64,000 nucleotides of DNA, taken from a virus. Lineage: Duplodnaviria; Caudoviricetes. Position 1 is the stretch's first letter. Every line of letters starts with the position of its first letter. The DNA lies in the IMG/VR virus record IMGVR_UViG_3300013901_000008, positions 1 to 64,000 of that record; one strand, given 5' to 3'. The position numbers and the translations under genes were made by a program. The notes beneath the pieces are model-generated. The model did not search any database and was not told the origin of the DNA. It worked only from the letters and a program-made list of their open reading frames with translations. This document shows, piece after piece, positions 1 to 64,000 of the stretch.

Positions 1-451
1 CCTCGCAGAAGAAAGAGCACCCGCCGCACTGCCCCACCCCCACCCCCTGACCTGCAAGAGATCTCTTGCTTTATGCCCTGGCACCCGCCGGGCGAGGTAG
101 TGGGCGGTTGATTGGTCGGGGTGAGATGGTGGGCGGCTGGTTGGTCGGGCGTGATGTGGGAGAGGCTCGACAGGTTGCCCGATGGCTTGGAGTGGTTCGG
201 GGTGAGATGTGGGCGAGGTTCGGCGGGTCGGGTTGGGTGGTCGGGTTGGGCGGGTGTGCGCCCTCCCCTGTTGCCTCCTGCTTGTGCGTGTGTCGGACCA
301 TCTGGGCGAGGTGGTGGCGGCTTGTTTTCTGGTGTGTGTGGCTTTGTTTGTTTATATTCGCATATATAATAAGGTATAATGGCGAAAATACGACTAAAAA
401 CGCACGAAAACAAATATTTTTTGATTAAAAACGAAAAAAGTTTGAAAAATG

Positions 452-483
452 TTTGGTGGTTTGTGAAAATAATCGTACCTTTG
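452..483 (+). promoter_or_regulatory. Bacteroidetes housekeeping promoter (-33 TTTG, -7 TACCTTTG)
   Basis: TTTG 452-455, 20-nt spacer, TACCTTTG 476-483, upstream of ORF 533. Confidence 0.75.
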
Positions 484-532
484 CAGTACAAAATTAGAAA
501 ATAAACGAATAACAAATAAAATACATAAGATT

Positions 533-1435
533 ATGAAACAGTTAGAATTGCTTAAAGCATTGGTAAAGACAGAAGGCGCAGCCCTAAAGCTTCGTTTGTA
601 TGGTGTGCAGGCTTACAACATCGAAGAAGGCAGCGAGTACAACGTAATAACAGAGTTCGCACTCCTTAACGGTCGTTACTACTTCATCGACCGCGACGGT
701 AAAAAGTTTTTGGCTTGTCGTTATGATCGTGTCGAGTGGTTGGCGGGTGAGTTTAATGAGCAGTTAGACCGAGACTGCGAGGCAGCACAAGAGGCAGCCG
801 CACAGGTGAAGAGAACGGGCGCGGCTTGGGTTCGTGGTTGCCTCCTTGATATATTTTTCGACGTCTGCGACGTCGAGGGCTTGCAGGTTGAAAGCAAGCA
901 ATCAGCAGTCGACGAACTGGGGCACATGGTTATTTTGTACGTCATCAAGGACACCAACAACCCGACCGACCCGACCGACGAGGCAGCCGACGAGATAGAG
1001 GCAACCGAGACCGAGACAGCAGAAGAGGCAACAGAGCAGACCGACGAGCGCAAGCCGTCGGCACTCTCTGCCCTGATTGCTAAGGCATCAGGCAAGGCAA
1101 AAGCAATAGCCGAGACAGCAAAGAAAGTAGCAAGAAAAGCCGCTTTTCTTCTCGCTGTTGTTGTGGTTCTGGCTCTTGCGGCTCTTACGTTAGCCGGTTC
1201 GATTATATATGTACTTAATCCTTTGTTTGATGTCCTGAACCCTGCGGGCTTGCTTCGTGTTGTGCTTGCAATTGCTTTCATGTTTACGTTCTCCCTTGAC
1301 GCTGCCGCATTTGTGGAAATTAACTGCATTGCTTTAATTTCTCGTTTGTTCCCTTCTCTTTTCGATGGATACGACAAGCCCGATTTTACACTACCCCGTA
1401 ACGTGATTTATTGGACCATCAAAGAAAATATATAA
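533..1435 (+). CDS. hypothetical protein with acidic linker and two C-terminal TM segments
   Basis: 300-aa ORF after promoter with AT-rich leader; hydrophobic stretches near the C-terminus. Confidence 0.7.
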   Translation: MKQLELLKALVKTEGAALKLRLYGVQAYNIEEGSEYNVITEFALLNGRYYFIDRDGKKFLACRYDRVEWLAGEFNEQLDRDCEAAQEAAAQVKRTGAAWVRGCLLDIFFDVCDVEGLQVESKQSAVDELGHMVILYVIKDTNNPTDPTDEAADEIEATETETAEEATEQTDERKPSALSALIAKASGKAKAIAETAKKVARKAAFLLAVVVVLALAALTLAGSIIYVLNPLFDVLNPAGLLRVVLAIAFMFTFSLDAAAFVEINCIALISRLFPSLFDGYDKPDFTLPRNVIYWTIKENI

Positions 1436-1478
1436 TAACTTATTAACTGAATACATCAACCCTTTAAATTATCGCATT

Positions 1479-1751
1479 ATGGCAACTACAACAATACAAC
1501 AGACAACAGCAACCGCCCAGGCTTTCGAGGCTCTGGGCAAGTCCTTAACCCTTGCGGCTTGCAACCTCGCAAAGGTAGTGTACCAACTCGCCGCCCTTCT
1601 GGTCTTGATGATCTGCAAGGTGTGGCAGTGGCTCAATACTTCGCACACTGTCGGGGATGATTCCGAAGCCGTGACCCTCACAGGCTGGCAATACCTCGGC
1701 TTAGGGGTTATATCCTTTGCCGCTGGCTTTATTCTTTCTATTGAGTGGTAA
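1479..1751 (+). CDS. small membrane protein
   Basis: 90 aa, two hydrophobic segments, co-oriented in operon. Confidence 0.6.
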   Translation: MATTTIQQTTATAQAFEALGKSLTLAACNLAKVVYQLAALLVLMICKVWQWLNTSHTVGDDSEAVTLTGWQYLGLGVISFAAGFILSIEW

Positions 1752-1842
1752 GACATCAAGCAGGCGAACAAAAGCGGCACACGTCGCAAGAAAACAAGTA
1801 ATACAAGAATATCAGACAACAAACAAATAAATACATAAGATT

Positions 1843-4419
1843 ATGAAGTATTTTAATAATATTACATCTAAGGAGGAATTAAAGAAGAAGTTTCGCGAGT
1901 ATTGCGTAACCATGCACCCAGACAAGGGCGGCAACGCTGAAGAGTTTAAAGCGATGGTGGCGGAGTATAACGAGTTTAACGCTAACTTTGAGCGCATCGC
2001 ACAGCAGCAGGCGGAAGAGGAGGAGGCACGCAAGAGAGCCGAGGAATACCGCAAGGCAGAAGAAGAGCGCAAGCGCAAGGAGGAAGAAGAAGCACGCAAG
2101 GCAGCCGAAGCCCTGCAAGGTATCATTGCCAAGTGGTCGAGCATCTTGGAGGCTGTAAAACCCTTGAATGGTTGGTATGATTCGCAAGATACTAACTACG
2201 CCGCAACTGTTAAGCGCAATATTAAGAAGATATTGTGCAAGTACTTCCCAGGCGTCAACTTTTCCGTATCACTTAAAAATGGACGTTGGAAAGAATCTGC
2301 AACTATTAGTTGGGCAGATGGTCCAACCGTTGACCAACTGGAAGATATAAAGGAATTGAAGTACTTTATTTCTCACTATCACGTTTGCGACCCTTACGAG
2401 GACTACGGACACGAAGAGGAATGCAAGAATAACAGAGCATGGCGCAAGCAGTTTGGGCAGATTCTGGCGGATAGATTCGACTTTAAGCGCACATTCTCCG
2501 AACTTGGAAAGGCTGAAGTATTAGGCAAAATATACGAGGTATTCCCACAGTTCGACGGCATGACAAAGCGCAGCGACTCCGCTTTTATCTCTGCCGATGA
2601 TACTACCAAGTTAGAAAAATTCTTTGGCTTCTGGCACAGTGCAACCCCGGAGGAGTGGCGAGCCATGAGCCAAGAGGAAAAAGAGGAGGCGCAAAAATAT
2701 GATGATCAGTTTCGGGAACAGCGTAGAGTTTGCGATAACCTGGAAACTGATACGCAATGGGGCGATAAAACCACATTACGCCGAGTTCTCGATGTTTTCG
2801 AGAGGTATTATACCGTAAGCGACGAGACCACCAAGGCAGCAGCAGAAGCAGCCGCCGCACCAGTTTTCACGCCTAAGCACTGCAAGACATGGCAAGCAAT
2901 CAAAAAGGCGTTAGGGGCTAATGTTTTCGGGGTTCCTGCAGATACTAACAAGTGGCATTTAAAAGAGGTTTCATTTTTAGAGGCTGCCGACCTGTTAGCG
3001 AATGACCAAAAAGTATTTTTGGGTAAACCTTGGATTTATGAAGGAGAGTTGCAAATATCAGGTGTAACCAGTGGCGGAGCTAAGACACAACAGAAGAGAG
3101 CCGAAAAGTTTGCAGCCGTAGGCATTCAAATTTCATGTTACGGTTATAACTCATTGAAAGATGTTGAGGTACTCCAATTCTCACAAAATGTTATTGCGGA
3201 GCTTCGCAAAGATGCCGAAGAGGTGGAGAAGCAGCGCAAGGCATGGGAAGAGGAGCAGAAGAACGGCAAACAGACCGGACGCAAGACCGCACAGCGTGCG
3301 AAGTCTTCCGACAATACCGACAGCACCTCAGCCGACACCGACAAGGCAGCCGCACAGGATGCAACAGACGAGGCACCAGCCGACGGCCTGGAGCTCGTAG
3401 AGATCGCCGACGGTGTGGCAGTCGTAGGCGATAGCCGCACGACCTACCGCAACCGCAAGCAGATTAAAGCCCATGGCGCAACCTGGAACAAAGCGGCACA
3501 ACAGTGGCAAGCCACCGACCCCGAAGCCGTTGCACGTCTTCGCCAGTGGTTCAGGGTTGTTGAATCATCATCAACCGCACAAGCAGCAGAAGAGACAGCG
3601 GCAAACAATCAGGACGCACAAGCAACCGCAGCCAATGAGCAACCAGCCGAGCAGCCGCAAACAGAGCATCCACAAGCCGAGGCACCAGCCGAAGAATCAG
3701 CCGCACAAGATGAGACAGTCGAACAAATCACCGACACCGACCGCGCCAGCCTGTCCGCCTTGTCGGGTCTTGCCTTCGCTCTTCGCTCTGTTGCATCTTC
3801 CATTCTGTCAGCCTTTGAAGATTGGAAAACGGACGATCTACACGCAAAGAACCTACGCCAGAGTATCGCCCAAGACCTCGAAGAGATCAAGAAGTTAAAC
3901 GAGAGAATCCGCACGATGTCCGAGGAACTGGAAGCCATCAACGAGAGGCAAGAACAGCGAGCAGGGCGCACAGATGCAGCCGCAACCGATGAGCAACCAA
4001 CAGAGCAGCCACAAGCCGAGGAACCAACCGTACAGGCAACCCAGGGCGCACAAGCAACCGCAGCCGACGAGCAAGCCACCCAGCAAGCCGACACGGGCAG
4101 CGGCAAGCCTGACCGCACCGAAATGCTAAGAGCAGCAGCGGAAGACGCGAACAACCGATTAGAGCAAGGAGATACAATCGGCGCATATCTGGCACGCTGT
4201 TATATTCTCTTATTATTTGGGGTACAGGTTCACGACATAATAGAGGCTTTGCGCTCTTTGCAGTCTTCTTCGTTCGAAAAAAATGCGAGTTATGAGGAGT
4301 TGGCATCGGTTATTAATATGCGCTTTGACATCGAAGAGCGTGCAGTGTTGCACCTAAAAGCCGATGCTTTCCGCATCCTCTTTGGACACGACCCGAAATC
4401 CAGCAACAAAGCCGCATAA
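1843..4419 (+). CDS. polyvalent protein: N-terminal DnaJ-like J domain, LPD29-like domain, low-complexity repeats
   Basis: HPDKGG J-domain motif; IKKILCKYFPGVNFSV...ISWADGPT resembles LPD29; HGATWNKAAQQW segment; A/E/Q/P repeats. Confidence 0.7.
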   Translation: MKYFNNITSKEELKKKFREYCVTMHPDKGGNAEEFKAMVAEYNEFNANFERIAQQQAEEEEARKRAEEYRKAEEERKRKEEEEARKAAEALQGIIAKWSSILEAVKPLNGWYDSQDTNYAATVKRNIKKILCKYFPGVNFSVSLKNGRWKESATISWADGPTVDQLEDIKELKYFISHYHVCDPYEDYGHEEECKNNRAWRKQFGQILADRFDFKRTFSELGKAEVLGKIYEVFPQFDGMTKRSDSAFISADDTTKLEKFFGFWHSATPEEWRAMSQEEKEEAQKYDDQFREQRRVCDNLETDTQWGDKTTLRRVLDVFERYYTVSDETTKAAAEAAAAPVFTPKHCKTWQAIKKALGANVFGVPADTNKWHLKEVSFLEAADLLANDQKVFLGKPWIYEGELQISGVTSGGAKTQQKRAEKFAAVGIQISCYGYNSLKDVEVLQFSQNVIAELRKDAEEVEKQRKAWEEEQKNGKQTGRKTAQRAKSSDNTDSTSADTDKAAAQDATDEAPADGLELVEIADGVAVVGDSRTTYRNRKQIKAHGATWNKAAQQWQATDPEAVARLRQWFRVVESSSTAQAAEETAANNQDAQATAANEQPAEQPQTEHPQAEAPAEESAAQDETVEQITDTDRASLSALSGLAFALRSVASSILSAFEDWKTDDLHAKNLRQSIAQDLEEIKKLNERIRTMSEELEAINERQEQRAGRTDAAATDEQPTEQPQAEEPTVQATQGAQATAADEQATQQADTGSGKPDRTEMLRAAAEDANNRLEQGDTIGAYLARCYILLLFGVQVHDIIEALRSLQSSSFEKNASYEELASVINMRFDIEERAVLHLKADAFRILFGHDPKSSNKAA

Positions 4420-4527
4420 ATCAAAATAAAAGAGTTTGAGGGAATCGACAACCCTTTCCCTCTTCTCTTTATAGGCTGCAAAATTATTCACCGAAAATTT
4501 TAAAAATTTAAATTTCAATCGTTCATT

Positions 4528-6027
4528 ATGGACTATCAAAATATATTTAACCGTGATTTCTTTCCCACGCCTCGCGATGTATTCGAGCAAATGACGATGG
4601 GCGAAACCCTCGCCGATGCGGTAGTATTAGAGCCTTCCGCAGGTTCGGGCAACATCATTAACTATTGCATGGAGCAGGGCGCACGATACGCCAAAGCTTG
4701 CGAGATTAACGATACTTTGCGCCAGTCGCTCGTAAATAAGTGTTGCGTTATCGCTTCCGACTTCTTCACCGTCCGTCCTGAACAAATAACCGATGTTACG
4801 TATATCATCATGAATCCGCCATTCACCGCAGCCGCAAAGCACGTTTTGCACGCTTGGGAGATTGCACCACAGGGCAGCACGATATTAACCGTATATCCGA
4901 CAAGTCATTTGAAATGGTGCGACACCACGGAAAAGAAGGTTAAAGAGCTGGTGGAACTCTTCGGCAGCCGTGAGGACATCGGCGACGCATTCAACCAGGG
5001 CACGGCAGAACGTCGCACAGATGCCGAGGTGTCAATCCTTCGCCTTTATAAGCCATCGGAAAAACTAGAGGTTTTCGAGCACATCGATTTCGATTTTACG
5101 CCTGAAGGCATGGCGGACCAAGGCAATGGCACCGAGGGAGTAATAAAATACGACGCTTTGCGCGATATGGTGCAACGTTATTACTCAGCGGTTGCGCAAT
5201 TCGACGCAGTGCAGGAGGCAAGTGAGCGGATCAACGCAGATATTAAGACGTTCACGAGTTGCAAGATTAATTTCGGCGCACATGGCAAGGACGACGAGGG
5301 GCACGAGTTATGCAATATCACCCGCGAGCGATTCCGCAAGGAGTTGCAAATTGCAGCCTGGCGCAAAGTTTTCGGCTTGCTCAACATGCAGAAGTATAGC
5401 ACGAATGCCCTACAAGAGAAGATAGCCCGATTCGTGGAGACTTCCCAGGCTCGCCCGTTCACGCTGCGTAACATCTACTTAGTTGTTAACGATGTTATCC
5501 AAAATATCGGCAACATTATGAACGAGTGCGTAGTAAAAGCTTTCGACACGATTTGCAGCTTGTCTGCTGATGATTCGACAGCGGGCGAGAAGTGGAAGAC
5601 TAATAGCAATTATATGGTTAATCAACGTTTCATCGTTGATGGCATGGACTGCGAGTATGAACGAGACTACAAGACGAACGATTATTATTTGCGTTTTAGC
5701 TACATTTCTTCTTATCGCCGACGTGACCAGGTGGAAGACCTTTATAAAGCTTTGTGTTTCGTATGCGGTAAGCAGATAAATGAAGGCTTTTATCGTCCCT
5801 TCGAGAACGACGTAGTAAAACAGTGCAAGGACTTCGGCACATGGTATTATTTCGACTGGTTCCGTGTCCGCTTCTACAAGAAAGGCACGATGCACTTTGA
5901 GTTCACAGATATAAATGTCTGGTATCGCTTTAATCAGATTGCGGCACAGGCGAAGGGCTGGAAGATAGGCAGCCAGGGAGCTTGCAAGAAAAGCCGAGTA
6001 TGGCGAGACATCAAGAAGCCGGAGTAA
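4528..6027 (+). CDS. amino (N6A/N4C) DNA methyltransferase fused to a DUF4942-like domain
   Basis: FFPTP, VLEPSAGSG (SAM-binding), IMNPPF (catalytic); C-terminal FRVRFYKKGTMHFEF typical of DUF4942. Confidence 0.8.
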   Translation: MDYQNIFNRDFFPTPRDVFEQMTMGETLADAVVLEPSAGSGNIINYCMEQGARYAKACEINDTLRQSLVNKCCVIASDFFTVRPEQITDVTYIIMNPPFTAAAKHVLHAWEIAPQGSTILTVYPTSHLKWCDTTEKKVKELVELFGSREDIGDAFNQGTAERRTDAEVSILRLYKPSEKLEVFEHIDFDFTPEGMADQGNGTEGVIKYDALRDMVQRYYSAVAQFDAVQEASERINADIKTFTSCKINFGAHGKDDEGHELCNITRERFRKELQIAAWRKVFGLLNMQKYSTNALQEKIARFVETSQARPFTLRNIYLVVNDVIQNIGNIMNECVVKAFDTICSLSADDSTAGEKWKTNSNYMVNQRFIVDGMDCEYERDYKTNDYYLRFSYISSYRRRDQVEDLYKALCFVCGKQINEGFYRPFENDVVKQCKDFGTWYYFDWFRVRFYKKGTMHFEFTDINVWYRFNQIAAQAKGWKIGSQGACKKSRVWRDIKKPE

Positions 6028-6130
6028 CTCGGTATATCCTCACTTGGTGAGCGGCTCACGTAGCCGACACCTCGTTATAACATCGAAAAATATTCACTTA
6101 TTATAGAACAATTTTAAAAATTAGAAAATT

Positions 6131-6685
6131 ATGAAGACAATGAATAATAACAACAGTATCGAGAATAAGAAGAACAGCGTAAAGAACATTAACGGCGGAG
6201 CTGCTGACAAAGGCTATAACTTCGGTTCGCCATCCATCAATGATGCGAAGGGCTGGAAGCTGGACCATATCATTAGTTTCGACTTTGCTCACAACGCCTA
6301 CATCAAGGGGCGTAAGGACATCGGCGAACTTGTGCAAATGGTATGCCAGGAGTGCGGCATCAAGCAGGAGGACACGAGCGTCTGGGCTAAGGATATTCGC
6401 ACGATGATAAAGTATTATATCAAGACTTACGACATGATACTTGATGATTACTACAGCACTCCAGGAGAGGCGAATTTGGCTTTATCCACCCAGGGTGTAG
6501 GCGATGCCCTCTGCTTTCGTAGTGCGGCTTTCGAGCAGTCTGAGTGCATCATGTATCATACCTTCGATGAGACGAAGGCTTATTATATCGAGGCGGGTAT
6601 ATGGGAGCGAGTATTAGGTGCGAAGCAAATGACGGAGGCGCAGTATAAGACATACCGTGATAGCTTGCCACACACCGACATTTAA
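6131..6685 (+). CDS. hypothetical protein
   Basis: 184-aa ORF with AT-rich leader. Confidence 0.65.
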   Translation: MKTMNNNNSIENKKNSVKNINGGAADKGYNFGSPSINDAKGWKLDHIISFDFAHNAYIKGRKDIGELVQMVCQECGIKQEDTSVWAKDIRTMIKYYIKTYDMILDDYYSTPGEANLALSTQGVGDALCFRSAAFEQSECIMYHTFDETKAYYIEAGIWERVLGAKQMTEAQYKTYRDSLPHTDI

Positions 6686-6916
6686 GGTTCTTAGGCAGTT
6701 TTTCTGCCTCCACCCCTACCCCAGGGCAGTCCCTGGAGCCTCCTGTGCGCTTGTTTTATCAGGTTCAGGCGATAAGCATACGGGAGGCGGTGGAGCGACA
6801 CCACGGCAGGGATCTATATATCATAATCACTTTAGCGTATATATCGGCTAAAGTAAAAGTATTTATTTGTTTTACACCGTGCTTTGGTGGTCCGAGAGGG
6901 ATAACCGAAGCCACCA

Positions 6917-7021
6917 CGCCCGCCACGGCTGGCATCATCGCAGAAGGTTCTATAATAATTTAAAAAGTCTATAATAATATGTTGCGGCGACGATGCAGGG
7001 GTTCGACTCCCCGACGGGCGA
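6917..7021 (+). ncRNA. tRNA-like element (acceptor stem and T-arm, non-canonical middle)
   Basis: CGCCCGC 6917-23 pairs with ACGGGCG 7014-20; GGGG-TTCGACT-CCCC T-arm; long central stem GCATCATCGC/GCGACGATGC. Confidence 0.45.
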
Positions 7022-7131
7022 CAAGTTTCCCTTTTTGGGGAATAAACAAGAAAAAAAGGTGTAAAGAAAAGACACAAAAGTGTAAACAAATATTAAAAAT
7101 ACATCTAAAATAGCATTTTATGTGTATTTTA

Positions 7132-7163
7132 TTTGGTAGTTTCAATTTTTATTTGTACCTTTG
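7132..7163 (+). promoter_or_regulatory. Bacteroidetes housekeeping promoter
   Basis: TTTG 7132-35, 20-nt spacer, TACCTTTG 7156-63. Confidence 0.75.
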
Positions 7164-7247
7164 CATCAGAAATAAAGATAATAAGTAAACTAATAATTAA
7201 TGCTGCACCAGATAGCTAAATAAGTCTCAAGGGTATGAGCAAGGTAT

Positions 7248-7961
7248 ATGACAGATTTTAATAAGATTCTCAATCGTAGTGATTATTCTCGCTTGGTAGC
7301 TTCTGTTAAGGATAAGTGCGAGGAGGTAGCCAAGGTAGTTCGTAAGAAGATGGAGGAACTTGACATCCCTAATGATCCTAATTATTATTACGGCGAGGTC
7401 GCCGCTGCTAATGATATTATTGTTCGTGTTGTTAGCAAGCGCAGCAACGTTGGCACCTACGATTTTCTTGCTATCAAGGGAGAGGAAGAGGATGGCGATT
7501 CAACTGTTACGACCTGGCATAGCTTGGAGGACATCAATAAAGATTACTACTATGGTGGCGACTTCACAGCTCGTATTATCGGAGCCAACAGTAAGGAGGC
7601 TTTGCGATTCCTGAATGCAGCTGGCGACCTGGTAAAGTCTCTTGACTTAATCGAGGATGGGCAGGTGCAGAGAGGAGAGGACATACTTTCCAAGTCGAGC
7701 AAGCCTACTGCCGAGAAGTTGAATCGTGGTTATGTTACCTATGCGCTCACCGATGGCGACCGTAAGATTTTCGGTCTCATCAAAGATTGTTTCATTAATG
7801 AGTGGAGCCGTGAAGCTTCTCACTACTACTGGAGCGAGGTGTATGTTGAGCCTGGTTATATGGCTACAATCATTCGCAAAGGTCAGTTGCTCGTCGAGCC
7901 AACTAACGAGAAGTTGTCTGAGTTACATGCGAAGAGTAAGATTAATTTGGGAGCTAAGTAA
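7248..7961 (+). CDS. hypothetical protein
   Basis: 237-aa ORF after promoter. Confidence 0.7.
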   Translation: MTDFNKILNRSDYSRLVASVKDKCEEVAKVVRKKMEELDIPNDPNYYYGEVAAANDIIVRVVSKRSNVGTYDFLAIKGEEEDGDSTVTTWHSLEDINKDYYYGGDFTARIIGANSKEALRFLNAAGDLVKSLDLIEDGQVQRGEDILSKSSKPTAEKLNRGYVTYALTDGDRKIFGLIKDCFINEWSREASHYYWSEVYVEPGYMATIIRKGQLLVEPTNEKLSELHAKSKINLGAK

Positions 7962-7964
7962 TAT

Positions 7965-8246
7965 ATGAATAATCAGAGTTTATCACCCCTTGAGCTATCT
8001 ACGGTAGCCAAGGGGTATTACAAGGAGTGTGTGAACAAGAACACCTATGGCATGGAAAAATATGTAGCCACAGACGGAAAGAACACGATGTTCGTGAAGT
8101 CTGACTATGAGCCTGGCGTAGGCGAGTCGGTATTTTATATCAAGCGAGTGTATGGCGGCCTATCCTGCCAGCTCTACAAGACTGGCGGGGTAGTTATTGA
8201 GACATCAAGCAAGGCTGATCCTTGCGAAGGCGTGGAATTTAAATAA
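7965..8246 (+). CDS. hypothetical protein
   Basis: 93 aa, tightly packed in operon. Confidence 0.65.
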   Translation: MNNQSLSPLELSTVAKGYYKECVNKNTYGMEKYVATDGKNTMFVKSDYEPGVGESVFYIKRVYGGLSCQLYKTGGVVIETSSKADPCEGVEFK

Positions 8247-8248
8247 TT

Positions 8249-8737
8249 ATGATTATGGCGAAAAGAGAAATACCGTTGTTCATTATAGATACGAACAGAA
8301 ATCACAAGCGTGGAGAGTGTGACTTTATTGTTTGCACTGATAAAGATAGTGGATTTATCGCCAAGGTTGATTACATAGACGGCGAGAAAGAAGAGGTTGG
8401 CGATGATTACCGTATCGGATGCCCCCATCAAGGCGTGAGTCTTCGTATCCAGGTTCAGCAGATGATAGGCGAACATCCTAATGTAGGTAGCGTAAGAACG
8501 CTTCTCAAGAAAGGCATGGATTACTTCGTGAAGTCTGTGATGTGCGAAGTTCATCTACGGAATCCGAGTCGCGAGGAGTGCGCTCAGTTCCTTGATACGC
8601 TCGTCCGCATGAATATGCAGTATGTGGATGATGCGGGGTCAGATTATAAGGCTCGTCAAACCGTACTGAACACCATCGCTATGTTGAAGGCATCTATTAA
8701 TTATTTAAATCGGGAAGAATATGGAACAGCAGAATAA
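8249..8737 (+). CDS. hypothetical protein
   Basis: 162 aa, tightly packed in operon. Confidence 0.7.
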   Translation: MIMAKREIPLFIIDTNRNHKRGECDFIVCTDKDSGFIAKVDYIDGEKEEVGDDYRIGCPHQGVSLRIQVQQMIGEHPNVGSVRTLLKKGMDYFVKSVMCEVHLRNPSREECAQFLDTLVRMNMQYVDDAGSDYKARQTVLNTIAMLKASINYLNREEYGTAE

Positions 8738-8906
8738 GAGAGGCAGGAAGCCTGCCGAGGGCAAGAAACGTCAATATGTGATTCCCCAGGACGTACACGA
8801 GTGGATCATGGCACACGGCGGAAGTAAATATATCACTGATGCAATGAGAGCTATCAAGGCCACTACCCTGGCGGCGAGTTTACAGCCTTATCAGCAGGCG
8901 AAGTAA
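8721..8906 (+). CDS. small basic DNA-binding protein (RHH-like)
   Basis: KRGRKP followed by a strand-helix-helix pattern; overlaps upstream stop. Confidence 0.5.
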   Translation: MEQQNKRGRKPAEGKKRQYVIPQDVHEWIMAHGGSKYITDAMRAIKATTLAASLQPYQQAK

Positions 8907-8943
8907 GTAACAGAGTGTTTAATGTTATAGATTATTTTAGATT

Positions 8944-9069
8944 ATGAAGAAGTTCCTCAAATATTCAATTGCAGCGGTCGCCGTGGTAGGCGTGGTAGTG
9001 CTGGCATTCTCTTGCATCGGCGTGGCAGTGTTTTTCCTTCCGCTGTTGGCAGGAGCATTCAAGGGATAA
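8944..9069 (+). CDS. 41-aa hydrophobic membrane peptide (not in ORF track)
   Basis: MKKFLKYSIAAVAVVGVVVLAFSCIGVAVFFLPLLAGAFKG with AT-rich leader. Confidence 0.55.
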   Translation: MKKFLKYSIAAVAVVGVVVLAFSCIGVAVFFLPLLAGAFKG

Positions 9070-9133
9070 GGTTTCGACCTTATCCCTTATATATAATAAC
9101 TAATAACAACAACAATTTAAATCGAAAACTAAA

Positions 9134-10153
9134 ATGAAGAAGAATCTTTTTTATTCGGTGTCGGCTGCATTGTTGGCAGCAGGTATGATGTCACTTGCTT
9201 CTTGCAGCAAGGACGTAGTGAGCGAGTTTGTGGATGCTGGTGCCCAGCAGGAGCGGAGCGAGAGCGAGGGTAAGGCTGTCGTAAAGTTAGTGTTCTCTCC
9301 TGCTCCATCGGTATCAAACGAGGCGATGGAGGCGAGACGTTCGGGCGGCATCCTGAACGCACGAGGGCTTACTCGTGCATCTATGATGGCGAACGGTAAG
9401 GAGCTTACGGATCTCTATATCCTGGACTACGACAAGGCGACTGGCAAGCTATTGCAGGTGCTTCACCAGACGAGTGAGGCAGAGGACTTCGCTGAGCCAA
9501 GCATGAGCTTTGCTTACGGAGAGCATACCCTAAAAGTGATTGCCACTCGTAGCGAGACATCTACCCTACTCGATTCGGAAGGCTCATTATGGAGTCTCGC
9601 AGAGAACACTGCTTTTGCGATTGCTGACGATGCCCATGCGCCTGTGGTGTGGACGAGCGAGAAGACTTCGGATAGCTTCGGGGCATCGGTAGATGTCACC
9701 ATCCAGGCAGCCAAGAATCAGGCGATCAATATCCAGTTGGAGCGCATGGTGGCGAAGTTGGTACTGAAGAACACGGGTACTTTTCCCGATGATTGCAGCA
9801 CCATTCAGATGTCACTCGATGAGTACAAGGCGTGGAACTGGCAGAGTTTCTCCGTCATAGACGCTGTGAAAAATCAGCGAACTTCTGACGTGTCGAAGTA
9901 TGCCGGCAAGACGGGCAGCTCTATCTCCTACTTCTTCCTGGCTCCTGATGGCGATGGTTACACTACGAATATCTCGTTTCAGATGAACCGCAAGGATAGC
10001 GAGGAGCCTTACACCTCCTTTACCCTATCCGATGTGCGCTTGCAGCGCAATCACATCACTACGGTTACAGGTTCTTTCTACGACCACCAAGCTGGTTTTT
10101 CCCTTTCGGTGAATGATGGCTGGGATGAGGAACAGAATAATGTGGAGTTCTAA
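9134..10153 (+). CDS. lipoprotein, FimB/Mfa2-like fimbrial subunit family
   Basis: Signal peptide with LASC lipobox; LERMVAKL and LQRNHITTVTG motifs; C-terminal VNDGWDEE typical of Bacteroidetes type V pilins. Confidence 0.6.
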   Translation: MKKNLFYSVSAALLAAGMMSLASCSKDVVSEFVDAGAQQERSESEGKAVVKLVFSPAPSVSNEAMEARRSGGILNARGLTRASMMANGKELTDLYILDYDKATGKLLQVLHQTSEAEDFAEPSMSFAYGEHTLKVIATRSETSTLLDSEGSLWSLAENTAFAIADDAHAPVVWTSEKTSDSFGASVDVTIQAAKNQAINIQLERMVAKLVLKNTGTFPDDCSTIQMSLDEYKAWNWQSFSVIDAVKNQRTSDVSKYAGKTGSSISYFFLAPDGDGYTTNISFQMNRKDSEEPYTSFTLSDVRLQRNHITTVTGSFYDHQAGFSLSVNDGWDEEQNNVEF

Positions 10154-10154
10154 A

Positions 10155-10547
10155 CTACTTTCGCACGTTAGTACTTTCGTACTTTGGTACGTTTGTACTA
10201 ACGTGTATTTGTACTTTGATACGTTTATACTTTCGTATTAATATATGTATTTATGTACGTTCGTACTTTCATACTTACTTACGTAGATTCTTATTTATTT
10301 ATTTACATAAGTAGATAGATAAATAGATACGTAGGTAAATGCGTAAATAAATAGGTAGATAAATATGTAAGTAAGTAAATAAATATTAAAATACGTACCC
10401 AAGTTCATTTTTAAGATTTAAATATTTGGTGGAATGAATTTTATTTCTTAAATTTGCACCCAGTTAAGAGATTGACATTTATGGCAGATACAAATATATA
10501 TCTGTACTTTCGTATTTTCGTACTTTCGTACGTATGTAAGTAAGTAC
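10155..10547. repeat. parS-like centromere array (8-bp GTACTTTC-type repeats, then 4-bp AT-rich repeats)
   Basis: gtactttc gtactttg gtacgttt gtactaac gtgtattt gtactttg atacgttt atactttc..., directly upstream of parA. Confidence 0.65.
10425..10456 (+). promoter_or_regulatory. promoter of the par operon
   Basis: TTTG 10425-28, 20-nt spacer, TAAATTTG 10449-56; a second TATCTTTG at 10549-56. Confidence 0.65.
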
Positions 10548-10605
10548 TTATCTTTGCATCTAAGTACATAAGTTGATAACGTAGAATTATTAGTATAATA
10601 AGATT

Positions 10606-11448
10606 ATGGCAGAAGAAAGACTAAAAGAAGTCCTTGCTATTGTGAATGACAAGGGCGGTGTAGGAAAGAGCACCACGGCGCATAATTTGGCTTGTGGTCT
10701 GATTAGAGAGAATGGCTCTCGTGTGTTAATCGTAGATTTGGATGCCCAGGTTGCCAATGTGTCATTGCTTTGCGGCTGGCGTGATCGCACCGACAAGCAC
10801 GGTACAATGTACGAGGCTTTGGTTAATAAGACGGCACTCCCTGTTTATCAGGTTAAGATAGGCGAGCAGGATTACCAGGGTAATCTCTACCTTGCGCCAT
10901 CTTCAGAGGATATGCTGAATATAGAACCATTTCTTTTGCGAGAGTTAAATCCACTGAAAGTATTGACTAAGATTTTTTCATTGCCCGTAGGTATGCCGGA
11001 AGACCAGGGCGGAGAACAAAGCGTAATAGAGGCATTTGATTACATTATCATCGACTGCCCTCCAGCCATGAACCTCGTTACTAAGAATGCGATGGCGGTG
11101 GCTACCGGTATCATTATTCCTATGCAGTTGGAAGCTTTGCCAACTTTCGGTTCATCGAGCGTTATCAAGTGGGCAGAGGATGTGAAAGCTGAAATCAATC
11201 CAGAACTTGAGCTGCGTGGCTTGCTGAAAGTGATGGTAGATAAGCGTACAAAAGCAAGCAGCGAGTTCTCCAAGCATGTGGATAGTGAGTATGGCGACTA
11301 CGTATTTAAGACCGAGATACCTCGTCGCACCAAGATTGTGGAAGCCCAGGCGATGATGCAAGACATCTTTACGTATGCTCCCGAATGTGATGCAGCGCAA
11401 AGCTATGCAGCATTTGCCAAAGAGATTATTGATACCTATAGCGAGTAG
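10606..11448 (+). CDS. parA: ParA/Soj partition ATPase
   Basis: Deviant Walker A KGGVGKST, LIVDLDAQ, YIIIDCPP. Confidence 0.95.
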   Translation: MAEERLKEVLAIVNDKGGVGKSTTAHNLACGLIRENGSRVLIVDLDAQVANVSLLCGWRDRTDKHGTMYEALVNKTALPVYQVKIGEQDYQGNLYLAPSSEDMLNIEPFLLRELNPLKVLTKIFSLPVGMPEDQGGEQSVIEAFDYIIIDCPPAMNLVTKNAMAVATGIIIPMQLEALPTFGSSSVIKWAEDVKAEINPELELRGLLKVMVDKRTKASSEFSKHVDSEYGDYVFKTEIPRRTKIVEAQAMMQDIFTYAPECDAAQSYAAFAKEIIDTYSE

Positions 11449-11510
11449 TTGACTCGTTATAGGTATGGGATTTTAATCACTGGTTTTATGGATTTATAGA
11501 TTTAGACGAT

Positions 11511-11924
11511 ATGAGCAAGAATTTCAAGTTTGAGGCATCCAAGGTAGCAAAAGTTGCTGGCGAGATAAGAGAAGGTAAGAGTGACGGCGAGAATAAAACT
11601 CCATTGGTGCCACCATCGCCTTCCGTAATGACTGATAGTGAGGCGCAAGAAGAAGTTTCGCAGGGGCACGAGGAGAATACCGTCGTGGCAGCAGAGCAGC
11701 CAACACCTGTAAAGACCGCCAAGCCAAAAACAAAAAAATCAGGCGACTTTAACAAGGTAATTGAAGAGGCAAAGGTGAGTAAGGCTACTAATGGAATCGT
11801 AGTAAATGTTCCATTGGAAGACTATATGCAACTGACCTTGCTGAAGACTATCAATAAGAAAACACTCAAAGAACTTGCCTTGCAAGCGATACATGAGTTC
11901 GTAGAAAGAAACAAGGTTATGTAA
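11511..11924 (+). CDS. ParG/omega-like adaptor with C-terminal RHH
   Basis: Disordered N-terminus plus NGIVVNVPLEDYMQL...LKELALQAIHEFVER, directly after parA. Confidence 0.6.
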   Translation: MSKNFKFEASKVAKVAGEIREGKSDGENKTPLVPPSPSVMTDSEAQEEVSQGHEENTVVAAEQPTPVKTAKPKTKKSGDFNKVIEEAKVSKATNGIVVNVPLEDYMQLTLLKTINKKTLKELALQAIHEFVERNKVM

Positions 11925-11939
11925 ATAAGGAGAATCGCT

Positions 11940-12188
11940 ATGAAGCAAAATATTGAGATAAATGTAAACTTGTCTCATTCTAACAAAGAAGAGCGAGTTG
12001 AGGATATTGACACAGTAGTAATGCCTGCCAAGACAATTGGCAAGAAGACACAGAATGGTATCACTATCTACGTGCCGATGGATTACTATATGCAGATATT
12101 GCGCTTGAAGATGGAGACGGGTACGCCTATCAAGGACATCGCTCTCCAGGCTGTCATTGAGTATCTGGATAGACACAAGGGAGATTAA
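11940..12188 (+). CDS. second RHH protein, paralogue of 11511
   Basis: NGITIYVPMDYYMQI...IKDIALQAVIEYLDR aligns with the C-terminus of 11511. Confidence 0.6.
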   Translation: MKQNIEINVNLSHSNKEERVEDIDTVVMPAKTIGKKTQNGITIYVPMDYYMQILRLKMETGTPIKDIALQAVIEYLDRHKGD

Positions 12189-12245
12189 GGTAAAACGATT
12201 TAGTAGTAGTTTACCTAATAGAACTATTAGATAAAGTAAAACGAC

Positions 12246-12524
12246 TACTAATGTTTTTTACCTTGGTAAAGTAGGTACTAATGTTTTTTACCAAAACTAC
12301 TAAACTTTTTTACCTACTTATCGCGGAAAGGTGAAGTAGGTACTAATGTTTTTTACCTTATATAATAATGTAATTAATTAGATAAATATTACTTATATTA
12401 TATTATAGGGTGTAGAAAAATCATTAAGTGGCTGAATATCAGTATTTAGGAATTTTCTGAGGTAAAAAACATTAGTACCTAAACATCGTTTTTGAGGGGT
12501 GTGAGGTAAAAAACATTAGTACCT
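12246..12524. repeat. iteron origin of plasmid replication
   Basis: (AGG)TACTAATGTTTTTTACC at 12246, 12273, 12338, degenerate copy at 12298; inverted copies at 12461 and 12505; AT-rich gap about 12358-12410; directly upstream of Rep. Confidence 0.85.
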
Positions 12525-12556
12525 CGTTTACTTTAGACTATAAAAAATAAGAGGTT

Positions 12557-13735
12557 ATGAATAGTAATACTTTATTTCCACAACAATACATAAACACGCC
12601 TTTTGCATATACCAAACTGTCGAAGAACCTGTCTCTTCTTCAGCAGTCGATGTTAAACAAGGTAAGTGAACATTTGCAGGGGTATGTGCAGAAATATTTC
12701 GGGAGCGATCTTTGCAAGTCTCGTGATATTCCACGACCGCTATTCACCGAAGCAGAAAAGAATAATGGTATGCCCGATTTCGTTATATCTTATGCCGAGT
12801 TGGGCGTGAGTATCAACAATTATCAGGTGGCTCGTGCTGCGGTAAAAGAGGTGTTGGAGCTAACCGTTGACGCACCAGGTGTGGATAAGGATGGCAATCC
12901 CGCTATTATTGCATATAACATCTTCACGAAAGCCAACCTTTCGTCAAAGGAGGGAAACGGCGTTGTTTTCAGTCTCAATCCGGAAGTGGTGGACTACGTA
13001 TTTGACATGAGTCAGGGATATGTAAGACATCCTGCCGACATTGCTCGTTTAGGACGAGTGGAACGTATGCCTATGATGTACTATTACTTGTTCAAGGTTT
13101 CGGAACGTTGGAAGAACAGGGAGGTGCATCTTACGGTTATCGAAATCAAAGACTATCTTGGAATGCGCGTTAAAACAAAGGCTTCTTCTGGCGAAAATGA
13201 AATCGAGAAGAAGAGAGCTGGAAGACCTTTGAAAGCTGGTGAGATAAAAGAGGCTTACCCAAAGTTTTCTCAATTCAAGAAGATGGTGCTCGATACGAGC
13301 ATTAACGACATCAATAGGTTAAGAAAAGAGGGTTTGTTGGATATATGTGTCAGTTACGAACCTGTTTATAATGGAAAGCGTAAGGTTGGTAATCCTGCTT
13401 TTATTAAGTTTCATATCTTTGATACCATTGAGGAAATGGAAAAAGCTAACGCCCAACAGCAACAAATGATATTGTTTGAAGTCAATGAGACGGGCTTAGA
13501 AAAGTGGAAAGCTTTTGTGTCGCACCTGGTAAAACTGCGCAGTCCTATAGCTGATTTCTTTCTACCTTTGTCTTTTTATTCTTTCGATGGGGCTTCACTC
13601 GTTCTATCTGCTACAGCCCAGCAGCGAGATTTAGTAGAACGAAATCTAACCGATGAAAACATACAGGCTGTTAAGGAGAGCATGAACGCTGTCTTTGGTA
13701 AGATTGTCAATTTGGGCTACAAGGTTGCGACTTAA
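12557..13735 (+). CDS. plasmid replication initiator (Rep_3/RepB-like winged helix) with DnaA-N-like C-terminal domain
   Basis: LSLLQQ, IEIKDYLG, YPKFSQFKKMVLDTSINDI, GNPAFIKFHI motifs; adjacent iterons. Confidence 0.8.
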   Translation: MNSNTLFPQQYINTPFAYTKLSKNLSLLQQSMLNKVSEHLQGYVQKYFGSDLCKSRDIPRPLFTEAEKNNGMPDFVISYAELGVSINNYQVARAAVKEVLELTVDAPGVDKDGNPAIIAYNIFTKANLSSKEGNGVVFSLNPEVVDYVFDMSQGYVRHPADIARLGRVERMPMMYYYLFKVSERWKNREVHLTVIEIKDYLGMRVKTKASSGENEIEKKRAGRPLKAGEIKEAYPKFSQFKKMVLDTSINDINRLRKEGLLDICVSYEPVYNGKRKVGNPAFIKFHIFDTIEEMEKANAQQQQMILFEVNETGLEKWKAFVSHLVKLRSPIADFFLPLSFYSFDGASLVLSATAQQRDLVERNLTDENIQAVKESMNAVFGKIVNLGYKVAT

Positions 13736-13862
13736 AAAAATCTCCATCGTTATAGACCTCTAAAAATAATCACTGGTTTTCTACGTTTTCAGAAAGCCAG
13801 TGATTATTTTTTTGTGTTTTGGGTAATGATTCTTCACTCTTCGTTCTTCACTCTTCACTTAC

Positions 13863-13899
13863 TTTGTCCCACCCATTTATTTATTTCTTCGTACCTTTG
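13863..13899 (+). promoter_or_regulatory. putative late promoter TTTGTCCC-N21-TACCTTTG
   Basis: One of 5 copies with identical 21-nt spacing. Confidence 0.65.
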
Positions 13900-13929
13900 C
13901 ACCGAAGAAATAAATAAACGAAATTACGT

Positions 13930-14556
13930 ATGAAAAGGAAAGGAATTATCGGACCGCTCTTGATAGCGGTCGTAATAATGGCGATGGTATCCGCTTGCGC
14001 CTCTTCCCGACATGTGGCTAACGTGAGCCACACCGAGGCGATGGATAGCGTTAGGAGCGAGCAGGTGGATAGCAGTCATGTGAAGGTGGCTGCATCGGAC
14101 AGCGTGCAGAAGAGCGAGCAATCGACGGTACAGGTATCGTCTTCCGTCTGGGAGCGAGATAGCTTGGACGAAATCATCCGTGAGCATATCACCGAGACCA
14201 CCGATGCCCAGGGCAACAAGACGACTACTACGGATAGAACCATCCAGCGCAAGCACGGCAAGCAGAAGCAAGCTGCATCTACCGCCGATGCCGACTATCA
14301 GCGGCACGAGATAGAACAGATGAAGCAGAGCGTGGATAGTTCAGCGTTGAGCAGCAAGAGCGATGTGGGCACTCACTGGGCAGCCAAGGACACGTTGTCG
14401 GACAACGAGGAGAAGAACACTGAGGACGTAAAGAAGAAATCCTTTGGAGCCAAGGCGAGAAAGAACGCCTTCCAGTTATTTCTCCTGATGGTAGTGTTTA
14501 TCCTGTTGCTGACGTTGAAGCGCAAACGAGACGATAAGCTAAACAAGGATAAATAA
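13930..14556 (+). CDS. lipoprotein with C-terminal TM helix; unimolecular-spanin-like
   Basis: Signal peptide with VSAC lipobox, hydrophilic middle, FQLFLLMVVFILLLTL followed by basic tail. Confidence 0.55.
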   Translation: MKRKGIIGPLLIAVVIMAMVSACASSRHVANVSHTEAMDSVRSEQVDSSHVKVAASDSVQKSEQSTVQVSSSVWERDSLDEIIREHITETTDAQGNKTTTTDRTIQRKHGKQKQAASTADADYQRHEIEQMKQSVDSSALSSKSDVGTHWAAKDTLSDNEEKNTEDVKKKSFGAKARKNAFQLFLLMVVFILLLTLKRKRDDKLNKDK

Positions 14557-14568
14557 AAAAATCGTGTT

Positions 14569-14871
14569 ATGGCAAAGAAGAAAAAACAAGACTTCGATGT
14601 GGTGGAGAACAATGAGCAAACACAAGTAACGCTCGACGATTTCGTGATACCTGCCAAGATAGAGGCATTCTGCAATCAGTATGCACCGCAGGATCATTGG
14701 AGCGAGGGTTGCGATATGTTCACCGACTATCAGCTTCGTTCTTACTTCAAGGCTGTGGTTACTCCACTTGGCGACCCATTGGCATTGTATATCGCCGAAC
14801 TGGGGTATCGTGGCTTTAGGATGAAGACCGATGAGAGTGGCGAGCCAGTTATCTATTGCAAGCCAAAATGA
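14569..14871 (+). CDS. hypothetical protein
   Basis: 100-aa ORF in operon. Confidence 0.7.
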   Translation: MAKKKKQDFDVVENNEQTQVTLDDFVIPAKIEAFCNQYAPQDHWSEGCDMFTDYQLRSYFKAVVTPLGDPLALYIAELGYRGFRMKTDESGEPVIYCKPK

Positions 14872-14902
14872 ATGTTGAGTGTTAAATGTTGATTGTTGAA
14901 TT

Positions 14903-14990
14903 GTACAAAAGCGCAAAGGTACGAAAGCATCAAGGCACGAAAGTATCAAGGTAGAAACGTACCAAAGTACTTGCGTACAAAAGTACAATA
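14903..14990. repeat. second 8-bp-period parS-like array, inverted relative to the first
   Basis: gtacaaaa gcgcaaag gtacgaaa gcatcaag gcacgaaa gtatcaag gtagaaac gtaccaaa gtacttgc gtacaaaa gtacaata. Confidence 0.6.
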
Positions 14991-15064
14991 TTTCGGCAAA
15001 AATATATACAATATTTTCGGCAAAATATATATTAAGTTTTTAATTAATTGATTTTTAGGATATT

Positions 15065-15631
15065 ATGGGAAGAGCAAAAAAGCCTCATTTCTTCTTCAAG
15101 ATTGCAGCGAAGAGTGGGGTAGGTGAGAAGTTGAAGGCATTCATGGCCAAGTGTGCACAGGTAGATGAGCAAGCCCGAAAGTGGGTAGAGAAGCAAGGTG
15201 CATCGTCTTACTACGAGTCGCCTGATGGCATGGCTGGTGGTGTCGTGATGGTGCTGTTCGATGCGAACACATTAAGCAAGGATGGCTGGCAGAAGGTGCA
15301 GGTTCCTGGCAAGGAAGGTATGGAGTATCTGAAGGATGATGATGGCAGATGCTTTTGGATTCCTACCGAGGGAAGCGACATCGAAAAAGAAATGCAAGCC
15401 TTGCCATTGGTGAGCGAGGCGGAACTGATAGGTATCTTGCAGTTTAAGCCCAAGGAGGTAAAGAAAGATGTACCTGTGCCCTTTACTTTTGGCAACGAGA
15501 CACCAGCATTGTTCTTGCATCATGGGTATTGGTACACCGATGTACCCTATGAGAGCATGAGCGAGGATTGTCAAGCCATCGAGGAGAAGGAGTTTCTTCG
15601 CCGAAGAATGGCAGCAATCAATGAGCGATGA
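15065..15631 (+). CDS. hypothetical protein
   Basis: 188-aa ORF. Confidence 0.7.
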   Translation: MGRAKKPHFFFKIAAKSGVGEKLKAFMAKCAQVDEQARKWVEKQGASSYYESPDGMAGGVVMVLFDANTLSKDGWQKVQVPGKEGMEYLKDDDGRCFWIPTEGSDIEKEMQALPLVSEAELIGILQFKPKEVKKDVPVPFTFGNETPALFLHHGYWYTDVPYESMSEDCQAIEEKEFLRRRMAAINER

Positions 15632-15775
15632 TTTTTCTTCTTAGATTATATATAAGGTTTTGTATTTAATGAACTTATGAACTCGGATTGAAAAAGCGTT
15701 TTTAATCTTTACGATTGTTCAGTTGTTTTTTTAGTTAGTTAGGTTTTTAGTTATTTTATTATCTTTATTTTTGTT

Positions 15776-15803
15776 GGTCGCCCGTCCGTGAGGATAGGCG
15801 ACC
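15776..15803. terminator. hairpin terminator between convergent genes (GTGA loop)
   Basis: GGTCGCC-C-GTCC GTGA GGAT-A-GGCGACC with T-rich flanks. Confidence 0.65.
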
Positions 15804-15810
15804 TTCTTCT

Positions 15811-16509
15811 TTAATGGTGGATGTCCTCGGCTGCCATGAAACCTGTAGTGGTGTTCATACGGCGAGTCAATTCGGCGATGAGCTTTTGTTGTTCCGCTAT
15901 CTGCTTCTGTTGCTCGGCGATGATGTCGAGCATCCTGTTTAGGGTAGAGAAGCCCACAGATGATGCGCTACCGTCTGCATGATTGCTCTCATTGTCGCCT
16001 GATGACGGCAATGGCGATGTGGTGGCAGTCTGATGGATAGTAGAATGGGTAGCCGTGGCAGATTGGCGGATGCCTCCTGTCTGTATCTCCTGCCTTTGCG
16101 TCTTTGCTATGACCAATCCTGGCACCGTAGATTTGATATGATCCACTTCGAGAGGGTTGCGAAGCGCACGGGAGCCATGATGTCTTCTTTCGCCTACGGA
16201 GATATATCCACCATCGGGTTCCATCTGGTCGTTGACGGATGGCTCTACTCGCATGGTGCATTCATCCGAGTCATCGCCGTTATTATTTCCCGTCTCTACG
16301 ATAAAAGCTGAGATAGGCACGCCGAAGGTATTGCAGAAGCGCAGCAGGTTGATGATAGGCATCGGAGTCTTGCGCTGTGCGTAGAGAGCGAGGCTGTTGT
16401 TATTATTAATGTTTCCCGTAAAGGATAACATAATCTCACGATTGGTAATATGAGGGTTGGCTTCCATCCATTTCTCAAGATAGGAATAATTGTACTGATA
16501 CTGCTTCAT
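15811..16509 (-). CDS. putative phage repressor (XRE-like HTH N-terminus, coiled-coil C-terminus)
   Basis: LLRFCNTFGVPISAFI HTH end motif; IIAEQQKQIAEQQKLIAEL coil; divergent from 16727. Confidence 0.6.
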   Translation of the reverse strand: MKQYQYNYSYLEKWMEANPHITNREIMLSFTGNINNNNSLALYAQRKTPMPIINLLRFCNTFGVPISAFIVETGNNNGDDSDECTMRVEPSVNDQMEPDGGYISVGERRHHGSRALRNPLEVDHIKSTVPGLVIAKTQRQEIQTGGIRQSATATHSTIHQTATTSPLPSSGDNESNHADGSASSVGFSTLNRMLDIIAEQQKQIAEQQKLIAELTRRMNTTTGFMAAEDIHH

Positions 16510-16726
16510 AATCTACAATGTTTAAAAGGTTTGTTACTATCGTTCTTTCGTTCGTTGCGAAATATCCGAATTATTATTTAATACCTAAGATAATCCACCC
16601 GAAATCAACCGAAATATACCCCGAATAAGTTAAAAACTTTAAATTTTAGAAATAAATATATCCGAGGTATTGTTTATATCAATTTTATTTTTTAATTTTG
16701 CAGCAAATTTAAGAAAATAAGTTGAA

Positions 16727-17236
16727 ATGACCAAGGAAATTATCGAAAAAATATGTAAACCGAGTACTCCGCTGGATGTGAAAGATATTTCGGCGGAAGA
16801 AAAGAAGCTCTTGGGTGAGTTTTTAGCCACCAAAGGGTTTACTAATTCGACTTTTTACCTTCGTTTCTTTCAAAAAGGTTTCTCCGAGTGGGAGATTATC
16901 GGCATCGAGAAGTGTAAGGAGCAGTTCTTGGATATGAAAGAAGTATCTGAAGTATTGCTTAACTACGAGGATGCCAATGCCTCCGATAAGGACCATGGCG
17001 ACAAGGGGTATCTCTATACCTTGGCAAGAAGTCCGGAGCCTGGCGTGTTCTATGATTGCCTAAGAAAGACGAAAAATAGTCTTTGCTCTAAGTTCTGGAC
17101 TTTTATGCTGCAAAAGGGTATGTGTACGAATACCGTTCTCAAACGATTTAACATCGGCGATTGGAAGCCTTGGGAGCAGGTGGGTATCAAAGCCTTGCTG
17201 GAGGAGTATATGAAAGGTAAGGAAACTAAGAAGTAG
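16727..17236 (+). CDS. hypothetical protein in Cro-like position, internally duplicated
   Basis: Divergent from repressor; KGFTNSTFYLRF...FSEWEIIGI and KGMCTNTVLKRF...WKPWEQVGI repeat. Confidence 0.6.
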   Translation: MTKEIIEKICKPSTPLDVKDISAEEKKLLGEFLATKGFTNSTFYLRFFQKGFSEWEIIGIEKCKEQFLDMKEVSEVLLNYEDANASDKDHGDKGYLYTLARSPEPGVFYDCLRKTKNSLCSKFWTFMLQKGMCTNTVLKRFNIGDWKPWEQVGIKALLEEYMKGKETKK

Positions 17237-17272
17237 AAGTAAGAAATAAACAAAATTCATTCATAACTACAA

Positions 17273-18016
17273 ATGGTTGACATAAGTTTTGATTTGGAAA
17301 CCTGTTCGCTGGCACCCACCGCAGCCGTGATGAGCATCGGGGCGGTGGCGTGGAAGCGATACGACGAACATTCGCCGTTCTTTGGGGAAGGTGATGGCTT
17401 GCTGAAATATCCTACGTATTCGGCTCATGTCGATTTGCGTAGCATGTTCCTGGCTGGCTTCACTTTCGACCAGAGCACAGCGGACTGGTGGAGCCGTCAG
17501 AGCGACGAGGCAAAACAAGCATTGCTTGCCAACGATAGCGACGATGAGCCATGCCAGCCGATAGACATCGTGATAACAGAATTTCTCGATTGGGTCAAAA
17601 AAGATGTGATGGAAAAGCTTGGCGACGATGATCTTTGCCTTTGGGCACAGGGTACTGACTTTGATGTGGCTATCTTGAGATACATCTGCTATAAGATGGG
17701 AATCAAGTTTGGCATCGAGCACACCCAGTTTAGAGACCATCGCACATTCTATCTGGAAGCAGCGAGAATTTTCTGGGACGCGAAAAGTTTTGAGATGGTC
17801 CATGCGCATGGTGGAAATATGGATCCATTTAGCATTGATTGGGCTTACCAGCAGACAAGGGACTACAAGGATATTGTGGATGATGGTGCAGCTCACGACC
17901 CTCTCTTTGATTGCAAACGAAGTATCTATAGTACTTGGCAAATCATGCGTCGGCTGAGGGAGAACGTAACGTTTGCGCAGTGTGATGACAAGCATCAGGA
18001 CTTGAATATCTCGTAG
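17273..18016 (+). CDS. DEDDh 3'-5' exonuclease
   Basis: FDLET, WAQGTDFD, FRDHRT, AHDPLFDC motifs. Confidence 0.85.
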   Translation: MVDISFDLETCSLAPTAAVMSIGAVAWKRYDEHSPFFGEGDGLLKYPTYSAHVDLRSMFLAGFTFDQSTADWWSRQSDEAKQALLANDSDDEPCQPIDIVITEFLDWVKKDVMEKLGDDDLCLWAQGTDFDVAILRYICYKMGIKFGIEHTQFRDHRTFYLEAARIFWDAKSFEMVHAHGGNMDPFSIDWAYQQTRDYKDIVDDGAAHDPLFDCKRSIYSTWQIMRRLRENVTFAQCDDKHQDLNIS

Positions 18017-18022
18017 AAGTTT

Positions 18023-18439
18023 ATGCCAAGAATATTTGATTTGCCTTATACACCGAATCGTAGCGGCATACAGAAGAAGCACAGAAACCTATCTAAGTAT
18101 AAGTATCTGCATCGCTTCGCCTATACCGAGACGATGAGGGGCATCAAGGAAGATATTCCCACGCTGCTCTTCTACGCTCCATTCTCATTGTTGAGGGACG
18201 CTTGCCAGTATCTCTACAAGATGATGGCTGGCAACCTGGAGGACATCAAAATCCTCACCTCGCATAGCTGCCGACGAAAGAACGGCAAAGGCTATTGGAG
18301 AACGGAAGTGCAGGTGCTTGGATTGAACGAGGAGTTTTTCAGTTTCGAGAGCTTCACCCAGATGCTTCTGCATCGAATGGAGACCATCTGCAACTGCAAG
18401 ATAAGGCATTATAGGTTGGAAACCTTTCTCAATCTGTAA
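18023..18439 (+). CDS. hypothetical protein
   Basis: 138-aa ORF in operon. Confidence 0.65.
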   Translation: MPRIFDLPYTPNRSGIQKKHRNLSKYKYLHRFAYTETMRGIKEDIPTLLFYAPFSLLRDACQYLYKMMAGNLEDIKILTSHSCRRKNGKGYWRTEVQVLGLNEEFFSFESFTQMLLHRMETICNCKIRHYRLETFLNL

Positions 18440-18610
18440 TAGCTGGAAACTTTCTTGAGCACATAAGAAATTACATAAAATAGAACATAAGCGAAAAGAA
18501 GAAACTCCTTCTTCGTGAGAAGCGGGATTTCGTAAAAGATAAGGTATGCGTTCTGCTACTTGAACTTTTAAATTTTTAGACAACCGAGCCATCGGTTAAA
18601 TGGCAACAAC

Positions 18611-18880
18611 AAGAAGACCGAGGAGCGATGGCGAGAACGGCAACGTCTCGCTGATAGGTATATACCATCCATCCCTCCATATCGGCAACCGGCTTACAAA
18701 ACGATGCAGGCAAAGTCTGAATAAAAAGCCTGAGAATACTTACATCAGTACCTAATGCTCATAGTCGAACATCATGGCTTTGAAAAGCGTAGGAAACTTG
18801 CATCAAAAGGTAGTCGTACACGAATCGGGGATGTGGATGCAGTCTCTTGAAATTTGACAGCATCACTCCAAGGTCTTCTT
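18611..18880 (+). ncRNA. candidate structured ncRNA 1 (about 270 nt)
   Basis: Closing stem 18611-30/18861-80 with nested stems and a GCAA hairpin; no long ORF. Confidence 0.55.
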
Positions 18881-18967
18881 TCTCTTTTGTAACTATCAGG
18901 ATTTTCCGAAAGGTTGGATTTTCCGAAAGGCTACATCAGGGAGAACCATAACAAAGTATGAAAAATG

Positions 18968-19281
18968 ATATTGACGATATAGACCCACGAAGGGCGAAGG
19001 GTAGCGGAAACGCCCCTGCGAATATGTAACCACCCATTCTGCGCTGAAACGTCTTGCGCTTTAATTTGAATCAGTCGGGGAGGGGAGCCGAGATAGCAAA
19101 GATTCTAACTGCTCCTACCCTATGCGGTACCCCCCCCGAATTTAAGGCTTCGGGAAGCGTGATGCGAGTAAGCCTTTGGTACTCGATAACGACATATCGC
19201 GAGCATCTAATCTGGAAAGCAGGATGGTAACACTTGAAAGTTTGGCCTCGCCTATTTCGCTGGGTCTATTGTCGTTGGTAT
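18968..19281 (+). ncRNA. candidate structured ncRNA 2 (about 315 nt)
   Basis: Closing stem ATTGACGATA-TAGACCCA-CGAA-GGGCGA / TCGCCT-TTCG-TGGGTCTA-TGTCGTTGGT; several GAAA/GTAA hairpins. Confidence 0.6.
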
Positions 19282-19301
19282 ATTAAAATATAGAAGAATA
19301 A

Positions 19302-22300
19302 ATGTTATATCATCCGATAATGAACCAGCTTGCTAACATCGACATGACTTTCTTGGTGAAGCCTGCCGACGAGCAAAACATAGAAAATCAGATAGCCTGC
19401 TTCTGTCCGTTCTGCCAGAAGAAGGTGGCTGACGATGGTGCATCGGATGATGCCCATTCCAAGCAGACCCCTCACTTCATCATCTATAAGAACCAGCGAG
19501 GCGGTCTTTATAATGGTATAGGGGTAGATGGCAACAAGCAAGCCGAGCATGGTGCTATCCGATGGATGTGTACCAAGACGGGTAAGTCGGGGTATGGTGC
19601 GCTTGAGCTATATGCTGCCATGCGCAACCTACCGATGCACGGAGCCAGTTTGCTAAGGCTCTGCCACGACCTTGTGGTACGAGTATATGGCGACAATGAG
19701 CAGACGAGAGCCAAGTGGCCTATGCTCTTCGCCAAGATGGATTATCGTACCATCTCACCCCAAACAATCGAGACATTTTCTTTTTTACCCAAGACTGACT
19801 TCAACCCCCAGGAGCTTGCATCCTTGGGGTGCGAAGTCACATTGCAGCAAGGCTTGCCGGTCTTTGGTTTTGGTAAGGACTTCGACACCACGATGCTCAA
19901 TAATGACTTCCGTATCTATGCGGTAGATCAAGTTACCCTGCCTAATGTGGTGAGGGACGGGCAACTGGTGAGCGAAGTGATATATGGCACGCCTTGGAAT
20001 CCACTGTTTGTTTGCTTCGCTACTGACGTAATAGCCCCACAAGGCTCATGCGGTTGTTTCTTTCGTCCTGCCATGCAGCAAGACCCGATTGTCTTCAGCA
20101 CAGCCGAGGGACATACCGTGAGAAAGGTAAGCAAGTGGCTTATGGGCGACAAGGTGTTCACCTGGGCGATGGACCATCGCAGTGAGAAATCGACGGCAGT
20201 AAAGTCTGCCATCGAACAATTCGACCCTTACGAGCAATATACCGAGCAAGAAGAAATCTGGGTAGAGAACGAGAAACAGGACGGTACGCCGAAAGGCACC
20301 TTCCATTCCGAGCAGATAGATATTGAGGCGGGCGAAATCAAGGCACAGAACATCGTGTTTTGTCGTACGCCCGAAGATGCATTGAGCATCTATTACGCTA
20401 TGCGCTCCTTGCGAAGCGAGAAGTTTTCGGACAATCACTTTCAGAAATATTGTTGGTACCATGTGGCTTTCTCCATCGGTAGGAGAAACTTCTGGTATAT
20501 CGACCATGGGCAGTGGAGGCAAGAGAAGCTTGACTTCAATGCCGTGCAATATCAGAAGATGAAGCGATTTGCCGAGAGGGTGATTATCCTCTATCCTAAC
20601 GACATCGCCAGTCAAAGGGATTGTGGAGCCATCGCCTCCAAGTATAGCGACCTATGCTATGCGATGCTTCCCGAGCCATTCCGCAGCAAGTATAATCAAA
20701 GGTGGAAATGGTTGTATGGTTGCACCCCTCGCTCGGTGAGAGACTATATGATGTCTTACCACATGACGGATGCCGATAACTTCAAGTTCGACCATGACAT
20801 CAAGATTCCGCTCTATTCCAAGCTAAGGGATGCCAAGAACACCGACCCTTTTGAAATCGACTATTCGAGAGACCCAAGAAGCGGCAAGCCGAAGCCACCT
20901 ACCTGCAAGGTGTCGCCTACAAAGGTATGGTTGTTTATGACGTGCCACGGATATTATAGAATGATAGACCCTGACAGCACCGACCTCGTGGGGCAATACA
21001 TCCACCTTGATAGGTGCTTCGTGGAATACATAGATGCCAAGAGCATCATCCAGGCAGCGAAGATATTGCTCCTTGAGTTTATCGAACAGAGTTGGCGACA
21101 CAACGACCAAGAACGAAAGATGATGTCGGATTGCGCCAATCTCATCGACAAGAACTTTTCGGAGAAATCGGCTGGAGGCTTACAGAGCATGGTGATAGAC
21201 TTTGCGGAATCATTCGATGCCCATACGGAGTATTTCTATTTCCATAATGTGGCACTGAAGATAACACCCGAAGCGATAACACCTGTATCTTACGACAAGA
21301 TAAACTTCTTCATTCCATCGCTCGCCCGAAAGCCATACGACTTCACGATGAAGGTGTTCAATCCACCTTTCATTATCAGCGAAAGCCAGGATTACCGAGA
21401 ACGGCTGAATGCCATCAATCAAAAGGAAGAGATGCGCAATGAGGACGGTTCTCCTGTCTTCACCATCGACGAGATAGGTCGTATGAGGGCAGAGCTGGAA
21501 GAGTGGAGCCAGACCTACCGATGGACGGTAGATTGGAGAGGCAAGCAGGAGAGAGACCTTTGGCCTATCCTGCGTATCATCAGAGGATGTTCTAATACCC
21601 TTTGGGAGGTGGAGCAATCGGCGATGAGAAACAAGGAGCCTTTGTCGCCCGACGAGATGGCGGTTATCAATTCCCATTTCGCCAATATGATTTCTTGCAT
21701 CGGACGTGTCTGTTATCGCTCCTGGGATGATATGCAGAGTATCTGCCCTTATCTCCTGGAAGACAATATCCAAGACGAGAAGCAAGCCAGCGGTGGTTCG
21801 GGCAAGAGCGTGATGATAAACTTGGTGGTAGGCTCGGCTGTGAACGTGTTGAGCGTAAACATGAAGAGCTTCGCCACCATCTCGGATGCCAAGTTCAGTT
21901 TGTCGGCATTGCTCCTTTTCCCTGGCAAGTACAGGGTGGTGCATTGGGAGGATAAGCCCAAGAGTTTCCCGATGAAATACTTCTACAACAAGGTAACGAA
22001 TGGTACCGACGTAGAGCGAAAGTTTGGAGACCCTATCACTTTCAAGATGGAAGACTCGCCGGAGCACGTTATCACGAGCAACAATCCATTGAGCGATGAT
22101 GATGATTCCACCATCGGTCGTTTTCCCTTGGTATCGTTCTCGGATAGATTTGCACGAGCCAATCCGCAGAAGCGCAAGCCGGCACGATCGCCCAAGGACG
22201 TGATGAAGCACTTCCGTATGGAGCCGGAGCATCTGACAGATACCGACCGCAATCAAACGATATATGTATGCGCCTTGGCTGTGCAGTTTATCATGCGGTA

Positions 22301-22994
22301 CCATACGTTTGCCATCGCTCCTCAGCAGAACGTTCGCCGCCGTCAGATGGTGCAGAAGCTGACCGAGAGCATCGTGAGATACTTCGAGTACTTCTTTGCG
22401 AGAAACGAGGTGTATGGCGTGCCTATCTGTACGGAAGATATGTTCCGAGAGTTTATGAGAGACTGGGCGGATGCCAGCGAGGGCAAATCGAAAGAATATT
22501 CTCGTGCCACGTTCAAGAAGAAAATCAAGGACTACTGCGAGAATATGGGCATTACCTGTAACCCTCCTCAGTTGCTATCCAACAACAGCGACAAGCACCG
22601 TGGTTGCTTCAAGCTGCAAGCCTGGGTAACGCAAGAATACTTCGTAGGCAGGGAGTGGGAGAACGATGATAGCGTGGAACCTAAGTATATCCGACGGATA
22701 GAGACCAGTTCGCACGTCTTCTTCTTCTACCGTCCAGGCAAGGACCCGATACCGAAGGATTACAGCGAACTGAAACGTATCGCAAAAGAATATGCCGAGT
22801 CGCCTGACCCAATGCCATATCGTGATGATGATGGAAACATCGTATCGCTCACGATGGAAGAGGAGGAACGCTGGAAGAGCTTCGTTTCTCGTAGGCAGGG
22901 CAGAAGGAGTTCTTCGGCTGGTAACAATGGCAATACTCCTGGCAGTGGTGCCGATATGGTATCGCAAATAGACAAGAGCGATTTGCCGTTCTAA
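19302..22994 (+). CDS. primase-helicase fusion (Zn finger, TOPRIM-like, P-loop)
   Basis: CPFC near N-terminus; Walker A SGGSGKS and VVHWED; C-terminal DLPF. Confidence 0.75.
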   Translation: MLYHPIMNQLANIDMTFLVKPADEQNIENQIACFCPFCQKKVADDGASDDAHSKQTPHFIIYKNQRGGLYNGIGVDGNKQAEHGAIRWMCTKTGKSGYGALELYAAMRNLPMHGASLLRLCHDLVVRVYGDNEQTRAKWPMLFAKMDYRTISPQTIETFSFLPKTDFNPQELASLGCEVTLQQGLPVFGFGKDFDTTMLNNDFRIYAVDQVTLPNVVRDGQLVSEVIYGTPWNPLFVCFATDVIAPQGSCGCFFRPAMQQDPIVFSTAEGHTVRKVSKWLMGDKVFTWAMDHRSEKSTAVKSAIEQFDPYEQYTEQEEIWVENEKQDGTPKGTFHSEQIDIEAGEIKAQNIVFCRTPEDALSIYYAMRSLRSEKFSDNHFQKYCWYHVAFSIGRRNFWYIDHGQWRQEKLDFNAVQYQKMKRFAERVIILYPNDIASQRDCGAIASKYSDLCYAMLPEPFRSKYNQRWKWLYGCTPRSVRDYMMSYHMTDADNFKFDHDIKIPLYSKLRDAKNTDPFEIDYSRDPRSGKPKPPTCKVSPTKVWLFMTCHGYYRMIDPDSTDLVGQYIHLDRCFVEYIDAKSIIQAAKILLLEFIEQSWRHNDQERKMMSDCANLIDKNFSEKSAGGLQSMVIDFAESFDAHTEYFYFHNVALKITPEAITPVSYDKINFFIPSLARKPYDFTMKVFNPPFIISESQDYRERLNAINQKEEMRNEDGSPVFTIDEIGRMRAELEEWSQTYRWTVDWRGKQERDLWPILRIIRGCSNTLWEVEQSAMRNKEPLSPDEMAVINSHFANMISCIGRVCYRSWDDMQSICPYLLEDNIQDEKQASGGSGKSVMINLVVGSAVNVLSVNMKSFATISDAKFSLSALLLFPGKYRVVHWEDKPKSFPMKYFYNKVTNGTDVERKFGDPITFKMEDSPEHVITSNNPLSDDDDSTIGRFPLVSFSDRFARANPQKRKPARSPKDVMKHFRMEPEHLTDTDRNQTIYVCALAVQFIMRYHTFAIAPQQNVRRRQMVQKLTESIVRYFEYFFARNEVYGVPICTEDMFREFMRDWADASEGKSKEYSRATFKKKIKDYCENMGITCNPPQLLSNNSDKHRGCFKLQAWVTQEYFVGREWENDDSVEPKYIRRIETSSHVFFFYRPGKDPIPKDYSELKRIAKEYAESPDPMPYRDDDGNIVSLTMEEEERWKSFVSRRQGRRSSSAGNNGNTPGSGADMVSQIDKSDLPF

Positions 22995-23016
22995 AGCAAC
23001 AAAACAATAAAAGAAT

Positions 23017-23256
23017 ATGAAACAGAAGAAAGGCGTTAGGATTGCGAACCGACAAGTTTGGGTAGATACCTTCGTGTATCTTTGCCCACAGCATCGGGGA
23101 GGCATGGGAGTAGGCGAGTATTGCCAGCACCTCGATGGTACCCGAACCAACTGCACAGGTAGATGCACCTACAATGGCAGCGGAGCTTGCGAGTGGGTAA
23201 CGCAATTCTTTAAGACATACATTAAGTTTATAGAAGGTGAATTGAAATTTTTGTAA
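23017..23256 (+). CDS. small Cys-rich protein
   Basis: 79 aa with 5 Cys, in operon. Confidence 0.55.
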   Translation: MKQKKGVRIANRQVWVDTFVYLCPQHRGGMGVGEYCQHLDGTRTNCTGRCTYNGSGACEWVTQFFKTYIKFIEGELKFL

Positions 23257-23277
23257 AACAAATAAATACTAAAAAGT

Positions 23278-23892
23278 ATGGCAAGTTATAATGGTAATAT
23301 CGACCTCCTGGCTCTGAATGGGTCCAAGGTCTTAGTAGGTCTCGACGAGAAGAATGCACAGCGTCCTTACATCTGCATTCCTCTCGATGTAAACGAGATT
23401 AGAGTAGAGGCATCAAAAAACAACCCCAACAAGCAGATGGCGAAGTTGAGAGTGAACATCTGGCCTTTCAGTGAGCAATACAAGAATGCGGCTCGTCGAA
23501 GCGCACAGGAGCGTGGTGATAGCAACGTCAGCGTGCCTACCCACGAGATGCAGCTTTCATTCTCCGTGGAATACATCAAGGCGGTAGCGAAAGCTTACCC
23601 TAAGCTCGTAGAGGAAGTGAAGGAGGCCAACAAGGAAAAAGACCCAGCCATCGTGAGTCAAGACTTCAACGATGAGAATACCCACCTTTTCAAGGCTATC
23701 CGCAATCGTATGAACAAACGTATCGCCCAGCTCTATCAGCCACAGCCTACCAACAATCAGCAAGCCTACCCACAAGGCGGTTTCGCCCAGGCTGGCAATG
23801 CCACATCTTGGGTACCACCTACGGATGGCAGCGGTTACGACCCAACCAAGATGGAGGGCTACGATGATCCTAACAGCGATTTGCCATTCTAA
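23278..23892 (+). CDS. putative single-stranded DNA-binding protein
   Basis: OB-fold-like N-terminus, Q/G-rich linker, acidic DDPNSDLPF tail; between helicase and clamp. Confidence 0.6.
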   Translation: MASYNGNIDLLALNGSKVLVGLDEKNAQRPYICIPLDVNEIRVEASKNNPNKQMAKLRVNIWPFSEQYKNAARRSAQERGDSNVSVPTHEMQLSFSVEYIKAVAKAYPKLVEEVKEANKEKDPAIVSQDFNDENTHLFKAIRNRMNKRIAQLYQPQPTNNQQAYPQGGFAQAGNATSWVPPTDGSGYDPTKMEGYDDPNSDLPF

Positions 23893-23952
23893 ATTCAAAC
23901 TTCAAACATAAAAAACTTCAAACATAAAAAACTTCAAAAACAAAATAACGAT

Positions 23953-25149
23953 ATGAAAATTCAAGCTTCTTCAGCAGCGGCACTGAAACTGGCTCTCCAT
24001 AAAGCCTCCAAGTGCATCGAAAATAAGCCGAGCATGGCTATCCTCGCCAACGTCTTGCTCACTCAGCGAAGAGACGGCGATGGCAAGTTCTTCTTTATAT
24101 CTGCCACCTCTGACTCACAACTCACCATCCCTGCGCCTTTCAGCATCGTGGAGGGCAAGTACAGCAAGGACATCGTTTTGCCAGTGGCTATGCTTACATC
24201 ATTCATCGGTACCCTGCCAGGCGATTGCGTGGTGACATTCGATATTTCGGAAGACTCGCAAGACTTCACCATCGAGTATTGCACAGGCGATGGCGAGAAT
24301 GTGAAGACAGGTAAGGTATCGCTCGGCTATGACAAGGCAGACGATTTCCCTTTGGCAAGAAAAATCGGCGATGGATATACAGAGGTAGTCTTCCCGATGT
24401 CAGTATTCAAGTCCGTCCTGGGCAACGCTGGCAAGTTTGTGGCAGCCGATGAGTTGCGCCCAGTGATGAACTGCCTTTGCATCGACGTGACCGAAGACTT
24501 CTCGGAGGCAGTCTTTGTGGCTTCCGACGGCCATAAGCTCTTCAAACAGATTCACCCTAACAAGCCGGAGCAGGGAGGCAGCGACTTCTATCGCCAGGGT
24601 GCAGCCATGAAGATTTTGGTTCACTCCCAGTATCTGAAAGTTCTTTCCGTGTTCGAGGATTGCGAGGACATCAATATCCAGTGCGATGGCAAGATGGTGC
24701 GCTTCGCTTCGGGCGATATTGAGTATGTTTGCACCTTGGTGGATGGCAAATATCCTAACTACAATTCGGTTATCCCGAAAGATACTCCTTGCTATGCGGT
24801 ATGCAACAAGCGAGAGTTGTTGAGCATCATCAAGCGTATCTCCCTCTTCAGTAGCGAAAGCTCCAAGCTGATTTCGATGAAGAAGGATGGCATGTTCCTC
24901 GACATTTCCGCACAGGACATTGACTTCTCGGTATCGGGCGAAGACCAAGTGTTGGTTACGGATAGCGAGTGCCCAGAGGGTTTTCTTATCGGCTTCTCTT
25001 GGCTTACGCTGATGGATAGTGTGAACGCCATCCCTACGGAGAACGTTCGATTGAACTTCATCGACAAGAGCCGTGCCATTACGGTTACGGAGGATAATCC
25101 TGCCAGCAAGGTAACGACCCTCGTGATGCCGATGTTGCTCAACGACTAA
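23953..25149 (+). CDS. dnaN: DNA polymerase III beta sliding clamp
   Basis: DELRPVMN, VASDGHKL, GKYPNYNSVIP, ISAQDIDF, LVMPM motifs; 398 aa. Confidence 0.92.
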   Translation: MKIQASSAAALKLALHKASKCIENKPSMAILANVLLTQRRDGDGKFFFISATSDSQLTIPAPFSIVEGKYSKDIVLPVAMLTSFIGTLPGDCVVTFDISEDSQDFTIEYCTGDGENVKTGKVSLGYDKADDFPLARKIGDGYTEVVFPMSVFKSVLGNAGKFVAADELRPVMNCLCIDVTEDFSEAVFVASDGHKLFKQIHPNKPEQGGSDFYRQGAAMKILVHSQYLKVLSVFEDCEDINIQCDGKMVRFASGDIEYVCTLVDGKYPNYNSVIPKDTPCYAVCNKRELLSIIKRISLFSSESSKLISMKKDGMFLDISAQDIDFSVSGEDQVLVTDSECPEGFLIGFSWLTLMDSVNAIPTENVRLNFIDKSRAITVTEDNPASKVTTLVMPMLLND

Positions 25150-25201
25150 GAAAATTCCCGATAAAGAAACTTCCAAGGATTAGAAAAAACTCTCTTCTGA
25201 T

Positions 25202-25903
25202 ATGGATGATACATTACTTTTCATACCTCCCTGCTGCGTGGATAGGAAACTACCCAAGGCAGTGGGTGAGGCACCAAGACGAACGCTCACGTTCTATACG
25301 CATGGCGACGTAACGATGGAGAAGTTCTTCAGAGCCATCGGCTTCTTGGTGGACGATGCACCCAACCACAAGAAAACTTATACGGTGATGGTGCTCGCCA
25401 TGCCTCAGATACTTCCAGAGACGGCGGTGTTCTTACAGCAGTGTTTCGAGCGAGAATGGATTACCCACTTGGTGCTCACCACCAGCAAGAATGCTGAGAG
25501 CCTGATGGATATTCACCTCGCCGAGTATAAGGATAGGTTGCTCTATGCCCGCAGCCAGGACGTGAGCAACGTAGCTTCTCACATGGTGCTCTACAAGAAA
25601 GACAAGGCTCTTATTCTATCGGGGCCGATGTTGGAGAAGATGAGCGGCAAGACTTCCGCTTACTCGCTCCAGTTCCTGCCCGACCAAGCCAACTGGCTAA
25701 ATGCGCTCACCTGGGGCAACCCTGTGAAGAACGTCTGTTTCCCCGATGTGCTGCACCAACGACAGCAGGTTATCAAGGATAAGCGAGAGGTGAAGGATAG
25801 ATTGCTCTCAAGATTCCTGAAAGCCTCGTTCCCACCGTATGACGATGATAAGGAGCAACCTTTGAGTCACGGCGACCACCACGACTTCGGACAGATGGGG
25901 TAG
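25202..25903 (+). CDS. hypothetical protein
   Basis: 233-aa ORF. Confidence 0.7.
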   Translation: MDDTLLFIPPCCVDRKLPKAVGEAPRRTLTFYTHGDVTMEKFFRAIGFLVDDAPNHKKTYTVMVLAMPQILPETAVFLQQCFEREWITHLVLTTSKNAESLMDIHLAEYKDRLLYARSQDVSNVASHMVLYKKDKALILSGPMLEKMSGKTSAYSLQFLPDQANWLNALTWGNPVKNVCFPDVLHQRQQVIKDKREVKDRLLSRFLKASFPPYDDDKEQPLSHGDHHDFGQMG

Positions 25904-25964
25904 GGCTTTGGGTGCGACTGAATGAATAAGGCACGGATTACACGGATTACACGGATTTTATATC

Positions 25965-26276
25965 ATGGCAAAATATCGACAAAGTTATACCAATCTTAGA
26001 CAATTCTGCGAGAAGTGGCAGTGGATAGACCCACGTAGCGGGCAACAAGTTACGGGGTATATCCACCCACAAACCGCAAGAAAGGTGGAGCGGAAGCCGT
26101 TCTACATCAAGTTTCTTACCAAGACTGGGCACGTGGATGAAGGTGAGTGCGTTTGCCTAAAGGTAGATGTGCTTCGCCATCAACGCATGGTTCAGTTTGT
26201 AAAGAGCAAGGAGATAAGAATGGTGAACGACATCTTGGTGTTGGAGGTGGATGGCACCCGATTCATCACGCATTGA
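25965..26276 (+). CDS. hypothetical protein
   Basis: 103-aa ORF. Confidence 0.7.
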   Translation: MAKYRQSYTNLRQFCEKWQWIDPRSGQQVTGYIHPQTARKVERKPFYIKFLTKTGHVDEGECVCLKVDVLRHQRMVQFVKSKEIRMVNDILVLEVDGTRFITH

Positions 26277-26589
26277 TTCGTTATAAGATACTTCATATTC
26301 GCATAAATATAAACAGTAAAAAAGGTGAATACTTTTGGATTTTATCTTCTTTTTAGGAAAAAGAGAACTGCAAATGTTTCTAAGCAAAACATAATAGCAG
26401 ATAGATCCCATGTTAAAAGTGTCATGGCTTCGGCGGAAGCTGCATTATGACTTGATTTTGACATCTAAAAATATTATCATCAAACATCTTGCATATCCTT
26501 GGTGCGTGAGTATAGAGGATTGCTTTCTTAAAATAAAGTACATATTTTTTACTCAGCTCATCGGTTCGTGAGGATAGATGAGTCTTCTC

Positions 26590-26662
26590 GCTGGATTAGC
26601 TCAGTTGGCAGAGCGTTCGCCTTGTAAGCGAAAGGTCATAGGTTCGAGTCCTGTATTCAGCT
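26590..26662 (+). tRNA. tRNA-Thr(TGT)
   Basis: GCTGGAT/ATTCAGC acceptor, TAGCTCAGTTGGCAGAGC D-arm, TTCGC-CT-TGT-AA-GCGAA anticodon arm, GGTTCGAGTCC T-arm; CCA not encoded. Confidence 0.93.
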
Positions 26663-26664
26663 CT

Positions 26665-26805
26665 ATGAAAAAGGAAATAGCAATCAATACCTGTATGGGG
26701 AATGTGGCGGTAACGATAAATACCCGATACGAGAATCTCAATATTGAGCATTTTATGTCGTTGGCTCATTTTCCAAGAACAGGGGTAATGGAGGTGTACC
26801 TATGA
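26665..26805 (+). CDS. stand-alone C5-MTase TRD-like minigene 1 (in frame, 46 aa)
   Basis: MKKEIAINTCMGNVAVTINTRYENLNIEHFMSLAHFPRTGVMEVYL; homologous to module 3. Confidence 0.7.
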   Translation: MKKEIAINTCMGNVAVTINTRYENLNIEHFMSLAHFPRTGVMEVYL

Positions 26806-26947
26806 TTAAGTTGGACTATCATATCCCCAAAATAGGGGGGTGCTGACAGGCGTATCGGAGGATTTTAACCGAGGTGCGCTGTGGCTCGTAAGCCGCTGCA
26901 TACGTAGCAATGTGCATGACGCTGGCATTCTCATTCAATATGAATAA
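26802..26947 (+). pseudogene. TRD-like minigene 2, OFF at G6 (26835-40); G7 restores the frame
   Basis: MIKLDYHIPKIGG|VLTGVSEDFNRGALWLVSRCIRSNVHDAGILIQYE after +1 G; ATGA overlap with module 1. Confidence 0.7.
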
Positions 26948-26959
26948 AAACAAATAACA

Positions 26960-28363
26960 ATGATAACAAAAATAAACTTCAAGGACAGAACGATAAAATC
27001 GTATGCCATCAGAAAGCTGACTCCCAAGGAGTGTTTCAGATTGATGGGCATTCGGGACGGAGTAATCCTCCTGATGCAAGCAAGCATATCCCTTGCCAAG
27101 ACTCGCATATCAAGCGCATTCGGCAAAGATGCTTGGGCGCATATCTTTGGCAAGGCTGTAAAAGGCAACGACAATGATATGGTTATATCGGCGAGCCAAC
27201 AATACAAGCAGGCTGGCAACTCCATCGTAGTAGATGTGCTGAAAAGCATCTACTCACAGCTTTGGTACCCAGCACCCAAGCAACCACAGGCACAGCAAGC
27301 ATCGCTCTTCGATGATTTCTTTCCCGAAGACGTATTGCCGTCTATGCCGGTGGAGAAGAACCCAAGCGACAAGGCGAATATCCAGCCTGGCGACAAGGTG
27401 GCTCCAGAGGAGAAAGTGATTATCACTACCTTTAGCGGATATGACAGCCAGTTGATGGCGGCGGATGCCTTGCGTGAGGATCATCCCGATTTCAGATGGA
27501 CGTGCATGGGTTGGAGCGACATCGACAAGTACGCCTGTCAGATGCACAACCTCGTGTTTCCGCAATATGCCGACCGAGCACTTGGCGATATTACCAAGAT
27601 AGATTGGCACAAAGTAAAGGATAGCTTGCAAGGCAGAGAGGTGGACTTGTTTACTTATTCATCTCCTTGCCAAGACATCAGCCAGGCTGGCAAGCAGATG
27701 GGACTGAAAGAGGGTAGCGACACCCGAAGTGCCTTGCTTTGGCGAGTAGCCGATGCCATCGAAGTATTGCAACCTAAGTATCTCCTGCAAGAGAATGTGG
27801 CGGCACTGGTAAGCGAGAAGTTCATGCCCGACTTCAAGAAATGGTTGCAGAAGTTGGAGAGCCTTGGCTACGTGAACCGATGGGCGAGACTGAATGCCAA
27901 GGATTACGGTGTGCCACAGAACAGAGACCGAGTATTCTGCCTCTCGATGAGAAGAGACGTGGCTTTCGATTACCAATTCCCTGAGCCTGTCAAACTGGAA
28001 AAGAAATTGGAGGATGTCTTGGAAGAAGAGGTGGATAAGAGATATTTCCTGAAAGACGATGCGGTATCAAAATTCCTCAAGGCAAACGACAAGGACAGCG
28101 CATTGTTCGTGCAGTTCGACCTTCCACCCAAGCATGAGGATGCGATGTTCCTCAAGACATGGCTCTCGTTTTGGATGGAGGAAGTGAATGGCTGGGAAAT
28201 GAAGCCTACGGAACTGGATAAAGTTATCTGCGAGAAAATGATTGTCGGCAAGTTTACCTACGATTATTCTTCGTGGAAACAAGATGGCACAGAGCCAAGC
28301 GAATACTCTGGTTTCCGTGAGAGATATTTGGAGAATCTGAATAGAAAGGCTTCGGAAGAATGA
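26960..28363 (+). CDS. circularly permuted C5-cytosine DNA methyltransferase (motifs IX-X then I-VIII) with no recognisable TRD
   Basis: N-terminal RKLTPKECFRLMG (IX) and YKQAGNSIVVDVL (X), then FSGYDS (I), SPCQD (IV), ENV (VI), PQNRDRVF (VIII). Confidence 0.92.
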   Translation: MITKINFKDRTIKSYAIRKLTPKECFRLMGIRDGVILLMQASISLAKTRISSAFGKDAWAHIFGKAVKGNDNDMVISASQQYKQAGNSIVVDVLKSIYSQLWYPAPKQPQAQQASLFDDFFPEDVLPSMPVEKNPSDKANIQPGDKVAPEEKVIITTFSGYDSQLMAADALREDHPDFRWTCMGWSDIDKYACQMHNLVFPQYADRALGDITKIDWHKVKDSLQGREVDLFTYSSPCQDISQAGKQMGLKEGSDTRSALLWRVADAIEVLQPKYLLQENVAALVSEKFMPDFKKWLQKLESLGYVNRWARLNAKDYGVPQNRDRVFCLSMRRDVAFDYQFPEPVKLEKKLEDVLEEEVDKRYFLKDDAVSKFLKANDKDSALFVQFDLPPKHEDAMFLKTWLSFWMEEVNGWEMKPTELDKVICEKMIVGKFTYDYSSWKQDGTEPSEYSGFRERYLENLNRKASEE

Positions 28364-28544
28364 AATTTTGTCTAACCAAGGTTGGAAAATCTCGCCTCTT
28401 AAATGAGGGGGGCGGCAACAACCGGTCAACGTAACAAGCGATATGTGTGCAGCGACAATTACCACAAGGTACGAGAATATCGGGCCAACCAATATTCTTT
28501 CGTTAGCGCATTATCCTATGACGGTAGTAATGATAGAATTATGA
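28360..28544 (+). pseudogene. TRD-like minigene 3, OFF at G6 (28407-12); G7 restores the frame
   Basis: MKFCLTKVGKSRLLNEGG|RQQPVNVTSDMCAATITTRYENIGPTNILSLAHYPMTVVMIEL; ATGA overlap with the MTase stop. Confidence 0.75.
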
Positions 28545-28693
28545 GGCAAGATTTCTTCCCCATCATCCTCGGTAAATACTCGCCATCACAAAATGGCGTG
28601 GTGGTATCGCCCAAGGGTATCGCCCTGTGTATATCTGGGGGGGGTAAAGGGCATGATGTTGATAAACCAAAGATATTGATAGAGTATGATTGA
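28541..28693 (+). CDS. TRD-like minigene 4, ON with G8 (28637-44), 50 aa
   Basis: MRQDFFPIILGKYSPSQNGVVVSPKGIALCISGGGKGHDVDKPKILIEYD; QNG.V.SP.GIA...PKI is TRD-like. Confidence 0.75.
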   Translation: MRQDFFPIILGKYSPSQNGVVVSPKGIALCISGGGKGHDVDKPKILIEYD

Positions 28694-28832
28694 GATCTGT
28701 TTCATCAATACTCCTTCGCAGAGAATCGGTGGGGCGATTACTGCGCATTATCACAAGGAGGGATTCGCTAATATCATCCCTAATACAACGTCTAAGGTTA
28801 AAGCACAAGCAATATTAGTAAGTTATGAATAA
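28686..28832 (+). CDS. TRD-like minigene 5 (in frame; tract interrupted, GGTGGGG), 48 aa
   Basis: MIEICFINTPSQRIGGAITAHYHKEGFANIIPNTTSKVKAQAILVSYE. Confidence 0.7.
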   Translation: MIEICFINTPSQRIGGAITAHYHKEGFANIIPNTTSKVKAQAILVSYE

Positions 28833-28974
28833 GACAAGACCTTTCGTGAAGCGAGGTGACACGATAAGTTTTCGGGGGAGGTATTCCACGGCACTCTCTT
28901 CCAGATACGATGGCTGGGGCGGCCTCTACGACAACCATGGTCAACATACTATGCTTCTGTTAATCTATGAGTGA
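28825..28974 (+). CDS. TRD-like minigene 6 (in frame; G5AGG), 49 aa
   Basis: MNKTRPFVKRGDTISFRGRYSTALSSRYDGWGGLYDNHGQHTMLLLIYE. Confidence 0.7.
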   Translation: MNKTRPFVKRGDTISFRGRYSTALSSRYDGWGGLYDNHGQHTMLLLIYE

Positions 28975-29153
28975 GCGCAGAGCCATCCTTACCCACTACC
29001 GCACGGAAGAGGCAAAAGCCTTCCGCCGTCTTTACGGAGATACGGGGGGGGTGCAAGTATCAAGACAAATATCACAGGATGAGTCGTGAGCCGTGGAGCA
29101 ACACGATTTCCACTGTGACAAAAGACAATTTATTATGCACAGAATATTTCTGA
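28967..29153 (+). pseudogene. TRD-like minigene 7, OFF at G8 (29044-51); G7 restores the frame
   Basis: MSERRAILTHYRTEEAKAFRRLYGDTGG|CKYQDKYHRMSREPWSNTISTVTKDNLLCTEYF; SNTISTVTKDNLL is a TRD-type motif. Confidence 0.78.
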
Positions 29154-29314
29154 TAAGAGAAGCCAGAACCGAGCACGCCAAGCAGGTGCGCAAGCTCACG
29201 GGCAGGAATGATTTCCGAGACAAGCAAGTCCCGCTCATCTTTGCCCACGAGACGATGCAGTGCATCGGTACGTTTCTCACAACCGATAACTTGATAGGAG
29301 TATGTTACAAGTAA
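29135..29314 (+). CDS. TRD-like minigene 8 (in frame, no tract), 59 aa
   Basis: MHRIFLIREARTEHAKQVRKLTGRNDFRDK...CIGTFLTTDNLIGVCYK; homologous to module 7 (RTExAK, DNL). Confidence 0.72.
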   Translation: MHRIFLIREARTEHAKQVRKLTGRNDFRDKQVPLIFAHETMQCIGTFLTTDNLIGVCYK

Positions 29315-29458
29315 GGACGTGCGCAAGCCGTGGCAGAAGCGATGGAGATTGGTATCATTCCAAGCATGAGCAAAGGCTGGAAATACGGGGGGGGTGGAGT
29401 TAGCAATGCCATCTCTTCCATCGCCAAGGACTTCTTAATCATCATCGGGTATGAATAA
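29302..29458 (+). pseudogene. TRD-like minigene 9, OFF at G8 (29387-94); G7 restores the frame
   Basis: MLQVRTCASRGRSDGDWYHSKHEQRLEIRG|GGVSNAISSIAKDFLIIIGYE; ASRGR...QRLE...SNAISSIAKD is TRD-like. Confidence 0.78.
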
Positions 29459-29502
29459 AAGAATTTACATACAACAATAACAATATAAAAACAAAGGAAA
29501 TT

Positions 29503-30096
29503 ATGTGGCCATTCAGAAGAAAGAAAAACAAGAGGCAGCTTCGAGAGCTAAGAAATCTCTCCACTGCCTTCGCCATCGTGAATGAGTTCAATCGCCGTGG
29601 CTTGCTCCACTGGCAGGAGAAAGACAAGATTCTCTTGATAGAGGAGCAGCTTGCCATCGTAGAGTTGGCACAAGGCGAGCAAGGATTCCGCCGATTCCTG
29701 GAGCACGCAGCACAATGGCAAAACTATCAACTGCTGCAGCAAGCCTACGAGCAGCAGCGCATCGACATCGAAGCCCAGGCTGTGCGTGATGCCGACAAGG
29801 ATGTGGGCAGGGTATTGTCGCAGACCGACATTCAGCGCATCCGTCTCAACGCCCGAAGCGATATGCACACCATCGACCCTCGCAAGCTGAAAGGACTTAT
29901 CAAGGAGTTCGACATCATGGTAATCCGTGCCACTGCTAAGAGCGAGGCAGACGCTACCCAGGAGAACGGACAGCTATTGGCAGTGGGTCATTACTCCTTC
30001 GACGAGAGTGATGAGCCAGGCAAGTTGGAAATGGCGATGTACGAGGACGTGAAGAGCGTGCTCACTCCATCGGACAACCAAGGAAAGGAGGGTTAG
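29503..30096 (+). CDS. hypothetical protein
   Basis: 197-aa ORF. Confidence 0.7.
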   Translation: MWPFRRKKNKRQLRELRNLSTAFAIVNEFNRRGLLHWQEKDKILLIEEQLAIVELAQGEQGFRRFLEHAAQWQNYQLLQQAYEQQRIDIEAQAVRDADKDVGRVLSQTDIQRIRLNARSDMHTIDPRKLKGLIKEFDIMVIRATAKSEADATQENGQLLAVGHYSFDESDEPGKLEMAMYEDVKSVLTPSDNQGKEG

Positions 30097-30099
30097 GCG

Positions 30100-30321
30100 A
30101 TGAGAGAAATATTTTTAGCCTGTCTCATCATTGCCGTCCTCTTCCTGATCCTCGCGGGGGCTTGCAGTCTGGTAGGCTTCTCCAAGATAGGCAGGGACGA
30201 AGAGCGAGAGCATACGGAAAGAGAGGAGCGCATGGAGGATGGTACCAAGCACCCATCGAAGAACGAGCCTATCACTCCCGCCGACCGCATCATCTTTCAC
30301 GAAGAGGAGGACGGGATATGA
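30100..30321 (+). CDS. small membrane or lipoprotein
   Basis: N-terminal hydrophobic helix ending LAGAC. Confidence 0.55.
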   Translation: MREIFLACLIIAVLFLILAGACSLVGFSKIGRDEEREHTEREERMEDGTKHPSKNEPITPADRIIFHEEEDGI

Positions 30322-30365
30322 TATAAAACTGATATAACAATATCCAAATAAAAACAAAGCCAACA

Positions 30366-30572
30366 ATGAATAATGTAATAAACGCAATGCTGTTCACCAA
30401 GCAGCTCGCCATTCTTCGAGAGGTAGCCAAGGACTATCCAGGCAAGACCATCGAGAACATCATCCAGCAGATGGAGGCGAGAAGAAACGTGTCTATGGGG
30501 CACGATGAAAGTTCTCCCCTTAGTAAACTAAAGGAATCGTTTCCGCAGATAACGAAAAAGATTTCAATATAG
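30366..30572 (+). CDS. hypothetical protein
   Basis: 68 aa with AT-rich leader. Confidence 0.55.
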   Translation: MNNVINAMLFTKQLAILREVAKDYPGKTIENIIQQMEARRNVSMGHDESSPLSKLKESFPQITKKISI

Positions 30573-30584
30573 TGAGCGACAGGG

Positions 30585-30621
30585 TTTGTCCACACCGATA
30601 AAAATACTTTTTGTATCTTTG
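30585..30621 (+). promoter_or_regulatory. putative late promoter TTTGTCCA-N21-TATCTTTG
   Basis: Shared motif and spacing. Confidence 0.6.
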
Positions 30622-30662
30622 CAATAGGTATCCGATAAACAGACCATCCCGATACCCTCGTG

Positions 30663-30730
30663 ATAGGAACTACTATTCCTCCTACATAGGAATAGGTATT
30701 CCTATCTCATAGGAATAGGTATTTCTATGC
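30663..30730. repeat. three tandem quasi-palindromic repeats ATAGGAATAGGTATTCCTAT
   Basis: Visible tandem units with about 22-23 bp period in the HU gene leader. Confidence 0.6.
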
Positions 30731-30802
30731 CTTGGGTATCGGAGTGCTTCTTGCTTGGGTAGGTACCATATATGTTTGACTCATTAAAAACAGATTTTCA
30801 TT

Positions 30803-31309
30803 ATGAGTAAACTAACTTTAAAGCTTTCTAAATCGAAAGCTATCAACCCTTCTACCAAGAAGATGGGTTACAGAACCACCGTCAAGTCCAACGGTAAGGC
30901 AGACATGGACACCATCATCGAGTCTGCAAGTAAGAACACCACCATGCACAAAGCTGAGCTTCGCATGGCTTTCGAGCTGGCACTTGATGCCGTAAGCGAG
31001 GCACTTACCAACGGTCAGACCGTGGAGCTGAAGGGCATTGGTACCATCGGTTTCTCTTGCTCTGGTGCGTGGACTGAGACTGCCGACGAGCAGAAGCTTG
31101 TAGAGCACAAAATTGGCGTAGCCTTCTATCCAAGCCAGGAGGTGAACGCAGCCGTGCAGACTGCCAAGACTTCATGGACCAAGGACGGCGAGGGCGATGA
31201 GCCTTCATCCGATGGCGACAATACCCAGCAGGGCGGCAAGCCTTCGCAGGGCAGCGGTTCTTCATCTACCGGCACTCCATCAGGCGAAGGTGATGATAAT
31301 GAGGGATAA
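30803..31309 (+). CDS. HU-like histone-family DNA-binding protein (Bacteroidetes type)
   Basis: LTNGQTVELKGIGTI motif, G/S/D-rich tail. Confidence 0.8.
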   Translation: MSKLTLKLSKSKAINPSTKKMGYRTTVKSNGKADMDTIIESASKNTTMHKAELRMAFELALDAVSEALTNGQTVELKGIGTIGFSCSGAWTETADEQKLVEHKIGVAFYPSQEVNAAVQTAKTSWTKDGEGDEPSSDGDNTQQGGKPSQGSGSSSTGTPSGEGDDNEG

Positions 31310-31532
31310 TCAGTAGAATATCTCTCGAATCGTGACGAAAGACCCGAAAGGGATAAAGAGTTGATATTATTTTAGCCAACCTATAGGACATAAGAAGTCG
31401 ATGTAATTTTGACGCCCGTCTGTTTGTATCATCGAAACCATCATGCACCCGAACATGGGAGCCTCCAGATAAAGCGGTAAAATATTGGAGGCTTTCTCTT
31501 TATTTGAAACTTTAAAAGACAAAAACTGAAAA

Positions 31533-31703
31533 ATGATGCAAGATAGAGAATATGAGCTTTCTCATCCTTATTATCCCAATCCAGTCATTTCTCATTTGCA
31601 GGACGATTTGCAGAGGCTATCCGAAAGACTTTCATCCGTCGATGAGTTTGGCAAGGCTATGAGAGGCAGGAAGAGAAATAAGCGTGGCAAGCGCAAGAGA
31701 TAA
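31533..31703 (+). CDS. small basic hypothetical protein (56 aa, not in ORF track)
   Basis: MMQDREYE...RGRKRNKRGKRKR. Confidence 0.45.
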   Translation: MMQDREYELSHPYYPNPVISHLQDDLQRLSERLSSVDEFGKAMRGRKRNKRGKRKR

Positions 31704-31744
31704 TAATAGAACTTTTAGTAACAAGAAAAAGGATTTATAGAGTT

Positions 31745-32341
31745 ATGGATAAGAATTGTTTAGTAGATGTCGATGGCTTGATTCGCGTATTGCAAGCTAT
31801 CAAAGACGGTAAGCCTGTAGAATATCGCTTGTTGGAAGATAAGTCTTGGTTCGACTTCGACCCTACGGAGTGCGAGATTGATACCGAGAACTATAAGTAC
31901 CGAGTAAAGCCAAAGGAATATCCGGACATAGACAACCATCTGTATATTCCGATGCGAGACTTGGAAGAGGATAGAATCTATAAGATAATACACAAAAAAG
32001 CTCGCGGTCAGCAAGACCCAGACGTTTTTGGTTATGTTTGTGTCAGAGTCAACTTGTGCAGCGAAGACAAGGATGATATTATATTCCATTTCATGTTGAC
32101 GAGAGCACTTTACGGTCGTATGCTTTATGTAATTGACGATAAATGCGAGCATCTTTGCAGCGAACGAACGGCTAATTTCGCCAACATCATCGCTCCATAT
32201 TACAATACTCCGCCGCTTGCTGACTACGTTTTTGCCATGGCGACAAAGAAAGAGGTGGCGGAATTGGACGACATTCTCCGTCAGGTAGGTTATGAGTTTA
32301 AGGACTACGAAATGCAAAAGATAGATTGGAACAAAGAATAA
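31745..32341 (+). CDS. hypothetical phage protein
   Basis: 198 aa; DGKPVEY...YKYRVKP N-terminal module. Confidence 0.65.
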   Translation: MDKNCLVDVDGLIRVLQAIKDGKPVEYRLLEDKSWFDFDPTECEIDTENYKYRVKPKEYPDIDNHLYIPMRDLEEDRIYKIIHKKARGQQDPDVFGYVCVRVNLCSEDKDDIIFHFMLTRALYGRMLYVIDDKCEHLCSERTANFANIIAPYYNTPPLADYVFAMATKKEVAELDDILRQVGYEFKDYEMQKIDWNKE

Positions 32342-32540
32342 GCAAACTTCCACCTCTTCGCCAAGGCGCAACAGTCATCCTAACGATAAGGGATTTGATA
32401 AACATATACAAGACGGCGCAGTTATTAGTAAAGTACAGCGATCCGTTTTACCCGAAAGATAAATAATAATTCGCTTAACTAACGAATCAATAGGAAAAAT
32501 AAATAAACAACAAGTTAAATAAACAAACAACAAGAAGTCT

Positions 32541-32972
32541 ATGGAAGAAGAAGAAATTTTGACCCTCCATCTCACCGATGAATGGTACCAGAAGGTAGCC
32601 AGTGGCGAGAAGACGGAGGAGTATCGGGAAATCTCTCTCTATTGGACCAGGCGACTCCTTTCCGATGAAGCCTACAATCGAGAGGATGTAATCAGAGTGG
32701 TGAAGTCTCGATGCAAGCAAGATTACTTCATGCTTGGCTACCTTTGTGGCGGTCCCTATTCTACGGAAGAGGAAAAGAAAGATAGATGGGAGCGCAAGCT
32801 GAAGCCATTCAAGAAAGTTCGCTTCGTTCTCGGTTATCCCAAGGACAACGAGCCTTGCATCATCAAGGAGATAGACGACATCACCGTCGATAAGCCCAAG
32901 TCAGGCATGTGCCCTGACGAGTGGCTGGATAAGTATATGTATGTAATAAGATTCAAAAATAATGTGCTATAA
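32541..32972 (+). CDS. ASCH/PUA-like domain protein
   Basis: LHLTDEWYQKVASGEKTEEYRE (GxKxxExR motif). Confidence 0.7.
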   Translation: MEEEEILTLHLTDEWYQKVASGEKTEEYREISLYWTRRLLSDEAYNREDVIRVVKSRCKQDYFMLGYLCGGPYSTEEEKKDRWERKLKPFKKVRFVLGYPKDNEPCIIKEIDDITVDKPKSGMCPDEWLDKYMYVIRFKNNVL

Positions 32973-33354
32973 AAGTCTTTATTATCCAGTTGAAATCTTT
33001 CAGCGTTTTTGTGGTTGCGAAGTAATATATAAAGATTGCTACATAGGTGCGTTTTTAGTGGGTTTCACGAAAGATTGCAAATATTTCATTGTAGGTTTTG
33101 AGGATTACACTGGCTGTATTGCATCTTTTACCCCTAATCATAATATCGTATTACGCAATGGACTTATAGAGCGATATAAAAGTTTTCGTTTTGTAAAGGC
33201 GAAGCACCTCAAAATTGCTATGACGAATGGAGCCATTTTCGATGCAGGCAAGCTTACGGAGATACGTAACCCTTTCGCGCCGTTAAAGTATTTTTTCAAA
33301 ACAATATTTGTAGGATTATGGAAAATCATAAAAGAATTTACAAAGACGAAATAG
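32962..33354 (+). CDS. hypothetical protein
   Basis: 130 aa, overlaps both neighbours. Confidence 0.55.
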   Translation: MCYKSLYYPVEIFQRFCGCEVIYKDCYIGAFLVGFTKDCKYFIVGFEDYTGCIASFTPNHNIVLRNGLIERYKSFRFVKAKHLKIAMTNGAIFDAGKLTEIRNPFAPLKYFFKTIFVGLWKIIKEFTKTK

Positions 33355-33956
33355 GAGCCGATAAAACCCATATTCATCTGATGGTAAACTTAAAATGCAC
33401 TAACAAGTGCCGCGACTGCTGCAATCTCCAGTACGACCTGACTTCCGTACCCGTGGTGGCAGTCGAAGAGTTGAAGCAAGCCGATACCGTCATGATAACA
33501 GGTGGAGAGCCTTTTGCGATGAAAGGCTTGTTAGGGTTTCTTCGCAGTTTGCGTCATCAATACAAAAATATTCGTCGATTATACGTTTATACATCCGGTG
33601 CAGCGATGTATCTCACTAAAGACTATTGGATGTCAAAAGAGTTCGCTATACTGGTGGATGGCATCAATTTTTCCCCAAAGGGCTACTTCGATGAATATTG
33701 CATTCGTGATTTATTCAGCAATCGTACGTTTTGTGGCTACATGAAGGATATTCCAGAGAATAGATTTATCCTTATCGATTATTTTGGAAAGCAAACCAAC
33801 GATGATGAATTTATCAAAAGCTTGCATCTCGAAAATGCGTGTTATGCCCAAAGTAACCTTTGTAAGCAATACAAGATAGAGCAGCGCAAGTTTCAGCAAG
33901 AGTTTCAGCCTAACGGCGGTGTGTGGCGCAGATTGCCGATATTTATGGATAATTAA
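33318..33956 (+). CDS. radical SAM protein
   Basis: CTNKCRDC (CxxxCxxC), ITGGEP. Confidence 0.85.
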   Translation: MENHKRIYKDEIGADKTHIHLMVNLKCTNKCRDCCNLQYDLTSVPVVAVEELKQADTVMITGGEPFAMKGLLGFLRSLRHQYKNIRRLYVYTSGAAMYLTKDYWMSKEFAILVDGINFSPKGYFDEYCIRDLFSNRTFCGYMKDIPENRFILIDYFGKQTNDDEFIKSLHLENACYAQSNLCKQYKIEQRKFQQEFQPNGGVWRRLPIFMDN

Positions 33957-33983
33957 TTTAATGTTAAAAGGATTTATAGAGTT

Positions 33984-34631
33984 ATGATAAAACGAATAAA
34001 ATTTTTGATAGCGGGCTATATCGTATTGCTTGATACCGAGACAAGCATGATAGCCTACATCATGCAGCCATGGAACAAGAAGCCGCTGCAATGGATGAAG
34101 CCTACCCATTTGGCTTACGGATGCAGTTCTTGCGATTGCCGAGCTTGTCGTGATGGTTATAATAAGGATTACGGTCCATGCGGTAGATTGCTTAATGAAG
34201 AGTTCTCTTTTCTTCCTTATGACTTGAATTGTTTCCATATCATAAGAGACGAACACATCATTGCAGAGCTAAACAAAAAGGCAGCGCGGTTAGACCTAAA
34301 TGTTATTGACGTGTATTTGGATGATAGCCCACAATATGATGAAACATATTGTTCCTGGAAGCAGGCTTTGCAAGACTTATGCGATAAAAAGGGTTACACC
34401 TTGTATCATCATCAGCTCGATGGTACATCTTATCAAATTCACGCTGGAGGTATATCGGTAAATGGTTATCTAAGTCTTGCACCGAATAGGAATATCTCAG
34501 ACTTGAAGAGTATGATGTACGCCTATCTCTATTTTGCTCTTTTGAATAGTCCAAATTATCGTCAGCGCATGGATACTTTCTATAATTTTCAATGTCTGGA
34601 GCTAAAAGAGGATAAGCGCAAGAAGTATTAA
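33984..34631 (+). CDS. hypothetical protein
   Basis: 215 aa with a Cys cluster. Confidence 0.6.
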   Translation: MIKRIKFLIAGYIVLLDTETSMIAYIMQPWNKKPLQWMKPTHLAYGCSSCDCRACRDGYNKDYGPCGRLLNEEFSFLPYDLNCFHIIRDEHIIAELNKKAARLDLNVIDVYLDDSPQYDETYCSWKQALQDLCDKKGYTLYHHQLDGTSYQIHAGGISVNGYLSLAPNRNISDLKSMMYAYLYFALLNSPNYRQRMDTFYNFQCLELKEDKRKKY

Positions 34632-34657
34632 TTTTTGATTAAAGGATTTATAGAGTT

Positions 34658-35386
34658 ATGATAAAACGAACTTCACCCCCTCTCATCGCCAAGGACGACG
34701 TATCGGAACTCCTCTTGCAGCAGCACTTACGTACCTACAAGAGCAACCCGAAGTACATCGCCGAGAACCTATACGTTTTCGGCTGGGAGAGCGATATGCT
34801 CATCAAGACCCGCAGCGGGTATTGGTATGAGATGGAATGCAAGATTTCCTTTGCCGACTTCGAGAAGGACTTCACTTCCAAGTGGCAGAAGCACGAGTTG
34901 TTGCGCACAGGCAAGTGGTACAATTCTACGTTCCTTCGCCGTGAGACCGATGCCGATGCACTCGAAAAGTACGAAGACTACCCTGGCTACCACATCGAGC
35001 CAACCAAGGGAGGCTGGAACGTCTTCATCAAGGCACAGTCGCCTACAAATAGCAAGGCACGCCGACCCAACTACTTTTCCTATTGCGTACCATGGTACCT
35101 TAGTGGAAAAGTACTTCCGCACATTCCCCCTTACGCTGGCTTGATAGTGTTGATGGAGGACGGCAGATTGAACGAAATCAAGAAGCCGCCGATGTTGCAT
35201 GACAACAAGTACACCGACGAGGAACTGAAGCTTTGCGACAAGTTTTATTACAACTGGCGCAACCGAGTGAACATCATGGAGCGCAATGCGCCCGATGAGC
35301 AAATTAAGAAACTAAGGCAGCAAGTCGCCTTCCTGAAAGCAGAATACAAAGCCGTGGCAGGGTGCGACATCAAAGATGCTTTCTAA
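34658..35386 (+). CDS. PD-(D/E)xK nuclease-fold protein (MmcB-like)
   Basis: ESDML...EMECKISFADFEKD; PNYFSYCVP; PPYAGLI. Confidence 0.65.
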   Translation: MIKRTSPPLIAKDDVSELLLQQHLRTYKSNPKYIAENLYVFGWESDMLIKTRSGYWYEMECKISFADFEKDFTSKWQKHELLRTGKWYNSTFLRRETDADALEKYEDYPGYHIEPTKGGWNVFIKAQSPTNSKARRPNYFSYCVPWYLSGKVLPHIPPYAGLIVLMEDGRLNEIKKPPMLHDNKYTDEELKLCDKFYYNWRNRVNIMERNAPDEQIKKLRQQVAFLKAEYKAVAGCDIKDAF

Positions 35387-35398
35387 AGTGTTGGCACA

Positions 35399-35614
35399 AT
35401 GAAGAAAGCCACTATTTACATCGTTACGGTAAAGGGGAGTAAAATCCCCTTCCGTATCACACCAAGGAAAGCTACGGTGGATAACATCACTGCCACCTAT
35501 CCCGGCAAGGATTTCGATGTACAGAAAAAAGCCATGGAGGATTGGAGGCTGTCGAACCTACTGATAGAGTTTCCTTGGTCGTTCGACAAAGAAGAGTTCA
35601 GAAACTTATATTGA
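35399..35614 (+). CDS. hypothetical protein
   Basis: 71 aa in operon. Confidence 0.55.
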   Translation: MKKATIYIVTVKGSKIPFRITPRKATVDNITATYPGKDFDVQKKAMEDWRLSNLLIEFPWSFDKEEFRNLY

Positions 35615-35635
35615 TTCGTGTAAATTCATATAGCT

Positions 35636-36613
35636 ATGGAGCAAAATCATCAAGATATAACTGCAAAGAATAAACAGCCTATTAATGGCACCCTCATTTA
35701 TCAGCCCAAGGGACCAGCAGGCGAATATGCCAAGTGGGCGATAAACCTATGCAATGGTTGCAGCAATGGGTGTGAGTATTGTTATAACCGAAGAGGCGTG
35801 TTGAGTCATGCCTTTGGCGATGAGCCAAAGCTGGCGGCACCTATCAAGGAATTGAAAGAAAAGTTGGTACGTTCCTACGTCAAGACTAACCAGCTAACCA
35901 GTAATCAGATTAAGAAGCACTGGGATTGGATGGAGCAAGAGTCTATTTACGAGGCTCTCGCTCAGATTTTCGAGAAGGACGTAAACAAGATAGGCTTAGA
36001 AAGACTTCGCAAGGAAGGAATATTTCTGTCGTTCAAGTGTGATCCTTTCGAGCCAAGCACCACTGCTGTCACCACCAAGGCTCTGACACTGCTGATATAT
36101 TATTTCAAGATTCCTGTTACCATTCTTACCAAGAACACCGCTTGGCTTGATGATGAAGATAGCGAGATATATACAACAAGCATGAGGAGTAGCAACCTCC
36201 TTACCATCGGCTTCACCATCACAGGCATGGACGAGATGGAGGGTAAGGCTCCATCTACAGCCGAGCGCATCAATGCCCTGGAACGAGTGAGAGCCTTGGG
36301 CTATAAGACCTTTGTTTCCATGGAGCCTATCGTTAAGTTCTGTCGTGCTAAGGACGTATTGATGGATGTGATGGGCGAGACCGACGAGATACGCCTGGGC
36401 TTGCAGTCGCCATTCAAGAAGGATAGGTACGAGCCTGATGAGTTGATAGAGTTCTTGCAGTACTTGGTGGCAGCTTCGAGAGCCACACCAGAAACCGAGG
36501 TGGTACTGAAGAAGAGTTTCTTCGATGAGCGATTATACAGACAGATACCAGCCTACCTGCACGATGACTATATGCAGTTGGTGAACGAGTTGAAATGTAA
36601 TGAACCTTTGTAA
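35636..36613 (+). CDS. radical SAM protein (SplB-like)
   Basis: GCSNGCEYCY, CDPF, ILTK, ERINAL, SMEPI. Confidence 0.85.
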   Translation: MEQNHQDITAKNKQPINGTLIYQPKGPAGEYAKWAINLCNGCSNGCEYCYNRRGVLSHAFGDEPKLAAPIKELKEKLVRSYVKTNQLTSNQIKKHWDWMEQESIYEALAQIFEKDVNKIGLERLRKEGIFLSFKCDPFEPSTTAVTTKALTLLIYYFKIPVTILTKNTAWLDDEDSEIYTTSMRSSNLLTIGFTITGMDEMEGKAPSTAERINALERVRALGYKTFVSMEPIVKFCRAKDVLMDVMGETDEIRLGLQSPFKKDRYEPDELIEFLQYLVAASRATPETEVVLKKSFFDERLYRQIPAYLHDDYMQLVNELKCNEPL

Positions 36614-36658
36614 GAGTAAAAAGGCAAAAAGGTAAAAAAGTAAAAGAGTAAAAAGACA

Positions 36659-36974
36659 ATGCCACAATACAAGCGAGGTACCATCGTCAAGAATGGCAAG
36701 CGATACGGCTTCTATCCCGATGGTACATTATATAGAATATACGACACATCACTACCATTCCTTCAGATGGTGAGCGATGCCGCATCGGGCGATACCTTCC
36801 TTCGCATTCGCCAAGCCACGGAACAGGGTTACACCGATTGTCCCGTGGGTGGCGTTTGCGACCTCGCCTATCCTACGTCGGCGATACGTCGAAGTAGAAC
36901 AATCGGGGGGGGGTAGGCTCGCCAATGCCCTTACAAGCCAAGGGCAGCAGCTATGCGTGTTCGTAGAGTTGTAG
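36659..36974 (+). pseudogene. remote TRD-like gene 10, OFF at G9 (36905-13); G8 restores a 104-aa protein
   Basis: IRQATEQGY...GGVCDLAYPTSAIRRSRTIGG|GRLANALTSQGQQLCVFVEL; QATxxGY and DLxYPxSxxRR are TRD-type motifs. Confidence 0.78.
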
Positions 36975-37082
36975 AGAATAATAAGTAAGAAAGCAAAAAG
37001 ATGATTCTTCATTTTGTACTGTATGTTTTTCTCGGCGGAGAAAAAATCTCTAATTGTTTGAAAGGTTAATTATCAAAAACAA

Positions 37083-37117
37083 GAAGGGCAGGACGTTGTG
37101 ATAACGTTCTGCCCTTC
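37083..37117. terminator. hairpin terminator between convergent operons
   Basis: GAAGGGCAGGACGTT GTGAT AACGTTCTGCCCTTC. Confidence 0.7.
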
Positions 37118-37195
37118 GCATTTCTCTATCATTTTCCCAATGATGGGAAATGATAGCCTAATTTCATTTTGCTAACGTCGGCAAAATGGTGGCTA

Positions 37196-38106
37196 TCAGT
37201 TGAACCATTTCACAATGGTGTCGCCCTTGTAACCTTTCTCCCATACGAACCAAGCGTAAGCGGCTGCACTACCCTGCAAAGCGTTGAAGTCGCCATTAGG
37301 CGCACATTTCAAGCGGCTGCTTGATACCCAAACCCTTGAGGGGGGGTAGTGTTAAACAGATGTCTTCTACCCTTACCCTCTAAGAAAGTAAGCTTCAAAA
37401 ACATCGCTACCTTATGCCCATCTGGAATAATCGCCAAAGACTTCTCTACAAACTCTTTGGCATATTTGTATGGCGGATTGGTAACAATATCGCCGTTCCA
37501 CGAGAGGTTGTCTATCGCCAAGAAGTCTATGCCTCCATCGCCGTAACCTCTATCTACCAAGTCTCGACTCTCTACCTCGTAGCCATTCTTCAGCAAGACC
37601 TTACTGATATGACCCTCGCCGCACGATGGCTCCAATATCGGACCATCGAATTTCTCAATCTTGCATAGCCACTCCGTAGCCGCAGGCTCCGTGGCATAAT
37701 AGTCTTCACGCTGGCGGTCGGTATCGGTATGATTACTTGCGCCTAATGTTTTAAAGACGGAAGCAGTCCCGCCTACCCAATCTTTTTTGTTATCCATATT
37801 ATTATTGTTATTTGAAATGTTATCCCCATCGGTTTCTTCACTCTCGGCAGAAACATTGATTTGACGGTTTATCCACTCTATGATGTCTTCATCAGCATCC
37901 TCGGCCAACTCGTTTAGCGTAACGTAGCCATACGCGTCTTCCATCGGATCATCCTCTGTCACCATATAGCTGATTTGGGAATCCTTAAATCCTAAGGCAT
38001 ATAGGATAGCTTCTATATCGTCATTCTGCAAATTCTTAGTCGCATTATCCTCGTCGTTGATAATTGTGACAGTTCCACTACTGTAATCTAAAATTGAAAT
38101 ATACAT
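37196..38106 (-). pseudogene. amino DNA methyltransferase, frameshifted OFF at C7 (G7 on + strand, 37340-46)
   Basis: DYYAT, EPSCGEG, TNPPY; +1 C continues TTPPSRVWVSSSRL...AYAWFVWEKGYKGDTIVKWFN to the stop at 37196; the MTase may start at 37797. Confidence 0.8.
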
Positions 38107-38128
38107 ATCTTTCTATCTTTTTAAAAAG

Positions 38129-40129
38129 TTACACATTCCTTCCATCCGGCAACACAAACCAACCGATATTTCCTCGCCAATACTTGCAGCCAAGGAAGAG
38201 GCTATCGAAGGCATCGGTGAAATCCGTTCTCTGCTGCAATGGCAAGTTATCCTCCGTCTCGGCTTTCTTCTCCTGACTTTTATCCTTACGGAAGCCCTGG
38301 TAGCCGATACTCACCTCGCAAAGTTGGAGGGCGATGATGAGGTCTGGATTTTGCGTTTGATTGATACGGATGGCAGGATATTCGATACCAGCCAAGGCAT
38401 CGTTGATGATGCGATGCTTAATCTCGTGCTTCTCCGGCACACCCATATCTATCGCAACCACGTTCCAACCATTGCGCTCCAACTCTTTTATTACCGCCAT
38501 GTAGAAACGCTCATCGGTCAAGGCGTAACTGGCACCCTGCTTTGCCGTGGCATCGTAGAAATACGTCACGTCTCGGTTGATGGCTCGCTTTGGTGCGTAA
38601 TAATGAGAGAAATCGGAAATCAGCTCCCGAAGTTTTCGCTCATTCTTCACATAAAAACTCTTGATAACATTCACTGCCTGCACGCCGTCTCGCTCATATA
38701 CTTCCCCTACCACGAGCGTATTGATATTGGCATTGTAATCGAGGGCTATGTAGAGAGGCAAGTCCATGATGCAGTCGGCATCCATGCGGCAATCGTTTCT
38801 TTCAGCCAACTCCTGGAAGTCGGGCTGATAACTTTCGGCGGTTACTTTCTTGCCGTCGATGATGCCCGTAGCCTTGGTGGTCTTGAAGTTGGCATTGGAT
38901 AGAGGGTCTATCTCGTCGGGTATGTAACCATGTACGTGCTCGATGTCGAGGTTGGAATAAAAGCCATCGTTCGACTTCTTGATTTTCACGTTCAGAATTG
39001 AAATAGCGAAGGTCGCCGCAGGCAAATCTCTTTTCATTTGGCGGATGTAACTCTCACCCAAAACGTCCACATTATCGAGGGTAGAGGCACGGCGAACCAG
39101 GAAGGCGACACGGCGTAGCTCCCTCAAATATCCATCGTGGAACTTCTTGGAACGGTCGAACATCTGCATCTCAAAGTATTGGTCGGGAGTCATTAGATAC
39201 TCGTAATCGAAGATGCACTCCGCATCCTCGGCAGAGACGAGCTTGTAATTTACCGCCATATCCACCATATTCTTGGTAAGCTTATCACCATGGTTCGGCA
39301 GAATCTTAAACTGTCCCTCATGGCGAATCATCTTGAGAGCCACGGCACGATATATCTGCCTTTGCTCCGGTTGCACCACACGAGGCGTGTGCCCAGTCTT
39401 CTTGGCATTGTAAAATAGGTCGTTGTAAAAGATAATCTTGTCGGCATACTCCTCCAGTTGCTCCTGCACCCATCGGTAAGTCTTGCCTTTGAACATACCC
39501 GTCTCCACCATAAGGTCAAGCTTCTCTTCCTCTCGTTCCAGCCAACTGCCCTTGGTGGTGAGCGAGGCATCGCTGAGGAATCGGGTGGATTTGTAGAGCG
39601 GATTGTAATCGGTGAATGCGATGTTGCCCAAGGGGTGAGTCTGACCGGATAGGGCAGGCATCAATTCATCGGTTACTTTCTTATAAGGGAAGAATCGCGC
39701 CTCGTCGCCTACCATCGCCGAGAAAGTATAAGAGTTGGCGGAAGCAGTCTGCGAGAGGGAAATCAGCACCCATTGTGCGCCATTGGCAAACCAGATGATA
39801 TTGTCGTAGCTCTTCGGCTTGAAGATACTTTCCTTAACGTGTTTGGGTGGTCGCCCCCAGCCGAAGTGAACGCCTTGGGTGAAGCCAAACATTCGCTCCA
39901 TCGCCGACATGGTACCAGGGATGGTCTTGCCGAAACCCTGTTGGCGAGATACGGCTACCCAGGCTCCCAACATACCAGGCATCGAGTTGGATGCCATCCA
40001 AACGTAGGGAGCCACCAATCCGTCGGTCTTACCCAGACGGCGGGCAGCGATAACTCGCTCGTCCTTGGCAGCCATGTAGAGCGACTGCTGCTGGAACTTG
40101 TTGAGATATATTTGATGTGGTTGTAGCAT
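38129..40129 (-). CDS. terminase large subunit
   Basis: AARRLGKT Walker A, MVGDEA Walker B, IALDYN and TDAFD nuclease motifs. Confidence 0.85.
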   Translation of the reverse strand: MLQPHQIYLNKFQQQSLYMAAKDERVIAARRLGKTDGLVAPYVWMASNSMPGMLGAWVAVSRQQGFGKTIPGTMSAMERMFGFTQGVHFGWGRPPKHVKESIFKPKSYDNIIWFANGAQWVLISLSQTASANSYTFSAMVGDEARFFPYKKVTDELMPALSGQTHPLGNIAFTDYNPLYKSTRFLSDASLTTKGSWLEREEEKLDLMVETGMFKGKTYRWVQEQLEEYADKIIFYNDLFYNAKKTGHTPRVVQPEQRQIYRAVALKMIRHEGQFKILPNHGDKLTKNMVDMAVNYKLVSAEDAECIFDYEYLMTPDQYFEMQMFDRSKKFHDGYLRELRRVAFLVRRASTLDNVDVLGESYIRQMKRDLPAATFAISILNVKIKKSNDGFYSNLDIEHVHGYIPDEIDPLSNANFKTTKATGIIDGKKVTAESYQPDFQELAERNDCRMDADCIMDLPLYIALDYNANINTLVVGEVYERDGVQAVNVIKSFYVKNERKLRELISDFSHYYAPKRAINRDVTYFYDATAKQGASYALTDERFYMAVIKELERNGWNVVAIDMGVPEKHEIKHRIINDALAGIEYPAIRINQTQNPDLIIALQLCEVSIGYQGFRKDKSQEKKAETEDNLPLQQRTDFTDAFDSLFLGCKYWRGNIGWFVLPDGRNV

Positions 40130-40188
40130 TTGAGTCTTGCAATGTTAAATGTTAAGTGTTATCCTGAATACAAATCCTTTTGAGAAAG

Positions 40189-40455
40189 CTAATCGAAATC
40201 CCCATTTATCAATTTATGGGCAGCTGTCTCTGCGTCGCTAACGGCGATTTGAGCCGTGTCGATGATGGTTTGAAGAACATCATCCGATACGCCCAAATCC
40301 TTTTGGATATTCTTGAATCGCTTTTCTATGGTAGTTTGTGCAACAGCATTCATATAATTTACGTAAGATTCACTAATCGCCTTACGTGGTTCCTTTACCC
40401 AGTCAAGGAAATCTTTCTTCCAGTCTTTCCAAGTTTTAATCCTAATTACAATCAT
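40189..40455 (-). CDS. hypothetical protein
   Basis: 88 aa in minus-strand operon. Confidence 0.6.
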   Translation of the reverse strand: MIVIRIKTWKDWKKDFLDWVKEPRKAISESYVNYMNAVAQTTIEKRFKNIQKDLGVSDDVLQTIIDTAQIAVSDAETAAHKLINGDFD

Positions 40456-40460
40456 AGTCC

Positions 40461-40784
40461 TTACATATTGAATTGTCGTTTCAGAAACTTATCGCCTTTT
40501 ATGAGGTTGACGATTTCCTCTTCAGTATGTTTGCCTTCCCAGAATAGTTCAGTATGGTCCATGCATCGCTTTTCATCAACAGAAAAAGGTACCCCGTAGT
40601 TAGTGTAAACCACTCCATGATGTGTGATGAGATGGCGACCTGGATTCTTTTGAATGTTATGAATCCACATCTCGTTATCGCATTCATACCATATAGAATA
40701 CTCCTCTGGTGTCAAAGTCTTATCCATACCTATTGGGGCATGACCCGAACCTCCGTTCGTTCCGAAATAAATAATTTTAGCCAT
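40461..40784 (-). CDS. hypothetical protein
   Basis: 107 aa in minus-strand operon. Confidence 0.65.
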   Translation of the reverse strand: MAKIIYFGTNGGSGHAPIGMDKTLTPEEYSIWYECDNEMWIHNIQKNPGRHLITHHGVVYTNYGVPFSVDEKRCMDHTELFWEGKHTEEEIVNLIKGDKFLKRQFNM

Positions 40785-40805
40785 AATCTTAATGTTTTGA
40801 AATCT

Positions 40806-41475
40806 TTAGAATAGGGTAGGCTGCATCATCTCCAATTCGATGCGCTTGCAAGCCTTGTCGTAATACTCCTTGTTTAGTTCAAACCCGATGAAGTTGCGCT
40901 TCTCCTTGATGCAAGCGATGGCAGTAGTGCCGCTGCCCAAAAATGGGTCTAAAACCGTATCGTTTTCATTAGTGCTTGCAAGAATCAGCTTACGAAACAG
41001 TTTAGTGGGCTTTTGTGTGGGGTGTATATTGCTATGTCCGCAAGGATAACGTAACACGGTATTCTTACAATGAAGGTTAAACACCCCCCCCCGTTTTCTT
41101 GCCATATACGCACAGCTCTACACCGCTTAACCAAATTTTATTGCCATTCATCGGCGAAGGGTTTGTCTTTTCCCAAACTATAACCCTCGTGCTAAGCTTA
41201 TACTCTTGCATCACGGAACGAATAGTAGAAAGTTGATTAATACCACAGAACATATAAATGCTACCTTTTGTTTTTCTGCAAAGGGTAGATGTTAATTCTT
41301 TTAGATTAAACAAACCTACATCCGCATATTCTTTATTTAAACTACGCAATCCATTATCTGGGCGATTACATTCGTTATAAGGAATATCCGTAAGTACGAG
41401 CGACACACTTGCATCGGGTATTCGCTTCATGCCCTCCAAGCAATCCTCATTATATACTTTATTCAGTTCTATCAT
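40806..41475 (-). pseudogene. beta-class N4C/N6A DNA methyltransferase, frameshifted OFF at G9 (C9 on + strand, 41084-92); G8 restores the frame
   Basis: 5' half DCLEGM...LTDIPY...IVWEKTNP; 3' half HPTQKP...VLDPFLGSGTT; the junction is exactly at the tract. Confidence 0.88.
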
Positions 41476-41726
41476 CTGTCTTTAAATGTTAATGTATTTT
41501 CGTGCCCGATATGCCATTTCTGGCAAACCTTGCACTGGTACGCCCGATACCCTTGCGCCACAATCTTAGGGTGCAACTGCAAGTATTCGCAGGCATCGTC
41601 CTCCGTCTCATAAGCCACCTTCGCCTTCCACCCATGCGGGCCTTTACGAGTCCAGTGTTCAGGATCGGGACGGAACGGCGGAATCTTATTATGGTAATGG
41701 TTGCTCTTTTTGCTCCTCATCGCCAT
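41472..41726 (-). CDS. small Zn-ribbon protein
   Basis: AYQCKVCQKWHIG. Confidence 0.65.
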   Translation of the reverse strand: MAMRSKKSNHYHNKIPPFRPDPEHWTRKGPHGWKAKVAYETEDDACEYLQLHPKIVAQGYRAYQCKVCQKWHIGHENTLTFKDR

Positions 41727-42477
41727 TACCTCCTTTCTCCTTATCGTCCATCATCTCCTCCATATACTCCATATAGTCCGGCACCTTGCCATCGCCTACG
41801 GAATGAAGGTTCTCTTCCTCGGCTATCTCCTGCATATCCTTTTGCGTAAGACCATACTTGCGAGCCATCTTGCGCTTGTACTCATCGGTATAGTTCACGC
41901 GGTCGTGCTTCACGATGCTCACGTCTTGCGTAATGGCAATGCGGCTCATGTCCGGCATCTCCTCGGTGGCATCCTTCTCCTCCTGGAAGTTACCGTAGAT
42001 ATTCGCCAAGGCATCCATGCCCTTGGAAACAGAGCGGTCGTTGTTCTGCATCTTGCCAGTGCGAATGAGCCATTCGGCGGAAGAGATATACATCTGCTTG
42101 TGTCGGGGACTCTCGTCGGTAGTGAAGAAGCGAATGATATGGTTGCAGACAGCCACATCATTGTTGAGTTCGGTGATGGTGCGAGGCTTAATGTCGCCAT
42201 TCTCGTCGATGTCGATATGCAGAGCCATCACCATCGCCTGTGCCTCCTGGTTGCCCTGTCCTGCTTGGTTCAAGAGCATCTCGTAGTCACGTCGTGCGAT
42301 GTTGCGGCAGGTGGTGCGAGGGTCTATGTCCTTGTTTTGCACCCATCGGGTATAAAACTCCTTGCAGAGCTGCATCCGGTAGCGTTGCTCCAGCTTGGGG
42401 AACATCGTTTCCAGGCTTACCCCATTGGATAGCCACTTGTCGATGCGGGCAAGGGTGTTTTGTGTCAGTTGACTCAT
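41689..42477 (-). CDS. hypothetical protein, candidate terminase small subunit
   Basis: First gene of the terminase operon, helical, 262 aa; positional inference. Confidence 0.45.
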   Translation of the reverse strand: MSQLTQNTLARIDKWLSNGVSLETMFPKLEQRYRMQLCKEFYTRWVQNKDIDPRTTCRNIARRDYEMLLNQAGQGNQEAQAMVMALHIDIDENGDIKPRTITELNNDVAVCNHIIRFFTTDESPRHKQMYISSAEWLIRTGKMQNNDRSVSKGMDALANIYGNFQEEKDATEEMPDMSRIAITQDVSIVKHDRVNYTDEYKRKMARKYGLTQKDMQEIAEEENLHSVGDGKVPDYMEYMEEMMDDKEKGGNGDEEQKEQPLP

Positions 42478-42556
42478 GTTTGTATCATTGTCTTATAGTG
42501 TTTATGTATGTTATGTATCGTTCTCTTTCTCTTCCGAGAAATCTTTACTTCGCCTA

Positions 42557-42593
42557 CAAAATTATAAAATTCCCCATAAACGGTAGGGACAAA
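42557..42593 (-). promoter_or_regulatory. putative late promoter TTTGTCCC-N21-TAATTTTG (terminase operon)
   Basis: Reverse-complement copy with the same spacing. Confidence 0.65.
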
Positions 42594-42603
42594 GCTAAAG
42601 GCC

Positions 42604-42640
42604 TTTGTCCCCACCAATCAGAGCAAAACCATTACCTTTG
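42604..42640 (+). promoter_or_regulatory. putative late promoter TTTGTCCC-N21-TACCTTTG (holin-tail operon)
   Basis: Back-to-back with the minus-strand copy. Confidence 0.65.
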
Positions 42641-42724
42641 CCTTAGATTTTTGGTTTCATCATCGCAAAACGAGAAACCGAGACTCAGGATAACATACAT
42701 TTATTATATAACAAAGAAAAGACA

Positions 42725-43408
42725 ATGCAAACTATCATTCCTTATGTCACAAGGTTCCTGGCAGCCATCATCGGCATCATCTGGTGCTACATCGAACCTT
42801 CCATCAATTACATCGCCGTATGCGCCTTCGCTCTCCTCCTGGATTGCTATACAGCCTGGCGATTGAACCGACGCATCTACAGCCGCTATCGAGAAGCCAT
42901 TAAGAAAGACCCTCGATGTAAGATAGACGGCAAGCTGAAATCGAAGAAGATGGCAAAGATGGTGCAAGATTTCTCGGTGCTCATCATGGCGATATTCCTT
43001 GCCACGCTCGTAGATACCGTGATACTCGACTACATGAATCCTCTTCACCTCGCCAACTATCTCGCCGCCATCTATTGCAGCGTCCAGTTTATCAGTGTTC
43101 TCGAAAACGAGAGTACCTGCAATGGTGCAGCCTGGGCAAAAGTGATGCAGAAGATTGTGGCTGATAAGACGGAACGACATTTCAATGTCAAGATGAAAGA
43201 CTTGATAGAAGAGGAAGAGGAAATCAAAGGCAAAGACCCCTACGGGCATAAAAGCAATTCCGAGATAGAGGAGGACGAAAGAAGCAATGTTTCTTCTGGC
43301 AGGAAATCCCCATCGCCCGACAACGATTCTGCACCATCAGGAGAAGAGTCTGCATCAAATGAAGATGAAGATGATGCAGATAAATCGGAAGATACCAACT
43401 ACCCTTAA
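42725..43408 (+). CDS. phage holin (holin_4 family-like)
   Basis: TM helices, LLDCYTA, SVLEN motif, acidic tail. Confidence 0.7.
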   Translation: MQTIIPYVTRFLAAIIGIIWCYIEPSINYIAVCAFALLLDCYTAWRLNRRIYSRYREAIKKDPRCKIDGKLKSKKMAKMVQDFSVLIMAIFLATLVDTVILDYMNPLHLANYLAAIYCSVQFISVLENESTCNGAAWAKVMQKIVADKTERHFNVKMKDLIEEEEEIKGKDPYGHKSNSEIEEDERSNVSSGRKSPSPDNDSAPSGEESASNEDEDDADKSEDTNYP

Positions 43409-43454
43409 TTTCGGTACGGAATAAGTTAATAATGTGTTAATAATCCATTGAATT

Positions 43455-44081
43455 ATGACAATATCAAACGTTTTGGAGCATTGGGCTGAAATCTACAAGC
43501 CCCTCTCTCACGACCCATTGAGCAAGAAACTGGAAGAGAAGAGCTTCTTCAGAATCCGATATATCGACCTGGAGAATGTTTTCTCTCGTAATGCCAATAT
43601 CATCCACTCGCCATGTATGCTTTACAGTACCATCAATACAGGAGAGTTTCTTGCGGTCAATAAGATGCAAGTCTCCCATCAGATATGGTTCCTTACCAAG
43701 ATTAAGGACACACCACAAACCCTTGGTAGATACGATGGCATACAGATAGAGCAAGCCTCCATCAGTTTGATGGAGTATTGCAAGGATTTGGTGTCGTGGA
43801 TGGTAGAAGTGAAGCGCACAGGTAAGTGCCCTATCACCAATCGCTCCTTCGCCGATGAACCTGCGGTAATGAGCGAATTGCAGAGCATCGACATTAGCTC
43901 TATCTCCTGCGGACTGATAGGCGACATCTATAATGGGCAGTGGCTGGTGGCAGGTGTCGATTGGAAAGCCATCCAACCCCTCTATAAGTTCGGCTGTGGT
44001 GGCAATGATAAGTACATCGTTCCCAAGAATGATGATGCAGACGGCGACACCGAAGGCGATGCAAACGAGAAAGACGAATAA
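43455..44081 (+). CDS. putative tail completion/terminator protein
   Basis: 208 aa upstream of tape measure; positional inference. Confidence 0.4.
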   Translation: MTISNVLEHWAEIYKPLSHDPLSKKLEEKSFFRIRYIDLENVFSRNANIIHSPCMLYSTINTGEFLAVNKMQVSHQIWFLTKIKDTPQTLGRYDGIQIEQASISLMEYCKDLVSWMVEVKRTGKCPITNRSFADEPAVMSELQSIDISSISCGLIGDIYNGQWLVAGVDWKAIQPLYKFGCGGNDKYIVPKNDDADGDTEGDANEKDE

Positions 44082-44189
44082 AGAAAATCATAGTTGTATC
44101 AAAACCATATTGCCCTATTCCTATCCCATTATCCCTACATAGCGGATAGTGGAGAGGGTAGGGCAAAGGTTTTCTAAAACAAAAACGAT

Positions 44190-44720
44190 ATGGGTGAACC
44201 GATAAAAAATCCGATGTTCCCTTTTAGCAGGGTAGCACGGCGATACTTCCAGCAAACCATCAATCAGTTGGAGGTGAATACCATGACCCAGTGCATATTC
44301 CCCAAGGAAGTGTATAATGGTTATGCCATCGTCAACCAGAAGCGCAAGGAAATGAAAAACGCCTGGTATTCTACTGGCGAGGGTGTGAAATCCTTTGCGG
44401 GCAAGATTATCGAGGCTGGCGATTATGGCAAGGTAACGATGGCGTTTGAGTTTAACGACTATATGCGCTTCGTGGATATGGGTGTGGGTCAAGGTACTAA
44501 GTACGAGGACGTGCAGAATGGCAAGAAAGCCCGATACCAAACTCGATATATTTCCAAGTGGAACAGAAAGGCGGGTAGTTCCCAGCGTCCTGCCATCATG
44601 ATGGAGCTTCGCCACTTACAACAGCGCATAGCCAACTATCTCGTAGATTTCTACGGATATGAGGGAGGCGTGAAACTCCTGAATACTTTTGCGGATGCAA
44701 GCCCTATCCAGTTATTCTGA
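44190..44720 (+). CDS. putative neck/tail completion protein
   Basis: STGE...S and YMRFVDMGVG motifs seen in virion morphogenesis proteins; next to tape measure. Confidence 0.5.
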   Translation: MGEPIKNPMFPFSRVARRYFQQTINQLEVNTMTQCIFPKEVYNGYAIVNQKRKEMKNAWYSTGEGVKSFAGKIIEAGDYGKVTMAFEFNDYMRFVDMGVGQGTKYEDVQNGKKARYQTRYISKWNRKAGSSQRPAIMMELRHLQQRIANYLVDFYGYEGGVKLLNTFADASPIQLF

Positions 44721-44780
44721 TTTCCCCATTATATATTTCTCATTATATATATTGTATCATATTTAATCTAAACATAAAAT

Positions 44781-47700
44781 ATGGCAACAGCAAAGAAAAC
44801 TCAGATAGTCATAACCGCCAACGCCGCCGTAGCCAAGAAGGTGATGGATGAGCTTCAGCAGCGCATCGACGGAATTAAGCAGAAGATGCAATCGCTCGAT
44901 ATGACTCTCGATAAGGATAAGAAGGAATTTAAGAGGCTGAATAAAGAATTGGTTTCTTACAATTCTGCAGTGGCGCAAAATATCACAAATACCGAGCGAA
45001 TAAAGAAAGCTATCAACAATCTTTCAGGTACATCGCTCAAAGAACTGCGACGTGCCTTGGTAGCCGCGAAGAGCGAACTTGGCAAGATGTCTGAAAACAG
45101 CGCAGGCCTTGGTAGGGCACGCCAAAACGTTAAGACCCTGCAAGACCAGATAGACAAGCTTACAGGTACTGTTAGAAAGAATGGCAGCGCATGGCAAACG
45201 GCGATGAAGAACCTCGTGGCATATGTGGGTCTTTTCGGTGCTTTTAATATGCTCAAGCAGAAGCTTACGGATATTATCAATCTGAATCTGAAGTATTCCG
45301 ACTCCCTCGCCAACATCCGAAAGGTTACTAACTGGTCTATGGATTCTGTGGAGCAACTTTCTAATAGATTATCAAAACTCGATACCCGAACCAGTCTTGA
45401 AGGTCTCACACAGCTTGCCTATGTAGGCTCTCGTATGGGTATGGGTAAATATGGAGTTGAAGGCTTGGCGGAATTTGCAAAAGCCAGTGACCGTGTAAAT
45501 GTAGCCCTTAAAGAAGATCTCGGCGATGATGCCATGCTCATTCTCTCTAAGTTCGTAGAGACCATGGGCGAGGTAGAGAAGCACGGAGGCAATGTGAGCG
45601 ATGCGTTCGATGCAGTATCAAGTTCTATCTTTAAGTTGGCATCTACATCTACTGCCAATGGCGGTAATATCCTGGAGTTTGCCAAACGATTGACCGGTCT
45701 TTCTAAATCGGCGCATATCACGAGCGACCAGCTTCTCGGTCTTGCCTCTGCCAGCGACTCCCTTATGCTTATGCCGGAAGTTGCATCTACAGCCTTTGGT
45801 AAGTTGATAACAAGTCTGTGGACCAACTACCACGAGATAGAGAAGATGCTGGGCATGCAGGAAGATTCCCTGAAAGGTATGATGGAGAAGGGACAGACGA
45901 TGCAAGCCTTGGTTAAGGTTCTCGAAAACGTAAGCGACAAAAACCTTAGCTCCATGGACGAATACTTCAAAGAGTTTGGTTCTGATGGTCAGCGATTGAA
46001 GAGCGTGGTTGTTACTATGGCGCAAAACGTCGATGTGCTTAAAAGTCATTTGCAAGAGTCGAGTGAGGCATATCGCGACGGTACCGCAACCGCAAAAGAG
46101 TATGCCATCCAGCAGCAGACGGCACAAGCTATCATCGAGCGAGCCAATAACATGTGGGAGAAAGCTTTCGTGAATCCCGCTGGTATCGATTCTGTAAAAG
46201 AGATGGCAAAGGTGTGGTACAACTTTTCCAAAGAGCTTACGCAATCCAAGCCTTTCCTCGCCTCCGTGCAGTTGCTTTTTTGGGAGTTGAAGAAATCTGT
46301 AGAAGCTGTGCTATTGGTTCTTCCTGGTATGTTGGCGTATCTTGGAACTCGTGGCTTGGTAATGGCTTTCTCGAAGCTCATACCACTTATTACTGGTCTG
46401 AAAGCTACGGGCATTGCAACGTTTTTCTCTTTACTTACTGCATCTATAAAGGGTAGCCATATAGCAACACTTCGTCTTATTGTATCGTGGAAGCAACTTA
46501 GCCTTGCGATGAAGACTAACGTCATCGGTCTTGCTCTGTCCGTGGTTACGTCTCTCGGCTTCGCTCTTTACGATTTATTTAAAAATACCGAGAAAGCTGC
46601 ATCCTCGATGCAGAAATTCGATAAATCGTTCAAAGGCGTGCAATCTGCCGCAAACAGTGCAGTAGCTGAACTTGATGCCTATTATAATGCCATAAAGCGA
46701 GCTAAGAAGGGTTCTCACGAATATCAGGCTGCCATGCAAACATACACCGAGAAGTTCGGCGTATATTTCAAGGGGTTAAAGAAAGAGAACGGAATAGTTC
46801 AAGACCTTGCAGCGTCCTATCGAGCCGCCGCTAAAGCGATCCGTGCTAAGATTTTCTTGCAAATGCAGGAGGATGATATAAACAAACAGTATAAGCCTCG
46901 TGTAGCTTGGAGTCTTGACAAACTTGATGCTTACGGCAAGATTGCCCCTAAGGGTTTTGGTGCAGACGTATTAAAAGGCTACGAAGAAGATAGTAGAGGC
47001 AAGAATATGGGCACTATTATCACGGAACTCGCAAAGCGTTTTGGTTCTAAGAATGTGGCAAGGGTATTGGCTTCGGAAAAAGAAGGCAGAAATTCTGCAC
47101 AGGTTAAGAAGTACTACAAAGATACGCTTGGCGATGGTACCGTGCATCAGTATGTAAAGTACGAAGATTTACCTACAGCCGACCAGCAGTTGTTTAGAGC
47201 GATCCGCTATATCCGTCAATCACGTTCCGCTAATAATACTCTTAGCGGGGTTAAAGACAAGTATTCGGGTGTGCAGAAGGACATAGATGAATACTTGCAG
47301 TCTATAAATGGCACTAACGAAGTCCTTGGTGCGAGTGGTGGTGATATTGGCAGCGGCAAGGGTGGCGGCAAGGGCGGTCACACCGACAAGGGTGGTAACA
47401 CCGATAACAAAGAAAAGAAGCTCGCCGAGACTCGTGCCAATGCTCTCATTGCCAATATCAAGGCATTCTATGAGGAGCAGAAACGCAAGTACTTGGAGTG
47501 GGTAACAAAGATGAATGCCGATGGCGAGAAGATTAGCGAGGGTCAGCAAAAACAAATGATTGATTACCTCGATACTCGTGTGCAGACAGTTCTCGGTACT
47601 GCTAAGAAGTCTATCGCTACCCTCGATGATGGCTGGAGTAGAATCAAACAGACTATCGACGAAGATGTAATGGTCTTCGATGATGAAACCTCCAAAGAAC

Positions 47701-50348
47701 TTTTGGAGTCCATCAATAAGTCGGACATCAAGGGATTGCATGATCTATTCGAGAAACTATCGGGCGATTTATCTCGTGAAAACAACAAAACCCTATCCGA
47801 AAACTTAGGTGCGCTCCTCGACCAAATCTTTGCCAACGGTACGGCTGCAATGCGTGAGGCAGCCGAGAAGCTTATCGCTCACCAGCGAGAAATCCAAAAG
47901 ATTCTCAATGAGAACGATTATACCGGTGCAGTGGATCGTAACACTCGCAGCAACTTCGACACCATCGGACTCCTGCATCCTGCCAAAGAGATCAATGCCG
48001 ACACCAAGGAGGGATTGAACCAGATGAACAAATCTTTCGATGCGCTCACCAAGAAAGCTCGCTCTACAGTTTCAGAACTCTACGAGCTGAATCCTGCAAG
48101 CGATACCTTCCGAGATAGCTTCTTGGAATACCTTTCTGTGGCTAACGATGGCTTTGATTTCACGGTATTGAAGACGCAAGAATTGAAAGCCCTATATTTG
48201 GAGCTTATCAAATACACGGATAACTATACCGATGCAGAGAAACGTAAATACGACCAGGCTAAAAAGATTGCAGACCAAGCCTGGAGCGTTAATCAGCGTA
48301 ATCTCGCTAACCAAGAGAAACTACGCAAGATACAGCAGGAAAGCAGTCTCTTTGGCAAGAGAACCAACCTTCTTTCTAATCTCGGTCTTGCCGACCTCAC
48401 AGCCGACCCAGAGGTGGAGCTGATGAAGATGAAGATGAAGATGGCGGAAGACTATTATGCTTTCGTCGCCAAGAACTCGCAGAATATGCAGCTTATCCGT
48501 GAGGCTGACCGTGCAAGGGAGGAGGCTGAACTTGCCTATGCCAACCAAATGGCTTCGGCGATGAAAGAACGTCTCTCGCAGATGCAGAGTCTTGTGCAGC
48601 CTATCGTTACCTTTGGTGGCGAAGTAGGTAAAGCATTTGCCGAGATGCGCAACGACGTATCGAGCGCACAGGAAGCTATCAAGAATGCCCTCAAATCCAT
48701 GTTGGAGAGTTGGGGCAACATGGCTCTCAACGATGTAAACACGCAGATGTGGAAAGCCATTAACGATGCGGGAGCCAAGCGAGGTAAGAAAAACGCACAG
48801 CCTACCATCAATGCAGCTCGTGCCAATGCCGAGGCAAATACTCCTACTATCAAGGAGAACTTGACCGACATCGGCACAAAAACTAACCCGATGTATGTGC
48901 GGCTTGTGGACGAGGGTGCGCCTTACGTAACACAGCAGCCTCAATCCAGCTTCGAGAATATGCCAGTACAGCAGCAGCCTGTGGGCTGGAATCCAGACGG
49001 TTCGCCTAAGATGCCTAACGCTAGCTCGCCTATCGTTCCTCCTTACGCTCCTACCGATGCCCAGGGCAATCCTGTCGCTAACCAAGGAACGACCGAACAA
49101 AAAAACAATGTGCCTCATGCGTGGGCAAAGCGCAACAGAGACAATGCAGGTGCAGCTTATGAGGGCGCAGGCGATATGGCTGGCTCTGCCATCGCTGACG
49201 CAGCCACTGGCAATGGCAGCTCTTTCGCCAACGTAGCCGCTGGCATCGGTGGCAGTATCATCGGAGGCGTGATGAACATGGACTTCAATACCGGAGTCGG
49301 CAAGAAAGGCAAGGATGGTACCGATACCGATGCAGAACAGAAGAAGCAGCTCAAGAAAGAGAAGAAGCACCAAAAAGACCTTACCAAGGAGGTAAAGAAG
49401 GGCGCAAAGGATCGCTCCAGCGAGACTAAGAAAGGCGCGAAGGAAATTGTGCAGGCTACCGAGGAGGGTAATAATGAGCAGAGCAAGGGAACAGAGCTGA
49501 CACAGAAAGCTATCAGCACAGCCATTACTACTGGTCTTACTACCAACCTGGCAGCCAAGCGAGCCAACAACCAGGAAGTGGCAGCGGAAGATGCAGCCAT
49601 GGCGCAAACCGAAACTACCTTTTCAATCGTAGGTGCCATTGGTAAGTGCTTCGAGTTCTTGGGTCCTATCGCTGGCCCTATCGCCGCAGCAGTAGTGATG
49701 AGCACCCTTACTGGCTTGCTCAACTGGGCACTCTCTTCCGCCTTTGGCAGTAAGAAGAAGTCTTCTTCCTCTTCCACCAACACCAAGCTGGTAACAGGTA
49801 TGCTTACCTATGATTCGGGTAACGTTCAAGACTTGAAGCCTTTCGTCGCCGATAATGGCGAGGTATATTGGGCAAAGGAAGACGATGCGCCTAAGCAGGG
49901 TGGGGTACAGATGTTGTCGCAGCCTACAGCCACCACCATCAACGGACAGCCATCTCTGGTAGCAGAGAAAGGTCCCGAAATTGTGATTGGTCGAGAAACC
50001 ACCCATGCCATGATGATGAACAACCCTCAACTGTTGAAGGCTCTCGTCAACTATGACAGCAACTATTCAGGGAGAAACTCAGCACGCAGGGCATTTGATA
50101 ATGGCAACGTAGCCGATACCCTTGCAACAAGCTTGCAAGCAAGCAATGGTAATCTTTCGCCTGACGCGTCAGCGGCTGGCGACCTATTGGCAAGTAGTGC
50201 AGCGAGCAATGCAGCCCTCCTGCAAGCCGTCAATGCACTCCTGGAGCGATTGTCGCAGCCTATCAGCGCAAAGATTGATATGTATGGGCGTGGCAACCTC
50301 TATGATAGTATGACGAAAGCCAATCAGTTTATGAAGGGCAAATCATAA
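44781..50348 (+). CDS. tail tape measure protein
   Basis: 1855 aa, helical; LANIRKVT...DTRTS...ILEFAKRL TP901-type core; C-terminal LVAEKGPEIVI. Confidence 0.9.
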   Translation: MATAKKTQIVITANAAVAKKVMDELQQRIDGIKQKMQSLDMTLDKDKKEFKRLNKELVSYNSAVAQNITNTERIKKAINNLSGTSLKELRRALVAAKSELGKMSENSAGLGRARQNVKTLQDQIDKLTGTVRKNGSAWQTAMKNLVAYVGLFGAFNMLKQKLTDIINLNLKYSDSLANIRKVTNWSMDSVEQLSNRLSKLDTRTSLEGLTQLAYVGSRMGMGKYGVEGLAEFAKASDRVNVALKEDLGDDAMLILSKFVETMGEVEKHGGNVSDAFDAVSSSIFKLASTSTANGGNILEFAKRLTGLSKSAHITSDQLLGLASASDSLMLMPEVASTAFGKLITSLWTNYHEIEKMLGMQEDSLKGMMEKGQTMQALVKVLENVSDKNLSSMDEYFKEFGSDGQRLKSVVVTMAQNVDVLKSHLQESSEAYRDGTATAKEYAIQQQTAQAIIERANNMWEKAFVNPAGIDSVKEMAKVWYNFSKELTQSKPFLASVQLLFWELKKSVEAVLLVLPGMLAYLGTRGLVMAFSKLIPLITGLKATGIATFFSLLTASIKGSHIATLRLIVSWKQLSLAMKTNVIGLALSVVTSLGFALYDLFKNTEKAASSMQKFDKSFKGVQSAANSAVAELDAYYNAIKRAKKGSHEYQAAMQTYTEKFGVYFKGLKKENGIVQDLAASYRAAAKAIRAKIFLQMQEDDINKQYKPRVAWSLDKLDAYGKIAPKGFGADVLKGYEEDSRGKNMGTIITELAKRFGSKNVARVLASEKEGRNSAQVKKYYKDTLGDGTVHQYVKYEDLPTADQQLFRAIRYIRQSRSANNTLSGVKDKYSGVQKDIDEYLQSINGTNEVLGASGGDIGSGKGGGKGGHTDKGGNTDNKEKKLAETRANALIANIKAFYEEQKRKYLEWVTKMNADGEKISEGQQKQMIDYLDTRVQTVLGTAKKSIATLDDGWSRIKQTIDEDVMVFDDETSKELLESINKSDIKGLHDLFEKLSGDLSRENNKTLSENLGALLDQIFANGTAAMREAAEKLIAHQREIQKILNENDYTGAVDRNTRSNFDTIGLLHPAKEINADTKEGLNQMNKSFDALTKKARSTVSELYELNPASDTFRDSFLEYLSVANDGFDFTVLKTQELKALYLELIKYTDNYTDAEKRKYDQAKKIADQAWSVNQRNLANQEKLRKIQQESSLFGKRTNLLSNLGLADLTADPEVELMKMKMKMAEDYYAFVAKNSQNMQLIREADRAREEAELAYANQMASAMKERLSQMQSLVQPIVTFGGEVGKAFAEMRNDVSSAQEAIKNALKSMLESWGNMALNDVNTQMWKAINDAGAKRGKKNAQPTINAARANAEANTPTIKENLTDIGTKTNPMYVRLVDEGAPYVTQQPQSSFENMPVQQQPVGWNPDGSPKMPNASSPIVPPYAPTDAQGNPVANQGTTEQKNNVPHAWAKRNRDNAGAAYEGAGDMAGSAIADAATGNGSSFANVAAGIGGSIIGGVMNMDFNTGVGKKGKDGTDTDAEQKKQLKKEKKHQKDLTKEVKKGAKDRSSETKKGAKEIVQATEEGNNEQSKGTELTQKAISTAITTGLTTNLAAKRANNQEVAAEDAAMAQTETTFSIVGAIGKCFEFLGPIAGPIAAAVVMSTLTGLLNWALSSAFGSKKKSSSSSTNTKLVTGMLTYDSGNVQDLKPFVADNGEVYWAKEDDAPKQGGVQMLSQPTATTINGQPSLVAEKGPEIVIGRETTHAMMMNNPQLLKALVNYDSNYSGRNSARRAFDNGNVADTLATSLQASNGNLSPDASAAGDLLASSAASNAALLQAVNALLERLSQPISAKIDMYGRGNLYDSMTKANQFMKGKS

Positions 50349-50454
50349 GACTATCAAGGTAGGCCAAGGAAACTGACAGAAGAAAACTCATATTTTCTCT
50401 AATGTTATATAGATTTGTTGGTTTATTTATTTAAATTTATGTTGTTTTGTTTAG

Positions 50455-50487
50455 AACCGCTTCGTTGTGATAACGAGGCGGTTTTTC
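50455..50487 (+). terminator. intrinsic terminator after tape measure gene
   Basis: AACCGCTTCGTT GTGAT AACGAGGCGGTT followed by T-run. Confidence 0.7.
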
Positions 50488-50528
50488 TATTCCCCGAACC
50501 CCTCGCCTGGGGCAGATTTTTTGCAAAG

Positions 50529-51109
50529 GTGGGAAAAGTGGGAAAATACCCCGAACACCGTGTATAATTTTTGCACATTTGTAACTCGTTGATTTTTTGC
50601 ACTTTACAACATACCCTCGTGTCAAAAGTGGGAAAATATTGCGAAAATCGCTATTATATATAAAATTTTTCCGCAATTTTTTCTCCTCCCAAAAATCAAA
50701 ATCCCCCAACTCCAAACATAAAGTAGGTAGCATATACGGCTATACCGTAAACATCAAACAATCAGTTAGTTATGAGGATAAGTTAAGAAGCAGATATGGG
50801 CTGAAAACATAGATTTTTCGCCTATTTTTCTATATTTCTCAAAATATATTTTTACCATTGCGCTCCGTGTATTTAGAAAAAATAATTAAATTTTCCCACT
50901 TTTATAAGATAACTTGCTGAATTTGTGGTAGATAAGGGCAAAAATAAGTTGTACAAAGCGTGAACAATATATGAACAATGCGTGAACTTTACAAGCCTTC
51001 TAAAAATTTTCCCACTTTTGAAAATTGGGCATTCAAAACGATTTTCCCACTTTTCGAGAATTTTCCCACTTTTCAAAAACACATTTCCCACTTTTCCCAC
51101 TTTTCCCAC
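50529..51109. repeat. array of 10 TTTTCCCAC/GTGGGAAAA repeats, candidate second origin
   Basis: GTGGGAAAA at 50529, 50538, 50628; (T)TTTCCCAC at 50891, 51007, 51042, 51061, 51083, 51092, 51101. Confidence 0.75.
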
Positions 51110-51282
51110 TTTTGGGATTTCTTGGATTGTAAGTATATCCCAAATAACCGTTCGTTAGTATAAAAAGCATTAAAATATAGGTATATCAAATAAATAAATA
51201 TCCCAAATATTGCATATTTAAAATTTATTTCTTAATTTTGCACCCGAATAAGTATATATAGGTATATAACAATATCCGAGCT

Positions 51283-52404
51283 ATGTTTGAGGAAATATGC
51301 AGCATCTATGAGTCAGCCAAGGACGCACAAGGTCGCTTCGTAGATAGAGAGACAGGCGAGTGCATTCAGCAGATGTCTATCCGTGAGTTTTGTCTGACGG
51401 ATAGATGGAAGCCGCATGTGGAGCGATTAAGAGCGATGCGCCAGGAATATGGCGACAAGGCGAAGAAGATGCCCGAATATATCGAAACCAAGAAAATGTT
51501 GCCTGGAGCCACGTTGAGCGGTCTCTTCTCTCTCTACGAGGACGTGAGCCTTACCCACCCAGGGCAGATGGTGATGGTATCTCGAAGAGAGACCCACCTG
51601 AAGCAGCATACTGGCTGGCTCGCCATCGACATCGACTTGCAGGACAATGAGCAGCTTTCCAACTTCGAGAACATTAAGATGGTAGCTCGCTTCCGTCCGG
51701 AGATAGGCTTGCTGATGCGCTCCTGTTCGGGCACTGGATATTTCGGATTGGTTCGCTTGGCTTATCCAGATAAGCACAAGGAACAATTCAAAGCCTTGCT
51801 TCGAGATTACGCAGCCCTCGGCATCGTGCTCGACAAGCAATGTGGCAATATCGGACGAGTGCGCTTCGCATCCTGGGATGATGCAGCCCATATATATATC
51901 AATGAGAATGTGCAGCCATACCGAGGTATGCTAATGGATGAGCCGCAGGTGGTACCGCAAGCACAGAGAGGCTATTCGGGGAGTTATCCACAGCGTTATC
52001 CACAGTCGGGACAGAGTGGTATGTCGGAAATTCCGAACAACCACTCTTCGGGCTACAACCAGGAGGCAAGCAAGGCTTTTTGGAACGATCCTCGCACACA
52101 AGACCGATTGATAGAGCTGATGGTGAAGGCTCTCGTTGGCAGAGGCATCAATATCACCGAAAGCTATGACGAGTGGACCAAGTGCGGTTGGGCATTAAAG
52201 GCTCACCCTTACGGAGGACAGCTATTTCACGACCTTTCCGCTTGCAGCAAGAAATACAATTCGGCTCAAACTTCGCAAAAGTGGAGGCAGTTGGGTAGCA
52301 GTAATACGGTAACGTACAACTATCTGATTCACGCCTTCCGTCAGAACTTGGGCGATGCGGAATATCACGCCATCAAACAGCAGGTATGGAGAGAGCGAGG
52401 GTAA
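51283..52404 (+). CDS. VirE-N/BT4734-like primase-related protein with PriCT-2 domain
   Basis: KKMLPGATLSG, LAIDID, SCSGTG, DKQCGNIGRVRFASWD; YDEWTKCGWAL...FHDLS...KW. Confidence 0.8.
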   Translation: MFEEICSIYESAKDAQGRFVDRETGECIQQMSIREFCLTDRWKPHVERLRAMRQEYGDKAKKMPEYIETKKMLPGATLSGLFSLYEDVSLTHPGQMVMVSRRETHLKQHTGWLAIDIDLQDNEQLSNFENIKMVARFRPEIGLLMRSCSGTGYFGLVRLAYPDKHKEQFKALLRDYAALGIVLDKQCGNIGRVRFASWDDAAHIYINENVQPYRGMLMDEPQVVPQAQRGYSGSYPQRYPQSGQSGMSEIPNNHSSGYNQEASKAFWNDPRTQDRLIELMVKALVGRGINITESYDEWTKCGWALKAHPYGGQLFHDLSACSKKYNSAQTSQKWRQLGSSNTVTYNYLIHAFRQNLGDAEYHAIKQQVWRERG

Positions 52405-52463
52405 TGATGATTAAGAATTAATAATTAATGATTAATAATTAAGAATTGATAAAGTTATAGATT

Positions 52464-52757
52464 ATGAAGACTAAAAGAAGAATGCCGCAGCCTCCTAAAG
52501 GTAGTTGGCTCGACAGAAATGGACAGCGATGGATTAAAATATTCTTCGATGTGATGTCCGGTTTCGGGGGGGGTGAAAAGTTCCTTCGTCAGGTAGGTAT
52601 CGTATTCCCGATGTTTTTCAGTTTTGAGCTGGGGCAATATGTGATAGATATGGATGCCTGTAATCTTCAAGAGAAGATACAGGATAGCTATCCTACATTA
52701 AAGAGATACTCGAATCTGCATTTCGAGATAACGAGTAATAAAATCTTACAAAGATAA
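52464..52757 (+). CDS. hypothetical protein containing an in-frame G8 tract (52566-73)
   Basis: 97-aa ORF, GFGGGEKF. Confidence 0.6.
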   Translation: MKTKRRMPQPPKGSWLDRNGQRWIKIFFDVMSGFGGGEKFLRQVGIVFPMFFSFELGQYVIDMDACNLQEKIQDSYPTLKRYSNLHFEITSNKILQR

Positions 52758-52875
52758 ACGGAAAGAGCCATTGGTGGATATTTCACTGATATTTCACGGA
52801 TATTTCATGGATATTTCATGGTTGCTTCACATCCCCTGCTTATTTTGTGCGACAAAATTATAATACAAATTAAAT

Positions 52876-53406
52876 ATGAGAATAATAACAATAGTAGGTC
52901 CCAGTGGGGCTGGCAAAGATACGGTGGCAACGATGTTGTCTTCCATCCTTAATTACGAGGTGATATGCTCTTATACCACTCGTCCGATGCGTGAGGGCGA
53001 GGTGGAAGGCAGGGAGCATCACTTTGTAAAGCATTGTCCTTACCTTCCTGAAGATAAGGAAGTGTTGGCTTACACCCGATATGGCGACTACGAATATTGG
53101 ACGGAAGTGAAGCAAGTATGGGGCACCGTTATCTATGTTATCGACGAGAAAGGCTTGATGAACTTGATGGAGAAGTTTCCGAAAGCGGAAATCATCGCCA
53201 TCTATGTGTCGGCGAAGCCCGAAACCATACGCAAGAGAGGCATCGCCGATGAGCGAACAGACAGAGACCAGTATCGCATTAAGTTTGACATCAATAGCTA
53301 CGATTATTTTATCCCAAATAATCGTTCGATGTTTCATCTTTGGGATTGGGTCTCCTTTGTGGCAAAGAAGATACGTGAGCGGGAACTTGGTATTCCCTGC
53401 AAATAA
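52876..53406 (+). CDS. gmk: guanylate kinase-like NMP kinase
   Basis: GPSGAGKDT, SYTTRPMREGEVEGREHHFV. Confidence 0.85.
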   Translation: MRIITIVGPSGAGKDTVATMLSSILNYEVICSYTTRPMREGEVEGREHHFVKHCPYLPEDKEVLAYTRYGDYEYWTEVKQVWGTVIYVIDEKGLMNLMEKFPKAEIIAIYVSAKPETIRKRGIADERTDRDQYRIKFDINSYDYFIPNNRSMFHLWDWVSFVAKKIRERELGIPCK

Positions 53407-53474
53407 GTAGGGATGCCGAATAAGCAAATGAATGATATACCGACTCAATAATAAGTTAAAATATACGATAAGAA

Positions 53475-54371
53475 ATGAAAATGATTATTCCAGGCGTGGA
53501 GTGGTGGCCGCAGAAGACCGCTGCACAGCAAATCGCCAAAGTGGGCAGAATCTGCTACAAAAGCAAAGGCAAGGAGCCTGATGCAGATATGCCCGAAGAC
53601 AAGAAAGAAGAGTTTCTTGAGGAACAGGCTACCGAGCTTTCCAACCGATTTTGGAAGAGTGGGCATCGTTCGACGTATCGCCATGGCACGCTCTATTTCT
53701 TCATCAAGAACAGTAACCAGCTACCAAGGGACGTTTGGGCTTTCTTAGTTTCATCACCCTACATTAACTATAATGTAAAGGATCGCAAAGTGTGGATTTC
53801 TGCCAATATGCAGTTTCTTTGCGAGCATGGCAATGTGCTCCAGATGCTTTCTCCCTACAATGTCAAGGAAGAGGAGTTTATCGAGAAGGCGAAGAAATAT
53901 GATTACTTGGAGGCTCTTTGGCTCCTTCGTATGACGATGGTGGTAACTACCCAGATAAGCACCAGCCGAGAGCTGAACCGTACATCGCCTAACTGCATCA
54001 GCGAGCAGAGCACTCGCTATGTGAATATGGAGAAAAAGGGTGGCGTGCAGATAGCCAAGCCTCACTGGTATCATGATGGTAGTCGATGGCAGAAGTTTCT
54101 CTTCAAGCTTAGCTGCAAGGTGAGCGAGTGGGCATATTTGCGATTGCTGAAGAGCGGAATGAAGCCGCAAGATGCAAGGGGTGTTCTTCCGCTAGACTGC
54201 TATACGGTGGTGGCTTATACCTACGACCTCACCGAGTGGAAACATATCCTGGACCTTCGATTCCATGAGACCACTGGCAAAGCTCATCCTAACGCTAAGA
54301 TGATAGGTACTTTGATACATAATATCATCGTGGAACGTATGCAGCAGTACATTTCAGATTTTAAGATATAA
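53475..54371 (+). CDS. thyX: FAD-dependent thymidylate synthase
   Basis: GRICYKS, SGHRS, SRELNR, SEQSTRY, QDARGVLP, LDLR, AHP. Confidence 0.9.
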   Translation: MKMIIPGVEWWPQKTAAQQIAKVGRICYKSKGKEPDADMPEDKKEEFLEEQATELSNRFWKSGHRSTYRHGTLYFFIKNSNQLPRDVWAFLVSSPYINYNVKDRKVWISANMQFLCEHGNVLQMLSPYNVKEEEFIEKAKKYDYLEALWLLRMTMVVTTQISTSRELNRTSPNCISEQSTRYVNMEKKGGVQIAKPHWYHDGSRWQKFLFKLSCKVSEWAYLRLLKSGMKPQDARGVLPLDCYTVVAYTYDLTEWKHILDLRFHETTGKAHPNAKMIGTLIHNIIVERMQQYISDFKI

Positions 54372-54432
54372 TTCTTTCCAATTTGAAAAAGATTGGAAAA
54401 TATTACAATAGATAGAAAATAACGCAAATAAA

Positions 54433-54822
54433 ATGGCAAATATTACAATGAATGAATATCAGGAAAAGGCAATGTCAACTTGCCTTCCTGAAAGCGACAA
54501 TCTTTTTTATATGTTGGCTAACCTTGCAGGTGAGGTTGGCGAGTTTGCATCCAAGGCTGGTAAGCACATGCGCAAGGGCAAACTTCATATCACAACCATC
54601 GAGAGAGACGAGGAAGGCCATATCCGCCATACCCAGGTATGGAATGTAACCGACGAAGAGCGAAAACTGATGCTTTCTGAAATCGGCGATATTCTTTGGC
54701 AGACCGCTGGCTTGGCTCATGTGATGGGCGTATCGCTCGAAGATGTGGCAGAAGAGAACTTGGCTAAGCTCGCTTCTCGTAAGCAACGCAATGTAATAGC
54801 TGGAGAAGGAGATGAACGCTAA
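54433..54822 (+). CDS. MazG-like nucleoside triphosphate pyrophosphohydrolase
   Basis: YQEKA, LAGEVGE, EIGDILW, NLAKLASR. Confidence 0.88.
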   Translation: MANITMNEYQEKAMSTCLPESDNLFYMLANLAGEVGEFASKAGKHMRKGKLHITTIERDEEGHIRHTQVWNVTDEERKLMLSEIGDILWQTAGLAHVMGVSLEDVAEENLAKLASRKQRNVIAGEGDER

Positions 54823-54983
54823 TGCCACGCCGTATCAATAAAGATTGCCCATTCACAGCCGAGGAAATCGACGAGTTTCACGCTATGCTTTATAGCGTGA
54901 ATTGCTCGTTCAATTGTGCGAACCCAGCACCTGCATCTTGGCTAAAGGGCTATCAAAACCATCATAGTCGGACGAAAGGATAA
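54822..54983 (+). CDS. small hypothetical protein (53 aa, not in ORF track)
   Basis: TAATG overlap with the MazG stop; MPRRINKDCPFTAEEIDEF... Confidence 0.45.
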   Translation: MPRRINKDCPFTAEEIDEFHAMLYSVNCSFNCANPAPASWLKGYQNHHSRTKG

Positions 54984-55072
54984 ACTTTCTATAAGGGCTA
55001 TTATGGTAAATAGAGGATTTATAGAGTAAAAATCGGGGTGTCTTCGGGCATCCCCACCAATAGGAAATAACT

Positions 55073-56074
55073 ATGTCGAAGAACAATAAAAAGAATAAAA
55101 ACAAGCAGGAAGCCAAACAGGAGGCAGAGGCAAGACGTGAGGCGAAAATCAAGATGCAGCCTACTTGCTATACCTTCAACTTCAAAGATGTACCTATCGA
55201 GACGTATGCCAAGACGTTGGATCTCCTTTTCCACGACCCCGACTTCGTGGAAATGGTTCAGAAGCGCAACAACCTGGTGAATACCGCCGCGCGTATCAAT
55301 CCGCTTTCGGCTGAAATGCAAAACTTGGTACGTACTATCCAGCAGCGAGACCGCAAGTTGGCTGATATGCTCTTTGCCATCTTGGTGCAGAGCAACCTTC
55401 GCTCGGAGGTAACGTTCGATTTCCTCTCGTTCAATCACCTACTGCAGTATTATGTAGATTATAGCAAGGAAGGTATGCAAGAGCGAGTAAACAAACTATC
55501 CGCCAACCTGGATAAAATGACGTTTTTGGCTGATATGCTGGAGTCATTGCTGACCGACATCAAGGCAGATATGCGAGATGTATTCGGCGGTGGCATCGAG
55601 TTTAACCAGTTTGATGCAGTGGCACAGGTGATGCAGCAGCTTCGAGGTTATTTCAATTCGGCTCGCTCCAAGGATGATAGTAGTCCGGAAGCCCAGTTGT
55701 ACTTCGACTATGCGGATAGCATCAACGAGTATCTGGATAAGCGATTGAAGACCTACAGCGACAAATATCGCAAACTGAAGCCGATGATACCATCTTACAC
55801 CAAGGAGCAGATGGTGGAAGCCATCAATCTCTTCTTTGGTACCAAGGATAAGTTTGATGAAACCTACATCGGTCATACAGAGAATGGCGGTTGCTATATC
55901 GACGCTGTGCGCCTCGCCTTCAATCTCTCGCCAAGCGAGACCAAGCTTCTCGATGATGTGATGAAGAAAGCCAAGTGCAAAGTGGATGCCACCAAGGATG
56001 CGCTCAACTACTCTCTCCAGGTATCAGATGCCATCATGCTCTGCTATAAGATGAGCAAGAAGCCGAAGAAGTAA
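55073..56074 (+). CDS. hypothetical helical protein
   Basis: 333-aa ORF. Confidence 0.75.
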   Translation: MSKNNKKNKNKQEAKQEAEARREAKIKMQPTCYTFNFKDVPIETYAKTLDLLFHDPDFVEMVQKRNNLVNTAARINPLSAEMQNLVRTIQQRDRKLADMLFAILVQSNLRSEVTFDFLSFNHLLQYYVDYSKEGMQERVNKLSANLDKMTFLADMLESLLTDIKADMRDVFGGGIEFNQFDAVAQVMQQLRGYFNSARSKDDSSPEAQLYFDYADSINEYLDKRLKTYSDKYRKLKPMIPSYTKEQMVEAINLFFGTKDKFDETYIGHTENGGCYIDAVRLAFNLSPSETKLLDDVMKKAKCKVDATKDALNYSLQVSDAIMLCYKMSKKPKK

Positions 56075-56137
56075 GCCGCCCCCTCATTCTTCATCATAAA
56101 TTATAAATTATTCATTATAAATTATAAATTATTCCTC

Positions 56138-56869
56138 ATGCCGAACATATACCTTCGCCTCCCCACGTCTCGATGCCAGTTCTTCAGACACCGAGACCCG
56201 AACTACATCTTGCAGCGAGAAGAGCCTGTGATATTCAATGCTTATACCCACGAGCATTTCATTATGCGCAATTCGCTCATCAACGCCCCTGCCCGAAGCA
56301 ACCGCATCGACATGGCTTGCTTCTCGCAACAGCAATGGTGCAATATGCTGGTGGGCAAGCATCCAGCAGGAGGCAAGGCTATCGTGACACGCGACGAGCG
56401 AAGCTGGCTCACCTATAACGAGGTACAGCGACTCAATGGTCGTAAGGACATTGCCAAGGGTGTCAACGAGGATTATCTTTGCATTCGCCTGCCCAGCGAA
56501 GTGGAGATAGTAGATACCGTCTATCCCGTGAAGCCTACCTTCAATCTCGATACCCATGGCATCAGAGCATTGGTTGTGTCGCTCAACAATGAGTTTAAGC
56601 GCAGCTTGGTAGAATGGGCTTTATCTACCTTTGATTTTTGCACGTCAAGAGGCAAGGTTATCGCTCGCTCGCAGAACGCTATGCTGGAGCGGTATTTGAT
56701 GCGCTACGGTATCGAACCCAGCGAAGAGGAAAAATGCGTATTACGCCGTATCATTGGCAGATGGTTCCGCACCGAACACTGTTATTTCAAGGCTTACTCC
56801 TGTATGGATATGCAGTACGAGGATAGCCGAGATAAGGTAAAACGCATAGATGCGATACAGTGGGTATAA
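56138..56869 (+). CDS. hypothetical protein
   Basis: 243-aa ORF. Confidence 0.75.
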   Translation: MPNIYLRLPTSRCQFFRHRDPNYILQREEPVIFNAYTHEHFIMRNSLINAPARSNRIDMACFSQQQWCNMLVGKHPAGGKAIVTRDERSWLTYNEVQRLNGRKDIAKGVNEDYLCIRLPSEVEIVDTVYPVKPTFNLDTHGIRALVVSLNNEFKRSLVEWALSTFDFCTSRGKVIARSQNAMLERYLMRYGIEPSEEEKCVLRRIIGRWFRTEHCYFKAYSCMDMQYEDSRDKVKRIDAIQWV

Positions 56870-56943
56870 GTTTATTCATGTTATAATAGACGTTAATACG
56901 CAATATAAACAATGTTAAACTATTAAGAAATCAAGGAAACGAT

Positions 56944-57432
56944 ATGAAAATACCCGAAAGTTGTAGAGAAATATTTCTCGATGGCATCACGGATGCCTAT
57001 TTCTATTCGATGCAAGATAGCACCATCCCTATCCCATCCAGTATGCCACGTATCTTGCAGATAAATGGCTGCAAGTTTGCTGGCGAAGCCCTACATATCT
57101 CGTTGAGCGAGGGCGACAATTATGTGGTGGCGGATAGCATCACTGCCAAGCAGACATCTTCGGAGGCTGGCAATGGTACCGTCTTCTCGTTCGAGATAAC
57201 CGCCAATATCGAGGCTGGCAAGGAGAATATTGCCGAAATCAGTAAGAATATGCACGGAAAAGACTATTATATAGTCCTGCGGAAGCAAGATGATTCGCTC
57301 TATCTCTGTTATACGTTAGCCAACACCTTCGCTTTCGCTGACAGCAGGACACATCAAAACAATGCCGAAACGTGCAGCGTGACGGCTACCTGCAAGGCGA
57401 TGTCGGAGTATATCCCTATCACCATTGGATAG
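56944..57432 (+). CDS. hypothetical beta-rich protein, possibly a virion component
   Basis: 162 aa upstream of head genes. Confidence 0.65.
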   Translation: MKIPESCREIFLDGITDAYFYSMQDSTIPIPSSMPRILQINGCKFAGEALHISLSEGDNYVVADSITAKQTSSEAGNGTVFSFEITANIEAGKENIAEISKNMHGKDYYIVLRKQDDSLYLCYTLANTFAFADSRTHQNNAETCSVTATCKAMSEYIPITIG

Positions 57433-57495
57433 CTTGCAATCCCATTTTCAGATATATCTATATAAACTTTGTGGAAAAAATTCCATTGTTTCATT

Positions 57496-57528
57496 GCCCT
57501 GCCGACCGTGAGGTTAGCAGGGCTTTTT
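57496..57528 (+). terminator. intrinsic terminator (GTGA loop)
   Basis: GCCCTGCCGACC GTGA GGTTAGCAGGGC TTTTT. Confidence 0.75.
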
Positions 57529-57567
57529 CGTTTATATACATTCCTTATATCCCTTATATAGCCTATT

Positions 57568-57604
57568 TTTGTCCCTATCTCGAAAGTAAAAAGCCTTACC
57601 TTTG
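57568..57604 (+). promoter_or_regulatory. putative late promoter TTTGTCCC-N21-TACCTTTG (head operon)
   Basis: Shared motif and spacing. Confidence 0.65.
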
Positions 57605-57696
57605 CCCACAGAAAAAGCGAAACATTCTTAGGTAAAAAGAATTGTTTTCAAGGATAACAGCAAACATACATTAATATTAAACTTTTGATTCTCCAC

Positions 57697-59376
57697 ATGA
57701 AAGGACTTTTAGAAATCCTTACCGAAAAGAAGTGGATGGTATCGCCAACCTTTGTGCATGGCATCAAGAAAGCCTTGGAGCAGAACCTGAATACCCATGC
57801 GGTATTCGAGAAGCCCGAAAGGACTTGTGGTTTCGTCAAGGAGACACTTCCTGATGGTGCGATGATTTATCCGGAGGAATATCAGATTTCCGAGGATGGC
57901 AAGCTGGTACGTGGCAACTGGGCTTTGGATGAGGACGACCTTCAGACGTTCCCATTCGTGAGCGTGCTCACCGTGGATGGTCCTATCACTCGCAATGGCG
58001 GTGGTTGCTCGTATGGCAGCATCGACCATCGAGACATGATGATCCGTGCGGCCAATCATCCGCTCTGTCGAGGTCACATCTTTATCATCAATACGCCTGG
58101 TGGTTCGGCTTGGGCTAAGAACGATTATCAGCAAGCCATCGAGTATGCCCGTTCCTTGGGTCAGCCAGTTATCGCCTTCGTAGATGGCATGTGTGCCAGC
58201 GCAGGTATGTACCTCGCTTCTCTTTGCGACGAGCGATACTACATGCACCCGAAAGACGAAATCGGTTGCATCGGTGTGATGGCAGCATTCTACACCCAGG
58301 CAGATGGTAGCAAAAACCAGTTTACGGATGAGACCTACCACGAGTTGTACGACCCTGAGAGTTTCGACAAGAACCGTGAGTTCCGTGATATAGCCAACGA
58401 TGGCAACACCAAGGCACTCGTAAAAGAACTTGCCGAGTTGGGCGTGGAATTTAGAGCCGACGTTAAAGCGGCTTGCCCTAACGCCAAGGATGAGCATCTA
58501 CACGGAAAGATATTCGATGCAGAAAAGGTAAAGGGTATCTTGATGGACGACCAGAGTGATTTCTTCTCTTGCGTACATCGTTGCTTCGACATCTACGATG
58601 GTAAGGCAGAACCTATCAGCCGTGAGGCTCCCGATGAGCCGGAAGACGAGCCAAGTAGCGACCCAGCCGAAGACCCTAACAAGGCTTCTTCTCGAAAACA
58701 GGATAACAACAATTCTAAACTCAATATCAATATGGCAAACTATCCACTTATCAGTGCTGCCTTGTGTCTGAAAGATGGTGATTTGGCAGTTAAGGAGGAT
58801 GGCGCATTTATGAATGCCCCTCTTCTCGATACGCTCGAAGCACATCTTAACACAACCAAGCAGCAGGTAGTCGATGCACAGCAGAAGGCTACCCAGGCAG
58901 AGCAGAGTCTTGCCGACTTGCAGGCTAAACTCGATGCAGCCAACGCGCAGATAGCAGAAGCTAAGAATGCACAGACGGTGGCTGAAAAAGCACTCGCCGA
59001 TGCAAACCAGGCTCACGCTAAGGCAATCGAAAATCTCAACACCGAGCATTCTGATGCCCTCGCCAAAAAAGACGAGACTATCGCCAAGAAGGACGAGGAA
59101 ATCAAAAATCTTACTTCCGACAAGGCTAAGGCTGACGAGGAGTTGAAGGGTGCAAAGGATGCACTCGCCACCGCCGAGCAGACCATCGCCGACAAGGATG
59201 CACAGATCAAGGCTCTCGGCGAGGATGCAGGTGAGGCACCTGATGCAGGTGCGGCTCCTGAGAACAATGGCGAGGGTGCAAAGGTTCAGACTCTCCGTGA
59301 GTTCGACCCATCTCCTTACAAGACCAACAAGGAACGTAAGGAAGCATTCGAGCGTTACAAGCGTGGTGAGGAGTAA
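57697..59376 (+). CDS. S49 (SppA/ClpP-like) prohead protease fused to a coiled-coil scaffold
   Basis: INTPGG, GMCASAGMYLAS, IGCIGV; A/K/E/Q-rich coiled-coil C-terminus. Confidence 0.88.
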   Translation: MKGLLEILTEKKWMVSPTFVHGIKKALEQNLNTHAVFEKPERTCGFVKETLPDGAMIYPEEYQISEDGKLVRGNWALDEDDLQTFPFVSVLTVDGPITRNGGGCSYGSIDHRDMMIRAANHPLCRGHIFIINTPGGSAWAKNDYQQAIEYARSLGQPVIAFVDGMCASAGMYLASLCDERYYMHPKDEIGCIGVMAAFYTQADGSKNQFTDETYHELYDPESFDKNREFRDIANDGNTKALVKELAELGVEFRADVKAACPNAKDEHLHGKIFDAEKVKGILMDDQSDFFSCVHRCFDIYDGKAEPISREAPDEPEDEPSSDPAEDPNKASSRKQDNNNSKLNINMANYPLISAALCLKDGDLAVKEDGAFMNAPLLDTLEAHLNTTKQQVVDAQQKATQAEQSLADLQAKLDAANAQIAEAKNAQTVAEKALADANQAHAKAIENLNTEHSDALAKKDETIAKKDEEIKNLTSDKAKADEELKGAKDALATAEQTIADKDAQIKALGEDAGEAPDAGAAPENNGEGAKVQTLREFDPSPYKTNKERKEAFERYKRGEE

Positions 59377-59476
59377 GCACTCGTAGCTCCATCCCCCATC
59401 GGGTAATACTAAAGATTCAGTTTAAGCAAAAATTTTCTTTTCATTTTTTATTTAATTTTTAAAAGGATAACAAATT

Positions 59477-60772
59477 ATGGCAACAACTCCTAAAGATTTT
59501 ATCGGCAAAGATGCCCTTCAGCACGTTGCCGAGCAGGTAACTAAGGAAATCCTCATGGGTCCTGGTTATACTGATGCCGAGGAGATGGATCGCTTGGGCA
59601 TCGACATCGTGTCTGGTGTTCAGTACAAGCGTACCATCCACATCCTTCTCCGTAAGGGTGGTACCACTCGCCGTAAGGACGTTCATACCAAGGTGAACAG
59701 CGAGGTAGGTTTCCTCAAAGAGCGTACATTGACCGTGAAGCTCGCTTGGGACCATTATACCGACAATATCGACAAGTACTGCGAGACAGTATTTGGCACA
59801 GACGCACAGGGTCAGTACCCTCTCTCTACAGAGGCTGCTACCGCTATCCTTGCCAACTATGCCGACAACTTGACCGCTTGCTTGTGGAACGGTGATATTG
59901 ACCTCGACAAGGGCGAAGCAAGCACACCTGCATCCGACCAGGCTTTGGCTCTCTATGATGGTTTCCACACCTGTGTGAAGCACGACGTAGAGGACGGTCT
60001 TATCAGCGAGGCTAACGGCAACTTGATTCCTTGTGATGCAATCACAGAGCCTGCTGACAACAACGACTCTACTCCTTACGACAACTTCTTGGCTTGGCAC
60101 TTGAAGTGGGATGCACGTCTTCGCAAGCAGAATGTACTCGTTTACATGAGCGAGCAGACAGCCCAGTACATCGCAGCAGGTTACGCCAACAAGTTCCATG
60201 GCAACTTTAAGGTTGACTATGAGGACGGTGGTAACTTCAAGCTTCCTGGCTTGAGCCGTGTTACTATCTGCCCTATCGCAGACTTCGGCGAGGGTGATCG
60301 CATGTACGTAACCATCCCTAAGAACTTCGTTTATGCTGTTGACTCTGAGGGCAACCAGACCTACGTAGGCGTTAAGGTTGGCACCGACGACGATATGCGT
60401 GATATTCAGTTCCAGATTCAGTCAATCCAGGGTGCAGGTATTCGCAACCCATTCAAGTATGCGTTTGCGATGTCTGATGGCTCTCTTGCCAAGGCTGAGT
60501 ATGTGGCTGGCGATTACACCAACACCAAGTTGGTAGTAAACATCGTAGGCGACAAGGAAGGTACTGTTGATGGCGAGGTTAGTGTAAACGGCACTAAGTA
60601 CGAGGCTCCTGTAGATACATCTATCAACCAGGTTCTCTCTTTGGAGGCTAAGGATGGCACCAACTTCACATTCTCTCACTGGGAGAATGGTGACACCAAC
60701 AAGAAGCGTCAGATGATTGCCACCGGCATGAGTATGGGTGTTACAGCCTTCTTTAAGAAGGCTAACGGGTAA
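59477..60772 (+). CDS. major capsid protein with C-terminal Ig/InlB-B-repeat-like domain
   Basis: Follows protease-scaffold; biased codon use; C-terminal FTFSHWENG...VTAFF. Confidence 0.75.
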   Translation: MATTPKDFIGKDALQHVAEQVTKEILMGPGYTDAEEMDRLGIDIVSGVQYKRTIHILLRKGGTTRRKDVHTKVNSEVGFLKERTLTVKLAWDHYTDNIDKYCETVFGTDAQGQYPLSTEAATAILANYADNLTACLWNGDIDLDKGEASTPASDQALALYDGFHTCVKHDVEDGLISEANGNLIPCDAITEPADNNDSTPYDNFLAWHLKWDARLRKQNVLVYMSEQTAQYIAAGYANKFHGNFKVDYEDGGNFKLPGLSRVTICPIADFGEGDRMYVTIPKNFVYAVDSEGNQTYVGVKVGTDDDMRDIQFQIQSIQGAGIRNPFKYAFAMSDGSLAKAEYVAGDYTNTKLVVNIVGDKEGTVDGEVSVNGTKYEAPVDTSINQVLSLEAKDGTNFTFSHWENGDTNKKRQMIATGMSMGVTAFFKKANG

Positions 60773-60807
60773 GTTTCGGCTTCTCCACAAACTCTAAATA
60801 AATCCTT

Positions 60808-60861
60808 TGGGCGGCGGATAGCTTGACTTGACGGAACACAGCTTCCGTCGCCCTTTTCTTT
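60808..60861 (+). terminator. terminator after capsid gene
   Basis: GGGCGGCGGA...TCCGTCGCCC followed by T-run. Confidence 0.6.
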
Positions 60862-60897
60862 TCGTTTTTATTTGTTTGATTAAAAATTGATACAACT

Positions 60898-61455
60898 ATG
60901 GCAGATACAGTAACATGCCCCCAGCTCCACGATGTACTCAACGATGATGAGTGCTTGGAGAACCGCGCTGGTCTTGGCATTAACGTCTATATCGGATTGA
61001 AGAGTGAACTTTCCGCCCCCCTCACTGCTACGGAGAATGTCTATTCCACCCCATCCTTCCAGAGTGGAAAGGGTCTCTACAAGGTAGAGGGTAAGGATGA
61101 CGCGCAGCAGATTCAGGGTTCTTCCCTTGGTTATCGCAAGGGATTTGAACTTACTTGCAATTTCGCCATTGACTCTGTAAATGAGGCTGGTGGTAAGTTG
61201 GCTCGTGCAATCAATAACCGTGATATTTTTATTATCGTAAAGGATAACGAGAAGTCACAGATTATGTATGACCCTGACAAGAAGGTTAAGTTTGACTCAG
61301 GCGGCATTAAAACAGACACGGGAGCCAAAAGCGACGACGACCGTAGCACGACCTTCGAGGCAAAACTTTCGAGCGTAAATTATCCAAACCTTTACGTGAC
61401 TGAGCCTTCCGCTGGCGGTTGGGATTCCCTCTTGGCTTCTAAGGCGGGGGAATAG
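60898..61455 (+). CDS. putative major tail tube protein
   Basis: 185 aa beta-rich, DTGAKSDDDRSTT motif, after capsid gene; -1 frame extension to 61613. Confidence 0.6.
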   Translation: MADTVTCPQLHDVLNDDECLENRAGLGINVYIGLKSELSAPLTATENVYSTPSFQSGKGLYKVEGKDDAQQIQGSSLGYRKGFELTCNFAIDSVNEAGGKLARAINNRDIFIIVKDNEKSQIMYDPDKKVKFDSGGIKTDTGAKSDDDRSTTFEAKLSSVNYPNLYVTEPSAGGWDSLLASKAGE

Positions 61456-61897
61456 TAGGCGGAACTGATAAGAGCGACATTAATTCCGCCAACACACCGT
61501 CTTCGGATAGCGCAGCCGAGAATGCTGCATCCAAGCAGTCTTCTAAGTCGAGCGCAAAGAACGTAGCTTCCATCAATGATGAGACGGATACTCCCACTGA
61601 AGACGAAGAATAATCGCTCCCCGAAATTCTGATGGATTTCGATTGGCAATTTAAACTCATATTTCCAAAAGCCTCGGTATCGAGCCTTCTATGATGTAAG
61701 GCAAGGTATCGGGGCTTTTTCTATGAATATATCCAAGATATAGCCAATAATGTATAATTTACGTTAAACGCTATATCCCAAACATTATTTATATATCTAA
61801 AAATTTGCGTATATTATATTTATTTCTTAAATTTGCAGCCGAATTTAAATAATAAATATAACTGGGATATTTTCGTATAAGATACACAAAGACGAAT

Positions 61898-62059
61898 ATG
61901 GCAGTCAATTTGAAACATTGTTCCATGAAGCCAGATACCAAGCCATGCTGGGTATGTTTGCATGGTGCTCTCTGCATCGGTGGCTTATACTGCATGAAGC
62001 ACAAGCGATACATACAGTATCAAGATATAGCAGAATGCGAGGACAAAGAAATCGCATAA
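61898..62059 (+). CDS. small Cys-rich protein (53 aa, not in ORF track)
   Basis: MAVNLKHC...CWVC...C...YC; downstream of a TAAATTTG promoter. Confidence 0.5.
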   Translation: MAVNLKHCSMKPDTKPCWVCLHGALCIGGLYCMKHKRYIQYQDIAECEDKEIA

Positions 62060-62146
62060 CACATCGTAGGCAATAAACGAACAATGGATGATAGATAATA
62101 AACAAATAAACAATAAACAACAGATAGTAAACAACAAATTACGACT

Positions 62147-62539
62147 ATGGCAGAATTTAAATCCATACTCCTTACGGAGCAGGCTTGGATGAACAGCCAT
62201 CTAAGCGTTGCCCGATACAGCGGAGGCGTAAGCATTCCAACCGAGGACGGACAGAAGACGTTCCTCATCGTGGATGAGTTGGGCAGAGACCTCACACAGG
62301 TCAGCATTCCGCCCGGTAAGCCAGCCGACTTGATAGACCAAGAGTTTATCCCTTATTACAAGACCTTGGGCAGAGATGTGTTCATCGGTATCGTAAAAGC
62401 CAATCCGCTTGTTTCCCGAAAAGAAATGAAGAAAATCCTAAAGGAGGCAGCAGACTGCAAGAAGTTGGGAGACAAGAAGAAGAAAGAGGCTGAGGAGGCA
62501 AAGATAAAAGCAATGTCGCCCACCCTCGATTTCGAGTAG
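62147..62539 (+). CDS. hypothetical protein
   Basis: 130-aa ORF. Confidence 0.7.
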   Translation: MAEFKSILLTEQAWMNSHLSVARYSGGVSIPTEDGQKTFLIVDELGRDLTQVSIPPGKPADLIDQEFIPYYKTLGRDVFIGIVKANPLVSRKEMKKILKEAADCKKLGDKKKKEAEEAKIKAMSPTLDFE

Positions 62540-62732
62540 TATATATTATATATAAGGAGTAAGAGCAAGACGATTCTTCATTCTTCGTTCTTCACTCTTC
62601 ACTTAAAAGGTAAATGACTTCGGAGTTTTGGCTTCCGTCAAGATTATCGCCGAACTACCTATCATCATTTGCCGATAAATAGATAAGAATCATTTTTATT
62701 AACAACAAAAATATTAAAGGATTTATTGAGAA

Positions 62733-63176
62733 ATGAGAACATTAACAGAGTTTCAGAACGAGGTGCTCACTCCCCTTCGTGAGGAGCGAGACAAGAAGAT
62801 GGCGGCAACCTACGCCAAGGAGCATGAGATTAAGAAGACGTACATGGATATAAAGAACCAGTACTCTCTCGAACAGATTGCTTTTGAGCGTCAGCAGAAG
62901 AAAGAACTTGATGATTTCACCGCCGAGCAGGAACGCAAGTTCCGTGAGTTTTGCATCAAGGCGAAAGCTGCAAAGGGAAAAGCCTACGATACTTGGCACC
63001 AGGGTTGCTGCGAGGTGAAGATTCAACGCCGTAGTATTCACGAGACCTATCAAAATCAGTTTGACCTCGCCATCTCCGAATATAATAAGGAGCGAGTGGC
63101 AGCAGGTACCCCCCCATTAATGTTCCATTACCCAGGACAAACACTGGAGGAAGTGAGTCAAGAAAGTAAGTCATGA
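62733..63176 (+). CDS. hypothetical coiled-coil protein
   Basis: 147 aa; C7 tract at 63109-15 is in frame. Confidence 0.65.
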   Translation: MRTLTEFQNEVLTPLREERDKKMAATYAKEHEIKKTYMDIKNQYSLEQIAFERQQKKELDDFTAEQERKFREFCIKAKAAKGKAYDTWHQGCCEVKIQRRSIHETYQNQFDLAISEYNKERVAAGTPPLMFHYPGQTLEEVSQESKS

Positions 63177-63886
63177 GTTTTAATGGAACGAAAACACCTC
63201 TCAAACCTACGGGTAAGGCGAAGTATCAGATACCTTTGCGAGAAACGCCCACCAGCCATGGTGCGAAGAAGTATTGCTTAGAGGGAGAGCTGAAGGAGAA
63301 GTTCATCAAGCTCTTCCCCAAAAACTCCAACCGCAGAATGATGAAATGGTTTGGTATCTCCTTTTCCACCCTTCGCCGATTGAAGACCGACTTGGGATTA
63401 GAGAAGGACATGAAAGCCATCAAGCACCAACAGGCGATGGACGTAAAGAAGGTTTGCGAGAAGAACGGATATTACGATTCCTTACGAGGCAAGCCCATGC
63501 CCGATGCTTGCCAGGAGGCTTGCAAACAGCTAAGGGCATCAGGATTCCACCCGATGAGAGTTATCAAGGAGCGACAGCCCCGAAGATACAAGAATATTCT
63601 CCGTAGGCGCAGCGAGGCAAGGAAGAAGTTGATGGCAGACGAGAAGCGCAGATTGCTTTATGGTTTGGACCAACATACCAAGCTTCACGTCACATTGAAA
63701 CCGATGAACTCCTCTGCATCCTCTTTCAAACATCTTATGAAGAGAAAGTACAATTACTTTTCCATTCGTGAGCATCCATGGTGGATATGTTACGATAAGC
63801 ATACTGACCGCCGACCTCGAAGCGAAGAGACTGCCAAGAAACATGGCTTCATTATCGTAGAGGGAGAGGATGATCCTGATGAGTAG
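63173..63886 (+). CDS. basic hypothetical protein with HTH-like segment
   Basis: MMKWFGISFSTLRRLKTDLGL; ATGA overlap with upstream gene. Confidence 0.7.
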   Translation: MSFNGTKTPLKPTGKAKYQIPLRETPTSHGAKKYCLEGELKEKFIKLFPKNSNRRMMKWFGISFSTLRRLKTDLGLEKDMKAIKHQQAMDVKKVCEKNGYYDSLRGKPMPDACQEACKQLRASGFHPMRVIKERQPRRYKNILRRRSEARKKLMADEKRRLLYGLDQHTKLHVTLKPMNSSASSFKHLMKRKYNYFSIREHPWWICYDKHTDRRPRSEETAKKHGFIIVEGEDDPDE

Positions 63887-64000
63887 ATTATAACATAAAA
63901 GGTAAAGAAGAAATGAACACAAAACAGCAAAACGTTCTTCGCTCATTGCTGAAGAAGTATCAATATAAGAATGTGAGCAACATGGTGCGCATGGCTCTCG

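Follow-up and report, generated by a model that had tools for sequence, protein, structure and literature searches.

How does a cytosine methyltransferase that carries no target recognition domain (TRD) of its own read its target sequence? This question is raised by a locus in the genome of a 106-kb uncultivated phage, of which a stretch of 64,000 nucleotides (the window) was analysed. In this locus, a circularly permuted C5 DNA methyltransferase (hereafter the core) is surrounded by nine minigenes of 46-61 aa (M1 to M9), and a tenth TRD gene lies farther away. The parts of the locus are as follows.

26590..26663, plus strand: tRNA-Thr(TGT) found with ARAGORN, ending 2 nt before the M1 start
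26665..26805, plus strand: M1, TRD-like minigene of family M1/M3, intact, 46 aa
26802..26947, plus strand: M2, TRD-like minigene, broken at G6 (26835-26840); G7 gives one 48-aa ORF
26960..28363, plus strand: catalytic core, permuted C5 DNA methyltransferase (motifs IX and X, linker, motifs I-VIII, helical C-terminal domain), 467 aa, without TRD
28360..28544, plus strand: M3, TRD-like minigene, broken at G6 (28407-28412); G7 gives a 60-aa ORF resembling intact orthologues
28541..28693, plus strand: M4, TRD minigene, 50 aa, intact; its in-frame G8 (28637-28644) encodes a conserved GGG
28686..28832, plus strand: M5, TRD-like minigene, 48 aa, intact
28825..28974, plus strand: M6, TRD-like minigene, 49 aa, intact
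28967..29153, plus strand: M7, TRD-like minigene, broken at G8 (29044-29051); G7 gives a 61-aa ORF
29135..29314, plus strand: M8, TRD-like minigene, 59 aa, intact, a paralogue of M7
29302..29458, plus strand: M9, TRD-like minigene, broken at G8 (29387-29394); G7 gives a 51-aa ORF
36659..36974, plus strand: M10, tenth TRD gene, remote from the array; broken at G9 (36905-36913), restored by G8

The preliminary description of this DNA had reported nine flanking minigenes chained by stop/start overlaps, with M2, M3, M7 and M9 broken at tracts of G6, G6, G8 and G8, all mended by G7, and M4 in frame at G8. We found the ORFs, frames and tracts to be as claimed, and resetting the four broken tracts to G7 gave single ORFs of 48-61 aa matching intact orthologues. 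ATG/stop overlaps of the ATGA type occur at M1/M2, core/M3 (where the M3 ATG overlaps the core stop codon), M3/M4, M4/M5, M5/M6, M6/M7 and M8/M9. In addition, the tRNA gene is probably the head of the same transcript as the array starting with M1, and a promoter/terminator scan, otherwise uninformative, detected no terminator-like site within the array. When the DNA of the locus was searched against phages, the tRNA genes were the sole matches.

The core was examined first for its motif order. The Pfam family PF00145 matched the core with an E value of 9e-52, and the match covered residues 181-378 only. The top PDB matches were M.MpeI and M.HhaI. In the alignment with M.MpeI, residues 203-363 of the core correspond to MpeI 100-274, motif IX (core 14-30) to MpeI 332-348, and motif X (core 75-103) to MpeI 362-390, while motifs I-VIII span core residues 150-363. 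The Pfam match and this alignment bear out that motifs IX-X precede motifs I-VIII, as had been proposed. The C5 motifs I (FxGxG-like), IV (PCQ), VI (ENV), VIII (QNRxR), IX (RxLTPxE) and X (GNS) are all present and are invariant across 20 homologues, and databases contain thousands of members of the core family. The proposed lack of a TRD was likewise upheld. The 57-residue TRD of MpeI (275-331) has no counterpart in the core in the alignment, just 13 residues stand ahead of motif IX, and TRD-like sequence is absent from the C-terminal tail. The last 80 residues were modelled with AF2 as one strand and four helices; because the confidence of the core-alone model was moderate (pLDDT 67), only secondary structure was taken from it.

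Natural permuted C5 methyltransferases include M.BssHII, M.Alw26I, M2.Eco31I, M.Esp3I and M2.BsaI, in which the TRD is kept in the chain, mostly in the order TRD-IX-X-I-VIII (type H) (PMC5944983). The core resembles these enzymes in having motifs IX-X ahead of motif I and a break in the variable region. However, M.BssHII-type enzymes (type H or J) carry the TRD at a chain end, whereas the core starts past the TRD position and has none.

The results on related phages showed that the minigenes are a regular companion of the core. Of 80 related phage loci, 79 have modules adjoining the core, with the module start/stop junctions kept in the 79. The cores of two complete relatives (L002 and L004) seemed at first to be orphans without modules; this objection was dropped when whole-genome scans placed their modules 5.5-10 kb downstream of the core, amid unrelated genes. 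M4 was found in 73 of the 80 loci, the M6 family in 59 and M1 homologues in 38, M7 has intact 60-aa orthologues in about 60 loci, and intact orthologues of M9 were also found. Furthermore, the dN/dS ratio was 0.086 for M4 and 0.12 for M7, with values above 1.4 in the off-frames.

These data bear on the idea that the minigenes are functionless debris of a former single-chain multi-TRD methylase, fragmented by frameshifts and nonsense mutations. Four of the nine minigenes are indeed frameshifted here, and the order of motif VIII, variable region and tandem TRD-like units resembles the H2/rho11s variable region. However, a dN/dS of about 0.1 already contradicts decay, the junctions are conserved, and intact ORFs of 49-61 aa occur across lineages whose cores are just 65-86% identical. 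In addition, motifs IX-X lie upstream of motif I and not after the array. We regard the debris explanation as hardly credible. Judged from their sequence conservation, the minigenes are real, selected genes.

To which proteins are the modules related? M4 matched the TRD of M.Rho11sI and M.H2I in BLASTP with E values of 3e-4 and 7e-4, whereas 55 shuffled or reversed controls did no better than 0.09. A sister family of M4, GIAPT, reached 30-36 bits against this TRD in H2, phi3T and rho11s (control 2.5 bits), and was linked to M4 by hhalign (93%, E 3e-7). We take the TRD common to phi3T, H2 and rho11s to be the GGCC one. All 24 tblastn matches of GIAPT in 50,697 phage records fell inside C5-MTase genes, and the match in phi3T covers aa 290-328, between motifs VIII and IX. 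The N-terminal half of M10 is 46% identical to residues 308-345, in the variable region, of the methyltransferase of the streptococcal phage phi-SgaBSJ31 (E 2e-9), and a member of the M9 family matched the final TRD of the streptococcal phage enzyme (E 7e-4). By these comparisons, TRDs of single-chain phage C5-MTases have homologues in M10, in the M9 family and in M4, the last both directly and via its sister family.

The preliminary description had extended TRD likeness to all nine peptides. By E value, this part stood for M4 and the M9 family; the other seven, M1, M2, M3, M5, M6, M7 and M8, are tied to TRDs only by their motif pattern and by weak profile links. Among the nine array modules, M4 alone matched the characterised TRDs of multispecific phages significantly. 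Between modules, hhalign gave 99.9% for M1 and M3, 100% for M7 and M8, 87% for M5 and M1, and 79% for M5 and M2. A T-[IL]-[ST] motif and a hydrophobic C-terminal strand occur in all module families and likewise in the tandem TRDs of H2, rho11s and phi-SgaBSJ31. Sequence and profile searches of the modules against Pfam, PHROGs and PDB recognised no known family, and in tblastn against the 50,697 phage records M4, M1, M5 and an M7 orthologue found either nothing or a single hit without relevance. A likeness of M7 to GNAT acetyltransferases (profile against PDB, E 0.33) and GNAT-like clusters for M8 in the ESM Atlas (0.83-0.87) were below threshold and were treated as chance; an ESM Atlas search with M6 found nothing.

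It could be argued that binding of the peptides to the core or to DNA serves some other end, such as inhibition or regulation of the methylase or an anti-restriction decoy function, and that they take no part in target recognition. This would fit the lack of a significant match to a known TRD in most families and the sub-threshold GNAT-like matches of M7 and M8. However, it would leave a TRD-less core without means of reading DNA, it does not account for the homology of M4, the M9 family and M10 to TRDs or for the motif and strand common to all families, and the docking pose predicted for M4 (see below) is that of a TRD. Thus, a purpose of this kind appears highly improbable to us.

Known systems close to this locus include the multispecific C5-MTases of Bacillus phages (M.SPRI, M.Phi3TI, M.H2I and M.Rho11sI; Trautner and colleagues), single polypeptides that carry tandem TRDs between motifs VIII and IX and in which one catalytic domain serves several short side-by-side TRDs of about 40-60 aa (summarised in PMC12707154, PMC8936443). 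Both systems are phage-encoded, the core would likewise serve several TRDs according to the model, M4 and the GIAPT family are homologous to one of the Bacillus phage TRDs, and the presumed role of both systems is protection against many restriction enzymes. In contrast to the tandem fusions of the Bacillus enzymes, each TRD here is a gene with its own conserved ATG and stop codon, some TRDs lie kilobases off, the core is permuted, and some TRDs contain poly-G tracts.

We next consider the predicted complex of the core with M4, since multimer modelling of core and peptide had been suggested as a check. The ipSAE of the model was 0.87 in three runs, while the best of 3 controls reached 0.02; among reference pairs, 58 of 80 solved complexes attained this mark, as did 2 of 110 mismatched pairs. 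At least 91% of the contacts were common to the runs, and the pLDDT of the partner was at least 73. In the model, module residues 41-50 pair with core residues 13-20, and module residues 21-34 touch core residues 319-323 (motif VIII). M4 may therefore dock in the TRD position of the core, as this model predicts. The model may also merely echo the intramolecular packing of solved single-chain methylases, in which case it would express likeness and not binding.

The positions of the modules also bear on how they act. Further modules occur in the same genome at 36.7, 67.6-67.9 and 78.9 kb, so that one C5 core is accompanied by nine adjoining and at least four remote TRD-like genes. Modules lying kilobases from the core fit action in trans. 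In a profile search of 1.84 billion representative proteins, the credible relatives of M4 were all small (33-162 aa); no full-length methylase was recognisable among them, and two long repeat-like matches were due to chance. Similarly, no single-chain methylase containing an M7-type module was found, and the longer relatives in the M7 profile search were module-module fusions of 106-144 aa. The earlier proposal that the TRDs are separate subunits acting in trans on one core is thus supported by the sequence-level tests and by the M4 model.

Alternatively, the modules might be joined covalently to the core by recoding (read-through of a TAA for M2, a -1 shift at the ATGA for M3, ribosome hopping for the others), giving ordinary permuted methylases with a TRD in cis. 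In the window, the frame of M2 after its tract is that of the core, with one TAA between them, the M3 ATG overlaps the core stop, and fusing M3 to the core would yield a believable permuted arrangement whose TRD is C-terminal (type J, PMC5944983). However, two stops separate M2 from the core in the related locus L001, M4-M9 each have a conserved ATG and stop of their own, so that fusion of all is impossible, and modules occur 5-40 kb from the core. Moreover, the sole longer relatives are the module-module fusions mentioned above, which are accidental. Recoding is very unlikely in our judgement.

Action in trans has parallels among split C5-MTases, namely the natural M.AquI, with alpha and beta subunits, and engineered M.SssI/M.MpeI fragments (PMC3404938, PMC5944983). 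The engineered cp361 M.MpeI pair, [361-244] and [245-360], is close in spirit. As in these enzymes, the polypeptides are separate and the cut is in the variable region, with assembly being predicted by the model in the present case. The split enzymes consist of two fixed fragments and keep the TRD linked to motif IX(-X), whereas in the present system the TRD by itself would be detachable, with many alternatives per core.

Poly-G tracts are concentrated in this locus. Five of the 12 G/C runs of at least 6 nt in the 64 kb lie within these 2.8 kb, which exceeds chance. Eight of the 12 are in methylation genes, five of them in the array and three in other such genes. In the whole genome, methylation genes account for roughly 5% of the DNA and contain about 10 of the 16 G/C runs. 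Tract lengths were read from assembled contigs of four runs (X1-X4) and not from raw reads. These contigs differ by 0-13 substitutions over 2.9 kb, and their lengths differ at four of the five tracts. The M2 tract is G7 in X1-X3 and G8 in X4, as it is in L001. The M4 tract is G9 or G7 in the other runs. For M7, X2 and X4 have G7 and X1 has G6; for M9, X2 and X3 have G7, and the contigs of X1 end at the tract. The M3 tract is the same in all four runs; its orthologue is G5 (interrupted), G8, G9 or G10 in other loci. Thus, near-identical contigs include the ON length G7 for M2, M7 and M9 and OFF lengths for M4, so that the tract invariance across related genomes that would speak against switching was not seen in the contigs. 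Six loci have G8 (ON) at the M4 site, and seven have G6, G7 or G10 (OFF). ON and OFF states were assigned by family-by-family inspection. Classifiers based on ORF length and on bridging homology were unreliable and were replaced, because wrong frames stay open in such short genes and are shared by close relatives.

Are these differences meaningful? They could reflect neutral hypermutation or errors of sequencing and assembly, with the broken modules decaying and no adaptive switching, even if the trans-TRD architecture holds. In 18 disjoint pairs of near-identical loci, G/C runs of at least 7 nt differed in 17 of 34 cases, and A/T runs in 3 of 35. A/T runs of equal length are therefore about five times stabler, which argues against generic homopolymer error. 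However, G/C runs outside the arrays were as unstable (9 of 17), so that instability by itself is no proof of selection for switching. The neutral explanation is also favoured by the contig origin of the data, by the interrupted, stable codons with which most orthologues spell the Gly-Gly motif, and by two constant states: M3 is OFF in every copy of the phage (the window and X1-X4) and in L001, and M7 has the same G8 OFF state in the window and in L001 (core 86% identical), which may be an old, fixed lesion. On the other hand, the ON lengths of M2, M7 and M9 in near-identical contigs, the share of G/C runs falling in methylation genes, and the recurrence of long unbroken tracts at the same codons in separate lineages speak against neutrality. 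Taken together, we consider the neutral explanation unlikely.

Type I HsdS is a separate specificity subunit that directs a methylase, and in phasevarions (SSR-switched mod/hsdS) repeat slippage alters the methylome of a clonal population. By analogy, the present locus would combine a separate specificity subunit with simple-repeat slippage; an in-frame homopolymer sets the frame, and ON and OFF lengths occur among near-clonal genomes, as read from contigs. The locus differs from HsdS and phasevarions in its C5 class with a monomeric fold, in being phage-borne and not cellular, and in having single 5-7 kDa domains that would be switched singly; there is no homology between them.

Anatomy, conservation, selection of the parts, TRD homology and tract-length polymorphism in the DNA together lead to the reading that a single core works with exchangeable TRD subunits, which act in trans and are switched by slippage; we hold this reading to be rather probable. 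One polypeptide would supply all catalytic and cofactor motifs in the order IX-X-I-VIII and a helical C-terminal scaffold, without a TRD, and each 46-61 aa minigene would supply one TRD. The TRD would dock non-covalently in the vacant site of the core, its C-terminal strand pairing with the strand immediately ahead of motif IX and its central loop lying against motif VIII, at the cut of the permuted chain. The TRDs would compete for one core, and the methylated target sequences would then equal in number the TRDs that are ON. Some TRDs have poly-G tracts on their Gly-Gly(-Gly) codons, and slippage during replication would turn individual TRDs ON or OFF within the population. Progeny would thus differ in methylation pattern, and some would evade the restriction systems of the next host. 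We infer that the modules bind the core, that each TRD confers one specificity, that the lone core is inactive and that switching has adaptive value, and likewise that switching may be fast and reversible and may yield the '2^n methylomes' suggested earlier.

A literature search found no published description of this layout of core and minigenes. We put at about even the chance that the locus encodes a C5 DNA methyltransferase whose specificity subunits can dissociate, the first of its kind, in which one core is programmed by at least 13 free-standing single-domain TRD peptides across the genome, many of them poly-G-gated singly, with two amino-methylases gated likewise, and in which the population is a combinatorial mix of methylomes, adapted in advance to whichever host restriction systems it may meet.

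If this is true, C5 target recognition can reside in a stand-alone domain of 5-7 kDa, and the modules would form a natural set of exchangeable specificity units with which targeted cytosine methylation could be engineered. In addition, annotation would have to change, since the core is otherwise called a complete methylase and the minigenes are missed or called hypothetical. For the phage, the probable consequence is that it can vary its methylated sequences to escape host restriction enzymes. This would be counter-defence by stochastic, combinatorial self-methylation in very abundant gut or rumen phages of roughly 100 kb, and it would explain strain-level differences in phage host range that are invisible in gene content.

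Judged from its alignment to M.MpeI, the core, a 467-aa protein, is a circularly permuted C5 methylase without a target-recognition domain (TRD). The preliminary description had claimed that motifs IX and X stand at its N-terminus and that the TRD is missing, and both points were borne out. Motif IX of MpeI (332-348) is matched by core residues 14-30 and motif X (362-390) by core residues 75-103, and core 203-363 covers MpeI 100-274, which extends past motif VIII into the beginning of the variable region; the TRD of MpeI (275-331) has no counterpart in the core. In addition, the match to Pfam PF00145 is confined to core residues 181-378, and the top Foldseek matches are M.HhaI and M.MpeI. A structural model of moderate confidence (pLDDT 67) has an N-terminal beta-hairpin ahead of motif IX, and its C-terminus forms one strand and four helices (pLDDT 81-91). 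Across 20 homologues, all core motifs are invariant and the final ~55 residues are hypervariable between lineages.

We re-derived the ORFs and frames of the locus, and all of the coordinates described before were correct. The core gene is flanked by nine minigenes (M1-M9), arranged as follows:
26590-26663, tRNA-Thr gene, ending 2 nt before M1
M1 and M2, overlapping by ATGA, then a 12-nt gap
26960-28363, core gene
M3, its ATG overlapping the core stop codon
M3-M9, in head-to-tail order, most junctions overlapping by ATGA, ATGAxTGA or ATGAxTAA

The described chaining by overlapping stop and start codons was thus found again. The modules hold five G runs. M2, M3, M7 and M9 each shift frame exactly at a G tract, and with the tract set to G7 each becomes one ORF matching intact orthologues; the conserved Gly-Gly-Gly of M4 is encoded by an in-frame G8. 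Both observations agree with the preliminary description.

Comparison of related loci indicates that the minigenes are real, conserved genes. We found 136 related viral loci and fetched 80 of them; modules adjoin the core in 79 loci, the window included. The M4 family is present in 73 loci, M7/M8 in 70, M9 in 67, M6 in 59, M2 in 40, M1/M3 in 38, and M5 in 32, with 2-10 recognised modules per locus in a mosaic repertoire. Furthermore, M4 and M7 have dN/dS values of 0.086 and 0.12, against 1.5-3.0 in the other two frames of the same DNA. Two loci seemed to hold a core without modules; this reading was rejected, and their modules lie 5.5-10 kb downstream among unrelated genes. Further TRD-like genes stand apart from the core in this genome, the last two entries being tens of kb from it:
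36659-36974, remote TRD-like gene with G9 (OFF, frame broken; G8 would be ON)
~67567-67952 of the whole record, two TRD-like genes, the first of the GIAPT family (the sister family of M4) with an in-frame G8 at 67783, followed by an ATG-overlapping neighbour
~78865-78999 of the whole record, TRD-like gene with G7 at 78926

Thus, with 136 related viral loci, the layout of modules and core is a widespread family and not a one-off. Truncated cores of 47, 101 and 280 aa occur in three related phages (L035, L046 and L066), so that an entire system is knocked out at times. A 119-aa database protein (P0019) is a chimera in which the core N-terminus (IX-X) runs straight into the C-terminal half of an M7-type module, through either a natural deletion or an error of assembly.

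By homology, the minigenes appear to be TRDs at least in part, as had been proposed. Sequence matches to TRDs of phage methyltransferases (MTases) were obtained for M4, an M9-family member and the 36.8-kb module; the other families are tied in through profile comparison only, plus a shared pattern. Library HMMs recognised no module, which is unsurprising for variable regions; targeted comparisons with C5-MTase TRDs gave matches for the GIAPT family and M4. The GIAPT motif, RRV[YF].P.GIAP...GGG..KILIE, is carried by relatives and also, at 67.6 kb, by this genome. All 24 tblastn matches of this family in the phage collection fall within C5-MTase genes, including those of phi3T, SPbeta (mtbP), H2 and rho11s, and the match in M.Phi3TI (residues 290-328) lies between motif VIII (191) and motif IX (~380). 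The GIAPT HMM scored 30-36 bits on this TRD of H2, phi3T and rho11s, whereas 55 control sequences, shuffled or reversed, gave 2.5 bits. M4 aligned with the GIAPT family over its full length (hhalign, 93%, E 3e-7) and directly matched the GIAPT-matched TRD of rho11s (E 3e-4) and of H2 (E 7e-4), where the best control gave 0.09. In the multi-TRD methylase of Streptococcus phage phi-SgaBSJ31, residues 308-345 share 46% identity with the 36.8-kb module (E 2e-9), and the adjoining stretch (343-364) is matched by the M9-family member (E 7e-4). Between module families, hhalign linked M1 to M3 (99.9%) and M5 (87%), M8 to M7 (100%) and M9 (86%), and M2 to M5 (79%). The pattern common to the modules and the tandem TRDs of H2, rho11s and phi-SgaBSJ31 is a T-[IL]-[ST] core, then a hydrophobic strand. 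Among 1.84 billion representative proteins, the credible M4 relatives are all of 33-162 aa and include no full-length methylase.

The preliminary description had suggested complex models of core and peptides, and the model with M4 scored well above its controls. With alignments of 20 rows (core) and 21 rows (M4), ipSAE was 0.87 in 3/3 runs, and the best of three controls reached 0.02. This mark was reached by 58/80 solved complexes and 2/110 mismatched pairs, counts that are only rough because our own alignments were used. At least 91% of contacts were common to the runs, and partner pLDDT was at least 73. In the model, the C-terminal strand of M4 (41-50) runs antiparallel to core 13-20, the strand leading into motif IX; M4 21-34 contacts the motif VIII loop (319-323) and core 345-351, and the M4 N-terminus contacts the helical C-terminal domain. 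The modelled site is the position of a cis TRD, so the chain break would fall in the TRD/IX hairpin. However, solved single-chain methylases share this packing, and the score may therefore only echo those structures; the model is a likeness, not binding. At core residues ~413-467 (window 28150-28363, and also in L001-L080, the related loci), at least five unrelated helical variants occur in cores otherwise 65-90% identical. This hypervariable tail touches the module N-terminus in the complex model and may serve in docking or in selecting among modules.

Tract-length heterogeneity, expected from the preliminary description, was seen both in near-identical phages and across related loci. Logan contigs of four runs (X1-X4) from two studies hold the phage almost unchanged: across 2.9 kb, one run has no substitution relative to the window, one has a single substitution and two have 13 each.

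G-tract lengths in assembled contigs (not reads)
26835 (window G6): G7 in X1, X2 and X3; G8 in X4
28407 (window G6): G6 in X1, X2, X3 and X4
28637 (window G8): G9 in X1; G8 in X2; G7 in X3 and X4
29044 (window G8): G6 in X1; G7 in X2; G8 in X3; G7 in X4
29387 (window G8): contigs break at the tract in X1; G7 in X2 and X3; not covered in X4

Outside the tracts there is a single indel, of one G, at position 26954 (X3 and X4). X2 has zero substitutions, yet three of its tracts are unlike those of the window, of which it may be the source sample. Thus, M2, M7 and M9 exist in nature in the ON form, and M4 in OFF forms; all copies of this phage have M3 OFF, and the M7 lesion is common to the window and L001. 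In related loci, the M4 site is mostly an interrupted, stable G5; six loci have the ON length G8, and seven have an OFF length (G7, G6 or G10). At the M3 site, lengths from G5 to G10 occur. Generic homopolymer error could also produce such differences, but when near-identical loci were compared in 18 disjoint pairs, 17/34 G/C runs of at least 7 differed in length versus 3/35 A/T runs, which argues against it. G/C runs outside the arrays are also unstable (9/17 differ). The instability itself is therefore not restricted to the arrays, and the non-random feature is where long G/C runs are kept: 8/12 runs of at least 6 in the window, and ~10/16 in the whole genome, lie in methylation genes, those of the window being TRD genes or two frameshifted amino-methylases:
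37196-38106 (- strand), N6A/N4C-type methylase (EPSCGEG, NPPY), frame change at a C7 run (G7 at 37340, + strand), the conserved-looking C-terminus carrying on in another frame
40806-41475 (- strand), beta-class amino-methylase split at a 9-base G/C run (41084), its halves (DIPY; HPTQKP/DPFLGSGTT) in different frames

Outside methylation genes, long runs occur at 19130 (C8) and 52566 (G8); one is intergenic, ~170 nt upstream of a 1230-aa primase-helicase-like gene, and a 98-aa ORF holds the other in frame (GGG).

The 106.5-kb record, whose first 64 kb form the window, is rated complete by CheckV. It carries tailed-phage genes (a 1855-aa tape-measure protein, terminase and head protease) and genes for its own sliding clamp and the primase-helicase-like protein, and no close relative was found among 50,697 deposited phage genomes. 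The clamp, a DNA polymerase III beta subunit with all three Pfam domains (23953-25149), lies directly upstream of the methylase locus. In addition, a 499-aa protein (4528-6027) is DNA-methyltransferase-like in its N-terminal part (phrog_32703, phrog_31814), and the phage therefore has at least four methylase genes.

Natural permuted C5-MTases, like the core, are cut in the variable region; unlike it, they retain the TRD (PMC5944983). In multispecific Bacillus phage methylases, many TRDs also serve one catalytic domain, but in cis (PMC12707154, PMC8936443). M.AquI and the engineered split M.SssI and M.MpeI are likewise assembled from fragments, although these are two fixed halves (PMC5944983, PMC3404938), and Type I HsdS and phasevarions resemble the present system in logic only. 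In keeping with the earlier statement, neither C5 TRD subunits encoded as separate genes nor phage methylase parts switched by poly-G tracts were described in the papers reached by our full-text literature searches. The system thus seems to be a variation on multispecific, split and permuted methylases, with putative trans TRDs and poly-G switching that are new to the literature searched.

For independently switched TRD subunits docking in trans, homology, conservation and tract lengths give support at the sequence level, and we infer the steps from docking onwards. A single operon, tRNA-M1-M2-core-M3...M9, with translationally coupled ORFs, would yield the core, which lacks a TRD, together with several free TRD peptides; additional TRDs would be made from elsewhere in the genome. 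Each peptide would complete the small domain of one core molecule and direct it to one target sequence, and slippage at the Gly-codon G tracts would remove or restore individual peptides. We consider it moderately likely that the phage programs its methylase in this way.

Follow-up and report, generated by a model that had tools for sequence, protein, structure and literature searches.

The gene TRD104, located at positions 36659-36974 (+ strand) of a phage genome, is best read as a phase-variable gene whose product acts in trans as a specificity subunit for a C5 cytosine methyltransferase (MTase), a reading to which a probability of about 0.6 is given on the basis of sequence comparisons. The window that was analysed comprises the first 64 kb (64,000 nucleotides) of the 106.5-kb IMG/VR phage record IMGVR_UViG_3300013901_000008, which is rated as complete by CheckV. 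Established for this gene are its homology to the target-recognition region (TRD) of C5 methylases, its lasting separation from the catalytic core, the conservation of its linkage, purifying selection, and the hypervariability of a G tract. According to the proposed mechanism, the 104-aa protein would dock on the single, circularly permuted and TRD-less core encoded at 26960-28363, occupying the gap that separates motifs VIII and IX via its conserved C-terminal hydrophobic strand VFVEL, and would give the core one extra sequence specificity, in the manner of the HsdS subunit of Type I enzymes. This specificity would be toggled as strand slippage lengthens or shortens the G tract, being on with G8 or G11 and off with G7 or G9, the off states losing both the recognition motif and the docking strand. 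The phage population would carry mixed methylation patterns, which may help against host Type II restriction and limit exposure to methyl-dependent restriction.

As assembled, the gene carries an OFF allele. Its ORF of 85 aa (36659-36916, + strand) starts at the ATG at 36659 and ends at a TAG (36914-36916) placed straight after a nine-base G homopolymer (36905-36913, + strand), exactly as an earlier sequence-only reading of this DNA had described it. The tract codes for a Gly-Gly-Gly loop and its in-frame lengths are 8 or 11, so that the 85-aa product breaks off ahead of an ALT motif and a terminal hydrophobic strand. That reading had also proposed that one G fewer would reveal a hydrophobic C-terminal signature, and this is what was found: with a G8 tract, the minigene (36659-36974, + strand) encodes 104 aa with the C-terminal sequence ...GGGRLANALTSQGQQLCVFVEL and its stop at 36972-36974, and the residues gained comprise the ALT motif and the tail VFVEL. 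The coding segment behind the tract, read in the G8 frame (36915-36974, + strand), is intact over 19 codons plus the stop. More than 100 free-standing proteins of ~101-110 aa align with the 104-aa reading over its full length, with 60-89% identity and mostly 98-100% of the query covered, while the 85-aa reading aligns with only the first 80% of these homologues. The comparison of these sequences confirms the 104-aa reading as a real gene and not a chance frame. The OFF state of the gene at its G tract, also part of the earlier claim, holds here and in the majority of the other assemblies in which this phage is represented. No Pfam family was found in a search with the 104-aa protein, and the more than 100 cluster representatives of its homologues carry neither a Pfam domain nor an informative name. 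GenBank phage records (n = 50,697) gave no match to the region by megablast or to the protein by tblastn.

Downstream of the gene, a terminator-like hairpin of 16 bp (37083-37117, no strand assigned) lies between TRD104 and a convergent amino-MTase gene. In a strain from another study (run X1), the 107 nt that follow the stop of the gene (36972-37080) are replaced by 767 other letters, and the intergenic stretch before the hairpin is thus a variable spot.

The identity of the product as a stand-alone TRD of a C5 cytosine MTase is, by sequence homology, near certain, in agreement with what had been claimed from the letters alone. An alignment of 30 homologues shows 25 invariant positions, including the motifs YKRG, YG.YPDG..YR, LR.RQ.T..GY, and D..YP, and two near-invariant features, namely RR.R and the glutamate (E) of the terminal VEL. 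When a profile of this family was run with hmmsearch against 1.84 billion representatives, 527 matches were obtained at E<=1e-3, and eight of the ten long matches that were scanned are PF00145 enzymes matched within their variable region. One of these enzymes, P0204, is matched by the family profile at residues 250-311, and hhalign aligned the family with it over 71 columns with a probability of 97.7% (E 2e-12). In P0204, motif IX comes directly after the part aligned to TRD104. According to these alignments, residues ~40-100 of TRD104 correspond by homology to the TRD found in canonical C5 MTases. The N-terminal segment of about 45 aa, which had been pointed out as an extra part of this module, is real and conserved, and it includes the motifs YKRG and YG.YPDG..YR; it is unique to the family and invariant within it, and it is missing from most canonical TRDs. 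The short hydrophobic strand that closes the minigene products has a counterpart in the fused enzyme P0207, in which several TRD-like units are present and a strand of this kind closes every one of them.

Many further free-standing proteins consisting of a TRD only (P0158-P0197) have been observed, more distant in sequence, 60-100 aa in length, and often containing a Gly run (RVQGGG). Another protein, P0171, is a 135-aa TRD-IX-X protein with a TRD of the TRD104 type, and it resembles the beta subunit of M.AquI. Stand-alone TRDs of this type, as recognised by their sequence, occur well beyond this phage group. Literature searches retrieved no description of stand-alone TRD minigenes or of phase-variable phage C5 TRDs, and Benler et al. 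2021 is silent on them too.

Structural modelling is neutral with respect to this identity. A first AF2 model of the monomer, built from a shallow alignment, reached a pLDDT of 61.7, and a second one, obtained with a deeper alignment of 47 rows that included distant free-standing TRDs, reached 86.9 and is all beta. For the latter model, Foldseek retrieved no PDB entry at E<=0.001, and VIA-align 2, run in its wide setting, reached only Z 2.0-2.2; a PDB sequence search with the family profile gave chance-level matches only. Solved C5 MTases carry TRD types other than that of TRD104. Since there is no clear PDB match, the predicted fold neither supports nor contradicts the TRD reading.

The presumed partner of TRD104 is the sole C5 MTase core of the genome (26960-28363, + strand), whose permutation is deduced from the order of its PF00145 matches. 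Positions 268-322 of the Pfam model (motifs IX-X) are found at 26951-27262, ahead of positions 23-219 (motifs I-VIII) at 27500-28096, and positions 220-267, which correspond to the TRD, are missing. The core starts ~16 aa before motif IX and has an extra C-terminal tail of ~130 aa. The order of these matches, together with the P0204 alignment, indicates that, in the canonical order, the end of the minigene coincides with the beginning of the core.

The relationship between both genes was studied in a comparison set of 44 related viral loci. In 38 of them, the permuted core starts between 33 nt and ~2.4 kb downstream of TRD104, and in one further locus the two genes adjoin across contig ends. 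Where it neighbours the core, TRD104 is always a separate ORF with its own start and stop, and the spacer between TRD104 and the core contains in-frame stops in each of the eight loci in which it was read. The TRD is thus free-standing in all copies seen, instead of being a segment of a methylase polypeptide. A search for longer, fused relatives of TRD104 found none, a result that constitutes weak evidence taken alone; none of the hmmsearch matches above 129 aa covers the whole TRD104 profile, and the best 120 core homologues measure 432-491 aa, or ~795 aa with an intein, with no TRD104 fusion among them. In the larger cores of some relatives (G003, represented by L022, L049, and L050, as well as P0303, P0339, and P0349), the catalytic Pro-Cys motif (query residues 235-237) is interrupted by an intein (PF14528, PF13403, PF14890). 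A split intein or trans-splicing was also considered for the minigenes; their short terminal motifs VFVEL and MITK are, judged by eye, unlike intein ends. In another genome, G008 (L042), rated 94% complete, only the first 90 residues of the core are kept and TRD104 is OFF (G7), a single case that fits the joint loss of both partners.

These data bear on the possibility that the protein is a DNA binder derived from a TRD that does not complete a methylase, acting instead as a sequence-specific regulator, as a decoy that protects sites from host restriction, or as a competitor that blocks the TRD slot of the core. Such a role would suit the unique and invariant N-terminal 45 aa, the confident folding of the monomer by itself in the model, and the failure of a TRD supplied alone to engineered permuted cores (PMC5944983). 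However, TRD104 is tightly linked to a TRD-less core in 38 of the 44 loci, it ends exactly at the boundary between the TRD and motif IX at which the core starts, and its terminal strand is common to the TRD units of the fused enzyme P0207. Moreover, the core lacks a TRD and depends on receiving one for DNA recognition, which also argues against a mere DNA binder, and this alternative is considered improbable.

A census in which the whole genome was queried with all minigenes of the relatives shows that TRD104 is one of many modules. Two TRD minigene modules lie directly upstream of the core (26668-26944, census span 26584-26944, + strand), just downstream of a tRNA-Thr gene (TGT; 26590-26663, + strand), which precedes the first TRD minigene of the cluster. 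An array of approximately seven modules, three of them with G8 tracts, follows the core (28377-29455, + strand). TRD104 itself, recorded in the census at 36656-36971, lies 8 kb from the core and is indeed the tenth TRD gene, as had been counted before, of a total of ~13. The sequence-only reading had suggested searching the rest of the genome for further modules, and three were found beyond the window, two of them near 67.6-67.9 kb (67654-67833 and 67821-67949) and one near 78.9 kb (78868-78996) in genome coordinates. They are intact and far from the core, and they include an in-frame G8 at 67783 and an in-frame G7 at 78926; TRD104 is therefore one of four remote modules and not the only one. 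All of the ~13 modules are separate ORFs, unlike the tandem TRDs within one polypeptide that define multispecific C5 MTases.

In the relatives, the other minigenes are likewise intact and tightly packed ORFs of ~36-110 aa, present on both sides of the core, and their content and order vary from one relative to another. This strong variation in module order and content is what would be expected if the gene were mainly a recombination cassette, that is, a donor of TRD sequence for the slot upstream of the core or for other modules, with specificity being changed by DNA shuffling instead of by trans-acting subunits. Several database proteins point in the same direction: P0095, P0104, P0131, and P0147 begin like TRD104 and continue into the tail of a different module, some of them joined at the Gly/G tract. 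In a further chimera, P0127, the N-terminus of the core is joined to TRD104. These chimeric proteins represent either module recombination or assembly artefacts, and in the second case they would lend nothing to the cassette. Furthermore, each copy has its own ATG and stop, also at the remote site, YKRG is conserved, the dN/dS is low in place, and the product stays separate from the core even after recombination. Donation of sequence is for these reasons regarded as quite unlikely to be the main function of the gene.

The position of TRD104 in the window was offered by the sequence-only reading as the best internal evidence for modules that act in trans. It had argued that a module 8 kb from the catalytic core cannot be joined to the MTase by frameshifting or read-through. 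The distance is as stated, and what the comparison modifies is its generality: the usual site of the gene is directly upstream of the core, and the remote site is special to a sub-lineage of three genomes. The order rSAM gene, TRD104, convergent amino-MTase gene, and terminase was found only in the window, L046, and L027 among the 44 loci. In the genome of L046, the core is 87% identical to that of the window and lies likewise ~8 kb from TRD104. Between the window and L046, the TRD104 gene shows a dS of 0.69 and a dN/dS of 0.12; for the 19 codons behind the tract, the dN/dS is 0.07, with six synonymous differences versus one non-synonymous difference. Such low ratios imply that selection has maintained the gene even though it is not linked to the core, and in a frame that the present consensus does not read. 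As the remote position is kept in a second genome and the gene is under purifying selection there, the reasoning that the module cannot be joined to the MTase, and that it would act in trans, holds. Action in trans on the core is the best explanation, preferred with moderate confidence, and the unlinked yet selected copy provides the strongest genomic argument for the minigenes being subunits and not debris.

The same comparison leaves very little room for the idea that TRD104 is the decaying remnant of a former full-length methylase. Its frameshift in this assembly would fit with decay, but nothing other than the tract length is damaged, purifying selection acts on a downstream frame that is still open, more than 100 homologues are intact, and no MTase remnant adjoins the gene. 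The finding named beforehand as capable of refuting a trans-acting module, namely a remnant of an adjoining full-length MTase in relatives, was not encountered in them, and the copies that neighbour the core are intact and unfused.

The G tract codes for a Gly-rich loop just before the ALT motif. Across the 44 loci, this site is occupied by G6, G7, G8, G9, or G11, or by interrupted forms such as GGGGGTGG. The gene is in frame in 33 loci and out of frame in 11, nine of which are shifted exactly in an uninterrupted tract. Frameshifts thus affect nine of 15 uninterrupted tracts (at least G6) versus none of 29 interrupted ones (Fisher p = 7e-6), and a change of a single G restores the frame in all eight shifted tracts in which this could be evaluated, the ninth running off its contig. 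At the protein level, the C-terminus of the family is missing in 45 of 120 protein clusters, according to a test of our own, and inspection indicates that ~36 of them diverge at the tract. Some of these OFF clusters have hundreds of members. Near-identical pairs of loci differ in the number of Gs (L024/L042, L029/L033, L034/L035, and L037/L039), and the gene tree requires at least five independent gains or losses of the uninterrupted tract.

The base composition of the region was examined as well. Runs of at least G7 occur 18 times in the window (overlapping matches), compared with 3.4 expected from shuffles. Among the Gly codons, GGG is the least used (7%), and a G8 run encodes none of the nine Gly-Gly-Gly stretches in long ORFs. 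In the whole genome, TRD modules account for 2% of the DNA but contain six of the 11 G/C runs of at least 7 (p = 3e-8), and two more are found in other methylase genes. The length variation, the rarity of GGG, and the enrichment of runs in TRD modules together suggest that the tract is a selected, hypermutable site, and it is very likely, judging from these sequences, that it is hypervariable. It shares with contingency loci that a coding homopolymer sets the frame and that both ON and OFF alleles exist among near-identical genomes.

Contigs from Logan allow the same phage to be followed in other assemblies. The tract is G7 in two runs, one of them possibly the source sample, and both G7 and G8 in a third one, while in a fourth run the contigs break at the tract. 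The sole G8 contig of this strain has low depth and five other differences, and longer assemblies are never G8. A neighbouring G7 run at 37340 has a constant length in the same Logan contigs. No run in which the phage was detected is recorded as RNA. The disagreement between G7 or G8 in Logan and the assembled G9 implies that the tract length of this phage is not fixed, G7 and G9 both being out of frame. All these tract data are contigs, in which biological and technical heterogeneity within one sample are inseparable, and part of the variation could be technical, since the IMG G9 and a Logan G7 possibly come from the same sample; this counts against the reading as a switch. It also counts against the best explanation that the consensus is OFF in all three genomes of the remote sub-lineage: G9 in the window, G7 in L046, and G8 in L027, in which G7 would be in frame.

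For this reason, it has to be weighed that the gene may not be truly off, either because the true tract is in frame and G9 results from a homopolymer or assembly artefact, or because slippage of RNA polymerase or of the ribosome on the run yields sufficient full-length protein at any DNA length, with the tract acting as a leaky attenuator and not as a switch. The assemblies of the same phage that disagree (G9, G7, and G7/G8), the run whose contigs break at the tract, and the purifying selection on the post-tract frame in spite of the OFF consensus in the three remote-lineage genomes would all be accounted for in this manner. Nevertheless, this alternative does not agree well with the longer assemblies of the strain, which never show the G8 found only in the low-depth contig with five other differences, with the invariance of the G7 run at 37340 in the same contigs, or with OFF clusters that have hundreds of members from many samples. 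A gene that is not truly off is held to be unlikely, albeit the most serious of the competing explanations. A programmed ribosomal frameshift as sole explanation was discarded, because the OFF alleles are shifted both ways (+1 and -1) and no single programmed frameshift fits them.

With regard to the docking step of the proposed trans-acting subunit, a complex was predicted between the core of the window and P0002, the closest intact homologue of TRD104 (89% identical), used as a stand-in. The median score was 0.54 (0.83, 0.54, and 0.52 in the individual runs), and the best of three controls scored 0.00. Of 80 solved complexes, 58 attained the mark applied to these scores, as did two of 110 mismatched pairs; scores of 0.60 or less include only seven of those 80 solved complexes and both of the passing mismatches. 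A pass in this range is false in the majority of cases, except for pairings with a high prior probability. The runs share at least 33% of their contacts, and the partner has a pLDDT of at least 41, with an uncertain fold in two of the three runs. The model thus lends weak support to the predicted binding of TRD104 to the core, and, as both chains are pieces of a fold that has been solved as one chain, the pass may stem from their likeness to solved C5 MTases.

C5 methylases are textbook single-chain enzymes. In Type I enzymes, a separate subunit, HsdS, sets the target sequence. In bacterial phasevarions, a simple-sequence repeat in a coding region switches methylation specificity, and the systems involved are Type I, Type III, or amino-MTase systems. 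TRD104 would resemble both of them in having a coding repeat as a switch and a separate specificity subunit, and it would differ in that the switch is located in the stand-alone C5-MTase TRD of a phage, one among ~13 modules. Multispecific C5 MTases of Bacillus phages (M.SPRI, M.Phi3TI, M.H2I, and M.Rho11sI), reportedly characterised by the Trautner group, hold tandem TRDs in one polypeptide. By analogy with them and with P0207, one core would serve several TRDs of the type QATxxGY ... YPxS.xRRxR ... with a TL-like motif, each unit ending in a short hydrophobic strand. Unlike in those enzymes, each TRD is here a gene of its own, TRD104 is 8 kb away from the core, and single TRDs have homopolymer switches.

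Circularly permuted C5 MTases are known in nature as Type H enzymes, with the order TRD-IX-X-I-VIII (M.BssHII, M.Alw26I, M2.Eco31I, M.Esp3I, and M2.BsaI; PMC5944983). TRD104 and the core (IX-X-I-VIII) are colinear with this order in most relatives, but a stop codon and a spacer always part the TRD from motif IX, in contrast to the single chain of Type H enzymes, and in the lineage of the window the genes are unlinked. A naturally split C5 MTase, M.AquI, is cited in PMC5944983 as being active from two subunits. The analogy with M.AquI would lie in the assembly of an active C5 MTase from two polypeptides; the difference is that the TRD of TRD104 is detached at either end, also on the side of motif IX.

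The topology [IX-X-I-VIII] + [TRD alone] has an engineered equivalent in the Class J permutants of M.MpeI and M.SssI, which produced no methylation in E. coli when split in this manner (PMC5944983). By analogy, the inactivity of this equivalent counts against action in trans. Nevertheless, the natural core differs from the Class J pairs by its ~130-aa C-terminal tail, and the minigenes by their shared conserved terminal strand, and one or the other of these elements may supply the docking that is missing from those pairs.

If the reading as a trans-acting subunit is correct, a natural family with the topology that failed when engineered would show how the specificity of a C5 MTase becomes modular, and it could serve as a template for programmable 5mC writers. 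Conservation of the TRD104 family extends to more than 100 phage genomes, and selection on it persists where the linkage to the core is lost. Contingency loci would then be a means by which phages vary the methylation of their DNA in response to restriction and to methyl-dependent defences. What the comparison adds to the sequence-only reading is the usual site upstream of the core, as in a split Type H enzyme, the selection acting at the remote site of the sub-lineage, the several tract lengths, and the three additional remote modules. A broader model is considered slightly more probable than its negation, with somewhat less confidence than the role of TRD104 itself: in these phages of gut Bacteroidales (probably Prevotella), a TRD-less core would be run in a Type-I-like fashion by ~10-15 scattered and exchangeable TRD subunits, several of them independently toggled by poly-G tracts, giving rise to a combinatorial, heritable, and reversible methylome, with TRD104 as the ancestral cognate subunit derived from a split Type H enzyme.

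Other genes in the window are also interrupted at, or contain, homopolymers. The convergent neighbour of TRD104 encodes an NPPY amino-methyltransferase (37196-38106, - strand) and is broken at a C7 tract in gene sense (37340-37346). As read from the sequence, the addition of one C joins its 265-aa N-terminal part to a conserved C-terminal part of 38 aa; in L046 and L027, there is no homopolymer at this position and the gene reads through in a single frame. A beta-class amino-MTase gene, with the motifs DIPY ... HPTQKP ... DPFLGSGTT (40806-41475, - strand), is divided into ORFs of 132 and 99 aa that overlap at a nine-base G run in gene sense (41084-41092; C9 on the + strand), and it reads as the third methylation gene in the window that is off at a homopolymer. 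Finally, a 97-aa ORF (52464-52757, + strand) contains an in-frame G8 run coding for Gly-Gly-Gly (52566-52573).
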